Below, in pieces: positions 1 to 64,000 of a stretch of DNA of 64,000 nt. Each line of letters opens with the position of its first letter. The stretch's first letter is position 1. Origin of the DNA: Eledone cirrhosa (lineage: Eukaryota); contig OZ024741.1 of assembly GCA_964016885.1 (NCBI GenBank), positions 339,822,001 to 339,886,000 on the forward strand. The letters run 5' to 3'. A program made the translations under genes and the position numbers. The notes under the pieces were generated by a model. The model saw only the letters and a program-made list of their open reading frames with translations, had not been told where the DNA came from and did not search any database.

Positions 1-1553
1 GTGTACATATATGTTTAATATTTGTGTATATGATATATGTATTCATAAAAACATACATTCAATAATGTATGTATGGATGGATGGATATATGAATGTGCGT
101 ATGTATGCGTATATATATATACATCTATGTGTACATATATACCGGTGTATGTATGTAATTATATATGTATGTATATATGTATACATATATGTATATATGG
201 ATATATATATGTATGATTATATATATATGTATATATGTATATATGTATTTATGTATATGTATATATGCATTTTTATATATGCGTCTATATGTGCATATAT
301 CGATGTATGTATGTATATATCTGTATATATATATATTCATGTATATATGTATGCATATATATATGTGTGTGTGTGTGTATTTATGTATGTGTATGTATAT
401 ATGTATACATGTATATATCTATTTGTGTATATGTATATATGCATTTTTATATATGTGTCTATGTGTGCATATATCGATGTATGTATGTATGAGTATACAT
501 ACATCTATGTATGCATATATCAATGTATATATATATATTTTACATATATTATTTTTTTACATACATGTCCATGTTAAATTGTACGTCATGATATATATTA
601 TTTAATTTTTAGATAGCTATTTTTTTTATCTTTTGTCTTTATACGAAATAGAATTACATTTGGATTCTAGTTGAAGAAGACAGATGTTTTAATCCAAGCT
701 AAAATGTTTTCTTTGAATGTGAAGAAATATGCGAAGAAAACAAAAACAATTAAGGAGAAGTAGTCCAAAATGGCGGAATTTATAAAATTACACAATAAAT
801 ATCAAAACTACAATAATAATGAAACACAGAATGTGTGTGTATGTGTATATTTGTGTGTTTGGATGTGTATTTGTGTGTGTAAGCGTATGTGCTTGCATGT
901 GTGTGTTTGTATAGATGTGTATGTGTGTTGGTTTCTATGTGTATTTGAGTGTGTAAGCGAATGTATTTGCATGTGTGTGTTCGTGCGCGTGTGTATGTGA
1001 GTGTTTGTGTGTGTGTTTGTATGTGTATTTGTGTGTGTAAGCGTATGTGTTTGTGTAAGTGTGTAAGGGTGTGTGTTCGTATGTGTGTGTGTTTGAATTC
1101 TTGTGTGTTTTGTATGTGCTAATGTGTGTCTTTGCGTGTGTGTGTTTGTATGTGTGCGTGTGCAGCTGTGTGTGTTTGTACCTCTGTGTGTTTGTGTGCG
1201 TGTGTATGTGTGTTTGAATATATCTTTATATCGTAAGTGTTTGTATGTGTGTTTGTGTATGTTTATGTGTGTCTGGGAGACACATAAGAAAACAATAGAA
1301 AGAACAAAAAAAGTAAAATGGCTGAAAAAGAAATCAGTTATTGATAGGTTGAACCGTTTGTTCTCTTAATCTCTGTTGTTTGTTTGGCTTTGTAACTTCT
1401 CTACATTGTTTTTTTGTTGAAAATGTTAATGGTATTTTGATTTGTTGTTGTTGCTGTGGTTGTGGTTGTGATGGTGGTATGGGATGGTGGTATGGGTGAC
1501 GGAGGATTCGTAGAGATAGCTGTAGCGATTATATATATACAAATATACATACT

Positions 1554-1601
<48 letters not shown>

Positions 1602-1622
1602 AACCCACACACATACATACAT

Positions 1623-1695
<73 letters not shown>

Positions 1696-2156
1696 TATAT
1701 ACACATATATGTACATCTATATATATACACATATATATGTACATTTGTGTGTGTGTGTGTCTGAATTCAGTGCATATGCATACATCATTGATATAGGGAA
1801 TGGGCAAACGCGATGAGAGAGTGAGAGAAAGAGAAAGAGAGACAGAGAAAGAAAGACAGAGAAGTAAAGAAAGAGAGATAGATAGAGGGAATGGAGGAGA
1901 GGGGTGAGTGTTTTAGAATCCAAAATTAATCAAGGCTGAGGCAGATGAGATGAGGCCTAAGAAATATCTTTACATGAAAGACTTTCATAATGGCCTCAGT
2001 CATCCACATATTCCAGAATATACATACATATCAATGAAACTCCAAAAGTTGTGGAAGAAATGTGTATCTCTCCCTCTCTCTATCTCTCTCTCACTGTCTC
2101 TTTCTCTTTTTCTCTGTTTCTCTCTTTCTTTCTCTCTCTCACACTCTCTTTCTATA

Positions 2157-3352
2157 TACCAGGTTGAGTCAAATGTTTTTTCGTCTTTCAAACTTTAATT
2201 AATAGTTCCAAGAAATTACATAAGAAAAACCTTTATTCATCAAAGTATATCCCACCTTATGCTATTGTCTATTGTCACCGTTGTGCCAGAGGCTCAATTT
2301 CACGCTTATAACATGTAGCTGGTTTAGAAGCCAAACAATTCCCTTCCCCCGTTTTCAACCTCATCCACATTGTTGATCGTCCGCCCGTACAATTTATGAG
2401 CCATGGCTCGTAAAAGGTGGTAATCTAATGGTGCAAGATGTGGACTGTGGACAGGGTGAGGCAACATTTCCAGCCCCTCAAGTTCCTCAAGCTTTGCGCT
2501 TGATCGCATTGGCAGTGTGTGCTAAGTCATTGCCATGCAGTAGAATTGCTAGTCTTCGATTGACCAATGTCGGGTAGCGGACGTTCAAAGCATTATATAC
2601 TCGTTGTATATGTTGAGCATAAAGGTTAGCGTTGACAGCATGACTTTCTGAAACAAGCTCAAAGTGTAACTCCACCAAACATACATGACCATTGTTCAAA
2701 CTACCTTTATTTGACCTCACGTTCTGAAGTCTGGCCAAAACGAAGTCACTGATTTCTCTTATTTGGTTTACAAAAATAGACCCATTTTTCATCCACAGTT
2801 ACAATTCGATGCCAAAAACGGGCATCTAGATGAGTTGCTAGCAGATGTTTGCAAATGTTAAGCCTGGTCATTGGTCAGTTCAAGTGGAACTTCTTGACAG
2901 CTTTCGTTCCTAAGGTCGAGCTTATGGAGGAGTCGATTGATGGTGCTTTGGGAAAGACCAAGTTCTGCCGACAGTGTACGTGAGCGTGTGCTTCACTGTC
3001 GTTCAAATATTTCAAGTAAGGCCTCACCTTCCACGACAAGGCTGGTGTCACCTTTCTTGAAACATCTGAACCACACGCCCGTTCACAGTTCTTGGGCCTT
3101 CCACATCATTAATTTCTTTTGCCGCTGCCCTTGCACTTTCACTGAGTCCTTTTTTCCAGGGGTAGCGTCAAATGGCTCTAATTACAATTTTTCCAACCGT
3201 CATTATGAAAGCTGTAAAATAAAGAATAATCAAGTCAGCAACGATTGAACGATATGGTCCATCAAATTAATGATATAACATTAAATATATAAAAACATGT
3301 TGCCAAAAGTCATCAGTGAAACTCCCCCACAATCTTCTGACTTAACCTGGTG
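2157..3352 (-). mobile_element. Decayed mariner (Tc1/mariner) DNA transposon
   Basis: Imperfect TIRs TACCAGGTTGAGTCA (2157) and TGACTTAACCTGGTG (3338-3352) flanked by TA. Minus-strand frameshifted transposase motifs WHRIVTVDEKWVYF and LPHPVHSPHLAPLDYHLLRAM (HPPYSPDLAPSDYHLF-like). Confidence 0.85.
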
Positions 3353-3354
3353 TA

Positions 3355-3399
<45 letters not shown>

Positions 3400-3403
<4 letters not shown>

Positions 3404-3575
3404 AGGTATGACCCTGACGGCAGAGCTCAAGCCGTTTCGGCGGCTATTTCTGGACCAGAAATAGCCGTCGAAACGGCTTGAGCTCTGCCGTCGGGGTCAT
3501 ACTTTTTCCTATTTCCCACTCTACTACCCTAAGTATTGAGTACTCTGGTGCGTTATGGTCTATCTGGTTCCTTCG

Positions 3576-3578
<3 letters not shown>
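3400..3578 (+). mobile_element. Miniature PLE footprint (inverted HHR 3' half + direct HHR 3' half + tail) in (TA)n
   Basis: Palindrome centred on CTGGACCAG whose arms match 26923-26980, followed by the tail matching 26981-27060 and ending GTTA(TA)n. Confidence 0.85.
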
Positions 3579-3627
<49 letters not shown>

Positions 3628-4315
3628 GTGTGGTGTGTACATATATATACACACACTAATACAGACATACATGTATTTAAATAACAATATGTTCACACAT
3701 ACATATAATATAATAAATACATTTACACGTAACATGGAATATATTACGTTAGAAACAATTGAAGAAGGCCACGACATAAACGATACTTTTCGTATATGGG
3801 ATCGATTTAATCGACTTTCCCTTCCCCTTCAAATTTCTGGCCTTGTGCCTATATCATAAACCATTATTATTGTTTGAATTATGCTTCATTACTTTGAATT
3901 ATGCTTCTTTCCCATAACCTGCCGAGCTTCGTACTGATACCTCAAGCAAAATTTGGTAATACATACATTTAACAATCGTACGAATAATAGTATAAGGTTA
4001 TAAAGAAAACAGTAAATGACTTTTGTAAGCTGTTTAAATTAAAGATGCCCTTCTCTAGACATGGATCTTGCTAGTACAAATTATGTACGTACAAGTCATA
4101 TGTACGTACACAAACATATGTATATGTACAAACACGTACGTATTTATGTATATATAACATTGATATGCTTTATTTACAATGTATGTTAGCGCATGTATGT
4201 ATGTATGTATATATATATGTGTGTATATATATATAAATGAAAAGTGGCGAGCTGTGTTGTTGCAAATATGATATATATAATAAAATAAAGAATTAGAAAT
4301 AGAAGCCAGGGCTAT

Positions 4316-4383
4316 CCATCACCAGTGGTCTACTAGCCATCATAGGTATTTCTTCGCATTACAGACGATTTACCTCCGGCTAG
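4316..4383 (-). ncRNA. Degenerate copy of non-circularly permuted hammerhead ribozyme with k-turn
   Basis: Minus strand: CTAGCC G GA GGTAA A TCGTCTG TAATGCGAA GAA ATACC TAT GA T GGCTAG TAGACCA CTGGTGA T. Same architecture as 33232-33299 with compensatory changes, but the core is mutated (U16.1>A, A6>G). Confidence 0.6.
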
Positions 4384-4509
4384 ATCAATACAAGAGAGAC
4401 AGGTAAACAAACACGAATGGTGAGGCAACGTAAAGAGATGAAAAAAATGAGAAAATCAACACACATACATACACACACACACATATATATATATATTTAC
4501 ATATATATG

Positions 4510-4551
4510 TTCCTGATGACTTCATACGAATGAAACAGTTCTAGCTCTGTA
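4510..4551 (+). ncRNA. Truncated type I hammerhead ribozyme (same family as 18798)
   Basis: TTC CTGATGA CTTCATACGAAT GAA ACAG TTCTAGCT CTGT A. Similarity to the 18798 copy stops exactly at the GUA cleavage triplet. Confidence 0.6.
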
Positions 4552-4580
4552 TATTCTCTCTCTCTCTCTCACACACACAC

Positions 4581-4611
<31 letters not shown>

Positions 4612-4613
4612 AG

Positions 4614-4734
4614 AGAATTAGGATTTAGCTTCAAGTATGGCTGTATACAGATACGTATTGGAATTTCGTATTTCTAATACGAAATTCTAATACATACCTG
4701 TATACAGGTATGCTTGAAGATAAATCCTAATTCT
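4614..4734. repeat. Imperfect ~120-bp palindrome adjacent to (TA)n
   Basis: AGAATTAGGATTTAGCTTCAAG...CTTGAAGATAAATCCTAATTCT inverted arms; a partial third copy lies near 4993-5011. Confidence 0.75.
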
Positions 4735-4862
4735 ATTCTATCATAAGTTGAGCCATCTTATGCAGTTTGATATGCAAATGAAATTAAGCACCTCATGTAC
4801 ACAGACGAGAAAATCATATTTTTCGCCTGTTTTCAACTCCGGCAGTCGCAAGAGTGAGATGG

Positions 4863-4901
4863 ATCGTCCTGATGAGAACCAGTTCGAAATGCATCGACGA
4901 T
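4863..4901 (+). ncRNA. Minimal type I hammerhead ribozyme
   Basis: Stem I ATCGTC/GACGAT, core CTGATGA, stem II GAA-CCAG-TTC, GAA, palindromic stem III ATGCAT, cleavage triplet AUC (C4895). Confidence 0.8.
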
Positions 4902-5126
4902 TGTCCCCCCTTGCTTCTGCTGGACACCACCAGAGGGTAGTAGCTCCCGGTGTTTTTGCATAGCTACAGCTTTCTAAATGTATATCTATAAAATACGAAA
5001 TTCCAATACATAGATATATATAGAATGTGTGTATGTTGATGTTATAGCCATTTTTGGGGGGCTTACGATATTTTTATTATTTGCCTCTCATATTTTATGT
5101 ATTATTTATCTCCTGCCCATTATATA

Positions 5127-5169
<43 letters not shown>

Positions 5170-5328
5170 GCAAACGCACACACATGGAAAAATATTTTCT
5201 TGAACAACTAAAATACATATTCACAACCGCATACAGACACACAATCGAATAAACCCGCATATATGCATACACAGACGCACACACGCAAGCACACACGCAC
5301 GCACACACACACACACACATACACACAC

Positions 5329-5380
<52 letters not shown>

Positions 5381-6122
5381 GCATGTGCCCATAAACAGAA
5401 GAACGCACACATACTCTGGCAAATAAACACACACTAAAAAAACCGTAGAAGTCGCACATTAGCAACAACACATAAAACAATAATTCTCCTGAACACACAC
5501 ATAGACATACACTCACACATACATACACACATATATGAGCACATTCACATATATACACAGATAATCCCATTTACACCCATAAGACACATATACAATCATA
5601 TATACACACATATACGCATAAACAGATAATCACATTTACACACACATAAGCATACCTGGACACAAACACACACACACACATATAATTACATGTTCAAACA
5701 CATACATATACACACATCCACGCAAATGCACATATATACAGCTAATCACATTTACACACAAACAAACATGCAATTACATGTACACACACATAGAAACTCA
5801 CTCATACCCAGACACACGTATACACATATATGTACGCACATATTTACACATACACATATAGACCCGCATATATGTACTTTTCATAGAAAAAATGTCCGCT
5901 CCACCCCTCATTCCCACCCTTGCCAAATCTTTTAATGGATGTTTTGGAATTTAATACAGATTTTGATTTTGTCTTTTACTGTGGCATAAATCTGATAATG
6001 GGATTTATCATAATAGCATATAGCGTAAATATCGAAAAAAAAATGTATATATTAAAAAATATTGTGAAAAAATGATAACAAAAACAGCTATAGAATTTTT
6101 CTTTATAAAAATAGAATTATGG

Positions 6123-6214
<92 letters not shown>

Positions 6215-6643
6215 TTGTGTGTGTGTGTGTGTGGAAAATAAATTGATAATGCTTAAAAACGACGATAATGACCAAAGGACTGGGAGAAAGATACAAGAAA
6301 GCTGTGTCATCTCTAATGGCATGAAGACGAATAATAATAACAATAATAATAATAATAATAATAATAATGATTTCTTTATTAACCACAAGGGTTTACATAA
6401 AGTAGACATTAAGGACAGTGCAGGACAATGCAGGACGGTACAAATGGGCATTTCTGCGTGTAAAAAACAAAAACAGAGGATGTAACAAAAATAACAATGA
6501 AAATAACAATGAAAAATTCCCCAATAGGGGGGAGACTTCGGAGGGACATTTGTGGAGAAAGCCCAGTAAAAAGCCACAATGACCCTGACCACCAAGGCAA
6601 GTGCCCTCTCCCAGTTTTCCACCTTTAATTTACAGATATATAC

Positions 6644-9600
6644 TCAGAGTACTTCCCTCTCTACTCTGATTTTCCTTTTCAAATGAAATTTGAAAAAGTC
6701 AATCAGAGCATCACCGAAGAGGTAAGTGCTTGTCTTCAGCCCTTTCAAACGTGTCCACCATACTATCTCTTTCGCCATGGCCACCAGACAGATAAAAACT
6801 GCCTGCCCTTCCCGGCTAAAGGAGGAGGGCGGGGCAATCCTCACGATGGACTCAGATGATAGCTGGATCCGTCCTAAACGCGACAGCAGGTGTTCGACAT
6901 AAACCCACAAGTCAGCAATTTTCGGACACTGGACGAGTGCGTGCAGGACGGTTTCGTCGCCCTGCGCGCATCTCGGACATGCCCGGCTGACGGCACCTCC
7001 ATGCCTGTAGAGTTTATCCCGAACTGGCAAGGCTCCTCGGTAGCACTGCCAGGCCAGAGATTTCTGGAAGTTGTCCATAGGCCCCGGCCCGAAAGTTCTT
7101 CCGAAGAGATTGGCTAGTTGATTTTCGTCGACGCCTAGAGTTTCCCCAAGTACGTCGTCGCTCTTCCCCTCCACTAATCCTCTATAGAACGCCGAGGTGG
7201 AGTTTCCACCGATCACATTGCCCGATTGGTCGAGGGCTGTGAGCGCCTGAAGACATTCCAGTCTCCAGACGCTCCCTCTCGGTCTTCGCTTGACCCAGGA
7301 CTGCAGCTCCGTCAAGGAAACGAGCTGGGGAAATACGCGCCTAGCAAACGGCGACCACACCTGATCACCGTCGAGGAAGAGGTAGAGATGTCGAAGCCTG
7401 AGCGCGTGCCTGCGCATCATCAGCCACGGCATGCCCAGCCCTCCACGTAGCGGGTGTTGACAACAGATGGACCGCCTGACCATCGGAGCACGTCCCTTCC
7501 ACAAAAAGCGAAAGAGCAAACGCTCCAGCGCAGTCAGGCGAGGCTTAGGACAAGGTACGACGGTTAGGCGGTAGCAGATGACAGACGCGATGTACGCGTT
7601 AGCCACCTCCGCTCGACCTTTCAGGGATAGCTTCCTCTCCGCCCATTTCTGGGTGAGAGAAGCCACCCTGCTCGTCACCTCGTCCCAGTTTTTGTCCGTC
7701 TGGAGATCCGGACCGAACCAGACCCCTAGCAATTTAACCGGTCCGTCCGTCCAGCGCCCGACGACGCTGTTGGACGGCATGGACCTGCCTCTCCAGGTGC
7801 CGAGCTGCAGGCCCACTGACTTTTCCTGGTTGATCATTGCTCCTGTCACCGCTTCGTATTCTCTTAGTGTAGTGCCGATCGCCTCGATGTGTTTGGCGTT
7901 CGACACCACTACGGTGACATCGTCCGCATATGCTGACACGGATCTTCCGCATCCTAGTTCGCGCGGGATTCCCCTCAACGTCTCCAGTTTGTGCAGTAAT
8001 GGCTCGAGAGTCAATACGTACAAGAGGGAGGAGAGGGGACATCCTTGGCTGACCGAGCGCATGATGTTGAACAGTTCCGACAGGTGACCGTTCACTCTCA
8101 CCACAGAGCAGATGTCGCTGTGCATGGCAGCGATCCAGCCTCTGAAGACGGGCCCAAAGCCAGCCGCCCTCAGGACTGCCGCTAGGTAACGATGGTCGAC
8201 CCTATCGAAAGCTTTCGACTGATCTAAATTGATCAAGGACCCACCCGTGCCAGGTTCCTTAGCTACCCTCTCTATGATGTATCGCATGAGGTGGAGGTTG
8301 TCGTGGATGGATCTGTCGGGAATGGCGCATGTCTGCGCCTCTCCCACCAGACCACCAACGACAAGCGCCAACCTCTTTGCTAGCACCTTGGCCAAAATCT
8401 TGAACTCTGTGTTTAGCAGAGTTATGGGCCGGAAATTGTCTATGTTATCCCCCTTGTTCGGATCCTTTCTCAGCAGTGCCACCGCTCCTCGGCTCACAGA
8501 ACTGGGAATTCTCCCGTTCTGTTGCCAGTTGCAGTAGACGTCCGCCAAGAGGCCTCCGAACAAGTCTGGCATCTGTACGTAAAGTTCATAGGGCAGACCA
8601 TCCAAACCAGGCGATTTACCCCTTGTGCAGCCAGTCATTGCCTCCCTTACTTCAGCGGCTGTTATCGGCTTTTCGCAACACTTCGCCTCAGTGGCCGAGA
8701 GCCGCGGCAGTCCGTCGAGGTAGACACTAAAGTCCATCCGTCTACCCGGCCCACCGCTGCCCCCGAACAGCTGAGCGAAGTGTCGCTGAAAAGCTTCACA
8801 CATTTTCCCGGGATCGAGTAGCATGCGCCCGTCGTGGTCCACCAAAGACCGGATCGTGGCTTTGTTGCCACGACGCGCCTCCGCCACTCGGGCCCATTGA
8901 ACGGCTTTCGTCCCCTCGTGTCTGAGAGCACGCACCCTTGCTCTGACAACGCAGCCTTCGTGCTTTGCATTGAAGAATTGGTCAAGGGCCAATTTCGCCG
9001 CAAGCACGTCGGTCGCGATGCCTTTGCTAAGCGCCTCGTCTAATTTTCTAACTAGTTCTCCCTCTGCTCTATTTTTCTCTATTGCTAAAGCCTTACTAAA
9101 CCTAATCGATTCTATTCTAATCGCTCTTTTCAGAGCAAACCACCACTTGTTGTTGACGATGGCCCCCGTCAACGCCCGCTTAACTAGTTCGCTAATCCGG
9201 TCTCTGTAGGCCTTGCGCGCTGGTAAGGACGCGTTTAGCTTCAAGTAGCCGGGTCCTCGTCTATGAAGCCTATCTAAGTCAAGCACACAGATCACGAATT
9301 TGTGGTCCGTGTAGCTGACTATCTTGAATTGTGGACAGCCTATGCTAGACCTATCTATTTCCCTACAAAATACTCTATCTAGATATGATCTGGATGACCC
9401 TATGCGGTTTGTCCAAGTCCACATTGGCAAATTCGGGAAATCCAATCGGTACCTGTCAGACAGTTCAAAACGCCTGAGCAGGTTGGTGAGGCTCTTGCAC
9501 CCTCCACCCCTATCCGCTAATCCCACACAGTCCCAGCGTGCATCTAAGATCCCGTTCCAGTCGCCCACTAACACTAAAGAGCGGGACGTTCCAAGAAAGG

Positions 9601-9982
9601 TCTCCAGACGCCGGAAGAAATCAGGCCGCCCTGCTCCTGTCGGGGCATAGACGGCCACTAGCCTGAAAGCTTGCCCGTCTCCGCTGGCCACGTCCAGCAC
9701 CACCAGCTTACCCTCTGGGTCCAGGAAGATGGCCCGTATGACGAGATCTAAACCTCTCCGAAAAAGCACCGCAACTCCTCCACCCGATCCAGGACGGCTG
9801 GGAGATGCGTACACATCGTAGCCGCCGAAGATCGGTGCGAAGGCCCGTGCTTCGGAGATTCTGGTCTCGCTGATGGCCACTACATCTATGTTTAGTGACC
9901 TGAGGTCGTTGAGCAGGTGGCCCTGCTTCAATGACGTCCCCAAGCCACGCGCATTTATGCTGCCTATTCTGAGTGAGGTCAT
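6644..9982 (-). CDS. LINE ORF2: APE endonuclease, reverse transcriptase, C-terminal zinc knuckle (C-terminus slightly shortened by a deletion)
   Basis: 1112-aa ORF with NARGL, SET, GDWN, YLDR, TDH (APE); KSPGLDG, FRPITLLN, DQSKAFDRV, QGCPLS, YADD (RT); CPRC...HALVQC. Confidence 0.95.
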   Translation of the reverse strand: MTSLRIGSINARGLGTSLKQGHLLNDLRSLNIDVVAISETRISEARAFAPIFGGYDVYASPSRPGSGGGVAVLFRRGLDLVIRAIFLDPEGKLVVLDVASGDGQAFRLVAVYAPTGAGRPDFFRRLETFLGTSRSLVLVGDWNGILDARWDCVGLADRGGGCKSLTNLLRRFELSDRYRLDFPNLPMWTWTNRIGSSRSYLDRVFCREIDRSSIGCPQFKIVSYTDHKFVICVLDLDRLHRRGPGYLKLNASLPARKAYRDRISELVKRALTGAIVNNKWWFALKRAIRIESIRFSKALAIEKNRAEGELVRKLDEALSKGIATDVLAAKLALDQFFNAKHEGCVVRARVRALRHEGTKAVQWARVAEARRGNKATIRSLVDHDGRMLLDPGKMCEAFQRHFAQLFGGSGGPGRRMDFSVYLDGLPRLSATEAKCCEKPITAAEVREAMTGCTRGKSPGLDGLPYELYVQMPDLFGGLLADVYCNWQQNGRIPSSVSRGAVALLRKDPNKGDNIDNFRPITLLNTEFKILAKVLAKRLALVVGGLVGEAQTCAIPDRSIHDNLHLMRYIIERVAKEPGTGGSLINLDQSKAFDRVDHRYLAAVLRAAGFGPVFRGWIAAMHSDICSVVRVNGHLSELFNIMRSVSQGCPLSSLLYVLTLEPLLHKLETLRGIPRELGCGRSVSAYADDVTVVVSNAKHIEAIGTTLREYEAVTGAMINQEKSVGLQLGTWRGRSMPSNSVVGRWTDGPVKLLGVWFGPDLQTDKNWDEVTSRVASLTQKWAERKLSLKGRAEVANAYIASVICYRLTVVPCPKPRLTALERLLFRFLWKGRAPMVRRSICCQHPLRGGLGMPWLMMRRHALRLRHLYLFLDGDQVWSPFARRVFPQLVSLTELQSWVKRRPRGSVWRLECLQALTALDQSGNVIGGNSTSAFYRGLVEGKSDDVLGETLGVDENQLANLFGRTFGPGPMDNFQKSLAWQCYRGALPVRDKLYRHGGAVSRACPRCAQGDETVLHALVQCPKIADLWVYVEHLLSRLGRIQLSSESIVRIAPPSSFSREGQAVFICLVAMAKEIVWWTRLKGLKTSTYLFGDALIDFFKFHLKRKIRVEREVL

Positions 9983-10021
9983 GTTGAAAAGGAGTCGAAA
10001 AGATTGGAAAGACCACTTACC

Positions 10022-11854
10022 TTACTTCTCGTAGAGGAAGAACGGTTTTTCCATCCTTTTCACTGCTTGTGGCCGCCTCAGGAAGGATGTCCTTATAAAT
10101 CCTCCTGGAGAGTGCTTGTCAGAAGTCTCCAATGTCTTTGGGGAATTTTTGGTTTAGTGTCATGTACGTTTTCTGTGTGATGCGAGTGATTTGTATGTGT
10201 GGAGGTGGTGTGAATTTTGGGGTTGTTGTGTAGTCTTTTTCTGTGATGCTGGTGTTGTGTTGGATGTAGTGTAATAATTGGTTGTTGTTCAAATTTAATG
10301 CTGTGTAGTGTGTATCGTTTTGGTTGTTTTGTTTTGTTTGCGTTTGTTGTCGGTTTGTTTCTGTTTCGCATTTTGGTGACTTTTGTGGTGTAGTTGATGG
10401 TGGTGTTGGGGTTAATGATGGTGATAGTGTTGGTGTTTAGGGTGAGGGGTTGTTGATGCTGGTGTGGATGGTGGCATATCTGTCCTAACTTTTTTGTTTG
10501 TTAATTTATTTGTTTCCCTCTGTATTTTGTTTTTGGAGGGGGAAGGAAGAGAATTTTTTTTCTTTTTTGGTTTCTTTTTTTCTTTTTTCCTGATACCGTT
10601 TCCCACTCCTCGTCGTCACAATCTGTCTCCAGTTGTGATAGGCCGGGGAGTGGAAAATCCTCCACAGGCGTTAGTTTTGGTTGTGGCGTGGTGGATGGTG
10701 TAGGCGCTGGTGCTAGTTCTGAAGCGTTGGGTGGTGGTGGTGTTGGTGTTGGTGTTGGTTTTGCTACTGTTGCTGGGGTTGTTGCTGTTATAGTTGCTTC
10801 TGTTGTTGCTGCTACAGTTGTTGCTGCCATCTCTGCTACTGGTGGTGTTGATGGTTGTGTCACTGGGATGGGTAGGATAGGTGGCCTCAACCTTTTAGCC
10901 TGAGGGCAGAAAGCCCTTAGGTGGATTCCTTCACCACAAACGACACACCTAGGCCTTCTGCCCTCGACAATTATGGTGAGGTAGCTGCCGTCAGTGAGGT
11001 CTATTACCTCTGGGATCTCCTCAGTGCTTTTTTGGTCCGCTTGGATCAGGAGCTCCATCCCAGATCCGGACCAGTTCTCCTGCTTTTCTTTTGCTATTGC
11101 CATTATCTTTGTGTTGGCTTCGAAGCAGGCTAGGACGGCCGCTATTAGCCAGGGAATTTCGATGGCCGGTGGAACGTGGGTCACTCTGATCTTTACGAGT
11201 CTCTGGCCACAATAGCTTGGGACGAGTGTGAAGTCGTCACTTCTTAATGGGGCCACGGAGTGTTCTCTAGCCTCCTCTGGTGTTTCAAAGAACACGTCCA
11301 CGGTTCCATACTTCTGCCCACGTCTGATGTGGGTTTTTCTTGCCCACACATGTCCCAAAGCTTTTTGGATTTGGGACTCGGATGCCCGTTCCACTCGGCG
11401 CGATTTTACATTTATTGTTCGATACGACACGGTGCATAGGCGCCGATGCTCCATTTTATTAGGTGCGTGGGGGGGGGGGGATGACCCTGTACCCATCTTT
11501 CTTTACCATTTTTTTGGCATTTTCTAATTCCTCCTGAGTTACCGTAAATGCTTCGCACTGTTTTGCTACTCTGGCAAAACTCAGGATGGTTTTTTTAATG
11601 TCATTGTTGTTGTTGTTGCTATCGTTATTTTTGTTATTATTAATTTTAGTTTCAGTTGTGGTGGTGGTGACGTCAGTGGAGTTCGGTTTGGAAGAGTCCA
11701 TTTTGGTTGAAAATATTTCGACATCACGAGTTGATTTATTTTTTCCTTCTGTTTCTGTTGTCGCGGTGGTGGTTGTCGCGGTGATGGTGGTGGTGGCGGC
11801 TTTAACACCTGCAGTCATTGGTAATGGCGGGAAATGAATGTCTGCCTGAGACAA
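10022..11854 (-). CDS. LINE ORF1 (RNA-binding, CCHC zinc knuckle), broken by frameshifts in homopolymer runs
   Basis: ORF pieces 11459-11854 and 10501-11496 join across the G-run near 11469-11480. CVVCGEGIHLRAFC knuckle; Thr/Pro-rich C-terminal part probably ends ...KRMEKPFFLYEK* just upstream of ORF2. Confidence 0.75.
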
Positions 11855-12179
11855 ATTTAAAATATTGCTAGTGCTTAAATTGGTTGTTGGTTACAATGGT
11901 GGTGTCGGTTTGAGGTGTTAATTTGTGAGGAAGGCTTTAAACTGCTTAGTGCAGAGGTGAATTAGCCATTTTTTTTTCAAAGAAATTTTTTGATAATCAT
12001 AAAAGTTTAAATTTTGGGCACAAGGCCCCAATCATTTTGGGTGTCCTTTTCGGAAAACAATGTATGTGCGCTTATATATAGTTAACAATAAAATTTTTCC
12101 ATAAATGGCAATTTTTAACAAACGGAAATAACAACCCTTTGCGGAGCTCACGATGATACGATTTACTACGTAGGTCGCC

Positions 12180-12249
<70 letters not shown>

Positions 12250-12893
12250 TTAATGATGATTATAATAGCCGTTTAAATTTAATAAAAATAATCCATATAT
12301 GTGTGTATATATATATACATATATATGTATGTATATATACACACACACACACATATATATATATGTATACATACATACATACATACATACATACATACAT
12401 ACATACATACATACATACATACATACACACATACACACACATATATAGTCTTTAAGGGTCTTCACCCTATTATATAAGCTTTTTATAGCATCTCCACGCA
12501 TGAGCATTCCATTCTCTCTCTCTCTCTCCCTCTCTCTCTCTATATATATATATTATAATATAATACAAAATATTGATAACAATAATGACTTTTGTGTTAT
12601 AATAATAATCATATAGATAATTCTCTGACAAAGTTTCTGATAAAAATTAGATTCCTATTGAATGAAAAAGCCTGTTATAGAAATTGTTCCAAATTATTTA
12701 ATCACATGAATACTATTTCTAAAGACACAAATATATTCAAATTTGTTTTAATTCCCATTCCCTCTTTCTTTCTTTCTTTCTTTCTTTCTTTTCCCTACAC
12801 ACATTTCTTTGTGTATTTAGTTATTTCATGTCATTTATGTGAATTACTATTCTCATTTGCCGCCTATGTGCAGTTAATGCATACATACATACG

Positions 12894-12977
<84 letters not shown>

Positions 12978-12980
<3 letters not shown>

Positions 12981-13088
12981 CGAAGGAATTGTGGTAAGGA
13001 ACCAGATTGACCATAACGCACCAGAGTACTCAATACTTAGGGTAGTAGAGTGGGTAATAGGAAAAGGTTGGAGTCATACTTTTTCCTA
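12978..13088 (-). mobile_element. Miniature PLE footprint in (TA)n
   Basis: Reverse complement of the 80-nt tail plus a short inverted arm GGAGTCATACTTTTTCCTA. Confidence 0.85.
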
Positions 13089-13276
13089 TATATATATATA
13101 CATATATTTCGTTTCTGAATTTGGCAACATGACCCTCCCAAAGCATAACAATATATACATAACAATATATACATATATAAACATATATACATATATATAT
13201 ATATATAACCATACACACACATACACATACACACACACATATATATATGTGTGTGTGTATGTGTATGTGTGTGTAT

Positions 13277-13322
<46 letters not shown>

Positions 13323-13357
13323 GTTTATATATATGTATATATATATATATGTATATA

Positions 13358-13431
<74 letters not shown>

Positions 13432-13435
<4 letters not shown>

Positions 13436-13510
13436 ACATGGCAGTGATAATGAGGGACAGAGACCGCTGGAGAGAACTCGTCCATGGATCTCGGGAATTT
13501 TACCCGCCTT

Positions 13511-13512
<2 letters not shown>
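13432..13512 (+). mobile_element. 3' terminal fragment of RTE-like LINE in (TA)n
   Basis: Matches 46569-46632, which encodes an RTE-like ORF2 C-terminus. Confidence 0.6.
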
Positions 13513-13580
<68 letters not shown>

Positions 13581-13704
13581 GAGGTGAGTTTTATTGTAGT
13601 ACAATAAAGCAATGCAGATATTGGATAAGAAGCACTCTACAGTTTGTAGGACTGGAGTATACATAATATATAAGAACAAAAGATGGTTAAAAGAGTTCCA
13701 TGTA

Positions 13705-13771
13705 TTTTATTATGCGCATTTCAAAAACAAATATCATCATGCAATAATATTTGTGTTTTCATCAGATAAAA
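13705..13771 (-). ncRNA. Type I hammerhead ribozyme (inverted copy of 14859-14925)
   Basis: Reverse complement of 14859-14925. Confidence 0.75.
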
Positions 13772-14858
13772 CAGGAAGACATGATATGAAGGTTAAAAAA
13801 CACTTGTGGATAGTTCAGTTTTAAATTAACATATGAGAAGTAGTTTTAGATTGATGTGTGATATTGGGAAAAATATTTTATTTTACTTGAACAGTTCTCT
13901 ATCCAAAATTTGCAATCTCTGTCTAAATGAAAAATTTACCATTATTTCTAATTTAGATTCTATAATAAATAGACGCACTGACTTGTTTTCTATCTGCTTG
14001 CATAAATTCCATAAAACATTTCACAAAGTATACAGCTAATATTCAATTCTTTATCAATTTAGAATCTTTTTCTCAAAGGCACATACATATATATATACAC
14101 TTCTTTTAAAAATATACCCATCTTTCTACCTTATTTCAAAGGTTATTATACATTCTATAATACTTGTTACTCATTCTACATCGCTCCTATTTATCACTTC
14201 CCTTTCTTCTCTTCTTCTTTTAATGTCTAACCCCTAATCTGTACCTTTTCTCACTCTTGCCTAACATAGAATCAATTATTACATAATACAATACATTCTT
14301 ACTCTATATCAACTTGTAAAAATCCTTCGCAAACATATACATTTTTTTGACGTTAGATTATTCATCCTCAATTCATTATTCGTTTCTCCCTTTCATCTAA
14401 CTCATTCATGCTCATCTCACAATATTTCCTTACTTAAATAACCTGTTGTTCCTTTTAATAATACATATCAACATTTTCTTAACATCGCACATATTATCAA
14501 ACCCCTCAATATACAAACCTTAACTTTACATTATTTTTCTCTTCGTTAATTTTCAAATTCTTTTAATTTATACATTATCTTCCAACGTCTCTATGTAAAA
14601 CAATATATCTTTCTCAGTTATAAAAGCTATCTCTCTCTCTCTATCACCCATCTCTCCTCCTATCTCATCCTTCCTCATTATACTCCTCCCTCTCCACTCT
14701 TTACTCTCATCTCCTCCTCTTTTTCGCCCTTTCCACCACCCTCTCTAAATAAAATATTTTTCCCAATATCACACATCAATCTAAAACTACTTCTCATATG
14801 TTGATTTAAAACTGAACTATCCACAAGTGTTTTTTAACCTTCATATCATGTCTTCCTG

Positions 14859-14925
14859 TTTTATCTGATGAAAACACAAATATTATTGCATGATGATATT
14901 TGTTTTTGAAATGCGCATAATAAAA
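14859..14925 (+). ncRNA. Type I hammerhead ribozyme in PLE pseudo-LTR
   Basis: Stem I TTTTAT/ATAAAA, CTGATGA, long stem II (ACAAATATT/GATATTTGT), GAA, palindromic stem III ATGCGCAT, cleavage AUA (A14919). Confidence 0.78.
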
Positions 14926-15016
14926 TACATGGAACTCTTTTAACCATCTTTTGTTCTTATATATTATATATATATATATGAAAAAGTATGACCCCGACTT
15001 CAACAATAGTGTAACA

Positions 15017-15400
15017 CATCTACAGTTGTTTATGAAGCTGAAGTTACATGCGATCAGCCGAATCACCAGCAAGAGGTCAAAACATATGTAGGTGTGTTTT
15101 TAGGGCCGGTTTAAAGAATGCTTCCTTAACCATCAGATGGTCTTTCGATACTCTGATAAGCGATAGTCCACAAAGCTGGCAAGCTACATATGGCCACTCA
15201 AGGGTGCAAACGTAAATTTCTCCATTATGGAAAGTTCTAACCAAATAAAGACCATGTGGAAGTGAAGTAGTATCCTGTAAGTTGTGTATTGATGAAAGAG
15301 TGAATATCTTACAGAGGTTGCGTAAAAGTATTTGCCTTAATACGTTTCGTAACTGGATAACCAGAAGTTTAACACTGTCTAAAATAACATAAACGAAAGT
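15017..15400 (+). pseudogene. Decayed PLE GIY-YIG endonuclease remnant (third family)
   Basis: Manual translation gives TSTVVYEAEVTC...KTYVGV, STKLASYIWPLK and SCKLCIDERVNIL with frameshifts, parallel to VIYQC..YIG..TTLSGHIWDLK..CNLCSEE of the intact PLE. Confidence 0.75.
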
Positions 15401-15559
15401 TGAAAATCTCTTCGGCGAAACACCTGTCCTCGAATATGGTTTGCTTATTTGTTGTGGGACTAACTCTATGTACATGTATACATATATATGTATGCATTAA
15501 CATTAAGACAAATGTTACATAATTGTATTTATTGCATAATACCTATTTCAGGGACACCA

Positions 15560-16365
15560 GCGTGGCGTTGTTATAGGACCATTACTGGTGTGACATCATC
15601 AGATTTTAACACAGTTATGTGAATGAGTTGATATGTTGCAAACTACCCAAACTAGAGGCCCATATCATGCCATCCTACTACATACAAAACCATAGCTGCA
15701 ATAGTATCGCAGAAACTGACCAAGCACCTGGAAAAAAACCAACTGCTTTCAGAAGAACAGAAATGCTGTAAAGGCTCATATGACTGTAAAGACCAGTGGG
15801 TAATTAATAAAGCCATTACCGAAAACTGCAGTAAAAGTATCTCATGGATTGACTACCAGAAGTCCCATAGATGGATACTGAACATACTAGCCATGAATAA
15901 AGTACCACCAACAATAAAATACATTTATCAAGCATACCATGAGTAAGCAACAAACAGTTCTGCAGATACAAATGAAGGATAGAACCATAACAACTGAGAC
16001 CATCGCAATCAACAGAGGAATATTTCAAGGGGACTGCCTATAAAATAGACGTGGAATAGGGTATAAACGCTACAACAAATTAACCATCTCCTCTATATGG
16101 ATGATCTAAAGCTGTTTGCCGCATACGGAAGACAACTTAAAACACTGCTGCAGACAATGCATGGTTGCACAGACGAAATAGGCATAACATTGGAACTATA
16201 GAAATATACGAAGGCATCTCTGAAAAGAAGAAAACTAATGTAAAACACTAATATCATGTTAGATAAGCAAACTGAGATAAGAGAATTAGATCAAATACAG
16301 TCATACAAATACTTAGGAATCAACAAACTACACAGGATTCTACACACACAGGTGAAAGAAAATCT
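15560..16365 (+). pseudogene. Decayed non-LTR reverse transcriptase (R4/Dong-like)
   Basis: INRGIFQGDCL (about 16008), INHLLYMDDLKLFA (about 16079), YKYLGI (about 16303), with frameshifts and stops. Boundaries are approximate. Confidence 0.7.
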
Positions 16366-16614
16366 TCTCCTTGCGCTTGACGAGAGAGGCCAGTTTTGGA
16401 ACGGCTTTTCCATTATACCGTGGTGGCCATAACTGGACCTCAAAGCCTAAGAACGCACATACATGTTAATTGTGGAAAATTTAATATAAACCAAATAAGT
16501 TCTCGTGTACTAGCGCATTGCTTTCGTTAGCTTTTTATGTACGGTTATCATGCACACAGAGATACACACACATATGTCTATTTATTTATTGGCTGCATTA
16601 TCCTCCCAAAGTAT

Positions 16615-16689
<75 letters not shown>

Positions 16690-16693
<4 letters not shown>

Positions 16694-16799
16694 AGAAAGT
16701 ATGACGCAATACTTTTTCCTATTACCCACTCTACTACACTAAGTATTGAGTACTCTGGTACGTTATGGTCCATCTGGTTCCTTACCACAACTCCTCAGT

Positions 16800-16801
<2 letters not shown>
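16690..16801 (+). mobile_element. Miniature PLE footprint in (TA)n
   Basis: TAGGAGAAAGTATGAC inverted arm plus the direct tail ending GTTA. Confidence 0.85.
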
Positions 16802-16831
<30 letters not shown>

Positions 16832-16835
16832 TATA

Positions 16836-16992
16836 TAGGAAAAGAGTCAGGACCCCGACGGCTGAGCTCCGGCTGTTTCGACAGCTAGGTTCGGATCTAG
16901 CTGTCGAACAGCCGGAGTTCAGCCGTCGGGGTCCTGACTCTTTTCCTATTAGTGCGTTATGGTCCACCTGGTATCTTACCACATCTTCTTTG

Positions 16993-16995
<3 letters not shown>
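16836..16995 (+). mobile_element. Miniature palindromic PLE footprint (diverged subfamily)
   Basis: TAGGAAAAGAGTCAGGACCCCGAC...GTCGGGGTCCTGACTCTTTTCCTA palindrome of HHR 3' halves plus an internally deleted tail. Confidence 0.8.
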
Positions 16996-17062
<67 letters not shown>

Positions 17063-17107
17063 GTGTATGTGTGTGTGTGTGCGCGTGTGTGTGTGTGTGT
17101 GCTTGTG

Positions 17108-17319
<212 letters not shown>

Positions 17320-17346
17320 TGTGTGTGTGTTCATGTGTTTCTCTGT

Positions 17347-17650
17347 GAAGGCATATGGCTTGGTAGTTATGCATGTTCTGTTCTTGACCATAAGGCTGGG
17401 GATTCACTTCCCGGCGACGCATTTTGTTCTTGAGTAACACATTTATTTCATGTTGCTTCAGTCCGCTTAGTTGACAAACATATGAGATATTTCTATAATT
17501 CAAAGGGTCAGCTATGTTACACATTGTGTCACTCTGAATTTCTCTAAGAACTACGTTAAGGGTATGTTGCACATGGCTGCGGTATGCTCAGCCACTTGCA
17601 CGTTAATTTCATGAACTGACTGTTTCGTCGTTTAAACAACGTTGGAAACG
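17347..17650 (+). mobile_element. Old tRNA-derived SINE (family B)
   Basis: tRNA-like head then TTCTTGAGTAACACATTTATTTCATGTTGC; shares segments with copies at about 47610, 49640, 56640 and 58993. Confidence 0.6.
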
Positions 17651-17697
17651 ATAGAAGTCCAACACAAACTCTCTTTCTCTCTCCCCTTCTCTCTCTC

Positions 17698-17815
<118 letters not shown>

Positions 17816-17841
17816 TCTCTCTCTCTCTATATATATATATA

Positions 17842-18554
17842 TCATAATCTATAAAGCTCAGTGTGTGGTCATGCTCCTTCGTTATAGAAATCTACGATAT
17901 AGAATTTCTTCAATTGAAATTTACAATTCAGTATTCGAAATAGCTTCGATTGCGACTTGACGCAGATAATTTTTTCAATTTCACCCACAATTACGCAAAA
18001 AATAGATAAAACTCAATATTTTACGATTTTTCTCTCTCATTTAAACTGCTGAACTCTTTCTACTACCATTCAAAATCTATACAACTTCATACTTTCTGCT
18101 ACTTTCTCTTTCCAAGCTTGATGGTGATACTGTCCGATCACACCACTCCCTACTGTCTTAAATTTAGAAAACACATATCCTCTATGAGGTTATTAAACCT
18201 GCTAGAAACAGCAGCTAACTCTCCCCCATATCACAACCCTCCCTACTGTCTTAAATTTAGAAAACACACAGACAACCATGCAGAACAACTCCATCGCAGC
18301 TCTGTTGTTCGGCTGGCATCGTCTACGCGCGTGTTGCGCAAGTACTGTGAAACAATAAATTTCAACACTTTTTTGCACAGAGATAATATCCATAGGCGAA
18401 ACTACAATTGTCACTGCTGGCGCAGCTCATGCTTCCAGGTCTGCAATTCATTCACCCAGTGCCTGGCAGACAAAAAAGTGCTGCCATAAAATGGGTGGTG
18501 CAACCTAACTTTGGTAACTTAATGAGCCCGAGCAACGCCGGGCTTTAATGCTAG
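17842..18554 (+). mobile_element. Non-autonomous Helitron
   Basis: 5' A|TCATAATCTATAAAGC; 3' GC-rich hairpin GCCCGAGCAACGCCGGGC shortly before the terminal CTAG|T. Confidence 0.7.
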
Positions 18555-18694
18555 TATATAAATAAAATTATCGAGAATCGGAACTTCGGCCCACGAAATA
18601 ACGAAAAACAATCTTCGAAATGTGCGGTAAAGTACTCAATGGTTCGGATGAACCAGAGCTATAACTAACGTTTAATACCAACACACTGAGACGA

Positions 18695-18747
<53 letters not shown>

Positions 18748-18797
18748 GGCTTCTACAGGACTAGAGCTGTTTCATTCGGGAGAAATCATCAGGAAGC
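18748..18797 (-). ncRNA. Type I hammerhead ribozyme (opposite-strand arm)
   Basis: Reverse complement of 18799-18848 with one substitution. Confidence 0.72.
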
Positions 18798-18848
18798 GGC
18801 TTCCTGATGATTTCTCCCGAATGAAACAGTTCTAGTCCTGTAGAAGCC
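18798..18848 (+). ncRNA. Type I hammerhead ribozyme
   Basis: Stem I GGCTTC/GAAGCC, CTGATGA, stem II T-TTC-TCCC-GAA-T (U.U at its base), GAA, stem III ACAG/CTGT, cleavage GUA (A18842). Confidence 0.75.
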
Positions 18849-18933
18849 ATTTCTATATTAAATATTTATACTCTGCTATGTATTGAGTACCTTACTTACA
18901 GTGGTTACCCCCTGATTGAACCCGGGATAAACT

Positions 18934-18976
<43 letters not shown>

Positions 18977-20329
18977 GTGCGTGTGTGTGTGTGTGGGGGG
19001 GGATTTTGGTTGCTATTATTGATGTTTTTATTGTTGATTTTTGTTTTGTTGTTATTATTTTTCTCTGTCGTTATCACCCCTTTGCAAAGCTACTTGTAAT
19101 AATAAGCCGAGATGAAAAGAAAGAAAATCTGAATAAGTCTGCACCTCATTGTTCCTTTACAGTTCAACGTTTGATAAACGCCGGCTTCGATCTAGCTTCG
19201 ATCTGGCTTCGATCTCTATTTATTCATCGTATACCAAAAAAGAATATCTCTGTTGCGATAAAATATAGACCATTCTTACTGCCTTCCTTTCTGTCTTTCT
19301 TCCTTACGTACATAAAGGTAGCTTAAACCGCCTTTTGTTTTGTGTTTGTTGTAGTGGTGGTCTTTGTTGTTATTGTGGGGGGTTGTGGACGTAATTCTGG
19401 TGATGACAGTGGGCGGTGTTTTTGTTGTTGCTGTTGTTGGTGGTAAGGATGGTTGTGGTGGCGGTGACAGTGGTGTTGATTGTAGAGGATAATTGTGGTG
19501 GTGGTGGAGGGTGTATAGGTTGTGATGGTGGTGAGGTGATAGTAGTGGTGACAGCTATAGTGTTGGTGTTGGTAGTGGTGGTGTTGGTGGTGGTGAGGTT
19601 ATGGTGTTGGTAGTGGGGTGTTGGTAGTGGTGGGGTTGGTGGTAGTCAGGTTATGGTGTTGGTGTTGGTGGTGGTAGTTGTTGTGTTGATACTAGGGGTG
19701 TTGTTAGTGGTTGGGTTGTTGGTGGTGAGGTTATGGTGGCGGTGTTGGTGGTGGTAGTTGTTGTGTTGATAGTGGGGGTGTTGGTAGTGGTGGGGTTGGT
19801 GGTTGTGTGGTGATAGTCATGGTGGTGCTCGCTAGTGGTAGCGAGGGTGTTGGTAATGGTGGCGGTGACAGCGACAGTGACGGTGGTGGCGGCGGTGGTA
19901 GTATTTCAGTAGGTGTGTTCTTTTTCTTCTTCTTCTTTTCACACGGATCCAATGATAACGAAAGGCTATAGCAATATAAAGGACTTGTATCAACAACAGC
20001 AGCGATAACAATAACAATAACGACAACAACAACAGCGGCGATAACAGCGATAACAGCAGCAACAACAACAATAAAAACAGCGATAACAGCAATAACAGCA
20101 GCAACAACAACAATAAAAACAGCGATAACAGCAATAACAGCAGCAACAACAATAAGAACGGCGATAACAGCAATAACAGCAGCAACAGCAATTTCAGCAG
20201 CAGAGACGAGCACAAAAGAGGAAAACCTTACCAGAGATAACAACAAAGGCGGCCATATCAGTGATGGCATCAATGACGGTATCGGAAGATATAGCAATGG
20301 TGTGAGGGGGAGGGGGTAATAGAAACATT

Positions 20330-20823
20330 AACAACAACAACAACAACAACAACAGCAACAACAACAGCTACTACAACTACTACAACAACAGCTACTACAA
20401 CTACAACAGCTACTATTACAACAACAACAGCAACAACAACAAAAACAACAACAACAACACCACCAACTACAATAGCAGCAACAACAACAACAACAACAAC
20501 AACAGTAACAACTACTACAGCTACTACAACAACAACAGCTACTACAACAACAACAGCTACTACAACTACAACAGCTACTATTACAACAACAACAGCAATA
20601 ACAACAAAAACAACAACAACAACACCAACTACAATAGCAGCAATAACAACAACAACAACAACAGCAGCAGCAACAACGACAACAATAACAACAACAATAA
20701 CAACAACAATAACAACAACAATAACAACAGCAGCAACGACGACAACAACAGCAGCAACAACAACAGCTACTATAACATCATCAACAACAATAACAACAAC
20801 AATAGCAGCAGCAGCAGCGGTGG

Positions 20824-20864
<41 letters not shown>

Positions 20865-21251
20865 ACAACAGCAACATAGTTACTACAGCTACAGCTACTA
20901 CAACAACAACAGCTACAATACCAGCTACTACAACAACAACAACAACAACAACAGCAACAGCAACAGCAACAACAACAACAGCAACATAGTTACTACAGCT
21001 ACAGCTACTACAACAACAACAGCTACAATACCAGCTACTACTACAACAACAACAACAACAACAACAACAACAGCAACAGCAACAACAACAACAACAGCAA
21101 CAACAGTTACTACAGCTACAGCTACTACAACAAAAACAGCTACAATACCAGCTACTACAACAACAGCAACAACAACAACAACAGCAACATAGTTACTACA
21201 GCTACAGCTACTACAACAAAAACAGCTACAATATCAGCTACTACAACAGCT

Positions 21252-21284
<33 letters not shown>

Positions 21285-21530
21285 GCTACAACAACATCTA
21301 TAATAACAACAACAACAATAACAACAAACAGCAACAACAACAACAGCAGCAACAACAGCAGCAGCAGCAAGAGTTACAACAAAAACAGCTACAATAACAG
21401 CTACTACAACAACAGTAACAACAGCTACAACAGCAGCAACAATAACACCAACTGCAAGATTTACAACAAAAACAGCTACAATACAATAACAACAGCAAAA
21501 ACAACAACAACAACAACAGTAGCAACAGTA
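20330..21530. repeat. Compound (CAA/CAG/CTA)n trinucleotide array with higher-order repeats
   Basis: Direct reading; recurring GCAACATAGTTACTACAGCTACAGCTACTAC units. Confidence 0.9.
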
Positions 21531-21734
21531 ATAATAATTGTGTCTAGAATGGGCACAAGGCCAGCAATTTGAAAGGAAGAAGGAAAGTCTATTAAATCAA
21601 CCCGAGTGTGTTACTGGTACTTTATTCGTAAGGCTGAAAAGCAAAACTAACCTCGACGTTATTTAAACTCAGAACGTTAAGCGACGTAAATATTTTTTTT
21701 TTCCTCTTGTAACGTTTCTTTAACAATCGGTTAC

Positions 21735-22040
21735 TAGTTACAGCGTGTTGGCTTCAGATCAGTCCCTCATCTCAGAGGCACAATATGTCGTGTAGGATTC
21801 AGGCAATGCTGGTGATGGTAGAAATTTGGGTACTGCCTCTGATGTCAGGTATCTCAAGGCTTTTGATGAAAGACGTAAGACATTTGGAGACCGTACCTAG
21901 CACTCTAATGACGATTGGCATTGGCACAACTTCTATCTCGACATGGTGATCAGTTCTAATAGTGCCTGTAAAGTTTGCATATATATTGATCTTTACCATT
22001 TCCTTTTCAGCCACATTGTGGTCTTGAAGGATCGCAAAAT
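21735..22040 (-). pseudogene. 3' end of R4/Dong-like LINE (restriction-like endonuclease C-terminus)
   Basis: EVVPMPIVIRVLGTVSKCL...TQISTITSIA*ILHDILCL resembles the VVPIVIGALG...LGTA.ILR C-terminus of this group. Confidence 0.55.
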
Positions 22041-22273
22041 ATTAATAATAATAATAATGGTTTCTGATTTAGGCACACACACACACGCACACAGACACAC
22101 ACATACCCCCCCTCTCTACATATATCTGAATATTACAACAGCAGAGCTCCGACGAGCTTTTGATTCCAGAGACGGGCCAGATCGATACAGATCGAACATT
22201 GAGCTGATCAATAGCGAAACGCGCGTTACCAATCAATAAACGTAATAAGGGCGTAACAAATCGCCCTTATTAT

Positions 22274-22555
<282 letters not shown>

Positions 22556-23905
22556 CATATATATATATACATAATATATATATATACAAATGTAAATATC
22601 GATATATAACAATTATGAACTGGTTGACAAATAATCCTTCGATGCAAATTAGGCGCTGAAATCCCCAAGCAGTGGGCCCTCACATAGATATTGTACAATA
22701 CTTTTAATATCTTACATAAAAAAAACATCTCCTGTGTATGAACATAAATAAATAATATATATATATAAATTACACAATTATCAAAGTTATGTTCAAATCA
22801 TTTTATTGCTGACAATCGTTTCTTCCAAACTTTCGTTTGGAATCAACGGAGCATTAGCAATGTTTGTACATATAATTAAACGCCTATTCAACTGAACAAT
22901 CATATAGATACATATATATTGATGTTGTGAACAACAGTTTCGTATTTACAGGGTGGAATGGATACGACATATATTATACGAGAATTGTACAATAATTCAA
23001 ATTAAAATTAAAAGCACAGAGTGGAAATTACTGAGCTTTCCTGTTTATAAATTACTGACCTTTCCTGTTTATAGTTGTTTATAGTATATACATAACTATA
23101 AATAGTATCATTATTATTAATATATATATTAATATATATATTAATATATTATTAATATATATATATTAATAAAGTACCAGTAATACACTGGTTAATTGCT
23201 GGCCTTGTGCCAAAAGTAGAAACAATTATTATTAATATATATATAAATAATATATATATATATACATATTATTTATATATATATATGTGTGTGCATATAT
23301 ATATATATGTATACATATATATGTGTGTGTGTGTGTGTAGATATATAAACGGATTGATAGAAAGAGAGAGAGAGAGGCGAGTAAGTGGGAGATAGATAAA
23401 ATATAGATACTTATGAATTGTGGTTATTCCAATAGAGATAAGAGGATAAAATAACTGTGTAGAGAATAATAGCATGGAATTTAAGATTTCTGGACAAATT
23501 TCTCCACGAAAATCCAAATGAACCAGTTATACCCGAATATATGTTCGGCAAGAAAATCACTTTATTGGAATGGAACATTGTATCAAAAATAGACTTGGGT
23601 TGTGAAGTATGATTTGAGAGACTTCGCCAAGTGGTGCTGTTGATTTGGCATGACCTAGGTCAATACTAGACGAAACTTATGAAAATTACGACAATTATAC
23701 ACACACACACACATAAACACACATACATATATATATAGATGTATAGTCATTGTTTATTGTTATATAATTTAGTAGTTGTATGACAGTATAAAATTATTGT
23801 AGTACGGTAGAACAATATATATACTTACTCTCTCTCGCTCTTTCTATATATATATAAATGAAAGGTATAGAAAATATTGTAGCAAAAAGCCAACAGTATT
23901 CCATA

Positions 23906-23945
<40 letters not shown>

Positions 23946-23955
23946 AACCAGTAAG

Positions 23956-24049
23956 ACCCCGACAGCTGAGCTCAAGCCGTTTCGACGGCTAATTCTGGAC
24001 TAAATGAACATTTATCCTGGTATTTAAATAGCCGATCTTCTCAAGGGGT
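23956..24049 (-). ncRNA. Type I hammerhead ribozyme, U3-A8 core variant (inverted pLTR)
   Basis: Reverse complement of 26873-26966. Confidence 0.8.
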
Positions 24050-25147
24050 AATTCCATATATGGTCAAAGTGATTGTCAAAAATCAGTAGTAATTCTGTGG
24101 TTGCAAATTAGTAGGGGAGATGGTGGCTAAACCTGCCAGTAGGAGAAAGAGGGGAGGGGGTGGAGTAGACCCAATCAAGCGTTGGTAGTGCCAGCTACAG
24201 CTGGGCATGAGGTCAAAGAAGATACAGGGGAGGGGGAGGGGGAGGAAGTCGGAACGGTAGGTAGAACAATGGGGGGTAAAAATAGGAAAGAAAAAATACT
24301 GAGAGTGAAGAAAAGCAAATAAGTGTAAAGAAAAAATTAAATTCTACGACCTAGGTGTCAGGCTATTGTTAGGCGAGAATAAAATAAAGAAAGAAAGAAA
24401 GAAGTAAATAAATAAATAAATAAATAAATAAGGAAATAAGTAAAAGAACTAGGTGGGACGAATTAGGCAAGGACCCTTTTAAGAGGTATAAGTACGTAAA
24501 TGATACGGTGACTGGTCAACAAAAGGGGCCAAAATACTAAAGAGACTACCACGAAATAAACAATAAAGGTTTCCATCCCGGGCCAGCAACGACCCAGTGC
24601 AGCAAAGTGAACTTGTACGACATAATAATTCTGAGTCCCGGGAAAAATATATACTAATGCTAACTCTAAAAGATCTAAAACAAGCTACATGAAAGTTCGT
24701 ACGAAATAAAGGTAGAATATGGAGAAATAAGTTCAGAATCCACCCCGCCCAGAAGAAAAGCGAAGCAAGAAATACTGAAACGAAAAAATAAGGCATAAGT
24801 GCCACTAAGAAATATAGAGGGCACAGAGAATAGTGGGAGCGGTCGGAAAAGGGGGGAAAGTATCCGGGGTCTAAGCCAACTGCTATAAAGGGCGGAGTCC
24901 GCCAAATCTATCAAAGACTAGGGGAGGGGGGAGTGGGGGTACTAAGGCTACATGGGGCCAAAGGGCAGCCTCGGGTGGGCGAGAAAAGACGCCGACAAAG
25001 GAGAAGAGCTGGGGTAGAAGGACAAAGGAGAGAGGGGGGAAGGAAATAAAGGATGCGATAAAAGAATACAAAGAAGATCTTACGTCTTCCTTGGCAAGCA
25101 GGGGTTACCCATTGCAAAATCGGCAACTGGGGTGTTATAGCCCTAGT

Positions 25148-25968
25148 CTACCCCCCCGGGTCATTATGGGGTTTGAGGGCGAGGTAAGTCCTACGCAATC
25201 TATGTTTACATGCAGTAACCAGTTCATCTTTCTTGTTTAGGAGTTGGTCCGTCGAAAACAGCATTTGTAAAGTTTCCTCCGAGCATAAATTGCACGGACG
25301 GCGTCCTCCCGTGTAAGAATTGGCTCTGGACAGTAATCTCCAAGTGAGATCATAGGTGATGTTGTTGTCCTTGAGGTCCCATATGTGGCCCGAAAGTGTA
25401 GTGGCGTGACGCCGGGCCGGGTTTCGGAAGGTATGTCTATGTTGGTATAGCCGGGTCTTGAAGTCACATGCGGTAAGTCCTATATAGGCTTTGTTGGAGG
25501 TATCCGTCCTCACGTTGCACTGGTAGATCACATTACGGTCTCTGCATCTATTGTCGAGTGGGCAAATAGATCTATCCGGGCAGTTACACCTCCTGGTCGG
25601 TTCTCCACTGCTATTTAGGTTATTTCTGCCATCGGGGTTGAGTTTTTTGTTGTTAGAGGAGACGATGTTTTGTGCGAAGTTTGGTGTAGTGCTGTAAGAG
25701 AGTTTGATGGTATTTTTGTTAATTATGTTGTGGTAGCGGTGTTGTAATGGGAAGTGTTTTTCAATGAGCCTAAAGAATAGTTTCCCGATGGGAGTAGTCA
25801 CCTCTGCGTTGTGGGGAGGATTGAACCATGTTACATTGCGTGAGCGGCGGTGTCTCCTGCTGGTTCCGCTAATGGGATCTGGACAGTAGGATATTTCCTC
25901 CCGGAAACCACTCCGCTTGAGGGCCTGGTTGTAATAAGGCGCATGTTCATCGAATATCCGCTCATTAG
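25148..25968 (-). pseudogene. Inverted duplicate of the 3' part of the PLE ORF (GIY-YIG domain)
   Basis: Protein sequence identical to the C-terminal part of the 27152 ORF. Confidence 0.9.
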
Positions 25969-26872
25969 TACCCCCATTAGTACCCCCACTCCCCCCTCCC
26001 CTAGTCTTTGATAGATTTGGCGGACTCCGCCCTTTATAGCAGTTGGCTTAGACCCCGGATACTTGCCCCCCTTTTCCGACCGCTCCCACTATTCTCTGTG
26101 CCCTCTATATTTCTTAGTGGCACTTATGCCTTATTTTTTCGTTTCAGTATTTCTTGCTTCGCTTTTCTTCTGGGCGGGGTGGATTCTGAACTTATTTCTC
26201 CGTATTCTACCTTTATTTCGTACGAACTTTCATGTAGCTTGTTTTAGATCTTTTAGAGTTAGCATTAGTATATATTTTTCCCGGGACTCAGAATTATTAT
26301 GTCGTACAAGTTCACTTTGCTGCACTGGGTCGTTGCTGGCCCGGGATGGAAACCTTTATTGTTTATTTCGTGGTAGTCTCTTTAGTATTTTGGCCCCTTT
26401 TGTTGACCAGTCACCGTATCATTTACGTACTTATACCTCTTAAAAGGGTCCTTGCCTAATTCGTCCCACCTAGTTCTTTTACTTATTTCCTTATTTATTT
26501 ATTTATTTATTTATTTACTTCTTTCTTTCTTTCTTTATTTTATTCTCGCCTAACAATAGCCTGACACCTAGGTCGTAGAATTTAATTTTTTCTTTACACT
26601 TATTTGCTTTTCTTCACTCTCAGTATTTTTTCTTTCCTATTTTTACCCCCCATTGTTCTACCTACCGTTCCGACTTCCTCCCCCTCCCCCTCCCCTGTAT
26701 CTTCTTTGACCTCATGCCCAGCTGTAGCTGGCACTACCAACGCTTGATTGGGTCTACTCCACCCCCTCCCCTCTTTCTCCTACTGGCAGGTTTAGCCACC
26801 ATCTCCCCTACTAATTTGCAACCACAGAATTACTACTGATTTTTGACAATCACTTTGACCATATATGGAATT

Positions 26873-26966
26873 ACCCCTTGAGAAGATCGGCTATTTAAAT
26901 ACCAGGATAAATGTTCATTTAGTCCAGAATTAGCCGTCGAAACGGCTTGAGCTCAGCTGTCGGGGT
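26873..26966 (+). ncRNA. Type I hammerhead ribozyme, U3-A8 core variant (5' pLTR)
   Basis: Stem I ACCCC/GGGGT, core TTGAGAA, stem II GA(T)CGGCTA/TAGCCGTC with a large insert, GAA, stem III ACGGCT/AGCTGT around palindromic TGAGCTCA, cleavage GUC (C26961). Confidence 0.82.
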
Positions 26967-27151
26967 CTTACTGGTTCCTATTACCCACTCTACTACCTCA
27001 AGTATTGAGTACTTTGGTGCGTTATGGTCCACCTGGTTCCTTACCACATTTCCTTCGTTATCTAGCTCCTACTCCCGTAGTAGAGCACTTTCCGACCCTA
27101 CCACGCCGTATCCAGACTTTTCCGCTAAGCTCAATTCATTTCACCCGCACC

Positions 27152-29305
27152 ATGCGAAAACACAACATTGACTTCTCTACCAAGAACATCCCAATCCCAC
27201 CGAAAAAACTTTACCTTCGGATGCTCACGCAAAAAATTGATCTATTTGCGAAAAGACTTAGATGGAGAACTTTTTTCTATGACAGATATTGCGACAACCA
27301 AGACTTCGGCACCAAGGAGAGATTCGGATTTATTACCTACAAATCTCCGCCCCTGAACCCCTTGCTCGCACCCTTCGAGAATGACCTCTTCCAACTGGTC
27401 AAGAACATTAAATTTAAACCCAGACACAACCGATTCCTACAAAAACTCCGTAGCAACTTAACAGAGTATGATAACACAAATGACATCATGGTGCATTCGG
27501 ATAAAACTGGGAACCTATACTTTGTCAACCCTGACAGATACCACACACTGATCAGGAGCAGCCTAAACTCCACCTATAAAAAGGCCAACCACTCTTGCAT
27601 CGAGGACATAAATCGAGATGGACAACAAATCACCTCCAGCCTCGGGGTCGCCGACCGCACGGAACCTCTAGACCCACGGACACCATACTTCACACTGAAG
27701 GACCATAAATCCGATTTTGACCGTAAACCCTCCATCAGGCTTATTAACCCAACGAAGTCCGACATAGGGAGAATCAGCAAAAAAATCCTAGACCGCGTGA
27801 TACCAAAAGTCAAGCAACACACCCGACTTAGCCTATGGATCAACACCCAGGAAGTAATCTCCTGGTTCAGCAATATGGAGGATAAACGAGAAACTAAATT
27901 CATACAGTTCGACATAGAGAGCTACTATGCTTCAATCACCTTACCGCTACTTACTGCCGCTTTGGACTTCGCCGAAACACTCGTGCCCATCACCGACCAG
28001 GAAAGAAAAATCATCCTCCACGCCAGGAAGACAGTCTTACTCTTTGACGACTCTAAATGGATAAAAAGAGCTCCCGACTCACCCTTCGACGTCAGCATGG
28101 GCGCCACGGATTCGGCGGAGGTCACTGATCTTATAGGATTATTCCTAATAGCCAAACTCACTGATATGTTTCCTGCATTCGGTGGTGGATTGTACCGTGA
28201 TGATGGGCTCCTTACCCTTAAAGGGTACAACCCCAGTAGTACAGATCGGGTCCGGAAACAATTAATCAGATTCTTCCGCGACTGGGGATTTAAAATAACC
28301 CTACAAACGTCCCTGACCCGAGTAAACTTCCTGGACGTAACCCTCGACCTCGAAAACGACCTGTACTACCCATACAGGAAACCTAATGACAATCTGCACT
28401 ACATCCACCGCCGATCAAACCATCCTAGGAACATCACAAACAACCTGGTCAAAAACATCTCCCTCCGCACATCCCGTTTGTCAGCTAATGAGCGGATATT
28501 CGATGAACATGCGCCTTATTACAACCAGGCCCTCAAGCGGAGTGGTTTCCGGGAGGAAATATCCTACTGTCCAGATCCCATTAGCGGAACCAGCAGGAGA
28601 CACCGCCGCTCACGCAATGTAACATGGTTCAATCCTCCCCACAACGCAGAGGTGACTACTCCCATCGGGAAACTATTCTTTAGGCTCATTGAAAAACACT
28701 TCCCATTACAACACCGCTACCACAACATAATTAACAAAAATACCATCAAACTCTCTTACAGCACTACACCAAACTTCGCACAAAACATCGTCTCCTCTAA
28801 CAACAAAAAACTCAACCCCGATGGCAGAAATAACCTAAATAGCAGTGGAGAACCGACCAGGAGGTGTAACTGCCCGGATAGATCTATTTGCCCACTCGAC
28901 AATAGATGCAGAGACCGTAATGTGATCTACCAGTGCAACGTGAGGACGGATACCTCCAACAAAGCCTATATAGGACTTACCGCATGTGACTTCAAGACCC
29001 GGCTATACCAACATAGACATACCTTCCGAAACCCGGCCCGGCGTCACGCCACTACACTTTCGGGCCACATATGGGACCTCAAGGACAACAACATCACCTA
29101 TGATCTCACTTGGAGATTACTGTCCAGAGCCAATTCTTACACGGGAGGACGCCGTCCGTGCAATTTATGCTCGGAGGAAACTTTACAAATGCTGTTTTCG
29201 ACGGACCAACTCCTAAACAAGAAAGATGAACTGGTTACTGCATGTAAACATAGATTGCGTAGGACTTACCTCGCCCTCAAACCCCATAATGACCCGGGGG
29301 GGTAG
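27152..29305 (+). CDS. PLE polyprotein: reverse transcriptase + Cys-rich linker + GIY-YIG endonuclease (717 aa from first ATG)
   Basis: FIQFDIESYY, SMGATDSAEV, GLYRDDGL, NFLDVTL (PLE RT); CNC..CPLDNRC; VIYQC..YIGLT..FKTRLYQH; CNLCSEE. The reading frame is open from 27005 (TTG). Confidence 0.93.
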   Translation: MRKHNIDFSTKNIPIPPKKLYLRMLTQKIDLFAKRLRWRTFFYDRYCDNQDFGTKERFGFITYKSPPLNPLLAPFENDLFQLVKNIKFKPRHNRFLQKLRSNLTEYDNTNDIMVHSDKTGNLYFVNPDRYHTLIRSSLNSTYKKANHSCIEDINRDGQQITSSLGVADRTEPLDPRTPYFTLKDHKSDFDRKPSIRLINPTKSDIGRISKKILDRVIPKVKQHTRLSLWINTQEVISWFSNMEDKRETKFIQFDIESYYASITLPLLTAALDFAETLVPITDQERKIILHARKTVLLFDDSKWIKRAPDSPFDVSMGATDSAEVTDLIGLFLIAKLTDMFPAFGGGLYRDDGLLTLKGYNPSSTDRVRKQLIRFFRDWGFKITLQTSLTRVNFLDVTLDLENDLYYPYRKPNDNLHYIHRRSNHPRNITNNLVKNISLRTSRLSANERIFDEHAPYYNQALKRSGFREEISYCPDPISGTSRRHRRSRNVTWFNPPHNAEVTTPIGKLFFRLIEKHFPLQHRYHNIINKNTIKLSYSTTPNFAQNIVSSNNKKLNPDGRNNLNSSGEPTRRCNCPDRSICPLDNRCRDRNVIYQCNVRTDTSNKAYIGLTACDFKTRLYQHRHTFRNPARRHATTLSGHIWDLKDNNITYDLTWRLLSRANSYTGGRRPCNLCSEETLQMLFSTDQLLNKKDELVTACKHRLRRTYLALKPHNDPGG

Positions 29306-30395
29306 ACTAGGGCTATAACACCCCAGTTGCCGATTTTGCAATGGGTAACCCCTGCTTGCCAAGGAAGACGTAAGATCTTCTTTGTATTCTTTTATCGCAT
29401 CCTTTATTTCCTTCCCCCCTCTCTCCTTTGTCCTTCTACCCCAGCTCTTCTCCTTTGTCGGCGTCTTTTCTCGCCCACCCGAGGCTGCCCTTTGGCCCCA
29501 TGTAGCCTTAGTACCCCCACTCCCCCCTCCCCTAGTCTTTGATAGATTTGGCGGACTCCGCCCTTTATAGCAGTTGGCTTAGACCCCGGATACTTTCCCC
29601 CCTTTTCCGACCGCTCCCACTATTCTCTGTGCCCTCTATATTTCTTAGTGGCACTTATGCCTTATTTTTTCGTTTCAGTATTTCTTGCTTCGCTTTTCTT
29701 CTGGGCGGGGTGGATTCTGAACTTATTTCTCCGTATTCTACCTTTATTTCGTACGAACTTTCATGTAGCTTGTTTTAGATCTTTTAGAGTTAGCATTAGT
29801 ATATATTTTTCCCGGGACTCAGAATTATTATGTCGTACAAGTTCACTTTGCTGCACTGGGTCGTTGCTGGCCCGGGATGGAAACCTTTATTGTTTATTTC
29901 GTGGTAGTCTCTTTAGTATTTTGGCCCCTTTTGTTGACCAGTCACCGTATCATTTTAAAAGGGTCCTTGCCTAATTCGTCCCACCTAGTTCTTTTACTTA
30001 TTTCCTTATTTCCTTATTTATTTATTTATTTATTTATTTACTTCTTTCTTTCTTTCTTTATTTTATTCTCGCCTAACAATAGCCTGACACCTAGGTCGTA
30101 GAATTTAATTTTTTCTTTACACTTATTTGCTTTTCTTCACTCTCAGTATTTTTTCTTTCCTATTTTTACCCCCCATTGTTCTACCTACCGTTCCGACTTC
30201 CTCCCCCTCCCCCTCCCCTGTATCTTCTTTGACCTCATGCCCAGCTGTAGCTGGCACTACCAACGCTTGATTGGGTCTACTCCACCCCCTCCCCTCTTTC
30301 TCCTACTGGCAGGTTTAGCCACCATCTCCCCTACTAATTTGCAACCACAGAATTACTACTGATTTTTGACAATCACTTTGACCATATATGGAATT

Positions 30396-30489
30396 ACCCC
30401 TTGAGAAGATCGGCTATTTAAATACCAGGATAAATGTTCATTTAGTCCAGAATTAGCCGTCGAAACGGCTTGAGCTCAGCTGTCGGGGT
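30396..30489 (+). ncRNA. Type I hammerhead ribozyme, U3-A8 core variant (3' pLTR)
   Basis: Identical to 26873-26966; cleavage after C30484. Confidence 0.82.
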
Positions 30490-30580
30490 CTTACTGGTTC
30501 CTATTACCCACTCTACTACCTCAAGTATTGAGTACTTTGGTGCGTTATGGTCCACCTGGTTCCTTACCACATTTCCTTCG

Positions 30581-30906
<326 letters not shown>

Positions 30907-31104
30907 GATTCGTCAAAGTGACATTATTGAAAGAATGAGAGGGACAATTCTTTTTCAAAAATGTTTTATAATGTTTATAAAATTCATAAATTACCGGTTT
31001 CGATGTATTAGTAAAATTCATCTTATCAAATGGTGAGTATTACAATTAAAAAAAATTAATTTGAATTAAAAACTAATCTTCCCTGTTGAGTGTGTGTATG
31101 TACG

Positions 31105-31144
<40 letters not shown>

Positions 31145-31150
31145 ATTAGT

Positions 31151-31218
31151 CCTTCATCAGTGATCTTCCAACCTTCATTGGTATTTCATCGCTTTAAAAA
31201 TCATATACCTCTGGTTGG
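31151..31218 (-). ncRNA. Non-circularly permuted hammerhead ribozyme with k-turn
   Basis: CCAACC A GA GGTAT A TGATTTT TAAAGCGAT GAA ATACC AAT GA A GGTTGG AAGATCA CTGATGA A. Confidence 0.72.
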
Positions 31219-31744
31219 TGCGAGCAATAACTAAATAAAGTTATTGGGACAAGTAAAGTAGGGTGAAGCGAGAGAGACATGTAAACAAGATGAAGGACTA
31301 ATTTTATTCATATGTAACCCATGTGCAACCACGCAGCACTCCATTTTTCTTATATTTATTCTTATCCTCAGCTGCGACCTGTCTGTTTCTTTCTTACTGC
31401 TTCTCTTCTCTCTGTATGTGTCACCTTCTTTTTACCCCCCTCTGCCAGTCATACTCTCTCTCAGCTGGCCTCTTCCCCACACTTCCACTCACTCACTCTC
31501 TGCTTCTCCCTCTCTCTCACTTCCTCCCGTTTGACTTGTGTGAAATCCTTTTCTCGGTCACATCTCACCCAGGTCGGATGGTCTGTATTTCTCGTCCATG
31601 ATTTCACCAATCTTAAGCTTATAGATATCATTTACTTGTCTATTCCTATCTTTCCGTTGCAATACCATCTTTGTTTGTTTACATGTCTCGCTCGCTTCAC
31701 CCTAATTTACTTGTCTCAATAACTTTATTTAGTTATTGCTCGCA

Positions 31745-31812
31745 CCAACCAGAGGTATATGATTTTTAAAGCGATGAAATACCAATGAAGGTTGAAAGAT
31801 CACTGATGAAGG
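31745..31812 (+). ncRNA. Non-circularly permuted hammerhead ribozyme with k-turn
   Basis: Same as 31151-31218 with one substitution; predicted cleavage after A31759 (AUA). Confidence 0.7.
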
Positions 31813-31925
31813 ACTAATTTTATTCATATTCATATATATAGCAGCACTCCATTTTGCTTATATATATATAGTGTATATATATAAGTGTAAGTCAACAGGG
31901 TAAAATTAGCGTCGTGTATTCACAT

Positions 31926-31990
31926 TCGCTTCTATATATATTTCAGTGATAGCCATTATTCAACAGTTACTACCTCATCAGACAGTAAGA
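31926..31990 (-). ncRNA. Possible degraded type I hammerhead
   Basis: CTGATGA GGTAGT...GCTATC ACT GAA ATATATAT A; stem I pairs poorly. Confidence 0.35.
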
Positions 31991-32756
31991 ATTTAAACAG
32001 AAAAAACAGGAAAACATGGTGTTAATTCATTGATATGCCCAGCTCCTGGGTGTGTTGTTAGTCCTCAAAGGAACTGAAAACAACCTGCACTCAATGAGTG
32101 CTCCAACCTGCATACTAAGGTGTCAGTAGATAACCAAACATAATCAAAATTTTATATATATATATATATACATATTTATATATATATATACACACACACA
32201 CACACATACATATATATATACATATATATATAATATTATTAAATGGAAACTATCTTTATAAAGCCATATTTATTCTATTATATATATTTAAAGGGTACCA
32301 AAATGTTGGTACGCTCTAATCATGTAAAATACAAAAGTTGTTTTATAAATAGGGACATATGCCAAAACAAGTACTTATTGTTTTAAGTTCTGTTTGAAGT
32401 TATGTATATATATATATGTATGTGTGTGTGTGTGTGTATGTGTGTGTATATATGTGTGTATATATATATGTATATATATATGTGTGTGTGTGTGTGTCTG
32501 TGTGTATATGAGTGTATATATATATATAGAGAGAGAGAGAGCCTTCTGTCACTCAATTATATATATGCTAGATCTAAAATTATATAGATACACCTGTGTG
32601 ACAATATGCATCTATATATTTATACATGCATGTATATATATATATGCATGTATGTACATATACACATGTTACCTAACTCACTAGCTTGGTGGTATCTATT
32701 AGCATCGTCTGCTCTGTTAATGAAGACGACAATGATGATATACTAACATACATACA

Positions 32757-32792
<36 letters not shown>

Positions 32793-33141
32793 TACATAGA
32801 TACATACATAGATACATATATACATACATATACATACATACATACATACGCGCGCACTCAGAGGCATGTCTGTGTGTGTGTGTGTGTGTGTGTATGCGTG
32901 AGTGTTTAAAACTCTGTTCCCTTCACTTCTCCCTCGATCCCTATGTATATGTAAATTTGTGTCTGTAAATTAATTGATGTTTGTCTATTCATATATATAT
33001 ATATATATAATATATATAAATTCATATGCATATATGGTGATATACATACATATAATACATATATGTATACATACACACATACGCGCGCACGCACACAAAC
33101 ATATATATAAATATATATATATATATGTATATATATATGTA

Positions 33142-33183
<42 letters not shown>

Positions 33184-33231
33184 AATAATAGGCTGCCCGT
33201 TGCAAATGGTGGGGCATGTGAAAAAGTAGGT

Positions 33232-33299
33232 CCTTCATCAGTGACCCTCCAACCGTCGCAGGCATTTCATCGCTTTAAGGGCCATATGCCTCAGGTTGG
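33232..33299 (-). ncRNA. Non-circularly permuted hammerhead ribozyme with k-turn (best copy)
   Basis: CCAACC T GA GGCAT A TGGCCCT TAAAGCGAT GAA ATGCC TGC GA C GGTTGG AGGGTCA CTGATGA A. Stem III GGCAT/ATGCC, stem I TGGCCCT/AGGGTCA, intact core. Confidence 0.75.
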
Positions 33300-33420
33300 T
33301 GCGAACAACGGCTAAAAAAAGTCGTTGGGACACGTAAACAAAGGGGACGCCAGGATAACAAACAAAAAAGTTTAAGCAACGGAAAGTGAGAGGAAATAGA
33401 CAAGTCCCAGATCTCTATGA

Positions 33421-33467
<47 letters not shown>

Positions 33468-33489
33468 TGTATATATATACGTATATATA

Positions 33490-33677
33490 TAACGGAGGAG
33501 TTGTGGTAAGGAACCAGATCGACCATAACGCACCAGAGTACTCAATACTTAGGGTAGTAGAGTGGGTAAAGGAGAAAGTATGACCCCGACGGCAGAGCTC
33601 AAGCCGTTTCGACGGCTATTTCTGGACTGAAATAACTGTCGAAACGGCTTGAGCATGCCGTCGGGGTCATACTTTCT

Positions 33678-33681
<4 letters not shown>
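33490..33681 (-). mobile_element. Miniature palindromic PLE footprint in (TA)n
   Basis: Tail (reverse) plus palindromic HHR 3' halves ending TTTCTCCTA. Confidence 0.85.
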
Positions 33682-33749
<68 letters not shown>

Positions 33750-33758
33750 AATATATAT

Positions 33759-33827
<69 letters not shown>

Positions 33828-33983
33828 CATATACCTCGTATATATTTCTCTTTGTTTCCATACATCTTTTCTCTTTTCTCTCAACAGTCGTTGTTAGATT
33901 CAGTTTTAGTTTTCTTTTCATTATTTATCTTTCTCTCTCGCTCTCCCTCTCTATACATCTGTCTCTCCCCTTCTCTCTACCTC

Positions 33984-34070
<87 letters not shown>

Positions 34071-34329
34071 TATAAATGTATACACACATACAAACCTCCC
34101 CTCCTTATTTCTGTTTTCTAGCTTTCCATATTTACCTATTCTATAGATTTGTCACTTACATGTGTGGGGTGTTTGGTGCGGGGTGAGTGGGCTTGCACAC
34201 ATGTGTGCATGTGTGTGCATGCACGTATGAATGTGAGATCATAGTGTACACACATAAATATATACATATATATATATGTATGTATATATATATATATATA
34301 TACATCTATATATATATATATATACATAC

Positions 34330-34406
<77 letters not shown>

Positions 34407-35037
34407 TAAATACATAAAACTGTATGTGCGAGTGTGTGTGTCTACTTTGTGTGCCTGTACACGACTCTACGTTCTAGCAGTTATCTTCTTCTTCTTCTTC
34501 TTCTTTTTTTCGTTTTGTTCTTTCCTGTTATTTCCTTTCCACCTTTGATCTGCTCCTTTATTTCTTTCACCTTCCTGTTTTCATTCACTCCCCTTCTCTT
34601 CCTCTCTTTCTCACTTTTTCTTCTTACTTTCCTTATCTCTTTCACTCTTATTCTACCATTCTATATCTTTCCGTTTTATTCTCTTGTCTTTATATTTAAA
34701 TTCAATTCACTATTTTATTCTTTCGCTTCCTCTCTCTCCTTCATTTTCGGTTTCTTTCTTCTAATTTTTCTTCATTATTAAAAACTTTACTCTGTTTTTT
34801 CTTCCTTCTTTCTTTCAATTTCTCATTCTTATCACCTTTGATGCTATTTTCGTTCATAAAAATCTTTCGTTGTTTTTTTTTTCATTCTTTAAATTCTTTC
34901 TAGTATATTTACAATGTTTCTTTGTTTTTTTTTTGTTTTTTTCTAGCTTTCTATTTCTTTCCCTTTTTATCCCTGTCTAACCTTCATTCACCCTGTGTTT
35001 TTTCTTTTCCCTTATCTAACTATCAATCAATCAATCT

Positions 35038-35064
<27 letters not shown>

Positions 35065-35076
<12 letters not shown>

Positions 35077-35471
35077 TTTTTTTCTTTACTCGATTTATGT
35101 AAACTCCCCCCTGTGTATTTGTCCCCTTCTTTTGTGCCCTCGTGGCAAATAAATAGAAATCTATCTATCTACCGATCTATTAGCAAAAATGGCCCGAGTG
35201 ATTGGGCCTTCTGTGTATATAAACCTGTAGGTTGAAGATGAGAGCAAAAGTAAGAAAGGAGCACTTGCACAAAACGCTCCTGAAGTTGAGGGTTGTTCTA
35301 TCGACGGGGTATTAAACAATCCATTTGTAACGCCTTCCCCCTAATGGCGATTTCGATTGTTGAATTTGTTAGTTTTAATAATATTTTTACACGATTGTAT
35401 GTAAAATCCCCGACATGTGTCCCCTTTTCTTGTGTGCCCTTGTGGCAAATAAATAAATCTATCTATCTATC
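35065..35471 (+). mobile_element. Two tandem 5'-truncated Tx1-type 3' ends in an (ATCT)n array
   Basis: Both end GTGCCC(T/TC)GTGGCAAATAAATA..ATCTATCTATC. The second (about 35188 onward) encodes MARVIGPSVYINL*, matching the Tx1 ORF2 C-terminus MARVNGPSLYISL*. Confidence 0.75.
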
Positions 35472-35528
35472 TTAAATGTAAGAATGTATGTATACGTACA
35501 TACATATATGTATACAGACGTACAGTAG

Positions 35529-35615
<87 letters not shown>

Positions 35616-36042
35616 GCACACATATATATATGTACGTATCAGTTTAGCGAACGTTTATTACAACGCTCGCTTTGTCCATTTGTAAACAAACGGACAGCCT
35701 GTTTATGCCGTACGGTGTTAAGGCAACCACGTCACCTTTTTGTTCAACACTGACACAGGAACGGTGTACTAGTTTCAAGCTTGTTAGCTATTGTCAGCAC
35801 CGTATACCCTTCTGCCAGATGGTTGAACGTTCGAAAGTATATACTTTCCTTATGAAAATTAACGGTGAGCAGCCTAATTTGCATATCGAGTGAGTTCATC
35901 GGCCAGGCGCACCGAAAACGATAAATTGAATAGAATGAAACGAAATTTCATTTCTCACTCTTAGTACGGCACTTACTTAAATGTAAGTATGTATGTATAC
36001 GTACATGTATACGTACATACGTATATGTATACAGACGTACAG
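35472..36042. repeat. Unclassified element bounded by ~55-bp direct repeats, related to 51920-52212
   Basis: CTTAAATGTAAG..TGTATGTATACGTAC..CAGACGTACAG at 35471 and 35976; GAAATTTCATTTCTCACTCTTAGTACGGC shared with 51941. Confidence 0.5.
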
Positions 36043-37225
36043 GCGGGCTGCCTTGGTGAGGAGATCCATCTGCTGTCAACACCCTTCGAAAGGAGGGCTG
36101 GGGATGCCGTGGCTAATGATGCGTAAACACGCATTAAGGCTACGGCACCTCTACGTATTCCTCACCGGTCAACCGGTGTGGGCCTCGTTTGTGAGACGAA
36201 CCTTTCCCAGACTCGTCTCACTCACCGAGCTGCAATCCTGGGTCAAGCAAAGACCGAGAAAACTGGGCGCCTGGCACACTGAGTGTGCCCAGGCGCTCAC
36301 CGCCCTCTGGCAGGCGGATCCGGTTATCAGTGGAGTCTCCACCGCAACATTCTATAGAGGGCTGATACGCAGCAGGTGCGACGACGCCCTCGGAGAAGCC
36401 CTAGACATGGAGGAGGACGAACTGGCCAGCCTGTTCGGTAGGACATTCAGCCCGGGACCTATGGACAACTTCCAGAAGTCCCTGGCCTGGCAGTGCTACC
36501 GAGGGGCTCTACCCGTTCGAGAAAAGCTCTACAGACACGGGCGCCCGGGTAGGGACCCCGCCAAAAAGATCTGTCCCAGATGCGTGTGCGACGAGGAAAC
36601 CGTTGCACACGCATTGGTACATTGCTCGGGCGTAGCCGATCTGTGGGGCTATGTCGAACAACTGCTGTCAAGGGTGGGACCGATCCGGTTGACCACCGAG
36701 TCCATTGTAATGATTAAGCCGCCTCCCCCCTTCAAAGATGAAGGAGAGGCGGTGTTTCTGTGCGTAATAGCCATGGTGAAAGAAGTTGTATGGTGGACGC
36801 GTCTGAAAGGACTGAGGTCAAGCACCTTTCTCTCTGGCCAACAACTGGTCCGTTTCTTCCGATATCATTTCGGAAGAAGGATCAGGATGGAGAGAGAGGT
36901 GCTCCACCTTAGTCGTTTTTATGAAAGGTGGGTGAAAGTGGCGAGAATGGCCCGTGTGAATGGGCCTTCTCTTTACATAAGCCTGTAGGTGGAAAAGAGG
37001 AAGGAACGAGGGAGCAACCCCTCTCTGTGCTCCCGAGGAGAAGGGTTGCACACTTTTTTCGCCTCCTCTCTATTGAGGATTTTGTTATAATTTTATTTTT
37101 TGTTATATTTGATTTTATTTTTATATATTGTTATTGCCTCCTCCCCATTGAGGACGCCTTGTTTTGTAAACTCCCCCCATTGTACTTGTCCCACTTTTAA
37201 TGACCTGGTGGCAAATAAAAGAAAC
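36043..37225 (+). mobile_element. 5'-truncated Tx1-clade LINE (diverged subfamily); ORF2 C-terminus 36043-36988
   Basis: VRRSICCQHPSKGGLGMPWLMMR...CPRC..HALVHC, closely similar to the 6644 ORF2; 3' UTR ends GTGGCAAATAAAAGAAAC. Confidence 0.9.
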
Positions 37226-37360
37226 ATATCTATATACATATATAGTAATAATAAATGTGAAGACTAAAATTCGAAGAGGGCCCGATAAGGATAATATATA
37301 TATAATATATATATAAACCCGTAGAGCAAATAATTATTATAACGACAGATTAAGTTGTTA

Positions 37361-37391
<31 letters not shown>

Positions 37392-37394
<3 letters not shown>

Positions 37395-37529
37395 CGAAGG
37401 AAGTGAGGTAAGGAACCAGATGGACCATAACGCACCAGACTACTCAATACTTAATGTAGTAGAGTGGGTAATAGGAAAATATTTAACCCCGACGGCAGAG
37501 TTCAATCTGTTTCGACGACTATTTCTGGA
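37392..37529 (-). mobile_element. PLE 3' end (tail + HHR 3' half) running into an assembly gap
   Basis: Matches the reverse complement of 26922-27060; abuts the N run. Confidence 0.8.
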
Positions 37530-37729
37530 NNNNNNNNNNNNNNNNNNNNNNNNNNNNNNNNNNNNNNNNNNNNNNNNNNNNNNNNNNNNNNNNNNNNNNN
37601 NNNNNNNNNNNNNNNNNNNNNNNNNNNNNNNNNNNNNNNNNNNNNNNNNNNNNNNNNNNNNNNNNNNNNNNNNNNNNNNNNNNNNNNNNNNNNNNNNNNN
37701 NNNNNNNNNNNNNNNNNNNNNNNNNNNNN
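37530..37729. other. Assembly gap (200 N)
   Basis: Direct reading. Confidence 1.
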
Positions 37730-38282
37730 CACTTTATGATTAATACTACTGCACCAAATGACCAGCCCTGTCCACTGTCCAGTTGGTCAAGTAGAGATTA
37801 AAATCGGCACTCCCAACATTCTTATTTAGATTTACTCATGATATTCTCATTAAAAACCCATTATATACTTGTTTAGCAGTAAATTATTTTACCATCTGTC
37901 ATATTCTATCCCCTCTGTTCCTTCCTCTTTTACTAATATAAATACTTCAATTTTTCTGATTTTATCCAGTTTATCCAAAATCTCTGAAGAAGTGACAACT
38001 GTTTATACATTTGCTATCGAATACTTGCTAACATTATATGATTACGCAAGCAGTATTCGGTCTGTTACAGAAACATATGTCAATACCTAATAAATTCCTT
38101 TTTTAACAAAAGCACTTTCATTTTATATTCATCCTTTCTATATATATATATATGTATATATATATCATATATATATATAATATATATATATATGTAGTTA
38201 CATATATATATATTATATATAAATATATATATGTATTCATATATCTATATCTATATCATATATATGTATATATATATGTATA

Positions 38283-38336
<54 letters not shown>

Positions 38337-38446
38337 GGAAAATGTTTAACCCCGACGGCAGAACTCAAGCCGTATATATATATACACATACACACACACA
38401 CACACACACACTCGCACGCACACACACACACACACACACGCGCTCG

Positions 38447-38598
<152 letters not shown>

Positions 38599-39006
38599 GA
38601 ACATTTCTCCCATCCCATTTCTCTTGACCATTATCTTTTGCTTGTCATAAAACTCTCTAAAAAGGCTAGAGAATAGATTTCCAAATAAGGGCGCGAAAGT
38701 TTAATGAAAACTTGTTCACGTGACAGCCATAATTTCATTTATAACCAATCAAATTACGTTTATTAAAAAAAAAGCCTTCGTGAGCCCCTTTTTTTTAAGT
38801 AAAAAGAAATTCAAACACTCATATATGAAAAAACAACCTGTGCCCCCCGCCCCCTTGTTTGAAGAACTCTGTAACGCGAACTGGCGCGAATTTTATTATA
38901 ATTATTGACCAACATATCAAATTACTTCTCTAAAAACCTGGCATTTCGAGCCACTTTTTTACATATAAAACAAGTAACATTCAGAGACCAACCAGATGTG
39001 AGAAAA

Positions 39007-39200
39007 ACCAGAGACCCTCCATCTCATCTCTACTTTTGAAAAGCAGAAGAACTGCGAAACCGGTAAAGGAACCAAATAAATATATATATATTGTTTTTAA
39101 ATAAGACTCCAGTTGCATTTTCGATTTCATCTTTTTTTCTTTATATTTTCACTCGTGTAGGACACCTCGGTTATTTTTCATTTTGTAAAAAAAACCTCAC

Positions 39201-39208
<8 letters not shown>
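39007..39208 (+). mobile_element. PLE-type pseudo-LTR end with HHR and tail (fourth family)
   Basis: Second diverged copy on the minus strand at 40964-41166, followed there by an inverted arm (41168-41215). Confidence 0.7.
39033..39068 (+). ncRNA. Minimal type I hammerhead, U3-A8 variant
   Basis: CTT TTGAAAA GCAG-AAGAA-CTGC GAA ACCGGT A AAG; palindromic stem III, GUA triplet. Confidence 0.68.
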
Positions 39209-39282
<74 letters not shown>

Positions 39283-39657
39283 ATATATGTATACTCTGCT
39301 CACCTCACCATCCGTCCATATAACACGCGATCGCAAACATGTATATATATGTGTGTACATGCATATGTGCATGTGTGTGTTTACATGTATGTATGTGTGC
39401 GCGTGCATCTATATGTGCATTTGTATTTATAAGTGTATGTATGTGTATTTCGACTATTTCACCACTCTCCAACAATTATACTAATGAAAACAATGGTCGA
39501 CAACAGCTGTAGCTGCTGCTGCTGCTTCTTCTTCTTCTTCTTCTTCTTCTTCTTCTTCTTCTTCTTCATCTTCTTCTTCTTCTTCTTCTTCTTCTTCTTC
39601 TTCTTCTTCTTCTTCTTCTTCTTCTTCTTCTTTCTCCTTCATCACCATCATCATAAA

Positions 39658-39688
<31 letters not shown>

Positions 39689-40153
39689 TTCTTCTTCTTC
39701 TTCTTCTTCTTCTTCTTCTTCTTCTTCTTCTTCTTCTTCTTCTTCTTCTTCTTCTTCTTCTTCTTCTCCGCCTTCTCCCTCCTCTCTATAACACCGACTA
39801 GTCTCCTTTGAAGTCTTATACAAGCCGCCTCTACTACAAACAACACCGACAAGGTGCAGGAATTCGCTTTCACCCAGTTTGCCTTAGAAACTCTATTCAC
39901 GATATACAATTGCACAGAAATTTCACGATTAGATAATAAAATCTATTCATTGCAACAATCTTTGTCCTGCCTCCCTCCCTCCCTACATCCACCCCTCCTA
40001 CCTTTACCCCGCTTCTTTGCTCTCTCCCCTCCCACCTCAACTTCTACCTCTATTACTCTCTATCTTTGCATATATGTTCTTTTCTGTAGGTTGAAGCCGA
40101 GGCGACGGTTTGATGTCATTGTTGTTACATTATATGTTTCTTTATATATATGA

Positions 40154-40203
<50 letters not shown>

Positions 40204-40313
40204 TTATATATATACGTATATATATATGTATGTATGTATATATATATAATATATATTTATATATATTTATATATATACGTATATATCTATATATATGTAT
40301 ATATTTGTATATA

Positions 40314-40388
<75 letters not shown>

Positions 40389-40548
40389 GTATGTATAGAT
40401 ATATGCATATATATATTACATATATATAAATATATATATACATATATACGTAGATACACACACTCAAACATACATTACTTTTATATATATATATATAACA
40501 TATATATATGTATTTATATATATATATATAAATATATATATACATATA

Positions 40549-40671
<123 letters not shown>

Positions 40672-40819
40672 TTGTGTATTTTGGCGCAGAAGGGCGGTGA
40701 TGTTTAGTGCAGAATGTAAGTATAGAAATGCTTTATATCATAGAAGAGAACTTTGGCATTTGTTTTATCTCTCTGTGCGTATATTTGTATGTATGTATAT
40801 AAAAATGTGCGTATCAATC

Positions 40820-40865
<46 letters not shown>

Positions 40866-40877
40866 CACGTTACCAAC

Positions 40878-40943
<66 letters not shown>

Positions 40944-41102
40944 CTATATATATATAATATATATTAGAAAGTGAGGTTTTTTTTTACAAAATGAAAAATA
41001 ACCGAGGTGTCCTACACGAGTGGAAGTATAAAGAAAAAGAGATGAAATCGAAAATGCAACTGAAGTCTTATTTTTTTTAAAAATATATATATTTATTTGG
41101 TT

Positions 41103-41140
41103 CCTTTACCGGTTTCGCAGTTCTTCTGCTTTTCAAAAGG
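41103..41140 (-). ncRNA. Minimal type I hammerhead, U3-A8 variant
   Basis: CCTT TTGAAAA GCAG-AAGAA-CTGC GAA ACCGGT A AAGG. Confidence 0.72.
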
Positions 41141-41379
41141 TGAGTTGAGATGGAGGGTCTGTGGTTTAGCAGAAGAACTGCGAAACCGGTAAAGGAACCA
41201 AATAAATATATATATTTTTTTTATATATATATATATATATATGCGTGTTGGTAACGTGTAATCCAGCGCAACTAAACTAGCAATCCCTCAAGCCTGTTTA
41301 TTGAGAAAATTGGCTTTTCGGTCAAACTGCAGGATGGAAGACTGCCTGTCAAATAAACTAAGTTAAGTCATCGTTCGTG

Positions 41380-42005
41380 GCATACTCTACATATATATTG
41401 CTTGTACATGCGTAATTCTCTGTATATATATACAGTCCGCGTCTATATTATAGCATGTACATGTGTAATTCTATGTGTATTTACACTTCCAATCTATGTT
41501 AAAGCATCTACATATATATTTCTGTGTATTTAGAGTCCAGAATTATAGTATTACATGTACATGTGTAATGCTTTGAGCATTTATAGCCAAGATATATATT
41601 AATACCTGCACATATGTAATTCTGTGTATTTACAGTCCAGATATATAGTAATGCATGTACGTATGTAAACAGTCCAGATATATCGTATTGCTTTTACATG
41701 TATTATTCTCTATGTATTTACCGTCCAACTATATAGTATACATGTACACGTGTAATACTGTGTATTTACAGTCCAAATATATATAGTATTGCATGTAGAT
41801 GTATAATTCTATGTATTGGGTCGTCAAGTATGAAATTTGTAGAAATTTGTAGAAGAAAAAAAACTTCTACAAATTTCATACTTGACAACCCAATATTTAC
41901 ACTCCAACTATATAGTATTGCATGTACATATGTAATTCTCTGTGTATTTACAGTCCACATCTAAATTATAGCATCTACATATGTAATTTTATGGGTATTT
42001 ACAGT
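41380..42005. repeat. Degenerate ~50-bp minisatellite
   Basis: Repeated TTGCATGTACATGTGTAATTCTCTGTGTATTTACAGTCCA-type units. Confidence 0.8.
41816..41893. mobile_element. 78-bp mariner-type MITE with TA target duplication
   Basis: TIRs TTGGGTCGTCAAGTATGAAATTTGTAGAA / TTCTACAAATTTCATACTTGACAACCCAA; TA on both sides interrupts a minisatellite unit. Confidence 0.8.
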
Positions 42006-42808
42006 TCAAATCCGTCGTAAGTCAAATATTTCAGCAAAAGCACAATAATTAGTAAAGAGAGCCAAAACTTTTGACAAGAATCTAGAAATATGCGATCAAA
42101 TTTCAAAGCTTAAGAATCTTAGCCAGATCTGTCAACATTTAAAATGTAAGAAGCACTGAATTAATAAACAATGACTTTATTTCCTTCGATCGAGTCATTT
42201 TACACTAAACTATGATGTTATTAAGAACAGGTCGTGTATAATCATGTCAATGTTCTTGTGGAAACTATCCAGAAAATTTACAGCATTATTTGTTCCATTG
42301 AAAACACTAGCAGCCTAAGAAGGAAGACATTTTGAAACTGGTCTTTAAAAATCTATCAAAATGGGAGGTGCAATATATTGTCAAGACTCTACCAAATGTA
42401 ATCAAGATGTTCCCATATATGGAGTCTACGTAAAGATTCACCAAGAGAAACATTTAACTGCGTTGCAGCTGCTCTTGGTTTCATTTACCAAACTTCAGTC
42501 ACGAGACATTGTTCAACGTGAAGATATCATTGAAGATGCTTAACCAAGGTGTTGCGCAGTGGGATTGAATCAGGAACTATGAAGTTGCGAAGCGAATACC
42601 TTTATCATTCAGCCGTGCCTTATCCTCTAAATAATCATTTAAATTTTTATTAATTGTAGCTGTGTTATTGTTTGTTCAGGGTTAGAAAATATGTCGGAAA
42701 GATTATGTGAGCCAGAATGGGGTCAAATGGTATGAACTAACCAGCAGAGAACGCTCTAATTAAAAGGATTTGCTGTCCAACTACGACTAATAACCATTAT
42801 TACTGATT

Positions 42809-43210
42809 GGCGGTGGATTGGCAGCATAGAGTTACGGCTCTTTATGATCTGAGCTCAAATCCCGCCGAGGTTAACTTTGCCTTTCATCCTTATGGGGTCG
42901 ATAAAATAAAGAACCAGTCACGCACTGGGGTCGATTTAATCGACTTTCCCCTCCCCCCAAATTACTGGCCTTGTGCCTATATAAGAAACCATTATTATTA
43001 TTATTATTAGGGCGGTGAATTGGCAGTATTGGTAGAGGGTCAGACATGCTTTCCAGCGTAGTTAAGTCCCTTTACGATCTGAGTTCAAATCCGCCGAGGT
43101 TAACTTTGCCTTTCATCCTTATGGGGTCGATATAATAAAGTACCAGTAATGTACTGGGTATTTGCTGGCCTTGTGCCAAATGTAGAAACAATTATTATTA
43201 TTATTATTAG
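42809..43210 (+). mobile_element. Two tandem tRNA-derived SINEs (family A) with (ATT)n tails
   Basis: A box GGCGGTG.ATTGGCAG, B box GAGTTCAAATCC, body GAGGTTAACTTTGCCTTTCATCCTT..GGGGTCGATAAA, 3' CTGGCCTTGTGCC. Further copies at about 21535-21680, 44640-44750, 47250-47365, 47870-48005, 48825-49250 and 54100-54260. Confidence 0.8.
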
Positions 43211-43610
43211 TAGTGGTGGTGGTAGTGGTAGTAGTAGTTGTGGTGGTAGTAATAGTAGTAGTAGTGTTTCATTCTATTTGTTACTGTTGCTATTAATGTT
43301 TTAGATAGTGTTCCCATTGCTGCTGGTGCTGGAGATAGTGGTTATGATAATGGTGATGATGGTCATTTTGATGGAGGTTGGGAGGATAATGGTGATGGAG
43401 GTGGTGGTGATGGAGGTGGTGGTGATGGAGGTGGTAGTGATGGTGATAGAGGTGGGGATATTGGTGGTGATATTGATGGAGGTAGTGCTCGTGGTGGTGG
43501 TGGTGATGTTTCCGCCACCGGATAATTCGATAGATTTATCTTGCTGCTTCTCCTGCTGCTGCTGCTGCTGCTGCTCCTCCTCCTCCTCCTCCTCCTCCTC
43601 CTCACACTAT

Positions 43611-43668
<58 letters not shown>

Positions 43669-43774
43669 GTCAACTTCTCATCTTCTCTGCAATCGATGAG
43701 ACTGACCAAAATTCATTCAGCTGAATTCCTCGTTAATTATAGGGTTAAATAGTCTTAATTATCCCCTCATCCTG

Positions 43775-43790
43775 ACACTAGGGGGCGCTC
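43775..43790 (+). promoter_or_regulatory. Candidate CTCF binding site
   Basis: ACACTAGGGGGCGCTC closely matches the CCASYAGRKGGCRS consensus, within a non-repetitive island between microsatellites. Confidence 0.4.
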
Positions 43791-44772
43791 GAGATTTGGA
43801 AAGATGTGGCTGGTTCACGGTGTTTGGTAGTGGTAGTTGTGGTGTTGTTGTTGGTGACGGTAGTGATAGTGGTGAACGTCATAGGGTGGGGTTGGTATGA
43901 TGAATTGGGGGGTTGTTAGTGATGGTTGTGGGACTGGATGGGGTAGCGTTAGCATAGGAATAGTGACGTGTGTGTGTTGGGAATGGCCTTGGTGGTAGTG
44001 GCAGTGGTCGATAGAAGAGGAAGGGGAGCAAGGTAGAAAGAAAGGATAGTAGGAAGGAAGAGAAGATTGTCATCAGTCATTCAATTATCTCCCTTCCATG
44101 TTTTCGTTGACCTAATTTAAACGGTGTTATTAAAATTGAACTGACACCCGCCCTAAGGTGGCTGGGGCGTGGTATGTTTGTTGTTGTTATTGTTAGAGGT
44201 AGTGCTGGTGGTGGTGGTGGTGGTGGTGGTGGTGGTGGTGGTGAAGGTGGTGGTGGTGGTGGTGGTGGTGGTGGCGGTGGTGGTGGTGATGGTGATGGTG
44301 GTGATGGTGGTGGTGGTGGTGGTGGTGTTGGGGGGTGGGGGGGGGGGGGGGGGGGGGTGATGTTGATGGTGGTGATGGTGATGGTGGTGGTGGTGGTGAT
44401 TGGGGGAATGGTATTGTTGATATTGATTACTGAAATAAGGCGTGTAATTGTGGAGGTAGTGGCGATATTGGTGATGTTTTCAGTGGTGGTGGTGGTGGTG
44501 GTGGTAGTGGTGGTGGTGGTGGTGGTGGTTGTACGGTTGTTGCTATATATTGCTATTGTTTCTTTTGCTGGATCATGGTTTAAACAGGAGTAATGGCGCA
44601 TTTTACACTTTTGCATATATTTCCATAGTTATTCTCTTGGGGGAGGCGAAATGGCAGAGTTGTTACAGTGTCGGATTAAAAAGCCACGTTATTTGTTCCG
44701 GCTCAATGCGCTCCGAATTAAAATCCCTTCGAGGTCAATAAATAAAGTGCGGTCGATTTTTTCCTCTATCCA

Positions 44773-44840
<68 letters not shown>

Positions 44841-44901
44841 CTATTTCTCTCTTTCTCTCTTTCTCTGTCTCTCTTTCTCTCTCGCTCTTTCTCTCTCTCT
44901 C

Positions 44902-44942
<41 letters not shown>

Positions 44943-45749
44943 ATATATATATATATATGAAATCTGCTATGTTCAGACTGGTAGTGGAATACGCTCCACC
45001 ACGTTTAGAATGCGTAATAGACGCTTTGTGTCGGTTTAACACCCCTCGGATTCATTCATTCAGTTATTATCTTCGTATCAACCAGCTTCCGGTGTCTGTG
45101 TGTCATCCATTTTTAAATTTGACATACCTTCAAGATGATTATATGTAGGATTATGCCTCATATATTTTTTATTATTATTTTACAAGGTTTTACATGCGGT
45201 ATCCTAGAACCTTGAACCACTTCTCTGTAATCGAGACAGAGTTGGCCGCCCGCTCTTTCAGCGTCTTTATACACCAGGATAACGCCTTTGCAATTCTGTC
45301 AAGGAGACAAAACCCACCTGAAATTTTCCCCTTTCGAGACACAAATCGATAAAACTAAAATCGTGGTAACTTTTTATTCGTTGATAGAGCACTATTGCCA
45401 AAGCCCTAGAGAAAAGCCCAACATCCTAAAGCTCTATTGTCGTTAAAGTACATCCATTTCAATGTGTTCATGTATTAGTATAACAACCCCATCGCACATC
45501 GCCATCAAGAAAACTCTACAGTGATTCCAAAGTACATTTAGAAATCGAGAGACTATCAACAGTGTTATATGCCTCGGGAAGAAAAAATATTATTAGGTGG
45601 AACAAGATCATTTTCTGACCACGATAGACGAGGTGACTTCTTAAAACACTTGAGGGTGTCTCTGGGGTATTTTTAGCATAATAAGAAACCATTGAAATTA
45701 TAACAATAATCACGACAATCATCATTTTCATTATCATCACTGCTATAAT

Positions 45750-46110
45750 AATTGTTTCTTCTTTTTGGCACAAGGCCAGTAATTATATCAATGCATTACT
45801 GGTACTTTATTTTATCGACCCCGTAAGGATGAAAGGCAAAGTTAACCTCGGCGGAATTTGAACTCAGACCGTAATGGACACTAACTCTATACTACAAAGC
45901 ATGGCGTCCGGCCCTCTAATAATTGTTTCTACATTTGGCACAAAGCCAGCAATTATCATAGTGTATTACTGGTACTTTATTTTATCGACCCCGTAAGGAT
46001 TAAAGGCAAAATTAACCGTGGCGGGATTTGAACTCAGACCATAAAGGGCCGTAACTCATTGCTGTCAAGCATGGCGTCCGACCTTCTACCGATACTGCCA
46101 ATCCACCGTC
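45750..46110 (-). mobile_element. Two tandem SINEs (family A)
   Basis: Reverse complement of the 42809-43210 family. Confidence 0.75.
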
Positions 46111-46448
46111 GTTTGAAACATAGGAACAAGACCAGCAATTTGGCGGGGATCGAAAAGTCGTTTATGATGATCCAGTATTTTCTGGAACCCCGGGAGGATG
46201 ACCGGTTAAAAACCTATGAATTTAAATAGCAAGAAAAGTAATAAATACTTTGTTAATGTCATTCACAATATCAAGGACTTTAGAGGTGATGAGATCACTG
46301 ACAAATGATCCCTGAATTTTTCGTCAGTGTTGTTGATTTTGTGCACATACACACACACACTAAAAACCCCCATATATATATATTTTGTTGATGTTATTGA
46401 TATTGTGAACGCACATACACCCCCCTATATATATATATATATATATAT

Positions 46449-46633
46449 CCAGAGTTGACACTACACTCAGTGCTCCTGTGGGAGCCCCTGCATGGACACA
46501 CTGGAAGAGGAAGACCGAGGTTGACATATGTTGGTGCCCTAAGGACAGATACTGGTCTCTTGGAGACATAGGACATGGCAGCGATGATGAGGGACAGAGA
46601 CCGCGGGAGAGAACTCGTCCATGGATCTCGGTA

Positions 46634-46640
<7 letters not shown>
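46449..46640 (+). mobile_element. 3' end of RTE-like LINE in (TA)n
   Basis: Translates LLWEPLHGHTGRGRPRLTYVGALRTDTG...MMRDRDRGRELV, an RTE-type ORF2 C-terminus. Confidence 0.7.
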
Positions 46641-46688
<48 letters not shown>

Positions 46689-47364
46689 ATATATTCATGC
46701 TGCATTCATACATGCTTGTATCGTTTGACCTTTTCTCTTATGCTTTGGTCATTTTATTTATTATTTTTGTGTTTTTCATTCGAGATTTTGCTGTTGTTTA
46801 TGAGGGGAGGGGGTGGCTAGGCTTTATGGGCTTCTTTATTCTTTGTTTTGTGGGTTTTGTTACTAAATAAGGCGGTGAGGGATGGGCTAATGTGTTTCAT
46901 GTTTGTGTGTATGTTAGTGTGCGTGTGTGTATGAGTGTGTCAATGTTAACGTCTGTCTGTAAATGCGTATGTGCTTGTACATGTGCGTATGCATGTATAC
47001 AGGCATGAGTTTGTATGTGTGTGGGGGTGTACTTGTGAATGAGTCTGTATGTGTGTGTTCCTGTGTGCGTGTTTTCAATATTTTCATTAAAATAATTATC
47101 ACATAAATTGCTGCTCTCTAGAGGCGTGAATAATTTAATGCAATCTAAAAACATAAATTAAGAAAATCACCCAAGGGACAGAATTAATGGTGGTGATGGT
47201 GGCGGAGTTGGCGATGCTGGTGATGTTGGTGTTGGCATTGGTGTTATTAATTTGTCGGGAAAGGAAAGCCGATTGTATCAACACCAATGCATGACTGGTA
47301 CTTTATTTTATCGACCCCCTGACGGATGAATGGCAAAGATATCACTAGTGAGATTTGAACTCAG

Positions 47365-47420
<56 letters not shown>

Positions 47421-47422
<2 letters not shown>

Positions 47423-47550
47423 TTTCATTTATTGGCCACAAGGGCTGACATGTAGGGGACAATACAAAGACAGGGACAGTGGGGTTTACAATAAGGTCGA
47501 GTAAAAGTGCACAATGGCAAGACTAATTTAACAATGAAGATATACAAATA
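47421..47550 (-). mobile_element. Short Tx1-type 3' end inside (AAT)n
   Basis: (AAT)n-GATTTCATTTATTGGCCACAAGGG parallels (AAT)n-GATTTCTTTATTAACCACAAGGG at 6369; (AAT)n resumes at about 47555. Confidence 0.65.
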
Positions 47551-48135
47551 TAAAATAATAATAATAATAATTGTTTCTACTTTTGGCAGAAGGCCAGCAA
47601 TTTTCCCAGTGCGTGGCTTAGGGGTTAGAGAATTGGATTCGCAATCGTGTGGTTGTGATTTCCATTCCCGGACCGGGTGATGCGTTATGTCCTTGAGCAA
47701 AACACTTTATTTCACGTTGCCCCTTCTATATGAAGTTGAGATCGACATATAGTATTAGCAATTGGAAAGAACAATGGAAACATTGTTTCCTCGGTCCGAT
47801 TTGATTAGCTCTACCCCACTCGTTAAGTGAATGAGGTCTGGGATCATGTCGATCGACACTAGATTATAGGTGATTTATTTTATCGACCCCGTAAGGATGA
47901 AAGGCAAAGCTAACTTTGGCAGGATTTGAACGCAGAACATAAAGGGCCTTGACTCTATGCCGCTAAGTATTTGTCCGATGCTCTACCGATTCTGCCAATC
48001 CACCAATTATTAAATAAATAAATATTTTGTCAACGTCAAACATAATATAAAGACGTTGGAGATAATGATGATATTATTAACAATAATTATTACCATCATC
48101 ACTACCATCATCATCATCATTATCATCATCACCAT

Positions 48136-48166
<31 letters not shown>

Positions 48167-48340
48167 AGCAGTGCAAAAATATTGATGTTTTAATCTGATA
48201 AAAGAGCAAAATTAAAGAATAAATAAACAAAAACTATCATTATTAAAACAAAATAACAAACAAACAAATTAGGGGTACAAATAATTAACATCGATTATTG
48301 CCACCATCACTATCAGCAGTGGAAGCACCATCATCATCAG

Positions 48341-48389
<49 letters not shown>

Positions 48390-48521
48390 ATCATCATCAT
48401 CATCAATGTCATCACCATCATCACCATCATCATCATCATCGTCATCATTACTATCACCATCATCACTCTCATCAACGGCAGCACCACCATCATCATCATC
48501 AGCATCAGCAACAGCAGCATC

Positions 48522-48553
<32 letters not shown>

Positions 48554-50279
48554 CATCGTCGTCGTTGTCGTCGTCATCATCACCATCATCATCGCCTACG
48601 CCAACACCACCATCATCAATCTTATCATCATCACCATCGTCATCATTACCATCATTATCTTCATTACACTCACTATCCAAGTCAACAATATCAACATCAA
48701 CAACAACATCAACATCAACAACAATATCCACCCAGAATATCTGCAACAACAACAGCAGCAAGAGCACCAGTAGTAACGGCAGTAACGGTAGTAGTAGTGG
48801 CAGTAGTAGCAGTAAAAGCAATAATAATTGTTTCTACTTTTGGCACAAGGCCAGCAATTATAACAGTGTATTACTGGTACTTTATGTTATTGACCCCGTA
48901 AGGATGAAAGGCAAAATAATAATAGCTTCTAATGTTGACACAAGTCCAAAAGTTTTAGGGTGAAGTCAATATCGTTTATCCTGTCCCCAGTGCATTACTG
49001 GTACTTGAGTTTATCGACCCTGGAAAGATAAAAGGCAAAACTGACATGTGTGGAATTTGAACTCAGGACGTAAAGAAACGGGACAAAATTGCCGAAACCA
49101 GTACTGGACTGGTATCTATTTTATTTTATCGACCTTGAAAGGTAAAGTTGACCTCAGCAGAATTTGAACTCAGATCACGAAGAGTAGATACGAATACCCC
49201 AAAGCAGTCAAACCGACATTATAGCCACTCAGCCAATTCTGCTCCATGGCAGCGACGATAATAATAGCAATAGTAGTGACAAATATATACATTAACAAAC
49301 ATTAGCCAAAATATTCATCTGATCAGAACAAATCAATGTGGTTTGTCGATTGGTTATTGAATCGAGTTTGAAGTTCATCGATTATAAGTAACTTCCTGTT
49401 TTTGAAGCCGTACAGGAAATAACTCCCTCTTTTGCTACAGAGACACAAAAGTTATGAGGTGTGGAATCCACTCACGCTGCCTATTTAAAATATCTAATCT
49501 ATTATTATAAATACCAATCACACTTTCCGACATTATTCGTCGTCCTATCTTTATTTTTCTCTTCTCTTCCTCCAATATAAAAGTTGTTCACTCGTTCGAT
49601 TAAATATGTCTTCCTCCATAGCTTCACTTAACACAATAATGGCGGCAGCAATGGTCAAACGGTTAAGGAATTCGCTTTGCAATCATTAGATCCCCGGTTC
49701 GATTCTGTTGCCTGGCTTCTTATGCAATTGTAGGCTACCATAGCTTCGGTTCAACTGAAGCCTTCTGAGTGAATTTGAGTAATCGGAAACTGTTTGGAGG
49801 GCTTGTCAAGTGAATTATACCTGTAATTCAACAAGTCAGTTTTGTTTATACAGTGTCATGCTGAATTTCCTTAACAATCATGTGGAATGATCATAAACTT
49901 GGACGCTAATTTCACGGAGGGGCTGTTCCATTGTTCGAGCAGCTGAAACACTCAACATCGAAACCGACGGAGGTCAACTCCATTCCATACACAAGAGTTC
50001 GTGTAAACATAGAAACAATAGTTTACAAATGTCTCGTACATTTCACATACGTTTGCAAGCGCATATACAGATGATTGGATGGACAAATGAATTAGGTAGC
50101 AGAGGGTCGATGATTAGTTCTATGCTGTGCCATTGGCATGTCGATTTGGATAGAAAAAAGTATAAGTTAGTACATAACCAGACGCGAGGTTCATTGGTTG
50201 GATATATGTTGCGTCATTAGCATACGTTTCTGGAAGGGCAAACATGTATGGTAACAAACACAAAGACGAGTATTTAAAG

Positions 50280-50553
50280 CAGGCATGCGCAACCTTTTTC
50301 GAGAAGCGGGCCGCATGAGATATGGCTCATCACCAGGCGGGCCGCAGGTGCTAATTTACATTCGTGCCCACATTAAAAAGGGGGCGGTAACTCAGGTTGT
50401 TTTGATTTGTTTCTTCAGAATTCGTACATGTAAAAATGATAGAAAGATAAATTACGACTGAAAAGTTGGGGTAAAAAAATCAGAAAGATTTCACTTAGGT
50501 GACTTAGGCGAGCCATTGAGAAAGCTTCGTAGACCGCAGGTTGCCCATGACTG
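50280..50553. mobile_element. hAT-type MITE
   Basis: TIRs CAGGCATGCGCAACCT / AGGTTGCCCATGACTG; perfect 8-bp TSD ATTTAAAG at 50272-50279 and 50554-50561. Confidence 0.85.
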
Positions 50554-51049
50554 ATTTAAAGTTTAGTGTGTTTTTCACAGGAGTTGTATTGTGAATAGAT
50601 GAAGATACAGGTAAGCGGACAACAATCAGACTCGGGGGGAGGGGCAGTTATTACAACTTTTGTTTCTGTTTCAGGGCTTCCGAGAGTATGGAGAGGAAGG
50701 TAGGACGTTATCTGCAAAATGAATACCAACAGCAACAACTACAGCAACACATTTTCAGTAGTGGTAGAAGGAGGGCATTTAGCCAATCAACACACAACAT
50801 TTATTTTGTAAAACTGAAGAAACAGCTCAAGTATTGAATCAATGAATTCGATGTATGATGATTGACGTCATGGTAACTTGCTAAGCAATAGTAAGGTAGA
50901 AGAACTGGGAGGGGAAGGAGGAGGTCCCAAAACATTATAGAATTCCATTATATTATTGGTACAGGAGGTATTCAGTATGTGTGTTTCGTTGGGGAGGGGA
51001 GTAAGATGAGAGGGGCGTTATATACATACGACTATACATAAGAACAACC

Positions 51050-51097
<48 letters not shown>

Positions 51098-51292
51098 GGT
51101 TCTATTGTAGTACTGGTTTATACAATAGAAATTAGAACAGCCATACAACAATTAGAACAGCCATACAACAATTTTCTGTGAAACAATTGTATTAAGAAAT
51201 GTAGAAATGTAAACACAGACACACACACACTCATACATACATATTATTTATATAAATATAAAATACATATATATATATATAAATATATATAA

Positions 51293-51430
<138 letters not shown>

Positions 51431-51469
51431 GTATATATATATATACTGTATATATATATAGTAATAATA

Positions 51470-51675
51470 ATAAATGCTAAGACTAAAATCCAATGAGAGC
51501 TCGATAAGGATAAATATATATCAAATATATAAGAACCTAGAGCAAGTATTTATTAAAATAACAGATTAAAGTTTAAGCAAAGAATGGCTGCTTTCCCTCT
51601 TAACGGGATCTTCAGAAAATCCCGTTAAGGGTGAAAGCAGTGATTCTTTGTTTAAACTTTAATCTGTTATTTTAA

Positions 51676-51723
<48 letters not shown>

Positions 51724-51761
51724 TTAAAATAGCAGATTAAAGTTTAAACAAAGAAACGCTG

Positions 51762-51766
<5 letters not shown>
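51470..51766 (-). mobile_element. PLE-type footprint with palindrome and partial HHR-like motif
   Basis: Inverted arms 51555-51675; minus strand CTGAAGA TCCCGTTAAG.GG GAAA; tail similar to 37250-37357; an extra foldback arm at 51720-51766. Confidence 0.5.
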
Positions 51767-51843
<77 letters not shown>

Positions 51844-51854
51844 AATGATATAAA

Positions 51855-52212
51855 ATAAATGGAAACTATATTTATAAAACCATATTTATTCTACCATATA
51901 TATTTCAAGGGTACCAAAACTTTGATAAATGGAAAAAATGAAATTTCATTTCTCACTCTTAGTACGGCTGATACTTGAATATAAGTATGTATACGTACAT
52001 ACATATATGTATACAGACGTAAACAAACTGAACATATACATATGTAAACAAACCGAACATTATAATAAATGTTCAGTAAATATACGTGTGCATATGTGTA
52101 TGTATATACATACAACTGTACGTCTGATTACATATATGTATGTACGTATACATACTTATATTCAAGTATCAGCCGTACTAAGAGTGAGAAGTGAAATTTA
52201 ATTTTTTCCATA
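51855..52212. repeat. Inverted-repeat element with one-sided tail, between (TA)n
   Basis: 51929-52010 inverted at 52130-52211; tail 51858-51920 similar to 32241-32305. Confidence 0.65.
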
Positions 52213-52539
52213 TATATATATGTATATATATTTTGAGTATATGTTGGTTGTATACCAACACCTCAGTATGCAGATTGGAGTATTCGACGAAGTGCGCAGG
52301 TTGGTTTGGTTACTCCGGAGTAATGTAAAATAAACTAAAATAAATAAGTCAATAAACGAAGCCAAATTTTAAATATTTGACTTATTTATTTTATTTTATT
52401 TTATATGTATATATATATATATATATACATACACGTGACTATATATATATATACATACGCGTGACTATCTCCCCCTCCGCCTTTTGGGATTCTTTCTCAC
52501 GTCGTGTAGACGCGTTCTTGAGACTAGTAAAATGAGGTA

Positions 52540-52627
52540 TCCTCTTGATAAGTTGGCAGACCTCGCAAGGACTCTATATCTTTGATATATTGTTTTTGTT
52601 TATGCCACGAAACTACGTAGTCGAGGA
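52540..52627 (+). ncRNA. Type I hammerhead, U3-A8 variant
   Basis: TCCTC TTGATAA G(T)TGGCA...TGCCAC GAA ACTACGTAGT C GAGGA; cleavage GUC (C52622). Confidence 0.82.
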
Positions 52628-53130
52628 ATTTAGGAACAGTTTAGGTATGATACATTTTATTACTAATTATATCTAAATGTTTCTTCTCTCTTCATAATGT
52701 ATTTTTAACTCTGATACTGGTTCAGTCTAGTTCAAACTGAATTGGTCTGTCCCAGTCATTCATTGAGCAACATCGGTGAAGTTGGCACCCTTAACTCACA
52801 GTTGGGTGCGGATGCATTCATGTATATATGTGTGAGTCCGCATGTATCTGTGTGTTTTTACATATATTAATAACTCCCTCTGGTCGAGCAATCTTTGAAG
52901 TGTGGGGACAACTGGAAAGCTTCCATTACTCATACTTCTCGCCTTCTTCACTACCTCTTCTACGGCCTCGATATGAATACCCCCTCCGCCTCCGTGGTAT
53001 TTTCTTCGTGGTTATAAGAGGCTTAGCTCTGTTTCTCGACCGTTATATCGCGTGACTATCTCCCCCTCCGCCTTTTGGGATTCTTTCTCACGTCGTGTAG
53101 ACGCGTTCTTGAGACTAGTAAAATGAGGTA

Positions 53131-53218
53131 TCCTCTTGATAAGTTGGCAGACCTCGCAAGGACTCTATATCTTTGATATATTGTTTTTGTTTATGCCACG
53201 AAACTACGTAGTCGAGGA
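53131..53218 (+). ncRNA. Type I hammerhead, U3-A8 variant
   Basis: Identical to 52540-52627; cleavage after C53213. Confidence 0.82.
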
Positions 53219-53287
53219 ATTTAGGAACAGTTTAGGTATGATACATTTTATTACTAATTATATCTAAATGTTTCTTCTCTCTTCATA

Positions 53288-53355
<68 letters not shown>

Positions 53356-53397
53356 TACATATATATATATATATATATATATAAACACACACACACG

Positions 53398-53453
<56 letters not shown>

Positions 53454-53456
<3 letters not shown>

Positions 53457-53553
53457 CGAAGGAAATGTGGTAAGGAACCAGGTGGACCATAACGCACCAA
53501 AGTACTCAATACTTGAGGTAGTAGAGTGGGTAATAGAGGGGGTCTTACTGGTT

Positions 53554-53557
<4 letters not shown>
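53454..53557 (-). mobile_element. Miniature PLE footprint in (TA)n
   Basis: Tail matching the intact element plus inverted arm GGGGTCTTACTGGTTCCTA. Confidence 0.88.
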
Positions 53558-53605
<48 letters not shown>

Positions 53606-53631
53606 CACACACACACACGCACACACACACT

Positions 53632-53674
<43 letters not shown>

Positions 53675-55012
53675 GAAAGGTAGGGTTTTTCTTTGGTTGC
53701 TAAAGAGCAGTGGTTAATTAGTCACCGCTTCTAAAATTCACATCAAGGCTATGAAAGTATTTATTCCATGAACATTTCCTATATGATTCTCTACCATACT
53801 AAAGGCCTGGGTTGTAATTTGTAACTTTATAGCAATCAAGCTTGACCGTTGAGGCTGGAACACATGTTTTCAATTGGAGAGAGCACAGACCACTCTAAAA
53901 CAATAACAATAATTGTATGAAACATCAAAACTACAATTAACAGTTCCACATAGTGAACACTGTTTTATCTAGCAAGAACTTGCTGTAGAGGTACAACCTG
54001 CTGGCCACAGATGGTTCCAGAAATCATTACAGAATAGATAGCAGCTTGAAATATGGGCCAGTATGTTGCAACAGATTCACTTTTGATGTACATCTAACAT
54101 AGGTGGAGAATTGACAGAGGCGTTAGAACGTCGGATAGAATGCTTTATGTTATTCGTTCCGGTTCTATGCTTTCTGAGTTCAAATCCAGCCGAGGTCATC
54201 TTTGCCTTTTATCCTTTCGAAGTCTATAAAAGAAAAGTGTCAGTCTAGTACTAGGGTCGATTCTTCCTCTCTTTGGAAGAAATCTGCTGTATTCAGGACT
54301 AGAGAGGGATGGGCTCCGCCAGTCTTAAAATGCCCAAGAAAAGCTGTATGTCAATATTGCACCCCTACATACCTAACAGTGGGAAATATTATTCGTAAAT
54401 AAATATGATTTTTGCTCAAGAGAGAGGATACTTTGTTGGTAAAGATGTCACTAGTTCATCCTGACGTTGTTAACCGATCCTTGCAATAAGAATGTGTTAA
54501 ACAGATTGTCCCTAGTCTTATACACTCAGCAGACATCGTTGCGTGGTAAAGTAAAACCTATTTTATCAATTATGGCTTCTCATAATTGTTATCAACTTCG
54601 ACCCAATCTATGGTGAAAAGGTATTTGGTATGTTTCTATATCAAGAACAACATTTTCCAATATATATTTGTTGATTTAAAGGTGGTTTGCTGCTATTTCT
54701 AGCAGGTCAACGGATAATATTAACCCCATTCTTGATCGGTATTTGTAGAGTTGTTGTTACTGCTGTTTAACTATGTTTTATGCTTGCGTGTGTAGATGCA
54801 TATATTTAAAAACTAATACATACACTCACATGTACACACATACACTCACACACTCACATATGCAATTACACACACACACCATATATATATATATATATAT
54901 AGGAACCAGTCTACTACCTCAAGTATTGAGTAATACATACACTCACATGTACACACATACACTCACACACTCACATATGCAATTACACACACACACCATA
55001 TATATATATATA

Positions 55013-55091
55013 TAGGAACCACTCTACTACCTCAAGTATTGAGTACTTTGGTGCGTTATGGTCCACCTGGTTCCTTACCACATTTCCTTCG

Positions 55092-55094
<3 letters not shown>
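55013..55094 (+). mobile_element. Miniature PLE footprint in (TA)n (with a partial duplicate at 54900-54932)
   Basis: TAGGAACCA stub fused to the tail through CCA microhomology. Confidence 0.85.
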
Positions 55095-55190
<96 letters not shown>

Positions 55191-55233
55191 CATTTATATA
55201 TATGTATATATATATATATATATTCACACACAA

Positions 55234-55330
<97 letters not shown>

Positions 55331-55375
55331 CATTTATATATATGTATATATATATATATATATATTCACACACAA

Positions 55376-55434
<59 letters not shown>

Positions 55435-55677
55435 TATATAAAATAAATATATATTTGTGTGAGGGGAGACTTACGAATATGGAATTTCTTTGGTACACAC
55501 AAATGTTCAATTCAGTTAAGCAAGACTGTTCAATGGAATATTTGTGAATCTGCTAGAGAGAGAATCCTACAGTTTTCTATAAGATATTTCATGTTATTAC
55601 AATTATCTATATTAAATTATAAACTTTGGAAACCTGTATAGAACAATTCAGAACAATATAGGAAAATACGGTGGTAT

Positions 55678-55786
<109 letters not shown>

Positions 55787-55810
55787 TATATGTAAATATA
55801 TATATATATA

Positions 55811-55902
<92 letters not shown>

Positions 55903-56040
55903 TATATACATATGTATATATACATATGTATATATATTAATATGTATATACATGTATATATGTACATATATGTGATTATATATATTTATGTGTGTGTGTA
56001 AATACATATATACATTTATATATATATGTATATATGTACA

Positions 56041-56145
<105 letters not shown>

Positions 56146-56287
56146 GTGTGTGTGTGTGTGTGTGTACATACATATATACATATATATAAATATATATATA
56201 TATGTATATATGTATGTATATATGTTTATATATATATATATGTCTGTGTATATACATACACACAACTGCACACACATATTTATATAA

Positions 56288-56441
56288 TAAAAAGTTTAAC
56301 CCCGACGGCAGAGCTGAAGCCATTTCGACGGGTATTTCTGGACTCGGGGTCAAACCTTTTCCTATTACCCACTCTACTACCCTATGTATTGAGTACTCTG
56401 GTGCGTTATGGTCCATCTGGTTCCTTACCACACCTCCTTCG

Positions 56442-56444
<3 letters not shown>
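56288..56444 (+). mobile_element. Miniature PLE footprint
   Basis: Inverted HHR 3' half, then TCGGGGTC..TTTTCCTA plus tail ending GTTA(TA)n. Confidence 0.82.
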
Positions 56445-56499
<55 letters not shown>

Positions 56500-57468
56500 A
56501 TATATATATATATGTATGTATACACATACATACAAATATACATACATACATATGTAAATAATTATTTATATATTTAAATTATACTCAGCCTAGTTAACAA
56601 TATGTTTATTAAACATACATACGTACATACATACATACATGTGTTCAATTTTCGGCGGTTCGTTGCGTTCTCTAGCAAAATTCTTTACTTCACGTTGTTC
56701 CAGCCGCCTCCCAGCTAGCACAAATGAGTTATGCTTACAATTTCAAAGACTAGCCTCACCATCCATTTTGTCACGTTGAATCTCCCTGAGAAATGAGTTA
56801 AATGTATAAGTGTCTGTTGAATGCTCAGCGGTTTGGCCATCAGTTTCATGAGAAAGCTGTTATGTTGAGCAACTGAAACACTCCTCGTCGAAAGTGACGG
56901 ATGTCCAATACACACACACGCACACACAAACACACATACACAGACACTCACATACATACATACACACACCAACACACTCGCACACACACATGCACACATA
57001 AACACACACACATGTATGATATTGCCCCAAACTAGCAACACAACCAACAACAACAACAACATATTGAAAGGGAACTTGAGAAGGAACTTTCTCAAATAAA
57101 CTAAAAAATTAGTAAAATATGAATAGGTCAAAATAACAATAGGGAACGTAAAAAATAAAATCTAAATATATTTGCAAGGAAAGGATTTCATAAAATATGT
57201 CAAAAATCCATCTCCAGTTAGAAATGTTATATGAAATATCATTTATTTATAGAGATCTTCCCGTTCACTTTCTGACAATAGATTGATGACTTATAGAAGT
57301 GGTGGTGGTGGAGGTGGTGGTGATGGTGATGGGGGTGGTGGTTGTGGTGGTGGTGGAGGTGGTGGTGGTGGAGGTGGTGGTGGTGACGGTGATGCTTGTG
57401 GTGGTGGGGTAGAAGTAGTGCTGTTGTTGTTGATAGTGGTGGTGGTGATGGAGGTGGTGTTGTTGTTG

Positions 57469-57500
<32 letters not shown>

Positions 57501-58992
57501 GGTGGTGGTGGTGGTGGTGGTGCCAGCGAGAGTGGTGATGATGGGGTAGGGTGAGATGGTTGGACGTGCTTTAGTGATGGTTTAGTGGATGTGGTTGATG
57601 GAGTGATTGTTGTTGTTTGTGGTGGTGGTGGTGTTTAGTTGTTGTTGTTGCTGGTGGTTGGTTGTTATTGTTGTTTTTGGCTTTAGTTGCTTTTGTTGTT
57701 GTTGGTTGGTTGGTGTTGTTCGTGGTTATTATTGTTGTTGTTGGTGGTGGTGGTGATGGTATTACGTAGGTGGGGTTTTTTGATGGTTGATCATTTTCGT
57801 TGACGATGGTATTGGTGGTTGGTTTGTTGGTTCAAACACAACCATACAAAGACGTACATGACATACATACACAAACACATATATACATACCCACACACAC
57901 AAACACATTCAAACATACGCACATATACAAACACACAAAAAAACCCCACAGAAACGTACATATACCTGGAAACACACATATACAAACACAAACATACACA
58001 TGTTTTCACACACACATACACATACGCAAACATGCACAAATGCACACAAACATACACACGTAAACAAACACACGCAAACAAACACACGCATAAACATATG
58101 CACAAACATATGCACACACACGCATATGAACACACATATATGCACACTCACATAAATGCACACCGTGACATGCAAACAGGCACATGCGAAGACACGCATA
58201 TACATACATAAACTCACACAGAAATACACAAACAGATGCACACTTACATATGAACACACATATATAAACACCCACACATATGCACACAAACACACAGACA
58301 CATGCATATACATACATAATCTTACACAGAAATGCACAAACATATGCACACACACACATACGAACACACATATATGCACACCCACACATATGCACAAAAA
58401 CACACACACACGGGCATATACATACATAAACTCCCACACAAAAACACAGACACATGCATATACATACATAAAACTTACACAGAAATGCACAATCATATGC
58501 ACACACACACATACGAACACACATATATGAACACTCACACATATGCACACACACACATGCAAATAGACACATGCAAACACATAAAAATAACAACAAACTG
58601 AGTTTTATTGTCAGAAAGACGTCAATGTTGGCTTTGGTGACAAAAAACATCAAAACGATGCAACGAAACACTCCACTCACAAAATGCATTTCAAAAATGA
58701 CAGTAAAACAGGTTATATATATATACGTGTATGTACGTGTGTGTGTGTATGTCTGACTGTGTGAATGTGTATGTGTTTATGTGTTTATGTGCGTGAATGT
58801 GTGTGTATGTGTGTATGCGTGTATGTGTGGACGCATGTATGTGTGCCTGAGTACGTATTTGTTTACATATATTTATATATATATATATATATGAATGTGT
58901 ATGCATATCTATATATATATATATATATATATATGAATATAGATATATAGATATATATACGAGTTTGTATATATATTTGTATATATATTTGT

Positions 58993-59251
58993 GAATCACC
59001 TTGACCGACCAGTCTGTCGGGCGCCAATCGGCGCCGCTGGTCACAGCACGTCGTGCTGTTTTAGCCATAAGATAACGCCATCCCACTGGCTGGGCGGGCA
59101 GGCCAGTACTCATTTCTACAGCTGAGTAAACTGGAGCAACGTGAAATAAAGTGTCTTGCTCAAGGAAACAACACATCACCCGGTCCGAGAATTGAACTCA
59201 CAACCTTTCGATTGCAAGCCTAATGCTCTAACCACTAAGCCATGCGCCTTC
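58993..59251 (-). mobile_element. tRNA-derived SINE (family B, CORE-like central segment)
   Basis: GGCGCATGGCTTAGTGGTTAGAGC (A box), GAGTTCAATTC (B box), TCCTTGAGCAAGACACTTTATTTCAC. Confidence 0.75.
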
Positions 59252-59263
59252 ACACACGCACAT

Positions 59264-59306
<43 letters not shown>

Positions 59307-59402
59307 TATATATATATGCATATATATATATATATATATATATGCATATATATATGAACCGAATTTAACTGTAATTTTGCCTGTTTTGTTTTGTTCCTTT
59401 AT

Positions 59403-59564
<162 letters not shown>

Positions 59565-60010
59565 GATCAAAACTCCCAAATCACTAACAAAATGGCAAGA
59601 CGTTTTTCTTTGAGTCAAGAAAATGTTAGGGATTTGCAAATCAGTCAGCGAACTAGTGTGTGTATATTATAAATGGACATATATCTCTTGTGGACAGATG
59701 CATATGTATGAATGCATGCCTGTCATTATTCCTTATGCATGAGTGTATGCCATACGTACATATGTGCCTGTGCATATATCTTCGTTCCCCTAAACAATTG
59801 GATTTGGAGGAGTGAGTGAGTTAGTTTGATCCAGTATTTCGAGGCTTTTAACCATATCTGTAGTTATATAGCCCAATGCACCTATTATAATAGGTAGATA
59901 TATATATGAACCTATAATCTACTATAATAGGTAGATATGTATATGAACCTATAACCAACTATAATATGTAGGTATATATGAATCTATAACCTACTATAAC
60001 AGATAGTAGG

Positions 60011-60066
<56 letters not shown>

Positions 60067-60432
60067 CAATGTACGAAGCCGAATTTTTAGCTTTTCAAGC
60101 GCTGAGAATATAGGTATATATGCAAATATAAAAAAAGTGCTCAAGCGCTGAAATGCTATAAACATAGCTTATAAAATAGGATGAAGGCCCTTAAAAGACG
60201 GCAAAAGGATATCATTGGTTGTGTTTGGTAAGTATCTAGATAGATATACACACGCATTTCTGCAATTGAGCACTTTCTTTATACTTATATATATATATAC
60301 ACACGCACACGCATATATATATATATATACATATGTGTGTATATCGATATATATCAAATTAAAGAACGAGTTAAAGACTCACGTTAATCCCATATAATTT
60401 AATATCTTTGTGTATTTTTCTCTACATACTGT

Positions 60433-60477
<45 letters not shown>

Positions 60478-60561
60478 ACTTTCACCGTAATATATATAAC
60501 TTTCACCAGATCAATGGAAAAAGATAAGTATTGACGTACATGTACGTCAATACTAATCTTT

Positions 60562-60633
<72 letters not shown>

Positions 60634-61201
60634 GCTATAACCAAGATATAACAGGTGTAAGTTCTATATTAGCTCACTTTAGACCACACAGTAACCTCTG
60701 CGTCTAAAACGGTGCATGGATTTTATTCACTGTCCCATAGAACAATATCACCAACTCCATCACCTTAATGCTCACTCCCACCAACACTACACTTCAACCA
60801 CTACCCCCACCAGCAGCAACACCACCACCACCACAACCACCACTACCATCACCACTAGCACATGACAGATAAATAGACAGATAGGTAGACAAAGAGACCG
60901 ACACTAAAACGGAATAATAGATAGATAGGCAGAAAAGTCGTTAGACAGAAGGATGCGTAGTTGGTATTGTAGATATTGTCCGAAGATAGATAGATAGGTA
61001 AGTATATATAAATAGGTGGGGTTTTTTTTACTAACTACTGACCGTCTTGTCAACGCAGTTTTCTGTGAGAGTGAGAAGTAGAGAGGAAAATATAGAGTTA
61101 GTATTTCCCAAACAAATCTAGCAGAAATTAGTTGTAACATGACAGCTGTGCATTCATATAAATAAATATATGTGTGTACTGTGTGTGAGTTTGTGTGTGT
61201 G

Positions 61202-61245
<44 letters not shown>

Positions 61246-61954
61246 AGTGTGTGTGTGTTTGTATAGATTATCATGCGTATATGTTGTTGCGAAAATGTTA
61301 TATTTGAGATAACATGTTAGCGATATTCTATATATATACATATACATACATAGATACATATATACATACACACACATGTGTGTGTGTGAGTGTGTGTGTG
61401 TGTGTGCGTGTGTAACTTACTTAAACAGCCTATTGAAATGGGGAAATGTTAAAATTGAATTGAGGGATAAATATTTTTTGTGTTATTTTATTTTTGTTTC
61501 TTCTTCCTTTCATTCTTATTCTTATTTCTATTTTCATTTCTTTACCTTTCTTTTCTCCTTTCTTCCGTCCTTCCTTCTTAACTTTCTTTATTCTATTCTG
61601 TTACCTATTCTGCTGTCCATCCTTTCATACGCTTTCTTTCACTCTATATTCTGCATTCTATCCATTTTTTTTAAAATACATTTTTAAGCTAACAAAATTT
61701 ACCAGAGTTTCGCAAGATGCCAATCTCTATAGAAAATATTGTTCCCAGAAAGCATTCATATGTCTTCTGTTATTTGTTTGCTTATATTTTGGGTTGTTTT
61801 CGTTTCTATTTTTGTTGTTGTTGTTGTTGTTTCATTTGTTTTTACATTTTTGTTTTACTTTCCAACTTATTCCTCTATTTTCTGGAGAATTCTGGAGAAT
61901 TATATGACGTCTCGATCCATTTGTTACCAATGTATAACATTATAAATATATATA

Positions 61955-61985
<31 letters not shown>

Positions 61986-62033
61986 GTACATACATATATA
62001 TACATATATGTATATATATATATATACATATAT

Positions 62034-62092
<59 letters not shown>

Positions 62093-62165
62093 CTATATTA
62101 TATTATATATTATATTATATTATATATTATTTATATTATATTATATTATTTATATTATATTATAT

Positions 62166-62209
<44 letters not shown>

Positions 62210-62288
62210 CGTATACCAATCTTATTGAAGGCGCAGCTTATGAATTTAAATCAAGACAGATATTTACCAAACACACAAAAACTTAATG

Positions 62289-62342
<54 letters not shown>

Positions 62343-62359
62343 GTAATAATAATAATAAT

Positions 62360-64000
62360 GTTTTCTTTATTAACCACAAGGGTTTACATAAAGTAGACAT
62401 TAAGGACAGTACAGGACAACACAGGACGGTACAAATGGGCATTTCTGCGTGTAAAAAAACAGAGGATGTAATAAAATAACAAAGAAAAATTCCCCAATAG
62501 GGGGGAGACTTCCGAGGGACATTTGTGGAGAAAGCCCATTAAAAGACCACAGTGACCCTGACCACCAGGGCAAGTGCCCTCTCCCAGTTTTCCACCTTTT
62601 ACAGACACATACTCAGAGTAGGCCCATTCACTCGGGCCATACTTGCTTCTCTCACCCATCTTACAACTAAATGCTGGGAAGAGAGCATTTCCCTCTCTAC
62701 CCTGATTTTCCTTTTAAAATGAAATTTGAAAAAGTTAATCAAGGCATCATCGAAGAGGTGAGTGCTCGTCTTCAGCCCTTTCAAACGTGTCCACCATACT
62801 ATCTCTTTCGCCATGGCCACCAGACAGATAAAAACTGCCTGCCCTTCCCGGCTAAAGGAGGAGGGCGGGGCAATCCTCACGATGGACTCAGCTGATAGCT
62901 GGATCTGTCCTACACGTGACAGCAGGTGTTCGACATAAACCCACAAGTCAGCAATGCTCGGACACTGGACGAGTGCGTGCAGGACGGTTTCGTCACCCTG
63001 CGCGTATCTCGGACATGCCCGGCTGACGGCACCTCCATGCCTGTAGAGTTTATCCCGAACTGGCAAAGCTCCTCGGTAACACTGCCAGGCCAGGGATTTC
63101 TGGAAGTTGTCCATAGGCTCCGGCCCGAAAGTCCTTCCGAAGAGATTGGCTAGTTGATTTTCGTCGACGCCTAGAGTTTCTCCAAGTACGTCGTCGCACA
63201 TCCCCTCCACTAATCCTCTATAGAACGCCAAGGTAGAGTCTCCACCGATCACATTGCCCGATTGGTCGAGGGCTGTGAGCGCCTGAAGACATTCCAGTCT
63301 CCAAGCGCTCCCTCTCGGTCTTCGCTTGACCCAGGACTGCAGCTCCGTCAAGGGGACGAGCTGGGGAAAGACGTGTCTAGCAAACGGCGACCACACCTGA
63401 TCACCGTCGAGGAAGAAGTGGAGATGTCGTAGCCTGAGCGCGTGTCTGCCCATCATCAGCCACGGCATTCCCAGCCCTCCACGTAGCGGGTGTTGACAGC
63501 AGATGGACCACCTGACCATCGGAGCGCGTCCTTTCCACAAAAAGCGAAAGAGCAAACGCTCCAGCGCAGTTAGGCGGGGCTTAGGACAAGGTACAACGGT
63601 CAGGCGGTAGTAGATGACGGACGCAATGTACGCGTTGGCCACATCCGCTCGACCTTTCAGGGATAGCTTCCTCTCCGCCCATTTCTGGGTGAGAGAAGCC
63701 ACCCTGCTCGTCACCTCGTCCCAGTTTTTGTCCGTCTGGAGGTCCGGACCGAACTAGACCCCTAGCAATTTAACCGGTCCGTCCGTCCAGCGCCCGACGA
63801 CGCTGTTGGTCGGCATGGACCTGCCTCTCCAGGTGCCGAGCTGCAGGCCCACTGACTTTTCCTGGTTGATCATTGCTCCTGTCACCGCTTCGTATTCTCT
63901 TAGTGTAGTGCCGATCGCCTCGATGTGTTTGGCGTTCGACACCACTACGGTGACATCGTCCGCATATGCTGACACGGATCTTCCGCATCCTAGTTCGCGC
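62360..64000 (-). mobile_element. Second copy of the Tx1-clade LINE (3' part; continues past the window), ORF2 inactivated
   Basis: Very similar to 6369-7964; 3' end abuts (AAT)n; TGG>TAG stop at 63754-63756; CPRC>CPRY. Confidence 0.93.

What the first reader, a model, noticed from the sequence alone, without database searches (positions are those of the whole stretch)
33228..33342. Hammerhead ribozyme with strand-swapped (non-circular) topology held by a kink-turn
Seen: the minus strand reads CCAACC-T-GA-GGCAU-A^-UGGCCCU-UAAAGCGAU-GAA-AUGCC-UGC-GA-C-GGUUGG-AGGGUCA-CUGAUGA-A-GGAC. Every hammerhead core element is present and correctly paired: stem III GGCAU/AUGCC, AUA triplet, 7-bp stem I directly before CUGAUGA, and an A10.1-U11.1 pair. 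The strand order, however, is [III-UH-I] then [II-GAAA-III] then [I-CUGAUGA-II], which is not type I, II or III. Stem III continues through a consensus k-turn (3-nt bulge, tandem GA/AG) into CCAACC/GGUUGG. Three diverged versions (here, 31151/31745 and 4316) covary in stem I (UGGCCCU/AGGGUCA, UGAUUUU/AAGAUCA, GUCUG/UAGAC), stem III (GGCA/UGCC vs GGUA/UACC), the outer helix (CCAACC/GGUUGG vs CUAGCC/GGCUAG) and the 10.1-11.1 pair (A-U vs U-A). An upstream hairpin also covaries (CAACG/CGUUG vs CAAUA/UAUUG), and upstream GUCC could pair with the 3' GGAC. Inference: the k-turn folds the chain back so it can enter stem I, and L7Ae-family proteins could modulate it. I recall that some natural non-circular hammerhead permutations have been reported, so novelty must be checked; standard HHR descriptors would miss this form.
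Basis: partly seen in the sequence, partly recalled or inferred. Interest (0 to 1): 0.92.

Follow-up and report, generated by a model that had tools for sequence, protein, structure and literature searches.

The report
Animal retroelement with scrambled hammerhead ribozyme
About 25,000 copies of a short non-coding repeat in this animal genome carry a hammerhead ribozyme core whose strands are in a scrambled order, previously reported only from environmental RNA; it likely cuts the element's own RNA.

Summary
Observation confirmed. The minus strand of 33230-33331 holds a complete hammerhead core in strand order S-G-C. This order is published (type SGC, Eckert 2023), but only from metatranscriptomes and with a different periphery.

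Here the motif is genome-encoded. A core-plus-spacing pattern matches 25,677 places versus 347 for the control. The motif sits near the 3' end of 460-750-nt non-coding monomers. These form short tandem arrays, have 5' inversions, and end in (TA)n, often at two positions about 40 nt apart, as Penelope-like elements do.

Stem II shrinks to one loose pair that opens into a junction.

The k-turn is common but not universal: one family has a plain 3-nt bulge instead. Cleavage, expression, circular RNA, L7Ae binding and the helper element are all untested.

Verdict: a likely retrozyme carrying a new architectural variant of the type-SGC hammerhead.

The parts
33180..33425 (-). 5'-truncated solo copy of the F1 non-coding retroelement (full monomer about 660 nt), lying between microsatellites, with its 3' end running into (TA)n
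   Evidence: 97-98% identity to the monomer from L014
33328..33331 (-). P1 5' strand (GUCC), pairs with the 3' GGAC
   Evidence: sequence; (moderate support)
33306..33327 (-). P2 hairpin; optional, absent in family F9
33301..33304 (-). P3 5' strand (UCGC); pairs with GCGA next to 11.1; inferred to act as the functional stem II arm
   Evidence: 92.6% of cells paired, 2 of 4 pairs with both-side change
33294..33299 (-). outer (k-turn NC) helix, 5' strand
   Evidence: 95.2% paired, 5 of 6 pairs with both-side change
33291..33293 (-). k-turn n strand (3n U, 2n G, 1n A)
   Evidence: sequence; family variation
33285..33290 (-). block S: stem III 5' strand and A17; predicted cut between 33285 and 33284
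   Evidence: hammerhead numbering
33278..33284 (-). stem I 5' strand (1.1-1.7)
   Evidence: 92.3% paired, 7 of 7 pairs with both-side change
33269..33277 (-). UAAA linker, P3 3' strand (GCGA) and U11.1
33261..33268 (-). block G: GAAA and stem III 3' strand
   Evidence: 94.2% paired, 4 of 5 pairs with both-side change
33249..33260 (-). 3-nt bulge, GA (1b, 2b), 3b = C, outer helix 3' strand
   Evidence: this GA is invariant in 31 of 31 aligned copies, most of which were selected with patterns that contain it
33230..33248 (-). block C: stem I 3' strand, CUGAUGA, A10.1 and P1 3' strand (GGAC)
31131..31288 (-). family F2, inverted 5' piece carrying an intact motif
31289..31868 (+). family F2, slightly more than one monomer, motif at about 31720-31815
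4229..4459 (-). family F3, decayed copy with an internal deletion and core mutations

Best explanation
This is a hammerhead ribozyme core in the non-circular S-G-C strand order, carried in about 25,000 copies by non-coding tandem retroelements (retrozyme-like) that are likely copied by Penelope-like enzymes; it is predicted to cut the element's RNA at 33285/33284. Shown by sequence and covariation: stem III continues through a k-turn (or a plain 3-nt bulge) into an outer helix, whose 3' strand runs with no linker into stem I. Stem II is reduced to the 10.1/11.1 position. Strand 11.2-11.5 pairs with an upstream strand (P3), and strand 10.2-10.5 likely pairs with a second upstream strand (P1), with an optional hairpin (P2) between them. 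Inferred fold: the bend at the foot of stem III sends the chain back up to a three-way junction that joins the far ends of stem I, P3 and the outer helix. This would do the job of the usual loop I-loop II contact. Inferred life cycle: tandem transcripts are cut once per monomer. The two ends of a monomer stay clasped by P1, P3, the outer helix and stem III (about 19 bp), which would favour ligation to a circle. A Penelope-like reverse transcriptase starts 65-110 nt downstream of the cut site at a nicked (TA)n target and copies through the ribozyme. That gives fixed 3' ends, ragged or inverted 5' ends, and short arrays.
For: Core and pairing. Covariation on 31 hand-picked copies from nine families: 85.4% of cells paired versus 66.6% shuffled (0/500) and 32-50% when slid; covariation score 0.59 versus 0.25 (0/500). 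RNAalifold independently recovers the outer helix and stem III. The distant family F9 has different stem I, stem III, outer helix and P3 sequences but keeps the k-turn and core. Copy number. Arrays with 458-749-nt spacing, copies on both strands in 21 of 139 motif-bearing loci (some loci overlap), and two 3' end classes about 40 nt apart in F2 (11 and 12 of 28) and F4 (6 and 6 of 14). These match Penelope hallmarks described in PMC8557442 and PMC11167929. The longest ATG ORF in five monomers is 36-113 aa. F4 is recent: 40 of 40 scored hits are 100% identical. The SGC order cleaves in vitro in PMC10085705.
Against: There are no cleavage or expression data. The 10.1-11.1 position is unpaired in 10 of 31 aligned copies, including A.A in the youngest family, whereas the tested SGC ribozymes have a normal stem II. 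Two of the five shuffle measures were not exceeded (30/500 and 366/500), and the sequences are related and hand-picked. P1 failed a cognate-versus-swap test (ranked first in 3 of 12). Single-sequence folding of the window copy favours a competing non-hammerhead fold (z -1.88). 5' truncations show no peak at the cut site: 1 of 34 F6 loci starts exactly there, and the rest follow TA microhomology. The monomer is 68% pyrimidine and only 43% paired as a circle, unlike the highly self-paired retrozyme circles in PMC7229834. No shared sequence with the window's autonomous Penelope-like element was found. In PMC11167929 hammerhead cleavage was not needed for insertion in vitro.
Confidence: 0.72

Rival explanations
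1. The motif is real but cuts only as a dimer. Adjacent tandem copies swap their C blocks (effective order C-S-G), because the in-cis fold is strained.
For: Copies lie in tandem. Metazoan retrozyme hammerheads with weak stems cut better as dimers (PMC7229834). The in-cis fold has to bridge the foot of stem III and the tip of stem I with about 9 pairs and no linker, and this was not modelled.
Against: The distance from GAAA to CUGANGA is fixed across all families, which fits an in-cis geometric constraint. Any swap still gives a non-circular order.
Confidence: 0.1
2. It is a hammerhead-shaped but catalytically weak or dead structure, kept as the recognition site for the Penelope-like protein.
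For: 10.1-11.1 mismatches occur in young families. There is no excess of 5' ends at the cut site. In PMC11167929 the ribozyme region is next to the RT start sites and cleavage is dispensable in vitro. Only 1 of 9 Xenopus retrozyme dimers cut in 10.64898/2026.07.22.740005.
Against: The catalytic positions (CUGA-N-GA, GAAA, U16.1, H17) are kept while N7 and the stems vary. The site is AUA, AUC, GUA or GUU, always N-U-H, in family-majority copies. This partly reflects my search patterns, which contained GAAA and CTG(A), but not U16.1 or H17.
Confidence: 0.11
3. The monomer is the long terminal (pLTR) part of an autonomous Penelope-like family not yet seen, and the arrays are its truncated by-products.
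For: It has the same insertion signature as Penelope-like elements. Animal retrozymes are proposed to derive from pLTRs (10.64898/2026.07.22.740005). Some Naiad elements have unplaced half cores (PMC8557442).
Against: All F1 arrays examined consist of monomer sequence only (30 loci). The one copy next to a Penelope RT (L181) was a chance neighbour: none of the 19 other copies of that RT family had the motif upstream in sense, and two copies that I could inspect carry a minimal type I hammerhead there.
Confidence: 0.12
4. Chance resemblance or assembly artefact.
For: The window is rich in simple repeats.
Against. Independent sequencing contigs cover the motif.
Confidence: 0.01

Closest known systems
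Type-SGC hammerhead ribozymes (HRIMA-1 and SGC variants; Eckert et al. 2023, PMC10085705)
   Same: Same S-G-C block order, same core, and a short linker from stem I to the stem II side.
   Different: The published ones come only from assembled metatranscriptomes (supplementary note 1 and table 2: RNA; soil, spruce, sludge). They have a normal stem II and a helix formed by the strand after stem III and the 3' tail. Here the motif is genomic and high-copy, stem III extends through a k-turn, stem II is one loose pair plus a junction with two upstream strands, and there is a three-way junction at the top. 'Kink' and 'k-turn' occur 0 times in that paper and its supplement text. 0 of 164 held copies fit its descriptor.
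Non-LTR retrozymes of animals (Cervera and de la Pena 2020, PMC7229834; Li et al. preprint 10.64898/2026.07.22.740005)
   Same: Non-coding tandem monomers with one hammerhead each, GC under 50% (43-45%), thousands of copies, coexisting with Penelope-like elements.
   Different: Those are defined and searched by type I hammerheads. [quoted passage not shown] These monomers are 460-750 nt, pyrimidine-rich, dispersed as short arrays and carry an SGC ribozyme. Circular RNA is not shown here.
Penelope-like element pLTR hammerheads (PMC8557442, PMC11167929)
   Same: (TA)n targets, partial tandems, 5' inversions and an optional 30-40-nt tail downstream of the ribozyme.
   Different: No ORF, no type I ribozyme, and no detected sequence shared with the window's own element.
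Kink-turns (standard; Kt-23 variant, PMC2790904; 3b.3n rule, PMC4382518)
   Same: A 3-nt bulge and tandem G.A/A.G pairs between two helices. F1 (3b = C) and F3 and F4 (3n = G) fit the rule for folding in ions alone. F5 has A.U at 2b.2n, like Kt-23.
   Different: It is lost in F6, where both pairs are Watson-Crick. None of the 30 listed papers (of 37) for 'hammerhead ribozyme' plus 'k-turn' announced a natural hammerhead with a k-turn in its title or abstract start.

Membership tests
Hammerhead ribozyme | Core CUGANGA, GAAA, U16.1-A15.1 and H17 | tested here: met
   (selection patterns contained part of the core)
Hammerhead ribozyme | Stems I and III with covariation | tested here: met
   7 of 7 and 4 of 5 pairs with both-side change
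Hammerhead ribozyme | Stem II helix adjoining A9/G12 | tested here: inconclusive
   One loose pair (21 of 31 paired), then a junction with P3 and P1
Hammerhead ribozyme | Site-specific self-cleavage | not testable with these tools
   Needs in vitro transcription; the genomic truncation test was uninformative
Hammerhead types I, II, III | Circular block order C-G-S | tested here: not met
   The order is S-G-C; no Rfam hammerhead match
Type-SGC hammerhead (Eckert 2023) | Block order S-G-C | tested here: met
Type-SGC hammerhead (Eckert 2023) | Stem II with G10.1-C11.1 plus at least 2 pairs, and the I-II helix formed with the 3' tail | tested here: not met
   0 of 164 held copies fit the descriptor terms; the strand after stem III pairs upstream instead
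Kink-turn | 3-nt bulge with tandem G.A/A.G pairs between two helices | tested here: met
   Met in F1-F4, F7 and F9; variant in F5; absent in F6; mixed in F8
Kink-turn | Kinked fold and L7Ae-family binding | not testable with these tools
   Needs FRET, probing or a binding assay
Non-LTR retrozyme | Non-coding tandem monomers, one hammerhead each, low GC | tested here: met
Non-LTR retrozyme | Type I hammerhead | tested here: not met
   SGC order
Non-LTR retrozyme | Expressed as linear and circular monomer RNA | tested here: inconclusive
   Only contigs of runs of unrecorded kind were available
Penelope-mobilised element | Fixed 3' ends with optional tail, 5' truncation or inversion, (TA)n target | tested here: met
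Penelope-mobilised element | Identified autonomous partner sharing terminal sequence | tested here: inconclusive
   None found against two Penelope-like families; no genome-wide test

The most novel reading that the evidence does not exclude
An animal retroelement lineage independently evolved a non-circularly permuted hammerhead. It is built as a closed cage: a k-turn arm, stem II replaced by a junction, and a three-way junction on top. The scrambled topology clamps both ends of the cut monomer for circularisation, and the k-turn lets the host 15.5K/L7Ae-family protein gate cleavage. This would be a natural protein-switched small ribozyme spread in about 25,000 genomic copies.
Probability: 0.2. 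Interest if true: 0.92.

Novelty: new variant of a known kind. Interest (0 to 1): 0.78.

Why it matters
Non-circular RNA permutations were known only from environmental RNA of unknown agents. If active, this is a genome-encoded, very abundant case in an animal, with a different scaffold that points to convergent origin. It would also show that type-I-based ribozyme and retrozyme surveys miss whole element classes. Nine families with natural swaps (k-turn versus plain bulge, hairpin present or absent, several 10.1-11.1 pairs, very young and old copies) give a ready test set for two open questions: how a scrambled ribozyme folds, and what ribozymes do for Penelope-mobilised elements.

Tried and rejected
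Rfam: no hammerhead match appeared among the 150 listed of 414 window matches, which were microsatellite-driven, or in the focused scan.

Other collections: a tight pattern found 0 matches in metagenome contigs and 0 in viral contigs. A looser metagenome pattern gave 119 or more stretches. Of the 80 returned, 5 passed loose stem tests and none had the outer helix, so I judged them chance. No other eukaryote genome could be searched.

Expression: no RNA holder was listed. The contigs laid say nothing on expression, ends or circles.

5' truncation test for cleavage: confounded by TA microhomology in F1, F2 and F4 (only the first 100 of 1,283 overlapping matches were seen). In F6 there was no peak, with 1 of 34 loci starting at the cut site.

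Autonomous partner: the L181 neighbour was rejected, and no sequence was shared with the window's element.

P1 swap test: not discriminating.

Discarded output: the second half was off by one base and was redone. The F6 rows are mis-registered and were not used; F6 is read.

Density check: an arbitrary 390-kb sample gave 1 copy, against about 3 expected.

Earlier scan notes: none found.

Literature searches behind 'not in print': on the open-access library only. 'type-SGC' appears in 1 paper. Supplements of the 2026 preprint were not seen, and most alignment files of the Eckert supplement were searched by word, not read.

Full report
Observation. Related copies lie at 31131-31288 (minus), 31289-31868 (plus) and 4229-4459 (minus). 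A generic S-G-C descriptor finds three sites in the window and none in 200 dinucleotide shuffles. Rfam gives no hammerhead match. The 4316 copy is decayed, but its family mostly has an intact core.

Genome context. The window lies in a 3.0-Gb, microsatellite-rich genome. I infer it is an animal from its repeats; the taxon was not determined. DNA searches with five variants gave 1,095-2,121 first-look candidates each. Pattern searches uncovered more families. The pattern GAAA-N7-GA-N14-CUGANGA matches 25,677 places, against 347 for the reversed control. One family has 40 of 40 scored hits identical, while another is about 80% diverged, so the lineage is both old and recently active.

Carrier element. 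The motif lies near the 3' end of non-coding monomers. Same-strand spacing is 458-749 nt, GC is 43-45%, and the longest ATG ORFs are 36-113 aa in five monomers. F1 copies share one 3' end that runs into (TA)n and have ragged 5' ends; arrays of two to five units occur. F2 and F4 end at two positions about 40 nt apart. 21 of 139 motif-bearing loci, some of them overlapping, hold copies on both strands. Partial tandems, inverted 5' copies, (TA)n targets and an optional 30-40-nt tail are described for Penelope-like elements (PMC8557442, passages). The tail reflects two internal reverse-transcription starts (PMC11167929, passages). Penelope-like coding elements are common here. No partner sharing sequence was found in the two families tested.

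Structure. I aligned 31 copies, hand-picked from about 200 held to span the families, and counted pairs. Stem I was 92% paired with 7 of 7 pairs changed on both sides; stem III 94% and 4 of 5; the outer helix 95% and 5 of 6. P1 and P2 scored 73% and 70%, lowered by register shifts and by the absence of P2 in F9. The 10.1-11.1 position paired in 21 of 31. Overall 85.4% of cells paired, versus 66.6% shuffled and 32-50% slid. Two count-type measures did not beat the shuffles, and the rows are related. RNAalifold alone recovers the outer helix and stem III. A 4-7-bp P1 forms in 12 of 12 representatives, but a swap test did not favour cognate partners. So stem II is replaced by a junction of the 10.1/11.1 position, P1, optional P2 and P3, and the far ends of P3, stem I and the outer helix meet in a three-way junction.

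Kink-turn. F1-F4, F7 and F9 have the consensus. F1 (3b = C) and F3 and F4 (3n = G) fit the rule for folding in metal ions without protein (PMC4382518, abstract start in the search listing). F5 has U at 2n, as in Kt-23 (PMC2790904, abstract). F6 has Watson-Crick pairs there, leaving a plain 3-nt bulge. A bend at this point looks conserved, but a true k-turn is not required. That weakens an obligatory L7Ae role.

Mechanism. Shown: core, helices, copy number and insertion signature. Inferred: the bend returns the chain to the top junction, which ties stem I to the stem II arm as the loop-loop contact does in ordinary hammerheads (established hammerhead knowledge, also stated). Tandem transcripts would be cut once per unit. 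The monomer's ends stay paired by about 19 bp and may be ligated. A Penelope-like enzyme would copy from just downstream of the cut site through the ribozyme; this needs a circular or uncut multimer template. Genomic 5' ends show no peak at the cut site, which fits such templates but is no evidence of cleavage. The monomer is pyrimidine-rich and only 43% paired as a circle, unlike classical retrozyme circles. No RNA data bear on it.

Comparison. The strand order is type SGC of Eckert et al. 2023 (PMC10085705). I read main-text parts 2-4 of 8, the kinetics section, most of the Discussion, and supplement parts 1 and 8, plus word searches. Those ribozymes cleave at 0.007-0.19 per minute, come only from metatranscriptomes, and have a normal stem II and a different fourth helix; the paper does not mention a k-turn. 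Their descriptor's core and stem II terms fit 0 of 164 copies held here. Animal non-LTR retrozymes are defined by type I hammerheads (PMC7229834, passages; 10.64898/2026.07.22.740005, parts 1-3 of 5). Searches of the open library found no report of an SGC hammerhead in an animal genome. No copy turned up in viral or metagenome contigs.

Verdict. This is a real, covarying, high-copy RNA structure that works like a type-SGC hammerhead in a retrozyme-like carrier. It is a full member of neither published family: its stem II and periphery differ from Eckert's SGC, and its ribozyme type differs from that of retrozymes. It is a new variant of a known kind. Interest 0.78; best explanation 0.72. The decisive gap is a cleavage assay.

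Noticed in passing
window 23941-30580: A Penelope-like element with an intact ORF (27152-29305, plus strand; RT plus a C-terminal GIY-YIG-like region by eye and tblastn; no Pfam hit), in partial tandem and inverted pieces that are 100% identical.
   Followed up: partly
window 26872-26968 (+) and about 30392-30487 (+): The pLTR of that element holds an ordinary type I hammerhead with a compensatory U3/A8 core exchange (UUGAGAA instead of CUGAUGA), a long loop II and a GUC site. Rfam misses it.
   Followed up: partly
window 33520-33680, and similar stretches near 3400, 16800, 22400, 55000, 56500: Many short 3' fragments of related Penelope-like pLTRs are inserted in (TA)n, often with a small inverted head. 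One lies just upstream of the finding.
   Followed up: no
window 6644-10021 (-), 10501-11502 (-), 62599-63753 (-), 35987-36988 (+): A near-intact LINE with endonuclease, RT and zinc-binding domains and an upstream ORF1-like frame, plus truncated relatives.
   Followed up: no
L197, L200, L202, L203, upstream of the RT ORF: A second Penelope-like family carries a minimal type I hammerhead with an AT-rich, palindromic-looking stem III.
   Followed up: no
window 4490-4530, 4860-4900 and 18780-18830: Further CUGAUGA motifs lie in other small repeated elements with inverted heads; they may be additional hammerhead-bearing families.
   Followed up: no
L161-L177 (family F6): A natural k-turn-to-bulge exchange: the 5' strand changes from GA to UC while the 3' strand keeps its GA, giving Watson-Crick pairs around the same 3-nt bulge.
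   Followed up: partly
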